Source: Nitrospirota bacterium
Lineage (GTDB): Bacteria > Nitrospirota > UBA9217
Length of the DNA: 30,139 nucleotides
Direction: 5' to 3'
Assembly (NCBI GenBank): GCA_029858565.1
Contig: JAOUEV010000045.1
Location: 1 to 30,139 of the forward strand
The notes under the pieces are model-generated. The model saw only the letters and a program-made list of their open reading frames with translations. It made no database searches and was not told where the DNA came from. Below, piece after piece: positions 1-30,139 of the stretch. The position numbers were made by a program, and so were the translations under genes. Each line of letters starts with the position of its first letter. The stretch's first letter is position 1.

Positions 1-1
1 C

Positions 2-121
2 TGCGTCAGCATCGGCATGACGCGCCAGGACCCCCGCCAGGAATCTTCGATCGAGGACATCCTGCGCCGCGCCGATGAGAACATGTACGAACAGAAACGG
101 GCCCGCCCCAAGGACCGCTGA
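2..121 (+). CDS. 3' end of a GGDEF-domain (diguanylate cyclase) protein, truncated by the window start
   Basis: Frame 2 reads CVSIGMTRQDPRQESSIEDILRRADENMYEQKRARPKDR*, matching the GGDEF C-terminal pattern SIG...L.RAD..MY..K. TGA at 119-121. Confidence 0.8.
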   Translation, partial: CVSIGMTRQDPRQESSIEDILRRADENMYEQKRARPKDR

Positions 122-160
122 ACCCCACCCCGTTGCCGGAGCCGCTCCGCCGCGGACAGC

Positions 161-1228
161 TCACATCCATTTTTTTCGCCTGAAATAGAGGAACATGCCC
201 CCGCCGACCGCTGCCATGACGGCCCAAACAAGGTAGTAGCCGTATTTCCATTCGAGCTCGGGCATGTGCTTGAAGTTCATGCCGTAGACGCCCGCAAGGA
301 AGGTGAGCGGCATGAAGATGGTGGCAATGATGGTCAGCACTTTCATGATCTCGTTCAACCGGTTGCTGACCGACGACAGGTAGGTCTCGAGCATTTCCGT
401 CATGATCTCCCGGTAGATCTCGACGCTGTCGATGACCTGCGCCAGGTGGTCATACACATCCCGAAGATAGGGCGTCGTGGTTTCCCGGATGAGTGCGGAT
501 TCCCGCCGCTGCAGCCGTGCGATCACCTCGCGCAGCGGCCAGACCGCTTTGTGCACGAACAGCAGCTCCCGCTTCAGGTGGTAGAGCTTCTCCACGATCG
601 CCCGCGAGGGCCTGGCCATCAGCTCGTCCTCGAGCGCGTCGATCCGGTCCCCGAGCTTCTCCAGGATCAGGAAGTAGCCGTCCACGAGCGCGTCGAGCAG
701 CGAATAAGCGAGATAGTCCGCGCCAAGCTTCCGGATCTTCCCGCGCCCGGTCCGGAGCCGGTCCCGGATGAGCTGGAACACATCGCCCTGCACGCCCTCC
801 TGGAACGACAGCAGGAAGCTCTGTCCAACAATGAGGCTTACCTGCTCGGGGACCACCTTTTTCGCTTTCTCGTCGTAGGTCAGCATCTTGAGCACGATGA
901 AGAGGTAATCGCCGAAATCCTCGACCTTGGGCCGCTGCACCACGCTCATGAGGTCCTCGGTCACGAGCTTGTGCAGGCCGAAGCACTCGCCGAGCCGCTC
1001 GATCATTGGCGCTTCATGAACGCCGTCCACGTTGATCCAGGTCGCCGTGGGCTTGGTCCGGTAGGGCACGCACTCGTCCGCGCTCCGGATCGTCCGCTCT
1101 TCGAAGGTCTGCTCGTCGTAATCGATCAGCGTGACATCGACCCTGCCGCCGGGTCTTTCGCCGGTGTACACGAGCGTCTCCGACGGCAGACCCACCTTCT
1201 TGATCCGGCGCTTCGTTATCCTGGTCAT
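161..1228 (-). CDS. corA: Magnesium/cobalt transporter CorA (355 aa)
   Basis: YGMNF and MPEL motifs, QRPKVE, two C-terminal TM helices. Start set at MTRITKRR (1228), 2 nt past the korB stop; the longer ORF start overlaps korB. Confidence 0.95.
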   Translation of the reverse strand: MTRITKRRIKKVGLPSETLVYTGERPGGRVDVTLIDYDEQTFEERTIRSADECVPYRTKPTATWINVDGVHEAPMIERLGECFGLHKLVTEDLMSVVQRPKVEDFGDYLFIVLKMLTYDEKAKKVVPEQVSLIVGQSFLLSFQEGVQGDVFQLIRDRLRTGRGKIRKLGADYLAYSLLDALVDGYFLILEKLGDRIDALEDELMARPSRAIVEKLYHLKRELLFVHKAVWPLREVIARLQRRESALIRETTTPYLRDVYDHLAQVIDSVEIYREIMTEMLETYLSSVSNRLNEIMKVLTIIATIFMPLTFLAGVYGMNFKHMPELEWKYGYYLVWAVMAAVGGGMFLYFRRKKWM

Positions 1229-1230
1229 TC

Positions 1231-2085
1231 CTAAAAGAATTCCTTTAAGGCGGCTTCCATCTTCGGACCGGGGAACACGCCGGCATGCACAAGGGACGTG
1301 CCCGCGAGCATGGGAAGCCGCTCCTCGAACAGCGGCCGCTGCCTCCGGTAGATCACTCCCAGGGGGATCCGGTCGCCCCATTCGAGCGCCTTGCCAAAGG
1401 CCGCTTGCCGGTCCCGGGGATCGTAACCGCTCTCCAGCCGGTAGACGCGCTGCCGGTACCACTCGAAGGTGTTCACCTTGTTGAAGGACACGCAGGGCTG
1501 GAGGATATCGACCAGGGCAAAGCCCTTATGGTCGATCGCCTCCTTCATGATCCCCTTCAGATGTTCCATGTCCCCGGAAAAGGACCGGGCAGCGAAGCTG
1601 CAGTCCATGGCCACCGCCAGCGCCATGGGATTGAACTGCTCCGCTATCACGCCGAGCGGCATGTTCTTGGTCACCATGCCCTCTCCGGTCGTGGGCGACG
1701 GCTGCCCCTTGGTCAGGCCGTAGATCTGGTTGTCGTGCACAAAGAGCTTGATGTTCAGGTTCCGCCGCATCGCCGCCAGCAGATGGTTCCCTCCCTCGCC
1801 GTAACAATCACCGTCACCGGTGGTCACGATCACCGGCATTTCATGGTTCGCGAGCCGGATACCGGTCGCGATCGGCAGCGCGCGTCCGTGCAGCCCGTTG
1901 AACGTGTTTCCGCGGGTGTAGTGGGGGAACTTGGCCGCCTGGCCTATGCCCGAGACCAGCATGAACCGGTGCGGCTCCAGGCCGAGCTCCGCCGCTGCCT
2001 CATTGAACGTCTTGAGGATCGCGAAATTCCCGCATCCTGGGCACCAGGCGGGCTTCTGTCCTTGAAAATCCTGTGCGGTCACCAT
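1231..2085 (-). CDS. korB: 2-oxoacid:ferredoxin oxidoreductase beta subunit (TPP-binding); substrate not determinable
   Basis: WCPGCG, HGRALP, GDGD...NQIYGLTKGQ TPP motif, QPCVSFN. GAGGAG RBS. Confidence 0.93.
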   Translation of the reverse strand: MVTAQDFQGQKPAWCPGCGNFAILKTFNEAAAELGLEPHRFMLVSGIGQAAKFPHYTRGNTFNGLHGRALPIATGIRLANHEMPVIVTTGDGDCYGEGGNHLLAAMRRNLNIKLFVHDNQIYGLTKGQPSPTTGEGMVTKNMPLGVIAEQFNPMALAVAMDCSFAARSFSGDMEHLKGIMKEAIDHKGFALVDILQPCVSFNKVNTFEWYRQRVYRLESGYDPRDRQAAFGKALEWGDRIPLGVIYRRQRPLFEERLPMLAGTSLVHAGVFPGPKMEAALKEFF

Positions 2086-2098
2086 GGGTTGCTCCTCG

Positions 2099-3829
2099 CT
2101 ATATCCGGGATATCTTCATTTTCAGCTCTGCAACAAGATCTTCCACCATGAACGGCCTGCCGTCGTAGCGCAGAACATGGTCGCTGAACTCGAACCCGGT
2201 CTCGGTCCGCATGAGCCGGGCGAACTGGCCCGTGGCGTTCTGCTCCACGCAGAGCGCTAACCGCGCGTTCCCGAGAAATTCCAGGTAATCAAAGCGCTCC
2301 GTCGAAGGAAAGGGATGGATCTCGGAAAAATGGAGCATTGCGATTCCGTAATTTTCGGCAAGCGCGTCCACGGCCTCGCGCACCAGTCCGTAGAGAGAGC
2401 CCCAGCAGACCAGAACAATATCGGGCTTATGATCGCCATAGAGAAACGGCGGGGAGATCTCCTCCCGCATGGCCGGCAGTTTATTGAAGATCCTCTTTTC
2501 GGTCATCCTGATCCGCGTTGCAGCGTCCTCGGTCAGATGGCCGTCCTCATCGTGCTCGTCGCTGTCAGCCACTACAAGATGCGGGCCATCGCCGGGAACC
2601 GCGAGCGGGGTCACGCCGCTTTCCGTATACTGGAAGCGCTGGTAACGGGCAAGCTTCGCAAAGGCCTCGCCCCGGAGACGATAGTCGGTATTCCGGAGCC
2701 GAGCGAGGTCGAATCCCTGATAGGTCCATTGGGAATCGGACAGAGAGGTGTCGAAAAGCACGAACGCCGGCACCTGATACTTCTCTGCAAGATCGAACGC
2801 CTTGTTCGTCAGAAAGAACGCCTGTTCCGGCGATCCCGGCGCGAAGATGAAACGCGGGAACTCTCCGTGGCCCGCGTGCAGCGTCATGTGAAGCTCTCCC
2901 TGCTCGGTGCGGGTCGGCAGTCCCGTTGCCGGCCCCGGGCGCTGACCCAGCGCGATCACGATGGGCGTTTCGGTGATAGCGGCAAGCGACACTCCCTCGA
3001 CCATGAGCGCGAATCCTCCGCCCGACGTGCCGGTCATGGAGCGGGCGCCTGCGAAGGAAGCTCCCACCGCCATGTTGACGGCGGCGATCTCGTCTTCCGC
3101 CTGCTCCACGACAAGGCCGAACTCCTTTTCCTTTGACGCCAGATAGTTCATGATGCCGGTCGACGGGGTCATGGGATAGGCTGCGTAGAACTTGACCCCC
3201 GAGGCCAGCGCGCCGAGCGCGATCGCTTCGGTGCCGCCCACAAGCATGAGGGGATCGGGCGTCCCGCCGGCAGGCACCGCGAAATTGCAGCGCAGGCAGC
3301 TTTTGACCGCGTGATCATATCCCGCGAGCGCCGCGCTCCGGTTCGCCTTGATGACCGGTTCGCCCTTTTTCCTGAATGTCTCGTCGATCAGACCGAGCAG
3401 CACGTCCAGGTCCATGCCGAGCATGCCGAGCACCGCTCCGGTGGCAACGGTGTTCGCCATGATCCTGCTCCCGCCATGCTCCATGGCCAGCTTCGCGAAC
3501 GGGACATCGAGGAACGACGGCTGATCATGCTTCTCCTTGAGCGATTCGGCATCGTAGATGATCTGTCCGCGATCGGTCAGCTCGCGCGCATGCTGTGCGA
3601 TGCTTTCCCGGTCAAGGGCGACAACGATGTCCATTTCCGCCCGGGGCGCCCGCACCGGCCTGTCGGAAAGCCGGATCTGGTAGAAATTGTGTCCTCCCCG
3701 GACGCGGGACTCATAATCCTGGTTCGTGAAAACATGCAGCCCCGTGCGGGCGAACACCCGGCCCAGTGTCTCGCCGATGGTCTGGATCCCCTGACCGGCC
3801 TCTCCGCCGATCTTGATCGAATAGTCCAT
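2099..3829 (-). CDS. korA: 2-oxoacid:ferredoxin oxidoreductase alpha subunit (gamma-alpha fusion type, 576 aa)
   Basis: GGEAGQGI, YESRVRGGHN, YPMTPST, QAEDEIAA, TSGGGF, QRPGPATG. Start at MDYSIKIGG after an AAAGGA RBS. Confidence 0.93.
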   Translation of the reverse strand: MDYSIKIGGEAGQGIQTIGETLGRVFARTGLHVFTNQDYESRVRGGHNFYQIRLSDRPVRAPRAEMDIVVALDRESIAQHARELTDRGQIIYDAESLKEKHDQPSFLDVPFAKLAMEHGGSRIMANTVATGAVLGMLGMDLDVLLGLIDETFRKKGEPVIKANRSAALAGYDHAVKSCLRCNFAVPAGGTPDPLMLVGGTEAIALGALASGVKFYAAYPMTPSTGIMNYLASKEKEFGLVVEQAEDEIAAVNMAVGASFAGARSMTGTSGGGFALMVEGVSLAAITETPIVIALGQRPGPATGLPTRTEQGELHMTLHAGHGEFPRFIFAPGSPEQAFFLTNKAFDLAEKYQVPAFVLFDTSLSDSQWTYQGFDLARLRNTDYRLRGEAFAKLARYQRFQYTESGVTPLAVPGDGPHLVVADSDEHDEDGHLTEDAATRIRMTEKRIFNKLPAMREEISPPFLYGDHKPDIVLVCWGSLYGLVREAVDALAENYGIAMLHFSEIHPFPSTERFDYLEFLGNARLALCVEQNATGQFARLMRTETGFEFSDHVLRYDGRPFMVEDLVAELKMKISRI

Positions 3830-3902
3830 AGTTGTCCTTTCCGGTGAATGAGCGTTCTGGCGGAAGCGCGCACGCGCGGCAGACTCCCACCCCCTGCTGA
3901 GA

Positions 3903-4250
3903 TCAGAGTGCCTCGTCGATCTCACCCAGCGTAAGTTCACCGCTCCCGAGCAGATGCGCAAGCAATGCGAAACCGCCGCAGGATGCCGAGGCCCCGCTGG
4001 TCGCGATATAGTCGCAGTCCGAATCATGGAACGAACAGAGAGCGCAGACCCGCTGTTTCAGCCCCTCCAGCGTCCTTCGCGGGGGGATCGCGATGCGGTC
4101 CGGCCGCTCCTGCGGGATCCGCTTGCCGCTCCGCAGGATGCTGTGCACAACGATGAATCCCTGGCACGCCAGGTCCTCGTTCTTGCCCGGTTTGAAATAG
4201 GAACAATAGTTCAAGCAAAGAGTCGTATCCGCATGGGCCCGCTTTTGCAT
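3903..4250 (-). CDS. Cys-rich hypothetical protein (115 aa), possibly Fe-S or metal binding
   Basis: 7 Cys in two similar modules (LCLNYCSY...ACQGF and VCALCSF..DC...SCGGF). TATACT -10 lies 6 nt before the ATG. Confidence 0.75.
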   Translation of the reverse strand: MQKRAHADTTLCLNYCSYFKPGKNEDLACQGFIVVHSILRSGKRIPQERPDRIAIPPRRTLEGLKQRVCALCSFHDSDCDYIATSGASASCGGFALLAHLLGSGELTLGEIDEAL

Positions 4251-4300
4251 AGGATTAGTATAACAAAAAACGCAGCCACTTCTTGGGCTATAATTACCCT
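4251..4300. promoter_or_regulatory. Divergent, probably leaderless promoters
   Basis: TATAAT (+, 4289-4294) is 6 nt before ATG 4301; TATACT (-, 4257-4262) is 6 nt before ATG 4250. Neither gene has an evident SD. Confidence 0.65.
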
Positions 4301-5449
4301 ATGAGCTATTTTCTTTCCCGCCAGGCCGCGCTCAAGATGCTGGAAAATCCGTCGGTGTACCAGATCGCCCGCGACGAACTGTACGAGCTCGACCAGGAGT
4401 CCTTCCGGTTCCTCGGCGCCTGCGCGATCGGAGACGGTTGCGAACACGCGGACAGCGCCTTTATCGATTATTGCCTTGAAGAGGGCCTGTTGACCCGGGA
4501 CCGGGCCGATATCGCCCGGCCGCTGCTCACACCGTCCCCGGAACCCTCGCTTCGCTACCTGGAACTGCAGATCACCGACCGGTGCAATCTGCGATGCGGG
4601 CACTGCTACCTCGGCGACGGCGGCAACCGGGACATGCCCGTGGCGCTGGTCAGGAAGGTCCTCAGGGAGTTCGAGGAGATGCAGGGCCTCCGCGTTCTGC
4701 TCACCGGCGGCGAGCCGCTGCTGCACAGCAGGTTCGACGAGATCAACGAGATGCTGGCTGATTTTTTCCTGCGGCGCGTGCTCTTTACGAACGGCGTGCT
4801 TATGACGCCGGAGCGTTTGAAGCGGCTCAAGGTGCACGAGCTCCAGGTGAGCATCGACGGGATGCGCTCCGCTCATGACAGGCTGCGGGGACCGGGGAAC
4901 TGGGACCGGTCCATGGAAACGCTCCGGCAGGCGCAGGACGCCGGCTTCGATATATCGGTCTCCACCATGGTCACCTCCCTGAACCTCGGTGATTTCGACG
5001 CCATGGAAAGCCTCTTTCGCTCCCTGGGCGTGCGCGAATGGACCGTTGACGCGCCCTGTCCGTCCGGAAGGCTTCGGGAGAATGCGGACCTGCTCGTCAG
5101 CCCCGAGACCGGCGGAACATTCCTGGGATATGGCTACGGCGGGGGCATGCATGCGCCCGCAGCGGGTTACGGCTGCGGCGTCCATCTAATGGCGGTCTTT
5201 CCCGACGGCAAGGCGGCAAAATGCACCTTCTACGGCGACCGGCCCGTGGGGACCGTTGAGGACGGATTGCGTACCTGCTGGGAACTAGTGCGGCCTGTCA
5301 AACTGGAAGACCTCGAATGTTCCTGTGAATATCGAGATGTCTGCAGGGGCGGCTGCCGGTTCCGGGCGGAACAGGACGGCAACCCCGCGGCACGGGACCC
5401 GTACCGCTGCTCCCTTTATGGCGTCATTGACAGGACCGATGAACCTTGA
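4301..5449 (+). CDS. Radical SAM/SPASM protein with putative N-terminal RRE (PqqD-like) domain; likely peptide maturase (382 aa)
   Basis: CNLRCGHC (CxxxCxxC), TGGEP, FTNG, VSIDG. SPASM-like C-x10-G-x4-C ... CxC-x5-C-x3-C ... C. About 65-aa N-terminal extension (VYQIARDELYELD...FIDYCLEEGLL) resembles an RRE. Confidence 0.92.
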   Translation: MSYFLSRQAALKMLENPSVYQIARDELYELDQESFRFLGACAIGDGCEHADSAFIDYCLEEGLLTRDRADIARPLLTPSPEPSLRYLELQITDRCNLRCGHCYLGDGGNRDMPVALVRKVLREFEEMQGLRVLLTGGEPLLHSRFDEINEMLADFFLRRVLFTNGVLMTPERLKRLKVHELQVSIDGMRSAHDRLRGPGNWDRSMETLRQAQDAGFDISVSTMVTSLNLGDFDAMESLFRSLGVREWTVDAPCPSGRLRENADLLVSPETGGTFLGYGYGGGMHAPAAGYGCGVHLMAVFPDGKAAKCTFYGDRPVGTVEDGLRTCWELVRPVKLEDLECSCEYRDVCRGGCRFRAEQDGNPAARDPYRCSLYGVIDRTDEP

Positions 5450-5455
5450 TATGCT
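5427..5455 (+). promoter_or_regulatory. Sigma70-type promoter for the small peptide gene, overlapping the end of the rSAM gene
   Basis: TTGACA (5427-5432), N17, TATGCT (5450-5455). Extended -10 TG is supplied by the rSAM stop codon TGA. Confidence 0.75.
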
Positions 5456-5484
5456 CTATCTCAGCGATGAAAGGAGGACCTCTC

Positions 5485-5547
5485 ATGTCGATCAAGAAAG
5501 TCTCAAAGACCCCGGCAATGACCTGCAAGTGCAAAAGCTCCTGCTGA
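5485..5547 (+). CDS. 20-aa Cys-rich peptide MSIKKVSKTPAMTCKCKSSC, candidate RiPP precursor
   Basis: AAGGAGG RBS (5471-5477) 7 nt before ATG. Own promoter upstream and terminator downstream. Starts 35 nt after the rSAM/SPASM gene. Below the ORF-track length cutoff. Confidence 0.82.
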   Translation: MSIKKVSKTPAMTCKCKSSC

Positions 5548-5582
5548 TGGCATCTCTCACAGGAGACCCGTGAAAACATACA

Positions 5583-5613
5583 GGCCCGGGAGATTCCTCC
5601 CGGGCCCTTTTTT
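5583..5613 (+). terminator. Rho-independent terminator after the peptide gene
   Basis: GGCCCGGGAG-ATTC-CTCCCGGGCC 10-bp stem followed by C and T6. Confidence 0.88.
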
Positions 5614-5848
5614 GTCCATGCTGTTCCGCGGATCCGCTCACGCCACCTTCCTGCCAAAGACCTCCCGGGCCTCGAAGCTGCCGATGAACTGGTCTACCTT
5701 GATCCCCAGATGGATGCAGCGGATAGTGCTCATGCAGTCATCAGCATCCATCTTGTCAAGGTGAGTATTTCATGGCCGTCCCCTTCCTTCCATGACCGGC
5801 GCGGAAGGTCGGAGAGCAGATCTTCTTCAGGACCCTCTCCGCGTCGGG

Positions 5849-6334
5849 TCAACCTTCGATGACACCCCGCTCTTCCCAGAGGAACCAGTTTCCCGTGTCG
5901 CTGAGGTGGCTGTAGGTGTTGGAAAATATGGCATAGTGCTGCCGCTCCTCTTCGATCAAACGGGCGAACAGCGCTTTTTCCTTGTCAGTCTTGGACTCGG
6001 CGAGCGACCGCTGATAGAATGCCTCCCCCTCCTTTTCCATCTGCATCGCAATCTTGAAGGCCTCCATCTCGTCCTTGCTCGCCTCCACTTTCTTCATCAT
6101 TTCGCCCTTCAGGGACTCGAATACCGTTGCGACCCGCTTCATGGGGCTCACATCCTGCACCGTGATGTTCATCCCGTTTATCAGCTGGGAGATCATCTCC
6201 AGGTGCCTTTTTTCGTCCTCGACAATGGTCTCGAACATCTTTTTGCCGGCGGCATACCGCGTTTTCTTCGCAGCCTCGCTGTAAAAAGCAATGGCGTCCG
6301 TTTCCATTTTCCTGGAGACCTCAAGAGCGTTCAT
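5849..6334 (-). CDS. Rubrerythrin/ferritin-like di-iron protein (161 aa)
   Basis: Duplicated (M)E...FY...ExxH motifs (METDAIAFY...EDEKRH; MEKEGEAFY...EEERQH). AGGAGG RBS before MNALEV. Confidence 0.9.
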   Translation of the reverse strand: MNALEVSRKMETDAIAFYSEAAKKTRYAAGKKMFETIVEDEKRHLEMISQLINGMNITVQDVSPMKRVATVFESLKGEMMKKVEASKDEMEAFKIAMQMEKEGEAFYQRSLAESKTDKEKALFARLIEEERQHYAIFSNTYSHLSDTGNWFLWEERGVIEG

Positions 6335-6397
6335 CGTTCCTCCTTCTTCGTTCAGGGAAGTATTTCCGGCCTGGCCGTGCGGGCCGGATGCTATCAA

Positions 6398-6438
6398 GGA
6401 TAGTAATTATCCGAAATCCTTTGCCTGAGCATATTATA
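6398..6438 (-). promoter_or_regulatory. Promoter (TG-n-TATAAT) and Fur/PerR-like 7-1-7 inverted repeat upstream of the ferritin-like gene
   Basis: GGATAGT-A-ATTATCC at 6398-6412 (one mismatch). Minus-strand TATAAT at 6433-6438. Confidence 0.5.
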
Positions 6439-6528
6439 ACACACCCGGACAGGGCTCGGGAGACCGGATTCCGGACTCCCGTGCGGGACATGCTCCCGTC
6501 GGGTCCGCGGTGATGACTGTTTCGTGCT

Positions 6529-6858
6529 TCAGATCTTCTGGAGAATTGCGAATGAGGCTTTGATAAAACAGACGCCTTCGGGCAGCTTGCAATTACCGGC
6601 CTTTTTCTGCCCGGCCGGCGCAACTGGTCCCCGCAGGCCTGCCAGGCCTTCCCGGGCATCAGCGAGCATGCGCCGGAACGGGGAGGATGCGGCTGCAAGA
6701 GAGTCCGCCTGTTCAGTTTCGAATTTCACCAGTGCTTCGCGCGCGTTGTTCAGCGTATTGTTCCACGCGCTGCATTGGCCGCAGTAGAGATCGGCCTGCT
6801 GGCTTCTAAGAACGCCGAGCAGAAAATGATACCCCCGCACCTGGTTCATGATGTTCAT
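6529..6858 (-). CDS. Hypothetical protein (109 aa) with CxxC and Cx6C, possibly metal binding
   Basis: AGGAGG RBS before MNIMNQ; YCGQC and CKLPEGVC. Confidence 0.7.
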   Translation of the reverse strand: MNIMNQVRGYHFLLGVLRSQQADLYCGQCSAWNNTLNNAREALVKFETEQADSLAAASSPFRRMLADAREGLAGLRGPVAPAGQKKAGNCKLPEGVCFIKASFAILQKI

Positions 6859-6996
6859 TCTGTCCCTCCTTGTCGGGCAAAGAAAAAAATGGACCGGATG
6901 CCAGGATGAACAGCTGAAACCGGCAGATCGTCCTTGCATCCTGACGATCCCCTTCTCCGGTAAGGAGCTTAAGGTGTTCCCGCCCGCTCAGGCATG

Positions 6997-7392
6997 TCAG
7001 TGGTGCGCGCAGCCGCCGCCCGAACCGTGGTCGTGACCGTGGCCGCCGCAGCAGCCCTGCATCGCATACTCGGCAAGCTCTTTTCGTTCAAGAAGACTCA
7101 GGTTCTCATTGATCGTACCCGGAGCCGACCGATAGACCCGGATCCCCGCCTGGCCCAGCCGGCTCAGTGCGCCCGCGCCTATGCCGCCCACGATCACAAC
7201 GTCGATCTTCTGGTTATCCAGCGCCTTCAGCGGATTGCAGGCGCCATGCGCATGGTTCTTATCGCCGTTCTGAATGGTGGTTATCCCTTTTGAGCCTGTG
7301 TCTACCACTATGAATGCCGGCGCGGAGCCGAAATGATTGAACACCACGCTGTCGATCCCCTGGTCCTGCTGCACGGGAAAACAAACTTTCAT
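6997..7392 (-). CDS. NifB/NifX (dinitrogenase FeMo-cofactor) family protein with Cys/His-rich tail
   Basis: HFGSAPAF, VVIVGGIGAGA..L...GIRVY; tail GCCGGHGHDHGSGGGCAHH. Confidence 0.9.
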   Translation of the reverse strand: MKVCFPVQQDQGIDSVVFNHFGSAPAFIVVDTGSKGITTIQNGDKNHAHGACNPLKALDNQKIDVVIVGGIGAGALSRLGQAGIRVYRSAPGTINENLSLLERKELAEYAMQGCCGGHGHDHGSGGGCAHH

Positions 7393-7580
7393 GCCGCTAC
7401 CCCCTCTGATCTCGTTCTTCTGAACATCCGGTCCTCTTCGTTAGCGAAGAAACGCCTGCTGCCCTTATCGGGATATACTACGGCGCGGCGCTGAATTGTC
7501 AAGACGGCATTCCCGTTCCCGCTCCGGCGCAAAACGCTGTTTGGACCGCTGCATATCTTTTGCAACGTGTTCTCGGGACA

Positions 7581-7623
7581 TATGATTTAGCTCATAGCAC
7601 ATCTTCGGCACCGGCGTTATACT
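7581..7623 (+). promoter_or_regulatory. CRP/FNR-family (HcpR-like) box at a class II promoter position
   Basis: TATGA-N6-TCATA at 7581-7596 and -10 TATACT at 7618-7623. This puts the box centre near -41.5. Confidence 0.65.
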
Positions 7624-7662
7624 TCTGTCATCGAAACCAAGCATATATCCAAGGAGGTTCCT

Positions 7663-8109
7663 ATGTCACAAGGCTGCCCTTCCTGTTCCTCACTACCGGT
7701 GTTCGACAATACTTCCGGAGACGGCCCCAAGCGTCTCTCCCATTGGCCAATTCAGATCAAGCTCCTGGGAACGATCGTTCCGTTCCTGAACAACGCGGAC
7801 CTGCTGGTGGCCGCAGACTGCACGGCCTTTGCAACCCCCTTCTTTCACACGGAGTTCCTGAAGGACCGGAAGGTCCTGATCGGTTGCCCGAAGCTCGACG
7901 ACAGCATGCAATATGTCGAGAAGTTCACCCAGATATTCTCGAACACGCCGATAAAGAGCCTCACCTGTCTTCGCATGGAAGTCCCCTGCTGCGGCGGGAT
8001 GACCGCCATCCTGAAAGAGGCGATCAAGCGGTCAGGCAAGAACATTCCCTTTACCGAGACCATTATCGGAGTGAAAGGCGACCTGCTTTCTGAACGAGTT
8101 GTCGATTAG
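7663..8109 (+). CDS. Cys-rich Fe-S protein, stand-alone form of the HWPxQ/AADC/GCPKLD/MEVPCC domain usually fused to ferredoxins
   Basis: LSHWPIQIKL, DLLVAADC, IGCPKLDD, MEVPCCGG. AAGGAGG RBS. Confidence 0.85.
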   Translation: MSQGCPSCSSLPVFDNTSGDGPKRLSHWPIQIKLLGTIVPFLNNADLLVAADCTAFATPFFHTEFLKDRKVLIGCPKLDDSMQYVEKFTQIFSNTPIKSLTCLRMEVPCCGGMTAILKEAIKRSGKNIPFTETIIGVKGDLLSERVVD

Positions 8110-8149
8110 TTTCTCCCCGGCCCCACTCCCCCCGGGACCGGAAAAACAG

Positions 8150-8187
8150 CGGGGTGCGGAGACATCTCCGCACCCCGGTCTTTTTTT
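8150..8187. terminator. Terminator between the convergent Fe-S gene and dnaJ
   Basis: CGGGGTGCGGAG/CTCCGCACCCCG 12-bp stem, T7 shortly downstream on + and an A-run upstream. Confidence 0.8.
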
Positions 8188-9302
8188 CACTTCTTTGGAC
8201 CTTCCCCGAACAGCTCCTTCACCTTGTCAAAGAAGCCTTTTGTGATCGGCGTGCACTCCTCTTTCGACAGGCAGTCGAACTCCTTCAACAGATCCTTCTG
8301 CTTCGATGACAGCTTCGTCGGCACCTCGATCGTCACCCGGCACAGCTGGTCTCCGGCGCCCGAACCCCGGAGATGAGGGAATCCCTTGCCGCGCAGCCGG
8401 AACACATGGCCCGGCTGGGTCCCCGCGGGTACCTTCAGCTTTTCAGCGCCGCCGAGCGTGGGAACCTCGATCTCCGTTCCGAGCGTTGCCTGCACAAAGC
8501 TGAGCGGGACATCAAGGATCACATTCTGGCCATCCCGTCCGAACAGCGGGTGCTCTTCGACCGTAAGATAGATGTAAAGATCGCCCGGAGGACCGCCATA
8601 CTCGCCGAGCTCGCCCTCTCCGGAAAGCCTGATGGTGTTTCCCGTTTCAACTCCCGCGGGTATCTTGACCTGCAGCGTCCGTTCCCGCTCCACCCGTTTC
8701 CGGCCCCGGCAGGTCTTGCAGGGATCGGTGATCACGCGGCCTTCGCCGCCGCAGCGCGAGCAGGTCCGGGTCATGGTGAAGAACCCCTGCTGGATCCTGA
8801 TCTGGCCCGTTCCGCGGCACTGGGTACAGGTGGAGACCGAGTCCTTGGACCGTGCGCCGGTGCCGTCGCAGTCCGGGCAGCGCTCCCAGCGCGGGATCCG
8901 GATCTTGGTCGATGTCCCGACCGCGGCATCGGCGAAGCTGATGGTCAGATTGTACCGTACATCCTCACCGGCGGTCGCGCGCGACCGTCCGCGGCCTCCG
9001 CCAAAGAACTCTCCGAAGATGTCGCCAAAAATATCGCCCATGCCGGCCCCGGCGCCGAACCCTCCCGGACCAGCACCCTGGGAACCGGGCGCGACGCCGT
9101 ATTGGTCGTAGTAGGAGCGCTTTTCCGGGTCCGACAGGACCTCGTAGGCGTGGCTCATCTCCTTGAATTTCTCCTCGGCCTCTTTGTTGCCGGGATTCTT
9201 GTCAGGATGATACTGGACCGCGAGCTTGCGGAAGGCCTTCTTCAGTTCAGACTCGCTGGCGTTCTTGTGCACGCCGAGAAGTTCGTAAAAGTCTTTTGCC
9301 AT
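8187..9302 (-). CDS. dnaJ: Chaperone DnaJ
   Basis: J-domain HPD, G/F-rich region, four CxxCxGx(G) zinc-finger repeats. Confidence 0.98.
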
Positions 9303-9404
9303 AGGTCCTTTAAGAAAAGCAAAATGTAATTGTCACCTTATTGAGAGGCAGCGGGCCGCATTACTAACTTTAAACCGCATCGTACGAGCAAGAAAAGGCA
9401 TTTA

Positions 9405-9489
9405 TCGCACGAAGCCACGAAGTCACGAAGAAAAACGTGAAAGCAGATCAGCATCCTGAAATTCCTCGTGTTTTCGTGCCTTCGTGCGA
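9405..9489. repeat. Inverted pair of 8-nt-period triplicated repeats (CACGAA x3 / TTCGTG x3) forming a long hairpin
   Basis: tcgCACGAAgcCACGAAgtCACGAAgaa ... ttccTCGTGttTTCGTGccTTCGTGcga. Confidence 0.75.
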
Positions 9490-9520
9490 GACCGGCTTTT
9501 TTTGTTTAGGTTATCTTCAC

Positions 9521-9557
9521 AAAAAAAGAGGATAGCAGCAATAAACTGCTATCCTCT
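9521..9557 (-). terminator. Rho-independent terminator after dnaK
   Basis: AGAGGATAGCAG/CTGCTATCCTCT stem with a T-run on the minus strand. Confidence 0.85.
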
Positions 9558-9571
9558 CGTATCGGATAGAG

Positions 9572-11494
9572 TTACTTCTTGTCCTTGTCCACTTCCTCGA
9601 ACTCGGCGTCCACGACCTTCTCTTCCGGCTTGCCGCCCGGCGCCGCGCCCGTGGCCGCTCCTGCGCCGCCCGCTCCTGCCTGGTCCTTGCCCATCTTGGA
9701 GTAGACCTCTTCGGCGATCTTGTGCGACGCCTTGGCAAGGTCCGCCACGGCCTTCTTGATCGCCTCAAGGTCCTGACCGTCCTTCACGCCCTTGACAGCC
9801 TCGATCGCCTTCTGGATGTCCGCCTTCTCCGCGTCGGACAGCTTGGCGCCGTAGTCGGTCAGCGACTTCTCCACGGAATACACGAGCGTGTCGGCCTCGT
9901 TCCGGGCCTCCGCCAGTTCCTTCTTCTTCTTGTCGTCGGCGGCATGGGCTTCGGCGTCCTTGACAGCCTTGTCGATCTCGTCCTTGCTCATGCCCGACGA
10001 CGCCGTGATCTTGATGGACTGCTCCTTGCCCGTTCCGAGGTCCTTGGCCATGACGTGGACGATGCCGTTCGCGTCGATGTCGAAGGTCACCTCGATCTGC
10101 GGGATGCCCCGCGGCGCAGGCGGGATGCCGACAAGCTCGAACCGGCCGAGCGTCTTGTTGTCAGACGCCATCTCGCGCTCGCCCTGGAGCACATGGATCG
10201 AGACCGCGGTCTGGTTGTCCGACGCGGTCGAGAACACCTGGCTCTTCTTGGTCGGGATCGTGGTGTTGCGTTCGATCAGCCGGGTGGTAACGCTGCCCAG
10301 GGTCTCGATGCCCAGGGAAAGCGGCGTGACGTCAAGCAGCAGGACATCCTTCACCTGGCCGGTCAGGACCGCGCCCTGGATAGCCGCGCCGATGGCAACG
10401 ACCTCGTCGGGATTCACGCCGCGATGCGGCTCCTTCTTGAAGAACTCCTTTACCGTGGCGATCACCTTGGGCATACGGGTCATGCCGCCCACAAGCACCG
10501 CCTCGTTGATCTGGTCGATGGTTTTTCCGCCGTCGCCCAATGCCTTTCGCACCGGGTCAATGCTCCTGGTGACAAGGTCGTCAACCAGCTGTTCGAACTT
10601 GGCGCGCGACAGCTTGTACAGCAGGTGCTTCGGGCCGCTGGCGTCCGCGGTGACGAACGGAAGGTTGATCTCGGTCTCCATGACCGTGGAAAGCTCGATC
10701 TTGGCCTTTTCAGCGGCTTCTTTCAGACGCTGGAGCGCCATCTTGTCCTTCCGAAGGTCAATGCCCTGGTCCTTGAGGAACGAATCCGCGAGCCAGGTGA
10801 TGACCTTCTCGTCAAAGTCGTCTCCGCCCAGGAACGTATCGCCGTTCGTGGATTTCACCTCGAACACGCCTTCGCCCAGCTCCAGGATTGAGATGTCGAA
10901 CGTACCTCCGCCGAGGTCATAGACCGCGATGGTCTCGTCCTTCTTCTTGTCCAGACCATAGGCAAGCGATGCAGCTGTCGGCTCATTGATGATGCGCAGA
11001 ACGTTCAGGCCCGCGATCCTGCCGGCGTCCTTGGTCGCCTGGCGCTGGCTGTCGTTGAAATAGGCCGGCACGGTGATCACCGCGTCGTTCACCTTTTCTC
11101 CCAGGAAATCCTCGGCTGTCTGCTTCATCTTCTGCAGGATCATGGCCGAGATCTCCGCCGGGCTGTACACTTTGCCCCGCACGTCCACGTGGGCGTCGCC
11201 GTTCGCCGCTTTTACGATCTTGTAGGGCAGATGCTTCATCGCCTCCTGCACCTCAGCCGAGTCGAACTTGCGGCCGATGAGCCGCTTGATCGAGAACACC
11301 GTGTTGTCGGGGTTGGTGATCGCCTGGCGCTTGGCGATCTGTCCGACCAGCCGCTCGCCGCTTTCGGTGAACCCGACCACCGACGGGGTGGTCCTTCCTC
11401 CTTCGGAATTCGCGATCACGACGGGCTCGCCGCCCTCCATTACCGCAACGCAGGAGTTCGTGGTGCCCAGGTCGATGCCGATGACTTTTGCCAT
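9572..11494 (-). CDS. dnaK: Chaperone DnaK (640 aa)
   Basis: [46 protein letters not shown] before MAKVIG. Confidence 0.99.
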
Positions 11495-11559
11495 AGTAGC
11501 CTCCTTGATGAACGACAATAATAGTTATAGACTGATCCAGCGCAGAGGACCGATCGGCC

Positions 11560-12168
11560 CTACGCTGTGGCTGCTTCCTCGTTCGCCGCCGGCCGTTTCG
11601 AGACGCTCACCTTCGCGTGCCGGAGGATCTTGTCATGGTACAGGTAACCGTCCTGGAACACCTGGACCACGGTGCTCTCGGGCACGTCCGCAGTTTCCAC
11701 CTGCATCATGGCGTCATGTTTCGCGGGATCAAAAGGCTCCCCCTCGGCCAGGAACGGTTTGATGCCGAATTTCTCAAGAACATCCCGGAACTGCTTGTAC
11801 ACCAGCTCAACGCCCGTGACCAGGCCCTGGCTGGTCTCGCCGCTGTCCGTCGCGTGCTTGAGGGCAAGTCCCAGGTGGTCGACCACCGTGAGCAGTTCCT
11901 GCGCCATCTGCTCGTTGGCGTACTTGCGGAAATCTGCCATGTCGCGCTGCATGCGCTTCCGGTAGTTCTCGAAGTCCGCGTAGGTGCGCAGATAGCGCTC
12001 CTGGGCCTCTGCGGCTTCTTTTGTTTTCTGTTCAAGCAGTTCGCGTGCTCCGCGATCTTTTTCCGTCGCAGCGGCCGCTTCCTCTGCCGCCGCCGCCAGT
12101 TCCTCCATGGAGGGGGTTTCTTCTCCCTCGGGAAGGTCCTGCATGCTGTCCTCGTCCTGCTCCGTCAT
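11560..12168 (-). CDS. grpE: Nucleotide exchange factor GrpE
   Basis: ADFENYRKR, GEPFDPAKHDA, GY.YHDKILRHAKVSV. ATGA overlap with hrcA. Confidence 0.97.
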   Translation of the reverse strand: MTEQDEDSMQDLPEGEETPSMEELAAAAEEAAAATEKDRGARELLEQKTKEAAEAQERYLRTYADFENYRKRMQRDMADFRKYANEQMAQELLTVVDHLGLALKHATDSGETSQGLVTGVELVYKQFRDVLEKFGIKPFLAEGEPFDPAKHDAMMQVETADVPESTVVQVFQDGYLYHDKILRHAKVSVSKRPAANEEAATA

Positions 12169-13208
12169 CGTTCAATGCCTTTCTTCAGCCGTTCATCCAG
12201 GATGCGCGACAGGAGCCGGGAGGTGTAATCCACGACCTGAATGACCTGGCGGTACTGCATGCGCACCGGACCGATCACGCCCAGGGTCCCGACCACATTC
12301 CCCGCCTGATAATTTCCCACCACCAGACTGCACCCCTGCATTTCAAAGAAGGGATTCTCCGATCCTATGAACACCTTGATCCCCTCTGCCGCCGATGTCT
12401 TGTCCAGAAGCTTCACCAGCTTGTACCGGTCCTCAAAGGCCCGGAAGAGCGACCGCATCTTTTCGATGTCCGCGAACTCGGGGGAGTCGAAGATCTGCGA
12501 CGCCCCGCCGATGTAGACCTTGTCGGAATCCCGCTCCCGCACTTCCTGGCTCGCCCGGTGGGTCTGCTCCAGGAGACGGAAGAAGCCCGCCTTTTCCTCG
12601 CGCAGCCGCTCGACCAGCCGCTGCCGGACTTCGCTGAGCGAGTGCTGTTCCAGTTCTTCGTCCAGATAGCTGCTGAAGGCGTTCAGTTCATGCTGCGGGA
12701 CCGTCTCGTCCATCTCCACGAGCTTGTTCAGCACGGCCCCGGTGTTCGTAACAAAGATGATCAGGACCTGGTTGCCCCGCAGCCGGACGAACTCGATGTG
12801 CTTGTACCGGCCCTCGGGTTCCGCTGGCGCCACGACCACGCCGGTGTGGTGGGAGAGCTTCGCCAGGAAGTGGCTTGCCTCCTCCATGAGCTGACCGATC
12901 TCCCCGCTCTGGAGAACGGCCGCCTGCTCCATCTGCCGGCTGATGCCCGCGGTGTCATGCTCCACGCTGATCAGCGCGTCGATATAATAGCGGTACCCTT
13001 TGTCCGTGGGCACCCGGCCCGCTGATGTGTGGGGGTGGGTCAGATACCCCAGTTCCTCCAGATCAGCCATAATATTGCGCAGGGTCGCGGAGCTGAGGCT
13101 GAAATCATAGGACCTCGCCAGCACGGCGGAACCGACCGGCGCACCGGTCTGGATGTAATTGTCGATCACCGCTTGGAGAACTTTTTTTGCTCGCTCGTTC
13201 AGGTCCAT
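12165..13208 (-). CDS. hrcA: Heat-inducible transcription repressor HrcA
   Basis: SSATLRN.MADLEE.GYL.HPHTSAGRVPTDKGYRYY; GTLGVIGP.RM.Y. Confidence 0.98.
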   Translation of the reverse strand: MDLNERAKKVLQAVIDNYIQTGAPVGSAVLARSYDFSLSSATLRNIMADLEELGYLTHPHTSAGRVPTDKGYRYYIDALISVEHDTAGISRQMEQAAVLQSGEIGQLMEEASHFLAKLSHHTGVVVAPAEPEGRYKHIEFVRLRGNQVLIIFVTNTGAVLNKLVEMDETVPQHELNAFSSYLDEELEQHSLSEVRQRLVERLREEKAGFFRLLEQTHRASQEVRERDSDKVYIGGASQIFDSPEFADIEKMRSLFRAFEDRYKLVKLLDKTSAAEGIKVFIGSENPFFEMQGCSLVVGNYQAGNVVGTLGVIGPVRMQYRQVIQVVDYTSRLLSRILDERLKKGIER

Positions 13209-13252
13209 GATGCTGCACCATTACCCGCTCCGGCATACTATCAGCCGGCAGC

Positions 13253-13279
13253 TTAGCACTCAAACTTTGTGAGTGCTAA
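13253..13279. promoter_or_regulatory. CIRCE element (HrcA operator) of the hrcA-grpE-dnaK-dnaJ operon
   Basis: Perfect TTAGCACTC-N9-GAGTGCTAA. Confidence 0.97.
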
Positions 13280-13280
13280 G

Positions 13281-13309
13281 ACTTTAACATAACGGTTATT
13301 TTGTGTCAA
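13281..13309 (-). promoter_or_regulatory. Sigma70 promoter of the hrcA operon
   Basis: TTGACA-N17-TAAAGT with extended TG, immediately upstream of CIRCE. Confidence 0.8.
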
Positions 13310-13358
13310 GACCTAGTTGACCATGAAAGTTGAGTGGCTCTATATCAAGCGAGGAGCT

Positions 13359-13401
13359 AATAAAAAGCCATCCTGCGTCCTTAACAGAAATGCAGGATGG
13401 C
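13359..13401 (-). terminator. Terminator after hsp20
   Basis: GCCATCCTGC/GCAGGATGGC stem followed by TTTTTATT on the minus strand. Confidence 0.75.
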
Positions 13402-13426
13402 CCGATCGGATTGAACATCTTTTATG

Positions 13427-13948
13427 TTACGCCGCTTTCTTCAGTTTGGGCTCCGCCTCGATCTGCCCTGCCTCTTTTGATTCTATCGTAATCTTTTTTG
13501 CCTCAGGCAAGGCCGGAACCGGGACCGAGATCTCGAGAATGCCGTTCGTAAATGTAGCCTTGAGCTCCTCGACCCTGGCGCCTTCCGGCAGCAGGAAATG
13601 CCTCTCAAAGGAACCATAGGAGATCTCCCGGTATCCGTACTCCTTTTCCTGCCCGCTCTTTTCCGATCTGCGCTCGCCTTTCAACACCAGGTCACGGTCC
13701 GTGACAGTTACGTCAAGGTCCTTGAGATCAATGCCCGGAAGTTCCGCCTTCAAGATCAGTTTCCCCTCCTTTACATAGCTTTCCACTGCCGGATCCCACA
13801 TGATCCCGGTCATTTCACCGCTCTGCCGTCCGGCACCAAGGAACCGGGTAAACACCCTGTCCATTTCCTTCTGCATGCTCCGCAGATCCTCAAAGGGATC
13901 CCAGCGCCCGATCATCTTGAATGGATCAAATCGTACGAGGCTCTTCAT
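13427..13948 (-). CDS. Hsp20/alpha-crystallin small heat shock protein (173 aa)
   Basis: AELPGI, LKGER, REISYGSFERHF.LP, ATFTNGILEISVP. AGGAGG RBS before MKSLV. Confidence 0.95.
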   Translation of the reverse strand: MKSLVRFDPFKMIGRWDPFEDLRSMQKEMDRVFTRFLGAGRQSGEMTGIMWDPAVESYVKEGKLILKAELPGIDLKDLDVTVTDRDLVLKGERRSEKSGQEKEYGYREISYGSFERHFLLPEGARVEELKATFTNGILEISVPVPALPEAKKITIESKEAGQIEAEPKLKKAA

Positions 13949-14149
13949 AGTGACCCCTCCTTTCGCCGCCTTCATCAAAGGCAGGAATACGAGGCCTGTC
14001 ATCGGGAATCTGTTTCCTGCAGCATGATGGATCGGGAATGGTTGCTGACGCCTTTGGATACCGGAACACAGACCCCTTCATCCTCAGCACTTGCTTGTTC
14101 AGCACCATCACCTCACCGAATCGTCGGGTAATTCTTATATAACACTTTA

Positions 14150-14176
14150 TTAGCACTCTGTCAACATGAGTGCTAC
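14150..14176. promoter_or_regulatory. Second CIRCE, upstream of hsp20, with the -35 TTGACA inside its spacer
   Basis: TTAGCACTC-tgtcaacat-GAGTGCTAC (one mismatch). Minus-strand TTGACA at 14159-14164. Confidence 0.9.
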
Positions 14177-14329
14177 AACAAGTAACGCGCTGATTTTTAA
14201 CATAAATATTACATTTGAACAAACACGAGGGATCAGGCTTCAGCAGTTGATGGTCCGGAATTGGCCGGAAAGATAAACTGGTTCAGAGAATTGCAGGATG
14301 GTTTTGAGGTGCTGCACGAGCAAGGGACA

Positions 14330-14806
14330 TTACTTCCGCGCAAAAGCGCCGCTCTTGCCGCCTGATTTTTTCAGAAGACGGATATCACTGATCGTGATTT
14401 CCTTGTCAACTGCTTTACACATGTCATAGACCGTGAGCCCGGCCACAGCAGCTGCGGTGAGAGCTTCCATTTCAACTCCCGTTCTTCCTGCGAGCCTGAC
14501 CGTGGCAGTGACATGGATGCATGATGCGCCTCTGTCGGGCTCGAAGGAGATCTCGACCGACGAAAGGTTCAGGGGATGGCACAGGGGAATGAGATCGGGC
14601 GTCTTTTTGGCCGCCATGATGCCGGCGATGCGCGCGACCCCGAGCACATCGCCCTTGGAGAGCTTGCGGTCGAGAATAAGCTTGAGCGTGGAAGCCTTCA
14701 TCGTCACCCGCGCTCCGGCCGCGGCCTCCCGGCTGGTAATTGCCTTTGCCGACACATCCACCATCCGCGCCGCGCCTTGTTCGTCGAAATGGCTGAGCTT
14801 TTTCAT
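14330..14806 (-). CDS. moaC: Cyclic pyranopterin monophosphate synthase MoaC
   Basis: [49 protein letters not shown]. Confidence 0.98.
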
Positions 14807-14835
14807 TTTTTGTTTTTCCTAATCCGCAATTGGAA

Positions 14836-15822
14836 TCATCCGCCGATCTTCGACATGGTCCTGGTGAAGCATTGGTCCCCGGACTCGGCGATGAAGTGCC
14901 GCTCGGGCTTGATCTCGAGAGCGAACTTGAGCAGCCGCTCCAGCTCCCCATCTTCGCACCCGGCGCGCAGGGGTGACTTGACATCGATCTCGGTGTCCGA
15001 CAGAAGGCAGGGACGGATCTTGCCGTCCGCGGTCAAGCGGAGCCTGCGGCAGGTCGAGCAGAAGTGTTTCGTGATCGGCGATATGAACCCGATGACGCCT
15101 TTGCCTCCGGGAACGCGGTGGTTCCGGGAAGGACCGACCCCATGCGACGCGGCTGCTTCCAGCGGCCCGAACTCCCGCTCGATGACCGCTCGCACCTCGT
15201 CAGCAGGCACACAAGCGTCGGAGTGCCATCGATCATGGGCCCCGATGGGCATGAACTCAATGAACCGGACATGGAGGTCCCGCTCGACGGTCAACCGCGC
15301 GAAGTCCGCGATCTCATCATCGTTCACGCCTTTGACAGGAACCATGTTGATCTTGATGGGATGAAATCCGCAGGTTTCGGCCTTTTCGATCCCCCGCCAT
15401 ACCGCGGCCCAGGCGTCGCTGCCGGTGATCTCGGCAAAACGCTCCGGCCGGAGCGAATCCAGGCTGATGTTCAGCCGCGTGATGCCGGCGGCGCGAAGGC
15501 CCTCCGCCATGCCGCTGAGCAGGACCCCGTTGGTGGTCAAGCTCACATCGGAGATGCCCGGAATACCGCACAGCCGGCCAATGAACGGCAGGATGCCGCG
15601 GCGCACCAGCGGTTCTCCGCCCGTGACGCGGACATGGGATATGCCGAGCGAGGCAGCTCTGCCGACCAGGCGAAGGATCTCCTCATACCGGAGGATGCCC
15701 TGATGGTCGAGCAGGCGGACCTTTCCCCGGGGCTTGCAGTAAACACAGGACAGGTTGCAACGATCGGTGACGGAAACGCGGAGATAGTCGATGTGACGAT
15801 TGTGGTGATCAACAAGCGGCAT
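14836..15822 (-). CDS. moaA: GTP 3',8-cyclase MoaA (328 aa)
   Basis: YLRVSVTDRCNLSCVYC, RFIEFMP, FCSTCRRLRLTADG...PCL, C-terminal MSKIGG. Start set at MPLVD. Confidence 0.97.
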   Translation of the reverse strand: MPLVDHHNRHIDYLRVSVTDRCNLSCVYCKPRGKVRLLDHQGILRYEEILRLVGRAASLGISHVRVTGGEPLVRRGILPFIGRLCGIPGISDVSLTTNGVLLSGMAEGLRAAGITRLNISLDSLRPERFAEITGSDAWAAVWRGIEKAETCGFHPIKINMVPVKGVNDDEIADFARLTVERDLHVRFIEFMPIGAHDRWHSDACVPADEVRAVIEREFGPLEAAASHGVGPSRNHRVPGGKGVIGFISPITKHFCSTCRRLRLTADGKIRPCLLSDTEIDVKSPLRAGCEDGELERLLKFALEIKPERHFIAESGDQCFTRTMSKIGG

Positions 15823-15827
15823 GAAAA

Positions 15828-15911
15828 AATCTACCACAGGGTGCGGGGAACTGCAAGGTGAAAGTCAGTCCGCCATTATCAGCTTGACCTCCATTCCCAG
15901 TGTGCTATAAT
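15828..15911. promoter_or_regulatory. Divergent sigma70 promoters for moaAC (-) and the HAMP gene (+)
   Basis: Minus: TTGCAG-N17-TAGATT, 5 nt before the moaA ATG. Plus: TTGACC (15884)-N16-TATAAT (15906) with TG extension. Confidence 0.6.
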
Positions 15912-15975
15912 TTTTTTGCGCCGGACAGCACCGTGTCCTTTCCCGGAACGCCGGACCGGCAGCACAGGAGGCCCC

Positions 15976-16527
15976 ATGACAAAACCGGTAAAGCGCGAGT
16001 ACTTTTCCCGGGGGAAAGGGCTTCTTTCAGCTGCAGGACCGCAGGCGCGGTTCATCGTGTTCCTCATATTCCTGCTGATCGGCTACACGTTCCTGCTCAA
16101 GATCTTCCAGAAACTGACCGGGATCGTCGATCTGCCCGTGTTCCTCCCAATCGCGCTGGTGTCGCTCCTGACGTTCATCGGCATCGCCGGCACACTCTAT
16201 TCTCACAAGTTCGTGGGTCCCGTTACGCGCATCCGGAGGACCGTGGAGCATGTCGCCGACGGGGACTGTTCGGTCACCCTCCGCCTCCGGGAAGCCGATG
16301 ATCCCATGATGAAGGAACTGGCCCAGAGCATCACCAGGCTTTGCGACCGCAGCAGACAGAACCATCGCGCACTCCGCGACGCCGCCGGGGAGCTGCTGCG
16401 CGAGGTCACGGACCTCACCGAGCAGGTACAAAAGGGCGTGACCGGCAAAGAGCTGGGACCCCGGATCGAACGCATCCATACGCTACGCACCGCGCTTGAG
16501 CAGGCAGTCAAAGCGCTGGGAAACTAG
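15976..16527 (+). CDS. Two-TM membrane protein with HAMP domain and short coiled coil (183 aa)
   Basis: Two hydrophobic segments, SHKFVGPVTRI...VADGD...LREAD..KELA. AGGAGG RBS before MTKPVK. Confidence 0.8.
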   Translation: MTKPVKREYFSRGKGLLSAAGPQARFIVFLIFLLIGYTFLLKIFQKLTGIVDLPVFLPIALVSLLTFIGIAGTLYSHKFVGPVTRIRRTVEHVADGDCSVTLRLREADDPMMKELAQSITRLCDRSRQNHRALRDAAGELLREVTDLTEQVQKGVTGKELGPRIERIHTLRTALEQAVKALGN

Positions 16528-16541
16528 GATAGGAGGCCGTC

Positions 16542-16823
16542 ATGGCTGAAGGCGCATTGCGGGGAAAGAGCATGAAACAGGTGGCCACCGACGTTGTCGA
16601 TGGCTATACGTCGATCAATCCCATTTTCCTGAAGAAGTTCGACAAGGACATGCTGAAGGACCTTTTCGAGCACCTGAACAAGGCCATGACAGCGACCCGG
16701 AACCTGCCGGTGACCTTCCACGACCAGGTCGCCATGCGCGACAAGAACATGAAGCTCCAGCGGCTCCACAACTCCATCATCATCCTGCGCAACGTCGCCC
16801 GCGAGAAGAGGATCCCCCTCTAA
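16542..16823 (+). CDS. Hypothetical protein (93 aa, predicted helical)
   Basis: AGGAGG RBS, host-like codon usage, 14 nt after the HAMP gene. Confidence 0.8.
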   Translation: MAEGALRGKSMKQVATDVVDGYTSINPIFLKKFDKDMLKDLFEHLNKAMTATRNLPVTFHDQVAMRDKNMKLQRLHNSIIILRNVAREKRIPL

Positions 16824-16832
16824 AAGATGAAC

Positions 16833-16942
16833 AAGGGCTAGAGTAGTAAGGGGTAGTGCCGCCCTGCGGGGAAACCAGTAAAAAAAGGGACGGCAATTGC
16901 CGTCCCTTTCGCTGTCTCTACCCCTTTAGCCCTCTAGCCCTT
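16833..16942. repeat. Imperfect inverted repeat enclosing a terminator
   Basis: AAGGGCTAGAG....AAGGGGTAG (16833-16856) versus CTACCCCTT.....CTCTAGCCCTT (16918-16942). Confidence 0.65.
16880..16909. terminator. Bidirectional terminator between the 93-aa gene and pfp
   Basis: Perfect palindrome AAAGGGACGGCAATTGCCGTCCCTTT whose left end extends into an A7 run. Confidence 0.85.
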
Positions 16943-16965
16943 CTTTAGCTTTGTAATCCTGCTTT

Positions 16966-18201
16966 TTATTCCACTGCTATCTGGAACTTTTTCTTGAACT
17001 CCTCGGGCTTCATCTTTACCGCTGATGCCATCTTATCGAGCATCTCGCCCTGCAGGTCCTCTTTCTCCAGCCTGATCATATACCGCCGGGCCATATGATA
17101 ATCATCGGAGTCGGTTTCCACGGTCCGGATCTTTGTTTTCTTCGTCGCGGGATCGATGAGGTCCGCGAACTTGATCGGAAGGCTCTTGCCGTCCTTGAGC
17201 ATGATCATGGCGCCCGACCCGCCGTTCACCAGGAACTTGACGGCGCTGAATCCGAGATAGCGCGTGTATTCGCGGTCAAAGGAAATGGGCGGCTGGCACC
17301 GCAGCTCGTACCCGATGTCCTTGCCGATGATCGTCATCTTGAGACCCAGCGCCGCAAGCTCCTGGAGCACATGCTGCTTCAGCATGTCCGCCAGCGGGAT
17401 CTCGGCCAGCCGGATGTTCCCGTGTTCGTCCAGCGGAACGTCCTTCAGGATGGACATCTCCTCGGGATCGAACCGGATGGCCACTCCTTCGGCGATCACG
17501 GCAACGCCGTGGTTCCTGCCGAGGACCATCCGCTTGATCATGGCGCCGGTGAGAATGGCCACGACCTTTTTCCAGGATATCTTGTTCCCCAGTTCCTCGG
17601 GGATGAGCGTCAAGGTCGCGCCTGCGCCCATGCCCATGCCCAGGGCTAGATGGCCGGCCGAACGGCCCATGGCAACGACGATATACCACCGGAAGGCCGT
17701 CTGGGCGTCCTCCATAAGGTTCTCGACCAGCTGCGCGCCGAGCTGCCGGGCGGTTTCAAAACCGAACGTAGGCACGCCATGGGGCAGCGGCAGGTCGTTG
17801 TCGATCGTCTTCGGCACATGGCAGACCGAGATCTTGCCCGCCGCAGCCTTTTCCACCTGAGTGGAGGTGAAGGCCGTATCGTCTCCGCCGATGGTCACGA
17901 GATACTTGATGCCCAGGTCGGTGAGCGCCTTGATGACGTTGGCCATCTTGGCCGGGTCCTTGGTCGGGTTCTCGCGCGAGGTCCTGATGATCGAGCCGCC
18001 GCGCATATGGATCCGCGATATCTCGTCGGGACGGAGGATCCGGACCTGGGTCGTGTCGCCCCTGGACAACCACTTGAAGCCGTCATAGAAACCGACCACT
18101 TCGAGGCCCTGCTTGGAAGCTTCAAAAGTGACCGCACTGATCACCCCGTTGATGCCGGGCGCGGGACCGCCGCCCACGACCACTCCCAGTTTGTCTGCCA
18201 T
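16966..18201 (-). CDS. pfp: Pyrophosphate-dependent 6-phosphofructokinase (411 aa)
   Basis: GGGPAPGIN, TIGGDDT (GGDD marks PPi use), PKTIDND, MGR, GYELRC. Confidence 0.92.
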   Translation of the reverse strand: MADKLGVVVGGGPAPGINGVISAVTFEASKQGLEVVGFYDGFKWLSRGDTTQVRILRPDEISRIHMRGGSIIRTSRENPTKDPAKMANVIKALTDLGIKYLVTIGGDDTAFTSTQVEKAAAGKISVCHVPKTIDNDLPLPHGVPTFGFETARQLGAQLVENLMEDAQTAFRWYIVVAMGRSAGHLALGMGMGAGATLTLIPEELGNKISWKKVVAILTGAMIKRMVLGRNHGVAVIAEGVAIRFDPEEMSILKDVPLDEHGNIRLAEIPLADMLKQHVLQELAALGLKMTIIGKDIGYELRCQPPISFDREYTRYLGFSAVKFLVNGGSGAMIMLKDGKSLPIKFADLIDPATKKTKIRTVETDSDDYHMARRYMIRLEKEDLQGEMLDKMASAVKMKPEEFKKKFQIAVE

Positions 18202-18310
18202 CACTGCCTCCTGCTTGATCAAAGGTGAGAACTATCTGCGTGGATACTTGAATTTCGCTGGAAATGCCGCTCAGGAGAATGCGCCGAAGCAAGCGAACGG
18301 CGACGCCGGA

Positions 18311-18339
18311 ACATTAACAAAACAGGACAGCCTTGTCAA
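18311..18339 (-). promoter_or_regulatory. Sigma70 promoter of pfp
   Basis: TTGACA-N17-TAATGT with TG extension. Confidence 0.65.
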
Positions 18340-18502
18340 CAGGAAACGCGGCCGGAGTAACGATCTGCATGGGTGAAACTGCTGAAAGCATGCAGCCGCC
18401 GCATTTTCTCCGACATGTTACTAAACTAAAATATGTTGACTACCGCAATATAAAATGGGAAAATAGGTAACGTGCATTTTTGCACGGCGCGCATGAAAGG
18501 AG

Positions 18503-19420
18503 ATGCTTATGAACCGGATATTGCACGCACTCCGATACGGTATATTGGGACTCTCGCTGTCCCTCCTCCTCGTTCCCGCTTCCCTCGAGGCCGCCGACGT
18601 CCAGCAAAAGAAGCTGCTGCTCGGCCTGATCCCCGAGATGAACATCTTCAAACAGAAGAAACGGTTCAAGCCGCTGGGCGACTATCTCGCGAAAAAGACC
18701 GGTTTGCCCGTGGAGTTCACCATCCTGAGCAGGTACGGGAATATCATCGATAGTTTCAAGACCGAGAGGATGGACGGAGCCTTTTTCGGGTCCTTTACCG
18801 GCGCCCTGGCGATCAAGAAGCTCAGTGTGGTCCCGCTGGCCAGGCCCGTGAACCTTGACGGATCGTCTACCTACAGCGGCTACCTCTTTGTGCGGCGGGA
18901 CAGCGCCATCAAGACGGTGGCGGACATGAAAGGCAAACGGATGGCCTATGTCGAGAAAGCGACCACCGCGGGATACCTCTTTCCGCTTGCCTACTTCCGC
19001 GAGCACGGGGTGACCGATCTTAACGGTTTTTTTTCCGAGACCATCTTCGCCGGCAGCCATGATGCGGCCGTCAGCGCTGTCCTTGACCGCAAGGCGGATA
19101 TCGGCGCTGCAAAGCACAGCATGTGGGACCGGGTCAAACAGGAGAATTCCCGGGTGGACGAGGAGCTGATCATCCTCGCGCAATCCCCGACCGTCCCTTC
19201 GAACGGCCTCTGCGTTCGCAAGGACCTGCCACCGACCCTGATCGCGAAACTGAAAGAAGCGCTGCTGAACCTGGACAAGGACCCTGAAGGCAAAAAGGTC
19301 CTTGTACAGTTTGGCGCCCTCAGGTTCATCGAAACGACCGCCGGCGACTATAAGCCGGTCTTTGATATGGCCCGCAACGCGGGCATTGATGTCCGTACGT
19401 ACCGGTACCGGAACGAGTGA
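18503..19420 (+). CDS. PhnD-like (phosphate/phosphite/phosphonate family) periplasmic substrate-binding protein, no transporter genes nearby
   Basis: Signal peptide, F.PL.DYL.KKTG, Y.GYLFVRRDS.IK...DMKGK, TTAGYLFP, FAGSHDA. Confidence 0.88.
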   Translation: MLMNRILHALRYGILGLSLSLLLVPASLEAADVQQKKLLLGLIPEMNIFKQKKRFKPLGDYLAKKTGLPVEFTILSRYGNIIDSFKTERMDGAFFGSFTGALAIKKLSVVPLARPVNLDGSSTYSGYLFVRRDSAIKTVADMKGKRMAYVEKATTAGYLFPLAYFREHGVTDLNGFFSETIFAGSHDAAVSAVLDRKADIGAAKHSMWDRVKQENSRVDEELIILAQSPTVPSNGLCVRKDLPPTLIAKLKEALLNLDKDPEGKKVLVQFGALRFIETTAGDYKPVFDMARNAGIDVRTYRYRNE

Positions 19421-19453
19421 TCCTATTCTCGCGTTCAGAGGACTTGCAGCTTC

Positions 19454-21949
19454 ATGAAACGTAAGATCATCATCTCACTCTTGTTGCTATTCCTCTTCTC
19501 GGCTTCCGGAGCCGTGACAGCGACCCTGTATATCCGCAACACCACCGCCACGCTCGGCCGGCTGATCCAGCTGCATAAGATCGGCAACATGCGGCAGCAC
19601 CTGATCATCACCATCCAGACCGTCCAATCGGAGTTGTACACCATCGGCACACCGCTTGGCCATGACATCAACGCGATCACGGACAATGTGAGCCGTCTCG
19701 ATGATGCCGTGCAGCAGTGCACGAACTGCCATGCCTATCACTCCGCAGATGTGATCACCGAGATCGGCCTGGTCCAGACGGACATCCAGCAGTACGAGCA
19801 CGCGATCAGCAATTACATCACCACGTCGGCGAACCAGGCGTACATCTCCCGGCTCAAGCTGAACGCCGCGGAGATCGGCAACCGGCTGCTTGCCCGGACC
19901 GGCCAGATGGCCTCGGCAGCCGCGGAAAAGCTCGAACACTCGACCGCGGAGGCCATGCTGAAGATCGGCAAGGCCCAGACCATTCTGACAGTCACGATCC
20001 TTTTCACATTCCTGCTCGGCATCAGCATAGCCGCGAATCTGGTCACCTCCGTGACCCGGCCCATCGCCAAACTGGTCGAGGCGACCCGGGCGATAGCCGA
20101 GGGAAATCTCGGCCAGACGGTCGACACAACGGACAAGACCGAGTTCGGTCTGCTGGCAAAACACTTCAACGCCATGAGCGCGGCGCTGCAGGAGAACTAC
20201 ACGAAGCTGGAGGTCGAGATCACGGAGCGGAAAGGCGCCATCGAAGCCCTGCGCGAGAGCGAGGAGCGCTACGCGCTGGCCGCCCGCGGCGCCAATGACG
20301 GTCTCTGGGACTGGGATATCCGCCACAACTACATTTTCTACTCGGTGCGGTGGAAATCCATGCTCGGCTTTGAGGAAACAGAGATCGGCAACACGCTCGC
20401 GGCCTGGCTTGACCTGGTCCATCCCGCGGACCGGGAACAGCTCGAAGCCAAGCTCTCGGCCCACATCAACGATCAGACCCAGCAGTTCGAATGCGAGTAC
20501 CGCGTCCGTCACAAGGACGGCGCCTACCGCTGGGTCCTGAGCCGCGGCCTCGCGGTCCGGAACGGGAACGGCAAGGCGCTGCGCATGGCCGGATCACAGA
20601 CGGACATCACCGCGCGCAAGACCGCCGAGGAACAGCTGCTCTACGACGCATTCCATGACGCGCTCACCGGTTTGCCCAACCGGGCGCTCTTCATGGACCG
20701 GCTCGAACATGTCATTGCCAGCGCGCGCAGGCATCCCGACTACCTTTACGCGGTCCTGTTCGTCGACCTGGACCGGTTCAAGGTGATCAACGACAGCATG
20801 GGCCACGGCGTGGGCGACATGCTTCTGATCGAGGTCGGCCTGCGGATCAAGGCCGGCATCCGGCCGGGAGACACGGTCGCCCGCCTGGGCGGCGACGAGT
20901 TCGCCGTTCTCCTCGAGGACATCAAGAGCGTCGGCGACGCCGAGGATGTCACCCGCCGCATCGAAGAGGAGCTTGCCCATCCGTACCGCATCCAGGACCA
21001 CGAGATCATCAGCACCCAGAGCATCGGCGTGGCCCTCAAGTCGGACCGGTACGAGTGGCCGGAGCAGATCCTGCGCGACGCAGATATCGCCATGTACCAG
21101 GCCAAATCCGACGGCCGGGCCCGCCACGAGTTCTTTGACACCAACATGCACGCCTCCATCATCGACCGGCTGCAGCTCGAAGCGGACCTGCGCGTGGCGG
21201 TCGAGCATCAGCAAGGCTTCGTCCTGCACTACCAGCCCATCATGAACCTGAAGACCCGCCAGCTGAAGGGATTCGAGTCGCTGGTGCGGTGGAAGCATCC
21301 GACGCGGGGCCTGCTCTATCCGCTCGAGTTCATCCCCCTTGCCGAGGAGACCGGCCTGATCCTGCCGCTGACCAAGTGGATACTCCTGGAGTCCTGCAAG
21401 CAGCTTCGCCTGTGGCAGAAGAAGTACGACTCGGACACCACGCTTGCCATCAGTGTGAATGTGTCGAGCAAGACGCTGGTGCAGCCCGGCTTCGTCGACA
21501 CGGTCGCGTCGGTGCTCAATAACGAATCTCTGCCTCAGGGCAGCCTTGCCCTGGAGATCACCGAGAGCGTGCTCATGGAACATACCACCGTGGCCATGGA
21601 TGCCATGACCCGCCTGCAGTCCATGGGCGTCCACATCCACATCGATGATTTCGGCACAGGCTACTCGTCGCTCAGCTATCTCCACTCCTTCCCGGTCAAC
21701 GCGCTCAAGATCGACCGGTCCTTCATTGCCAAGCTGTCGTCGCGGGGAGACAACCAGGAGATCGTGCGAACGATCATCACCCTTGCCCAGAACCTGCGGC
21801 TCGAAGTGATCGCCGAGGGCGTGGAACAGAGCGACCAGTTGTCCACGATCTGCGATCTTGACTGCCACTACGGCCAGGGTTTCCTTTTCTCAAAGCCCCT
21901 TTCGCCTTCTGAGATGGAACACTGGATGACCCTTCGCAACGAAGCCTGA
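19454..21949 (+). CDS. Membrane diguanylate cyclase/phosphodiesterase: TM - CxxCH sensor - TM - HAMP - PAS - GGDEF - EAL
   Basis: CTNCH at 19718-19732; PAS (GLWDWD, HPAD); RPGD I-site and GGDEF; ESLVRW, DDFGTGYSS, AEGVE. Confidence 0.95.
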   Translation: MKRKIIISLLLLFLFSASGAVTATLYIRNTTATLGRLIQLHKIGNMRQHLIITIQTVQSELYTIGTPLGHDINAITDNVSRLDDAVQQCTNCHAYHSADVITEIGLVQTDIQQYEHAISNYITTSANQAYISRLKLNAAEIGNRLLARTGQMASAAAEKLEHSTAEAMLKIGKAQTILTVTILFTFLLGISIAANLVTSVTRPIAKLVEATRAIAEGNLGQTVDTTDKTEFGLLAKHFNAMSAALQENYTKLEVEITERKGAIEALRESEERYALAARGANDGLWDWDIRHNYIFYSVRWKSMLGFEETEIGNTLAAWLDLVHPADREQLEAKLSAHINDQTQQFECEYRVRHKDGAYRWVLSRGLAVRNGNGKALRMAGSQTDITARKTAEEQLLYDAFHDALTGLPNRALFMDRLEHVIASARRHPDYLYAVLFVDLDRFKVINDSMGHGVGDMLLIEVGLRIKAGIRPGDTVARLGGDEFAVLLEDIKSVGDAEDVTRRIEEELAHPYRIQDHEIISTQSIGVALKSDRYEWPEQILRDADIAMYQAKSDGRARHEFFDTNMHASIIDRLQLEADLRVAVEHQQGFVLHYQPIMNLKTRQLKGFESLVRWKHPTRGLLYPLEFIPLAEETGLILPLTKWILLESCKQLRLWQKKYDSDTTLAISVNVSSKTLVQPGFVDTVASVLNNESLPQGSLALEITESVLMEHTTVAMDAMTRLQSMGVHIHIDDFGTGYSSLSYLHSFPVNALKIDRSFIAKLSSRGDNQEIVRTIITLAQNLRLEVIAEGVEQSDQLSTICDLDCHYGQGFLFSKPLSPSEMEHWMTLRNEA

Positions 21950-22013
21950 CCTGACCCGCGAAGGCCGCACCCCGCCCTTGGTCCGCACGCTTTGCCTGAT
22001 CGTACAAAAACTG

Positions 22014-22040
22014 AATCTGCGCAATCTGCGTAATCTTCGG
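22014..22040 (+). repeat. 9-nt-period triplicated repeat
   Basis: AATCTGCGC AATCTGCGT AATCTTCGG. Confidence 0.55.
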
Positions 22041-22208
22041 ATAAGCTATTCCTCCGGGCCTTGGTTCTGTGGTCAGGCCTTGCCTTCTTAACATTTACGA
22101 ACGGTTGATTGTGATAACAGGGAGGGCGGGTTATTTCTGTGGTGGAGGGTCTTTGTCAGCACTCCGTTCCCGGGAGATGCGTCACGTCGTAAGGCGGGTA
22201 ACAGCGGA

Positions 22209-22934
22209 TCAGCCCGGCCGGACCTGGGGCACCACGCTGTTCCGGATGAACTGCTCGATCTGGGCTTTGTCATCCGGCGTGAGGCCCAGGAACCGCATGC
22301 CCATGCCCGGCTCCTTGTTCGGTCCTTCACCGAACGAGTAGGTGTACAGCACCTGCGCTTCGGTGCGCACGATCCTCTTCCCCACCATGAAGCTGACGGA
22401 GTGCTTTGTTCCGACCGGACGGGGACCGAGCGTCTTGACGAAACATCCCGTGTCGGAGAGCATGGTGATGAATTCCGTCCCGGTTCCCGCACCGTCGATG
22501 GACGTCCGCAGGAAGGTCGCGACACGGATGTTCCTGCGCGGCGTCTCCTCGAGCACCGTCTGCACTGCGCGGTATAATTCCTCGGCATGGACCGGCTTCC
22601 GAAGGTAGACCGCGCAATTCTCGCGCCTGCAAAGGTCCTCGCTCTCCAGGTCCGCCAGCTGCGTCTGGATGATCACCGGTATCCCGCGGTGTTTCCGGAG
22701 CTTCGCCAGGAAATCGAAACCGTTCATGCCCGGCAGCTTCAGCTCGGTCACCACGAGCGCGGGAACGGCGATGGAGATATATTCCAGCGCTTCCTCGGCG
22801 GACCTGACCGTTGTCGCGTTGTACCCGAAGTTTTGAAGCAGCATCCCCGTATAGTAGGCATCCTTGGCGTTGTCATCCACTATTAGGACGAACCGCTTCT
22901 TCCTCACATCGGGGACATCACCACTATCGTTCAT
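22209..22934 (-). CDS. Atypical receiver (REC) plus PilZ domain protein
   Basis: VLIVDD, VVTELKLPGMNG (Glu at the phospho-Asp position), YLRKP. PilZ RRNIR, LSDTGCF, GMGMRF. Confidence 0.88.
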   Translation of the reverse strand: MNDSGDVPDVRKKRFVLIVDDNAKDAYYTGMLLQNFGYNATTVRSAEEALEYISIAVPALVVTELKLPGMNGFDFLAKLRKHRGIPVIIQTQLADLESEDLCRRENCAVYLRKPVHAEELYRAVQTVLEETPRRNIRVATFLRTSIDGAGTGTEFITMLSDTGCFVKTLGPRPVGTKHSVSFMVGKRIVRTEAQVLYTYSFGEGPNKEPGMGMRFLGLTPDDKAQIEQFIRNSVVPQVRPG

Positions 22935-22999
22935 AGCATGCTTTCCTGCATCCGCCGGGATCTTGTTCTGTGTTCATTATAGCAAATGCCTGGCGCCTG

Positions 23000-24619
23000 T
23001 CAGGGGCTGATCGTCACCCGGTCTCCCTGCTTGATCCCCGAGCCCCCTGCTGTCTCGATCACCCAGGTTACGGGCCCGCCGGAAGGATAAAGCTCCCGTG
23101 AACCAGGCCTGCGGTCATGGTAGGTCCTGACGACCGAACCGCCTTGTTCCACGAACAGGATGTCGATGGGGTAGGAAACGCTTGCCATCCAGAATGTCGT
23201 GCTTTCCGGCGGATCAAAACGGAACAGCGCCGCTTCGTCAGATGCCAGTTTCCGGAATCCCTGGAGCCCCTTTGCCTTTTCCTTCTCAGTGGTACAGACC
23301 AGAACGATCCGATAGTTCCGTTGCGTGCCTCCGCCTGCCGGGCTCACGGTGAGCGTCCGCATCTGCGCCGGCTGTTCTTCGCCCCGGGCGGTCCGCGTCC
23401 CGACAACGAGCACCAGGATCCCCGCGGCGATCGTGATCACCGTGATCAGCGCGCCAACGCGGAAGTACTCGAAGAAACCGATGGTCACCCGTTTTCGCGC
23501 CTGCTGCAGCACGATCAGGTTCGCGACCGAGCCGATCAGCGTGAAATTGCCCGCAAGAGTGCTGCTCATGGCAAGGGTCAGCCAGGCGATCTGGTCACCG
23601 CCAAGAGCATTGACCAGCGGCCGGAGCAACATGACCGCCGGCACATTGCTCACCACGTTCGACAGCACCGCGGAGACCAGGGAGAGCCCAGCGATCCTGT
23701 TGATCGGCGAGGCCTCGTTCAGCGCCCCTGCCTGCCGCAGCAGTACTTCCGCCAATCCCGACACCTCCACCCCGTGCATCACGATAAAGAGGCCGGCAAA
23801 GAAGAGCAGCAGCGTCCAGTCCACGCCCTCGAGTATCTGCTCGGTGCTCTTCTTTCCCACCAGCATCAGCGCGACCGCTCCTGCCACGGCAACGAGGGGA
23901 TAAGGATGGCCCAGCGAGAAGAGTACCAGCACCCCGCCGCTCACGATCAGCGACTTGATCAGGAGCGGACGATCGACAGCAACAGGCGAGACCTGCGCCC
24001 GGCGGGAAAAAGGCTGGCTCGTGATCTCCCTGCGGTAGACCAGACGGATCACCGCGATGCTGACCGCGATGCCGATAGCTGCCACCGGCGCGAGCGCCTG
24101 TAAAAAGGAGAGATAGGGGATGCCCGAAGCGATGCCGATCAGCATGTTCTGGGGATTTCCGGTGATGGTCATGACGCTCCCGATATTCGATGCCGTGGCA
24201 AGCGCCAGAAGATAGGGGAGAGGATTGACGCCGGCCTGGATCGTCACCTCGAGCAGGATCGGCGTGAAGAGCAGGCAGATGGTGTCGTTCACAAAGAGCG
24301 CCGAGAGCAGCGCGCTTGCCAGCGATACCAGCACCAGGAGCTGCTGCGGCGTCCGGGCCACGGACAGGATGCGCTCGGCCATGAGCTCAAAAAAACCCGC
24401 GGTCCGGAGATAGACCGTGATGATCATCATGCCGAGCAGCAGCAGCAGCGTGTGCATGTCAATTGCGCTGAATGCCTGGTCCAGGGTGAGCACGCCGGTA
24501 ACGACCATCAGCACCGCGCCCACCAGGGCCCCTGCAGGCCGGTTGATCGGGATACGGGGAACCTGGGTCAGCCCCACAAAGACATAGGTAATAAGGAAGA
24601 CGATCAGCGCGGTGATCAT
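23000..24619 (-). CDS. ArsB/NhaD-family (YbiR-like) anion permease fused to a C-terminal DUF192-like domain
   Basis: LSALFVNDT, ASNIGS.MTITGNPQN, SNVVSNVPA, STLAGNFTLIGSVAN. Tail KGLQGF...ALFRF...FWMASVSYPIDILFV...GIKQGDRV. Confidence 0.88.
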   Translation of the reverse strand: MITALIVFLITYVFVGLTQVPRIPINRPAGALVGAVLMVVTGVLTLDQAFSAIDMHTLLLLLGMMIITVYLRTAGFFELMAERILSVARTPQQLLVLVSLASALLSALFVNDTICLLFTPILLEVTIQAGVNPLPYLLALATASNIGSVMTITGNPQNMLIGIASGIPYLSFLQALAPVAAIGIAVSIAVIRLVYRREITSQPFSRRAQVSPVAVDRPLLIKSLIVSGGVLVLFSLGHPYPLVAVAGAVALMLVGKKSTEQILEGVDWTLLLFFAGLFIVMHGVEVSGLAEVLLRQAGALNEASPINRIAGLSLVSAVLSNVVSNVPAVMLLRPLVNALGGDQIAWLTLAMSSTLAGNFTLIGSVANLIVLQQARKRVTIGFFEYFRVGALITVITIAAGILVLVVGTRTARGEEQPAQMRTLTVSPAGGGTQRNYRIVLVCTTEKEKAKGLQGFRKLASDEAALFRFDPPESTTFWMASVSYPIDILFVEQGGSVVRTYHDRRPGSRELYPSGGPVTWVIETAGGSGIKQGDRVTISP

Positions 24620-24683
24620 GGAGCACAGTTTACCATGATGAAATACCGGCAGTCCAGACAGGAAGACGGCTCATAAAAATCCA

Positions 24684-24712
24684 TTGCACTCTTTCTGACC
24701 TTTCACTATACT
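24684..24712 (+). promoter_or_regulatory. Sigma70 promoter of the phosphatase fusion gene
   Basis: TTGCAC-N17-TATACT, 12 nt before ATG 24725. Confidence 0.6.
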
Positions 24713-24724
24713 AGTGCCACAACC

Positions 24725-25726
24725 ATGAAAACTGAACAGGTCCTTTCAAATTGCCGGACGCTCTATTGCGCTGTGCTCATTCTGCTGTGTTTGGTCACTG
24801 GTGCTGATCATGCTGTTGCGGAAGGCCGCATCAAGCCCTTCTCCAGCGACGGCTGCAGTCTTTTCCCTGACGGCACGATCGACGATCGCACCAAATGGTG
24901 CGACTGCTGCCTGAGCCATGACATCGCTTACTGGCAGGGCGGAACCGAGGAGGTAAGGGAAAAAGCCGACGAAGAGCTCAGGAACTGCGTGTTCAGCAGG
25001 ACGAATGACAAAGCGCTGGCCGAGACCATGTACCTGGGCGTACGCGCAGGCGGGCATCCGGCATTTCCTACAGGGTACCGCTGGGCATACGGCTGGTCCT
25101 ATGGCAGAGGATATCAGGTCCTGACTGCTGCAGAGCAACAGCAGGCCCGGAAAGAACTCAATGAGTACAAGCTAAAGCATCCAACAGGCTATTGCGGAGA
25201 GCATGGCTCAGAAACCACTGGCACATCCCCGGCCCAGGACCGTCCCGCTGCCTGGGCAACACCAGTTCAGTCGGAACATCTCAAGAACTTCTACAAGCTT
25301 GACAACAAAGTGTACCGCTCTGCCCAGCCGAACAAAAAGGGCTTCAAGGAGCTTGCAGCGCTCGGCATCAGGAACGTGCTCAGCTTCCGGGACTATCATT
25401 CTGATGATGACGGCAAGAACTTCGGTCTGAACCTGTTCCGCGTCAAGATGGAGGCGGGCGACATCACGTTAGAGAAGGTCGTAGAAGCCTTGCGCGTCAT
25501 CAGGAACAGCAACGGCCCGATCCTGATCCACTGCTGGCACGGCTCCGACCGCACCGGACTTATCAGCGCAATGTACCGGATCGTGTTCCAAAATCGGTCA
25601 AAGGACGATGCTATTGAGGAGTTGATGAACGGCGGGTACGGGTATCATTCGTTGTATAAAAATATTCCGGAGTTCATCCGGCATGTGGATGTTGAGGAGA
25701 TCAGGAAGCTAGTTCTCACATTGTAG
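24725..25726 (+). CDS. Exported two-domain protein: PLA2-like Cys-rich domain plus CX5R dual-specificity/tyrosine phosphatase
   Basis: Signal-like N-terminus; SDGCS...CCLSHDIAYW.GG...AD.EL..CV; VYRSAQP and IHCWHGSDRTG (HCx5R at 25529-25552). Confidence 0.82.
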   Translation: MKTEQVLSNCRTLYCAVLILLCLVTGADHAVAEGRIKPFSSDGCSLFPDGTIDDRTKWCDCCLSHDIAYWQGGTEEVREKADEELRNCVFSRTNDKALAETMYLGVRAGGHPAFPTGYRWAYGWSYGRGYQVLTAAEQQQARKELNEYKLKHPTGYCGEHGSETTGTSPAQDRPAAWATPVQSEHLKNFYKLDNKVYRSAQPNKKGFKELAALGIRNVLSFRDYHSDDDGKNFGLNLFRVKMEAGDITLEKVVEALRVIRNSNGPILIHCWHGSDRTGLISAMYRIVFQNRSKDDAIEELMNGGYGYHSLYKNIPEFIRHVDVEEIRKLVLTL

Positions 25727-25998
25727 CGAGGCTCACTACTTCTTCCTGAAGCTATTGAAGTCGCACTATTTTGAAACTCATCAGATACATTCCGTATTAA
25801 TTGATGTGCTCTTAAAATAGCCGATCACAAACTCTCATCGTTACCATTGACTTCGCCGTGAATCAGGGAGTAAATATCAGCAAACACTCATGTTTCGTGT
25901 GTCACGTAATTCCGTACGAGCGCATTTCCAAAGGGACAATCGTGGGTTTTTCGTTTGACCCAATAATTTGGCTGGTGGAATAAATCTTGGGGAACAAC

Positions 25999-28900
25999 AT
26001 GGCGATTTCCTTTGCAGAAGCAACCCGGTGCCTGCTTGGCGGCAAACCGCTGGCATGGGGCGCCTTCGAAGAACACAAGGCCGCGTCACTGATACTGGCC
26101 AAGCCTGGACAGAGACGGCTGTTCGCCTTCTTGCTGGCCCAGGACCGTGCGAAGGTGGCGAGCGGCGACGAAGAACTCTTCGCCGGGCTCATTGCCGCCT
26201 GGAACAGCTCCGGCGTCGATCCGGCCGCAGACGGGACCACCGAGACCCCGAAATCGTCCAAGGATGTCTGGCGGCTGGATCGGATTGAAGCGTCAGGCTT
26301 TGGCGGCTTGACCCTGTTTGGTAGTCCGCCATTCGATTTCCGCATCGGTGGGGAGAACTGGTGTCTCAATGGGCAAAACGGCTCAGGCAAGACGTCACTC
26401 GCGAGTGCCATACTCTGGGCTCTTACGGGCAAGCGCATCCGCGAGCAAGAGGGGCCGGTCGACGAACACGGAGAACGCGCGGCCGTGATCAACGAGACCG
26501 GCAAGAAGCTTGGGGATTGGCCGTCCTTTGCCTCCTACCCATCGTCCGCTGCCGACCTAACCAAACCGGTCAACGTCTGGGTGCGGCTGACCTTCGTAAA
26601 CCAGCAAGGTGAGATCGCCACTGCGTACCGGCAGATGCAGTGTCCGTTGAAGGACGATCCTAAATCGGAGGTCATGATTGACTCAAGGCTGTTGGCCGCC
26701 CCTGAACTGTTGGAGACAGGGCTACTGATGCCAGCGCGGTTGGCTCGGATTGGCTTCGGCGACAAGAGCGGCTCGCTGTATGAAGCCGTCAAAATGCTCA
26801 CCGGTCTTGATCAGCTTGCAGACATCGCGGACGGTTGCGCCCAATTCACGCACGGCGGTCGACGATTTTTAAAATACGGCAAGGATAAAGGTCTTGAGCG
26901 CTGGGCCGCGAAGTTCACAGAGGAGATTGCCAAAGCGGTGGAGAAGGCGAGCGAGTTGCGATTCGTTCTGCCGGATAAGCGTAGTTTGGGTGACAAAACG
27001 CTCGTCACCGATCTCAAGGAAGCTGCGGTCAGTGCGGCGACCGAGGCAGGCACTCATCTGGAGACCCTGAAGTCTCAGATTTCTCCCACTATCGATACGT
27101 CCACTATTGCGGGGCGCACGACGGTCCGCGATGGCGTAGCCTCGGCGCGGGCAATCGTCAACCAAGGTACAAAGGGAATTGTACTCTTCGAGGCTTGGAT
27201 CGCGCTAAAGGCAGCGAAGGAAGATGAAGCTTTTGCGGGTCTACCCGCAGCTATTGATGCTGCGCGAGCAAGATTGGACCGAGCCCTGTCATGGCACGCC
27301 CAACAAAACGCCGACCAGAAATTTCGATTGAAAGCCTTAGCGGCGCAATTTTACGTACCCCCGCAAGAACACTCCGTACCAGCGCAATGTCCGCTCTGCT
27401 CGGCACGCCTATCGACGGCTGAGCAGCAGGATTTGGCGGTGCGGTTAGCCCAACTCCAGAAAGACGCCGCGGAGGCCGAGCGCAAGCTGGATGATGTGTG
27501 CCGCGGTCTGGAGGCCGAGTTGGTGGAGCGCTTGCCGGCGGAGCTGAAGCGGCACAGGGACTTCCTGGTAACGATGGAGCCCAAGACGGGCTACGGTGCT
27601 GCGATCCGTGAACGGTTTTGCGAGGGGATCCCTTTTACCAATGTTCTGCTCGGACTCGCAGGGCGGATAAAGAGCAGGGTTGATCTGCAAGAGGCCGCAT
27701 TACCGACTTTCGCGTTTGCGACGTTTGAACCTGCAGAGGATGAACCGGAACCGGCTATCATTTTGCGCCGCAGCCTGCATAACCTCGAACGGCTATCTGC
27801 TCTCGTCGAATGGTGGTCTGAGCATCGTGGTGCATATCGTCAGGCCTGGTCGGAGGTGATTGGGCAAGTCCAGGAAGATGGCACCTATCCGGCGGATAGC
27901 GTCGAGGGCCAGCTCCGAGCGTTGGAAGATGCGTTGTCCAAAGCTGAACCACTGGACGCATTATCCAAATTTCTACTGGAGGCCGTTGCATCGGCTTCGA
28001 ACTGGGACACGATCCGCAAAGAGCAGGATTTGCGCGAAGCGATCGCTGAGGCCTTGGAGCCGCTCAAGCACTTGCGTCTGCTAGTCTCGGCCGAAACTGC
28101 TCGCTCGATCGCCAATCTGTCGATCCGCATCAAGGATATTCTCGGGCGAATCCACCTGAAAGAACGCTTAACTTACGAACAGACCTCATTGGGCAAGAAG
28201 GTCGTACACGTCGGTGGCAGCTTTGAAACCGGCATGCAGATTGATGCGGCTCTGGTGGCCAACACCTCCTGGCTGCGGGCAATTCTGTGGGCGTTCATTC
28301 TCGCTTTGCGCGAAGAAACGATTGAAGGCCTAGGTGCCAACCCGTTCCCGCTTATGGTGCTCGACGATCCGCAAATGAGCTTTGATCCTCGTAACAAGCG
28401 CAAATGGGCGGAAGAGATCACCCGCCTGGCGAACATGGACCGCACGGTGGCCAAAGGGCTTCAGCTCTTTCTCACCACTCACGAACGGCAATTTTATCAG
28501 TGCATCGTGGACGTCGAACGGCTTAAAGGGGAACAGGGTCTAATCGGTGGTGTTAACAAAACCTCTGGTGTGGCGACGATCGTCAATGCCGGTTGGCTGC
28601 AGAGAGCTTGGCAGAACGCAAGTGAAAACAATGATGATGCACTCGCCCGAGACTATATAGCCGATGTTCGCATCTATTGTGAGGATCTGTTGAAGTTCAT
28701 GCTGCGTGCCGAAGGTCCCGCGATCCCGAATCTCAGCCTTGACGGTTTAAAACACGAGCTGAAGCGGTTGCATGATGCCCATGTTGCGCCCTTCAACCGT
28801 AAAGCCTTCGCTGATCTGCTCAAGACGTTGATGGGTGGTGGCGGCAAGCCCATGAAGCTGATCAATGAGGTCCACCACAAGGACGATGAGAGCATCGGCT

Positions 28901-29871
28901 TGGCGGAAGCAAGGGACGTCAATGCGTTCTGGGAAAAGACTTTCATGAACCAAATCCACGATGCCTTTGCCGTCTACGACGCGTTTGAATCCTTCTACGG
29001 CGAGCCGCGTACCTTCCCCTGGGCCAAGACAGTGATTCCGTTTCCAGGTGGCTTCCGCGAGGATGTGAAGACGGTTACATTGCAGAAAACCGGAATTGCC
29101 GCCGCTGCCAAGACCGGCAGTCGCGCAGGCGATGGTGTGGTGACGGTCAAGGAATGGGAGACGACCACTGCAATCACCTTGACCAATCATGAGATCTATC
29201 AGCTGGCAGCCGGGACCTTGGATCCGGTGGCGGCCATCGGCGATCTGGTCATCGTTTGCAACCACGCCAAGGTCAACCCGCGCGATCTGGTCGTAGCGGC
29301 ACACGGAAACGCGTTGCTTGCGCGGCGCTACAATGAGATGGAAGCGCATCCCGAGATCGCCGTGCTGACTGGTCAGTCGGTCGACCCTTGCGCCTTGCCC
29401 GAGCCCCTAATCATAGGGCGGGAGCAGGCCAATTTGCGCAAAATCGTCGGAACACTCTTCGCGGCACATCGCTTCGCGGTCCCGGCCCTCGATCCGAACG
29501 CCGAAGTTGTTGCTCTTAAAGACTCTAGCGTCCCGCAACAGATGCTCAATGGTGCGCGGCTTTTCGAGGTGCAGGGGCGCAGCGCCGAGCCGATAGCACT
29601 GGAGGGGCAGTTCTTAATCACCCGAGAGGCCGTCACAACCATCGAGCAGATCAAGTCATTCGACAGCCGACCCATCGTGGCGGTCGATGAAGATGGAACT
29701 CGGTACTTCAAGCGACTGCGTTGCCGAGGCGATCTCGCGGTGCTTGAAAGTCTGAATCCAGACGGCACTACAGCCGCGGAACTCTTGGGTTTCACTGGCG
29801 CGGAAGGGCTGCCGAAACTTACACATGCGCTGGAAGTGATTGGCGTCTTGTTTGAGCTGCCCCATTCGTAG
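25999..29871 (+). CDS. Rad50/RloC-like ABC-ATPase with zinc hook, HEPN-like region and tandem C-terminal S24 (LexA-like) domains (1290 aa); candidate defence protein
   Basis: RIEASGFGG, Walker A GQNGSGKT, helical region with central CPLC, Walker B MVLDDP, H-loop LTTHE. C-terminal VQGRSAEP...YFKRL...LESLNP. Confidence 0.8.
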   Translation: MAISFAEATRCLLGGKPLAWGAFEEHKAASLILAKPGQRRLFAFLLAQDRAKVASGDEELFAGLIAAWNSSGVDPAADGTTETPKSSKDVWRLDRIEASGFGGLTLFGSPPFDFRIGGENWCLNGQNGSGKTSLASAILWALTGKRIREQEGPVDEHGERAAVINETGKKLGDWPSFASYPSSAADLTKPVNVWVRLTFVNQQGEIATAYRQMQCPLKDDPKSEVMIDSRLLAAPELLETGLLMPARLARIGFGDKSGSLYEAVKMLTGLDQLADIADGCAQFTHGGRRFLKYGKDKGLERWAAKFTEEIAKAVEKASELRFVLPDKRSLGDKTLVTDLKEAAVSAATEAGTHLETLKSQISPTIDTSTIAGRTTVRDGVASARAIVNQGTKGIVLFEAWIALKAAKEDEAFAGLPAAIDAARARLDRALSWHAQQNADQKFRLKALAAQFYVPPQEHSVPAQCPLCSARLSTAEQQDLAVRLAQLQKDAAEAERKLDDVCRGLEAELVERLPAELKRHRDFLVTMEPKTGYGAAIRERFCEGIPFTNVLLGLAGRIKSRVDLQEAALPTFAFATFEPAEDEPEPAIILRRSLHNLERLSALVEWWSEHRGAYRQAWSEVIGQVQEDGTYPADSVEGQLRALEDALSKAEPLDALSKFLLEAVASASNWDTIRKEQDLREAIAEALEPLKHLRLLVSAETARSIANLSIRIKDILGRIHLKERLTYEQTSLGKKVVHVGGSFETGMQIDAALVANTSWLRAILWAFILALREETIEGLGANPFPLMVLDDPQMSFDPRNKRKWAEEITRLANMDRTVAKGLQLFLTTHERQFYQCIVDVERLKGEQGLIGGVNKTSGVATIVNAGWLQRAWQNASENNDDALARDYIADVRIYCEDLLKFMLRAEGPAIPNLSLDGLKHELKRLHDAHVAPFNRKAFADLLKTLMGGGGKPMKLINEVHHKDDESIGLAEARDVNAFWEKTFMNQIHDAFAVYDAFESFYGEPRTFPWAKTVIPFPGGFREDVKTVTLQKTGIAAAAKTGSRAGDGVVTVKEWETTTAITLTNHEIYQLAAGTLDPVAAIGDLVIVCNHAKVNPRDLVVAAHGNALLARRYNEMEAHPEIAVLTGQSVDPCALPEPLIIGREQANLRKIVGTLFAAHRFAVPALDPNAEVVALKDSSVPQQMLNGARLFEVQGRSAEPIALEGQFLITREAVTTIEQIKSFDSRPIVAVDEDGTRYFKRLRCRGDLAVLESLNPDGTTAAELLGFTGAEGLPKLTHALEVIGVLFELPHS

Positions 29872-30139
29872 GCACCATGCATATACTTTATTTAGGGTCA
29901 CTTCTCTTCTTTTTAGGCTCACTTCTTTACCTTTGACAAGATATCGAGCATCGAGAAGTGAACCAATGGATCCTTCGTTTGCGAAACTAGAAATAACCAA
30001 GGGTATCAATTTGACTAGAGTTTCGAGCGAGCTGACCCGCTCGTCGCGATTTTTACGACGATTTCAGCATTGCCCTATTGATCTTTCACATAGCATCTAC
30101 GCGGCTTTTGGCAGTTTCCGCGTCGATGCGGCTGTTTCC

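Follow-up and report, generated by a model that had tools for sequence, protein, structure and literature searches.

One gene near the end of a Nitrospirota contig raises the question of what a protein would do that joins, in a single polypeptide, a Rad50-like ATPase, a helical domain with RNase-like motifs and two LexA-like domains. The gene lies at 25999..29871 on the forward strand of the window (the whole stretch of DNA that was analysed, 30,139 nucleotides). Our analysis suggests that its product is a bacterial enzyme for suicide or defence that has not been described before and is restrained by a protease latch sensitive to DNA damage.

The reading frame, ATPase head and zinc hook

The open reading frame extends from 25987/25999 to 29871 on the + strand, and all features of the gene described below are on this strand. 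The start is most probably the ATG at 25999, where the family consensus begins, giving a protein of 1290 amino acids plus stop. The in-frame TTG that lies upstream of it, at 25987, is an unlikely start. Homologues were 1270–1335 aa long in 108 of the 120 cases among the matches listed, and the architecture is constant across the family at approximately 1290 aa. The first ~95 residues (25999..26283) form an N-terminal extension that is conserved within the family (L33, R39, R40, L41, W68, W91, and L93 are invariant in 30 sequences) but had no match in Pfam, NCBIfam or PADLOC.

The extension is followed by an ABC ATPase head in two lobes, whose boundaries are approximate. The N-terminal lobe (~residues 96–300; 26284..26898) matched Pfam AAA_23 at residues 119–206 as well as SMC_N, and carries the Walker A motif GQNGSGKT (26371–26394). 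The C-terminal lobe (~residues 735–850; 28201..28548) matched Pfam AAA_21 at residues 765–828 and carries a signature-like ANTSWLR (28258–28278), the Walker B motif MVLDDP (28354–28371), and the H-loop LTTHE (28471–28485). Between the lobes lies a putative coiled-coil arm (~residues 301–734; 26899..28200) which contains the zinc hook CPLC (C464 and C467; 27388–27399). Across 30 sequences, C464, P465, and C467 of the hook were invariant, as were N755, S757, W758, L759, R760, D789, D790, and H828 of the C-terminal lobe. A search of the family profile against the PDB matched Rad50/SMC heads at E 1e-9 to 1e-7, and the Rad50 hook entry 6zff matched profile positions 395–506 (E 0.02). PADLOC matches were confined to the ATPase part, the best model being LmuB (PDLC03859, E 1e-13, residues 305–849). 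On these matches, the ATPase head with its CxxC zinc hook is Rad50/LmuB-like.

The motifs that a first-pass annotation had placed in the gene, in this part and in the domains that follow, were all found where it had put them. They are not chance matches: key residues of the HEPN-like and S24 regions are conserved in 66 family members with 21–78% identity to the C-terminal part, the set from which the counts for these regions were taken.

LmuB is a Rad50/SbcC-like sensor of DNA ends that is coupled to a toxic effector in Lamassu systems (PMC12663957, excerpt). The likeness to our protein, for which LmuB is the best PADLOC model, covers the ATPase and coiled-coil part. In contrast to Lamassu, the gene has no LmuA or LmuC partner, and its predicted effector is fused and is of HEPN type, which is not among the LmuA effector domains listed in the excerpt of PMC12663957. 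The protein does not fit Lamassu, the partner genes being absent.

A HEPN-like domain and the comparison with RloC

The helical domain at residues 864–999 (28588..28995) is predicted to be HEPN-like on the basis of AF2 models, VIA-align comparisons and conservation. The AF2 model of residues 835–1290 had a mean pLDDT of 85.9 and that of the HEPN part alone a pLDDT of 90.9. The best VIA-align row was 4nqf ("HEPN domain protein"), with a Z of 10.8, and the other top rows were Roquin, the HEPN toxins 7ae2, 5yep, and 8xdj, sacsin, and AF_0298. The predicted RNase triad consists of R891 (28669–28671) and E895 (28681–28683) in VRIYCE (28666–28683) and H960 (28876–28878) in NEVHH (28864–28878), accompanied by K899 and H959. 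The triad is nearly invariant (R891 in 65/66 members, E895 in 64/66, H960 in 66/66) and position 899 is K or R in 54 of the 66. Helix 2 holds the conserved Glu, as E-x3-[KR], and helix 3 has the invariant His at its end, the same helix positions as described for HEPN RNase active sites (PMC3710099, excerpt). The top structural matches and the placement of the R-E-H residues bear out the earlier reading of this middle region as HEPN-like. The assignment is nevertheless only moderate, because a shared arrangement of helices can by itself give helical bundles a Z of ~13, above the 10.8 found here, Foldseek with the domain alone gave no match at E <= 0.001, no Pfam HEPN family was matched among 30 family members, and the canonical Arg of the Rx4-6H motif is not conserved. 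The first-pass annotation had pointed out a Lys in place of this Arg, which is correct for this protein (K953) but is not a feature of the family, where the position is K in 28/66 and R in 4/66.

RloC is a wobble-nucleotide-excising anticodon nuclease, related to PrrC, for which a role in the DNA-damage response has been proposed; it combines an Arg-X3-Glu-X36-52-His triad with a zinc hook, which regulates the nuclease, and a Rad50-like head (Davidov & Kaufmann 2008; PMC2610378, excerpt). Our protein resembles RloC in being a single polypeptide with an ABC head, split by a coiled coil with a CxxC hook, and then a HEPN-type nuclease domain. It also shares with RloC the usual absence of a fixed partner gene and with RloC/PrrC the Arg-x3-Glu...His triad. 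Our protein and RloC differ in the Glu-to-His spacing, which is 64 residues here versus 36–52 in RloC, and in length, our protein being ~500 residues longer (the AAA_13 proteins examined are 745–807 aa). RloC also lacks the ~95-residue N-terminal extension, the LexA-like loop and the two S24 domains present here.

We compared the family with 11 AAA_13 proteins from genomes of the same phylum, in which the hook is likewise present and the C-terminal region contains RxxxE...[S/H]H. Alignment against RloC-type C-termini using hhalign placed R-x3-E and HH in register with a score of 24.7 (P 0.0015), a score reached by 0/30 shuffles and compared with 14.8 for the reversed control, although the hhalign probability was only 16%. 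The family HMM scored <=4.4 bits on the 11 proteins, and the likeness to RloC at the sequence level is weak.

The protein does not match Pfam AAA_13 (RloC/PrrC). It does not fit SbcC either, and its scores were far below the NCBIfam cut-offs (sbcc 18.8 bits versus a cut-off of 478.5; recF 19.5 versus 172). These results, together with the confinement of PADLOC matches to the ATPase part, agree with the earlier remark that the architecture is not known among described systems, and our literature search found no paper describing this architecture.

The S24 tandem and its putative cleavage loop

A Foldseek search with the C-terminal part returned LexA, lambda cI, and UmuD' as top matches. In VIA-align comparisons, the first domain (residues 1027–1154; 29077..29460) aligned with UmuD' (Z 9.6, 91 aligned, rmsd 2.5, model residues 191–320) and the second (residues 1170–1284; 29506..29850) with the lambda cI C-terminal domain (Z 7.8, 94 aligned, rmsd 3.2). 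Pfam Peptidase_S24 (PF00717), located at residues 1178–1255, scored 24.9 bits with the whole protein, versus a cut-off of 23.3, and 28.7 bits with the C-terminal part only. The cut-off was passed by 23 of the 30 family members tested, and in 4/30 the best S24 stretch was in domain 1.

Domain 2 is predicted to be active. When aligned with the LexA and UmuD-like proteins of the host, Ser1195 (codon 29581–29583; GRSAEP, 29575–29592) and Lys1238 (codon 29710–29712; YFKRL, 29704–29718) fall on the catalytic dyad, and both are present in 66/66 members, as are G1193, P1198, and Q1204. Domain 1 is predicted to be catalytically dead, with Thr1073 (AGTLDP, 29209–29226) in place of Ser and Ala1108 (LARRY, 29317–29331) in place of Lys. 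Among the 66 members its Ser-equivalent position is T53 N6 S3 A2 R1 H1 and its Lys-equivalent position A61 V5, with Lys in none. Despite the loss of the dyad, domain 1 is conserved at R1109 (63/66), R1110 (66/66), and G1081 (63/66). The first-pass annotation had proposed two repeats of S24 fold, a degenerate one and one with a Ser/Lys dyad, and this arrangement holds across the family.

The putative cleavage site is a LexA-like strand and loop (residues 1027–1042; 29077..29124) that precedes S24 domain 1, directly after the HEPN-like domain, and includes GIAAAAK (29092–29112). It aligns with GRVAAG of the host LexA, the motif that the first reading had likened it to. Cleavage is predicted between Ala1037 and Lys1038 (codons 29107–29112), with Ala1036|Ala1037 as an alternative candidate. 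A1037 is invariant (66/66) and position 1036 is A59/S7. The family pattern is G-[R/A]-[V/A]-A-A, with GRVAA or GRVSA in distant members, and G-[RK]-[VAIL]-A-A was read in 14/66 members. Residues 1038–1043 have pLDDT < 50, which indicates a flexible loop.

The region thus has in common with LexA, UmuD, and lambda cI the S24 beta fold and, in domain 2, the Ser/Lys dyad with its motifs G-x-S-[AM]-x-P and K-R. A further shared element is a strand-loop of G-R-V-A-A type, which lies ~35 residues upstream of the Ser position of domain 1. Unlike those proteins, it has two S24 domains per chain, of which the loop-bearing one lacks the dyad, and in place of a DNA-binding repressor domain it carries 1000 residues of ATPase-RNase as N-terminal cargo. 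The P1' residue also differs. It is Gly in LexA, cI, and UmuD, whereas here the position that follows the invariant Ala varies (K19 L12 A10 F6 and others), so the site may follow different rules or remain uncut.

The variable P1' residue would also suit a live S24 domain that acts in trans as a protease effector, cutting a host or phage protein as in protease-type Lamassu, with the Ala-Ala loop as a pseudosubstrate. We consider this most improbable, given that a nuclease-type site, distinct from it and fully conserved, already provides an effector and that S24 members are known to cleave themselves but not to serve as general proteases. Lamassu effectors are, on the other hand, diverse and include proteases (PMC12663957, excerpt).

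The invariant Ser/Lys dyad and the invariant Ala in a LexA-like loop argue that catalysis matters. This also bears on the possibility that the tandem is a RecA-filament-binding or turnover module, which either docks the ATPase-RNase on RecA-coated ssDNA or cuts itself after damage so that the protein is inactivated or tagged for degradation, as happens with LexA fragments, instead of unlocking the nuclease. LexA and cI dock their C-terminal S24 domains in the groove of the RecA filament, according to PDB titles among the structural matches (8gms, 8trg, 8gmu, 8s7g), and the strong conservation of the dead domain 1 suggests a binding role. Against this, besides the signs of catalysis, the loop is positioned exactly at the effector/S24 junction, a natural place for a release switch, and we regard a module of this kind as unlikely.

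The reading that we prefer, and to which we give about an even chance, is that the protein is a stand-alone, RloC-like RNase that senses DNA damage or phage, with cleavage at Ala1037 by a pseudo-dimeric C-terminal S24 module as its switch. The zinc hook would pair two protomers and the ATPase head would signal foreign or aberrant DNA, or DNA ends, by analogy with RloC and Lamassu. The tandem would act as a built-in pseudo-dimer in which the dead domain holds out the loop for the live one to cut at Ala1037, making UmuD-style cross-dimer cleavage intramolecular. RecA-ssDNA filaments probably stimulate the cut, as they do for LexA, UmuD, and cI, and the products would be residues 1–1037 (ATPase and HEPN) and a 253-residue S24 fragment. 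If the switch works in this direction, cleavage would free the HEPN RNase from autoinhibition, and the freed enzyme would cut tRNA or other RNA, stopping translation, with abortive infection or a damage-induced dormancy as the outcome. The connection with DNA damage is indirect: SOS boxes were not enriched upstream of the gene (1/37 loci versus a background of 1%) and some LexA-like proteins act without RecA (PMC7101444, excerpt). RecA and LexA are both encoded in the host genome.

Distribution and genomic context

A search of genomes from 185,579 species turned up only 56 loci with the gene, and none of 40 relatives of the host that were examined carries it. There was no conserved neighbouring gene, no neighbour cluster being common to more than 4 of 41 loci, and no conserved small ORF was shared across related loci. 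Annotations read by eye placed mobile-element or conflict genes (integrase, transposase, T4SS, plasmid, and RM/TA/conflict genes) within three genes in 21 of 36 loci in other genomes; the other 15 had none nearby, and the context is thus not uniformly defence-like. PADLOC defence matches occurred within two genes in 8/33 loci and comprised type IIG and type III RM, PD-T4-3, PD-T7-1, AbiLi/AbiLii, Hhe/PDC-S37, PDC-S31, MkoA-like, and RT. These observations fit the earlier description of a single gene in a mobile or defence context. We consider it roughly an even bet that the gene is a horizontally mobile sensor-effector, built on the RloC plan with a proteolytic latch added.

The small number of loci and the absence from the 40 relatives weigh against a housekeeping DNA-repair protein of SMC, SbcC or RecN type, whose level would be tuned by the SOS response and whose helical domain would be a non-catalytic, nucleic-acid-binding HEPN. 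The low sbcc and recF scores also count against it, as does the near-invariant R-E-H triad, which is typical of catalytic HEPNs. In its favour are the Rad50/SMC-like head, the SbcCD-like pairs (Metallophos with AAA_27, or SbcD with SbcC) that adjoin the gene in six loci (L009, L023, L025, L054, L031, and L033), and a Y-family polymerase gene directly upstream in L029. Overall, such a role seems very unlikely.

The neighbourhood could also indicate a weapon or addiction module of a plasmid or integrative element, serving inter-element competition or post-segregational killing, with the same chemistry but another beneficiary than in an anti-phage system of the host. Several loci are on or adjoin genes of plasmids or of conjugation (repABC in L025, RepB in L021, and T4SS coupling proteins or VirB11 in L031, L033, and L043), integrases or transposases occur in more than 10 loci, and an IS-like repeat lies downstream of the gene in the window. 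However, no conserved antitoxin-like partner was found, the gene stands right beside known defence genes in the 8 loci with PADLOC matches, and the idea overlaps with a defence role, since elements of this kind commonly carry defence systems. We judge it rather improbable.

The gene content of the window is mostly housekeeping. The repeat, which is outside the gene (30015..30139, unstranded), is the end of a multi-copy element and ends the contig ~145 bp past the stop codon. The same ~125 bases were found in six other contigs of the genome at 98–100% identity, at the contig end in five of them and ~90 bp from the sequence end in the sixth.

Architecture and identity of the ATPase

The gene is a single open reading frame of 1290 aa (25999–29871, + strand), and the window is one whole contig of 30,139 bp from a host genome of 3.9 Mb. 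An in-frame TTG lies four codons before the ATG at 25999, and the family consensus begins at the ATG. Each motif listed in the first-pass annotation was found in place when motif positions were rechecked. The protein begins with an N-terminal extension (residues 1–95) that is conserved in the family (30 sequences) and has no match in the Pfam, NCBIfam or PADLOC libraries. This is followed by an ABC ATPase head (residues ~96–850), whose two parts are separated by a long insert, identified using Pfam, a PDB profile search and PADLOC. Pfam matches in the head were to AAA_23 (residues 119–206), SMC_N and AAA_21 (residues 765–828). A family profile searched against the PDB retrieved Rad50 and SMC heads (E 1e-9 to 1e-7) and a Rad50 hook fragment (E 0.02), while the top PADLOC model was the Lamassu component LmuB (E 1e-13, residues 305–849). 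Across 30 sequences there is no variation in the Walker A motif, the signature-like NTSWLR, the Walker B motif (DDP), His828 of the H-loop or the CPLC hook (C464 and C467). By its motifs the head has the combination that characterises RloC, an ABC ATPase with a CxxC zinc-hook insert, and the coiled coil is predicted. Mutation of the hook makes RloC hyperactive.

It had been proposed that the protein matches neither a described system nor a housekeeping SbcC or RecN, and our comparisons agree. NCBIfam scores were far below the cut-offs for SbcC (18.8 against 478.5), RecF (19.5 against 172) and Rad50 (12.9 against 700), and these identities were rejected. Lamassu was also rejected: the LmuB model matches, but the gene lacks partner genes, as PADLOC identified neither LmuA nor LmuC among 130 neighbours. 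AAA_13 (PF13166), the Pfam family of RloC and PrrC, was not among the Pfam matches of the gene at E ≤ 1 and has no match in the whole host genome. The family HMM, run on 11 AAA_13 proteins from genomes of the same phylum, scored at most 4.4 bits, and on these two grounds we rejected sequence membership of the RloC/PrrC family. The PADLOC PrrC model aligned only with the Walker B region (E 0.0016). Full-text literature searches returned no description of a fusion of a Rad50/RloC-like ATPase with HEPN and S24 domains. Existing annotations of relatives read 'AAA family ATPase', 'hypothetical protein' and, once, 'LexA'.

A HEPN-like domain and its likeness to RloC

Residues 864–999 form a helical domain that was modelled by AlphaFold2 with a pLDDT of 85.9 as part of residues 835–1290 and of 90.9 when modelled alone. 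A fold search against 48,161 PDB representatives using VIA-align returned HEPN proteins in nearly all of rows 1 to 11, matching the four-helix up-down bundle in which an insertion separates helices 2 and 3. The top row was 4nqf (124 aligned residues, rmsd 3.0) with a Z of 10.8, and values below Z 13 are attainable by helical bundles through their common arrangement. Further HEPN rows were Roquin (Z 9.5), 7ae2 (Z 8.7) and sacsin (Z 8.3), and the top list also contained the toxins 5yep and 8xdj (with 7ae2), AF_0298, TT1696, Csm6 and HepS. Foldseek with the domain alone returned nothing at E ≤ 0.001 (best row Csm6', E 0.76), Pfam identified no HEPN family among 30 members tested, and no PADLOC v2 model matched this part (0 matches).

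According to the available text of PMC3710099, helix 2 of HEPN proteins contributes a conserved acidic residue to the active site, usually within E-x3-[KR]. In our alignment of 66 family members (21–78% identity), E895 is kept in 64 and K/R899 in 54, and both lie in helix 880–901 (AlphaFold2 model and alignment). R891 (65/66) is also in helix 2, four residues before the glutamate, while H960 (66/66) and H959 (57/66) come directly after helix 949–957. These conserved residues are predicted by the model to occupy HEPN active-site positions. Together with the fold matches, the E-x3-[KR] in helix 2 and the histidine after helix 3 bear out the first-pass annotation of the middle region as HEPN-like. 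Its remark that lysine replaces arginine in the HEPN motif also holds for the window protein, which has K953, but the position varies: the histidine of the Rx4-6H motif is invariant, whereas the Arg position is lysine in 28 and arginine in only four of the 66 members, so the canonical arginine is not conserved and the family instead keeps R891 in helix 2, an arrangement like that of the RloC triad.

The nuclease triad of RloC and PrrC, Arg-X3-Glu-X36-52-His, was defined and proved by mutagenesis, as given in the available text of Davidov and Kaufmann (PMC2610378). The conserved R891-x3-E895...H960 of the family resembles this triad, although with a spacing of 64 rather than 36–52. The 11 AAA_13 proteins share this plan, having a hook of the CxFC or CxYC type around residues 270–310 and a C-terminal RxxxE...[S/H]H; in three of them the motif closes with HHD, like that of the gene product. 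Alignment of the family and AAA_13 nuclease domains using hhalign gave a score of 24.7 (P 0.0015, probability 16%), compared with 14.8 for a reversed control and 18.1 for the best of 30 column shuffles, and under a permissive setting both triad halves were in register. The likeness may reflect distant homology or convergence of the nuclease domain. In a separate ESM Atlas cluster (877 aa, 67 members), AAA_13 is present in every protein (100%) and Peptidase_S24 in 97%, which suggests, as a lead only, that true RloC-type proteins gained S24 tails independently. We rate the gene product as a predicted RloC-like sensor-RNase that has a new and unusual regulatory module.

An asymmetric S24 tandem with a LexA-like loop

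The C-terminal part contains two S24-fold domains (residues 1027–1154 and 1170–1284) according to Foldseek, VIA-align and Pfam. The top Foldseek matches were LexA (3k2z, E 2.9e-4), cI (2ho0) and LexA (1jhe), with UmuD' also retrieved. VIA-align matched domain 1 to UmuD' (Z 9.6) and domain 2 to the cI C-terminal domain (Z 7.8). The Peptidase_S24 family PF00717 scored 24.9 bits on the whole protein (gathering score 23.3); the C-terminal part alone gave 28.7 bits, and a six-frame search of the genome only 20.8 bits. Among 30 family members, 23 are above the cut-off and all 30 match at E ≤ 1, with the best stretch falling within domain 1 in four. A single-sequence phmmer search of residues 1020–1290 against PDB sequences did not retrieve LexA, and the S24 relationship is visible only through Pfam and fold. 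PADLOC v2 has no model for this part and gave no meaningful match.

We aligned both domains with LexA and UmuD-like proteins fetched from the host's own genome. The host S24 repertoire (contigs C3, C142, C61 and C20 of genome G000; loci L065–L069) includes a LexA of 204 aa with the cleavage motif GRVAAG. Also encoded are a UmuD-like protein of 169 aa, another S24 protein of 176 aa and a frame of 300 aa in which the S24 match is split. Ser1195 and Lys1238 of domain 2 align on the catalytic dyad of host LexA, and the equivalent positions in domain 1 are Thr1073 and Ala1108. In domain 2, S1195, K1238, G1193, P1198 and Q1204 are each present in 66/66 members. In domain 1, the Ser position is occupied by T (53), N (6), S (3), A (2), R (1) or H (1) and the Lys position by A (61) or V (5), with lysine in 0/66. 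The tandem is asymmetric in every one of the 66 members.

The strand-loop ahead of domain 1 aligns with GRVAA|G of LexA. Position 1037 is alanine in all 66 members, position 1036 is alanine in 59 and serine in seven, and position 1035 is alanine in 45 and valine in 12; in distant members the loop reads GRVAA, GRVSA or GRAAA followed by x-[TS]-D-G-R. Residues 1038–1043 are, besides the first four residues, the sole low-confidence stretch inside the AlphaFold2 model. The stretch ahead of domain 2 (K-[IV]-V-G-[TV]-L-F) has no conserved pair of small residues. LexA, cI and UmuD have an Ala-Gly or Cys-Gly scissile bond, whereas the P1' residue after Ala1037 varies (K in 19, L in 12, A in 10, F in six, and others) and is never glycine, so that the conserved family loop (G-x-[AV]-[AS]-A1037) is LexA-like only up to P1. 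Since the dyad is found only in domain 2 and the LexA-like loop only before domain 1, domain 1 appears to offer a loop that it cannot cut, while domain 2 appears able to cut without having a loop of its own. Three earlier proposals, that the C-terminal domains adopt the S24 fold, that the second repeat keeps a Ser/Lys dyad while the first is degenerate, and that a stretch reminiscent of the LexA cleavage loop precedes them, are all supported by these comparisons.

RloC, Lamassu and OLD-type systems use Rad50-like or ABC ATPases to couple the sensing of DNA ends to nucleases that kill the cell, and there is only a partial understanding of what holds these toxic effectors in check. Our results suggest that this family has a different safety catch, in which the self-cleaving chemistry of LexA is placed inside the effector protein. 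If so, the RecA damage signal would be tied to immunity or dormancy at the post-translational level and independently of the SOS regulon, and the family would provide a naturally occurring pair of dead and live S24 domains in which the delivery of cleavage loops to S24 active sites could be studied. It would also give a function to a ~1290-aa family, comprising at least 285 clusters at 50% identity, whose present annotation does not go beyond 'AAA family ATPase' or 'hypothetical protein'.

The tandem would act as a second control, with domain 2 cutting the loop of domain 1 at Ala1037. Such a cut would yield an ATPase-RNase of residues 1–1037 and a 253-residue fragment, expected to begin at Lys1038 (or Ala1037); the bond lies exactly between effector and latch, and its cleavage would therefore part the ATPase-RNase from the S24 fragment. 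RecA filaments would be the obvious trigger, because all classical S24 proteins are, to our knowledge, responsive to them and both RecA and LexA are encoded by the host. RecA-independent LexA-like proteins are nevertheless described in the available text of PMC7101444. Cleavage could either activate or inactivate the protein. SOS boxes were not enriched upstream of the gene (GTTC-N7-GTTC at 1/37 loci and CTGT-N8-ACAG at 0/37), and therefore any link to damage would be post-translational.

The available text of PMC2610378 describes RloC as a latent tRNase whose nuclease is governed by the Rad50-like head and zinc hook, with DNA damage proposed as the trigger, and that of PMC12663957 describes LmuB of Lamassu as a sensor of DNA ends. 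By analogy with both systems, the head would be the sensor and the HEPN domain the toxic effector. We tentatively put forward, as a possibility that we consider rather doubtful, a two-key immune switch on one polypeptide, in which the Rad50-like head would read DNA ends and the LexA-type module would read RecA filaments, and only then would the HEPN tRNase be freed; the latch would be a new type of S24 device, a fused pseudo-dimer in which the dead domain donates its loop to the live one. If this two-key reading were true, no earlier immune effector would have been under the direct control of SOS-type autoproteolysis instead of transcription, and, together with the AAA_13 and S24 cluster of the ESM Atlas, it would point to S24 latches as a widespread level of control in bacterial immunity that has gone unrecognised.

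Distribution and genomic context

A word-indexed search returned 373 relatives, and among the 120 matches listed identities were 51–83% and nearly all lengths were 1285–1295 aa. An exhaustive search with residues 835–1290 identified 285 cluster representatives at E ≤ 0.001, and full-length representatives (1226–1346 aa) have the region at the same place. Short forms are fragments; two candidates for S24-less or free-standing forms (P0186 and P0213) were rejected as truncated fragments of the same family. Among 185,579 species, each represented by a single genome, the search located 56 loci with the gene, mostly in Alphaproteobacteria, with some in Gammaproteobacteria, Acidobacteriota and Nitrospira. 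It was detected in none of 40 relatives of the host (three from the same genus, 21 from the same family and 16 from the same phylum). The gene was acquired horizontally, as its closest matches are in other lineages.

No conserved neighbour was identified, any one neighbour being common to at most four of 41 loci, and conserved small ORFs within 600 bp were limited to at most three of 37 loci, all closely related. Based on Pfam matches read by eye, mobile or conflict genes (integrases, transposases, conjugation or plasmid genes, restriction-modification, toxin-antitoxin, STAND and NTase-conflict genes) occur within three genes on each side at 21 of 36 related loci, and the remaining 15 lack them. 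PADLOC, in a scan that omitted three loci with only housekeeping Pfam matches, gave matches within two genes at 8/33 loci (type IIG and type III restriction-modification, PD-T4-3, PD-T7-1, AbiLi/AbiLii, Hhe/PDC-S37, PDC-S31, an MkoA-like system and a reverse transcriptase).

An SbcCD-like pair lies directly beside the gene at six of 36 loci, annotated as Metallophos and AAA_27 (L009, L023, L025 and L054) or as SbcD and SbcC (L031 and L033); in L023, L025 and L054 the pair directly precedes the gene and shares its strand. Common mobile elements may explain this adjacency, or the two may be functionally linked in a sub-clade. In a Sphingomonas locus (L029), a gene for a Y-family DNA polymerase (IMS/IMS_C; 6747–7829, + strand) ends ~170 bp before the gene on the same strand, which hints at a DNA-damage context, as Y-family polymerases are damage-tolerance enzymes. 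The reading frame is interrupted at eight of 37 loci (L020, L027, L036, L039, L043, L047, L050 and L055), where the longest open stretch is 298–1170 codons. Either the gene is costly and these are pseudogenes, or some of the interruptions may be frameshift errors in long-read assemblies; L020 and L043 are in complete genomes.

Within the window, scanning the surroundings of the gene for sigma-70 promoters and terminators returned no more than shuffled sequences did. GC content dips to 51% at 25001–26000, just before the gene. The upstream gene (24725–25726, + strand) encodes a 333-aa protein with a dual-specificity/tyrosine phosphatase in its C-terminal half (Y_phosphatase2; Tc-R-P 'polymorphic toxin system' PTPase). 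Nothing matches the first ~190 residues of this protein, PADLOC gave no match, and the upstream gene neighbours the family in no other locus. Starting ~145 bp past the gene, a repeat of ~125 bp (30015–30139) ends the contig and occurs with 98–100% identity in six other host contigs, at the contig end in five and ~90 bp from the end of the analysed stretch in the sixth (C60). The assembly was probably interrupted here by a multi-copy IS element, of which the repeat would be the terminus. Otherwise the window contains housekeeping genes. A CitMHS/ArsB-type transporter (23000–24619, − strand) has a C-terminal DUF192 fusion, and a HAMP-PAS-GGDEF-EAL protein (19454–21949, + strand) adjoins a response regulator-PilZ fusion (22209–22934, − strand), which by their domains form a putative compact c-di-GMP signalling pair.
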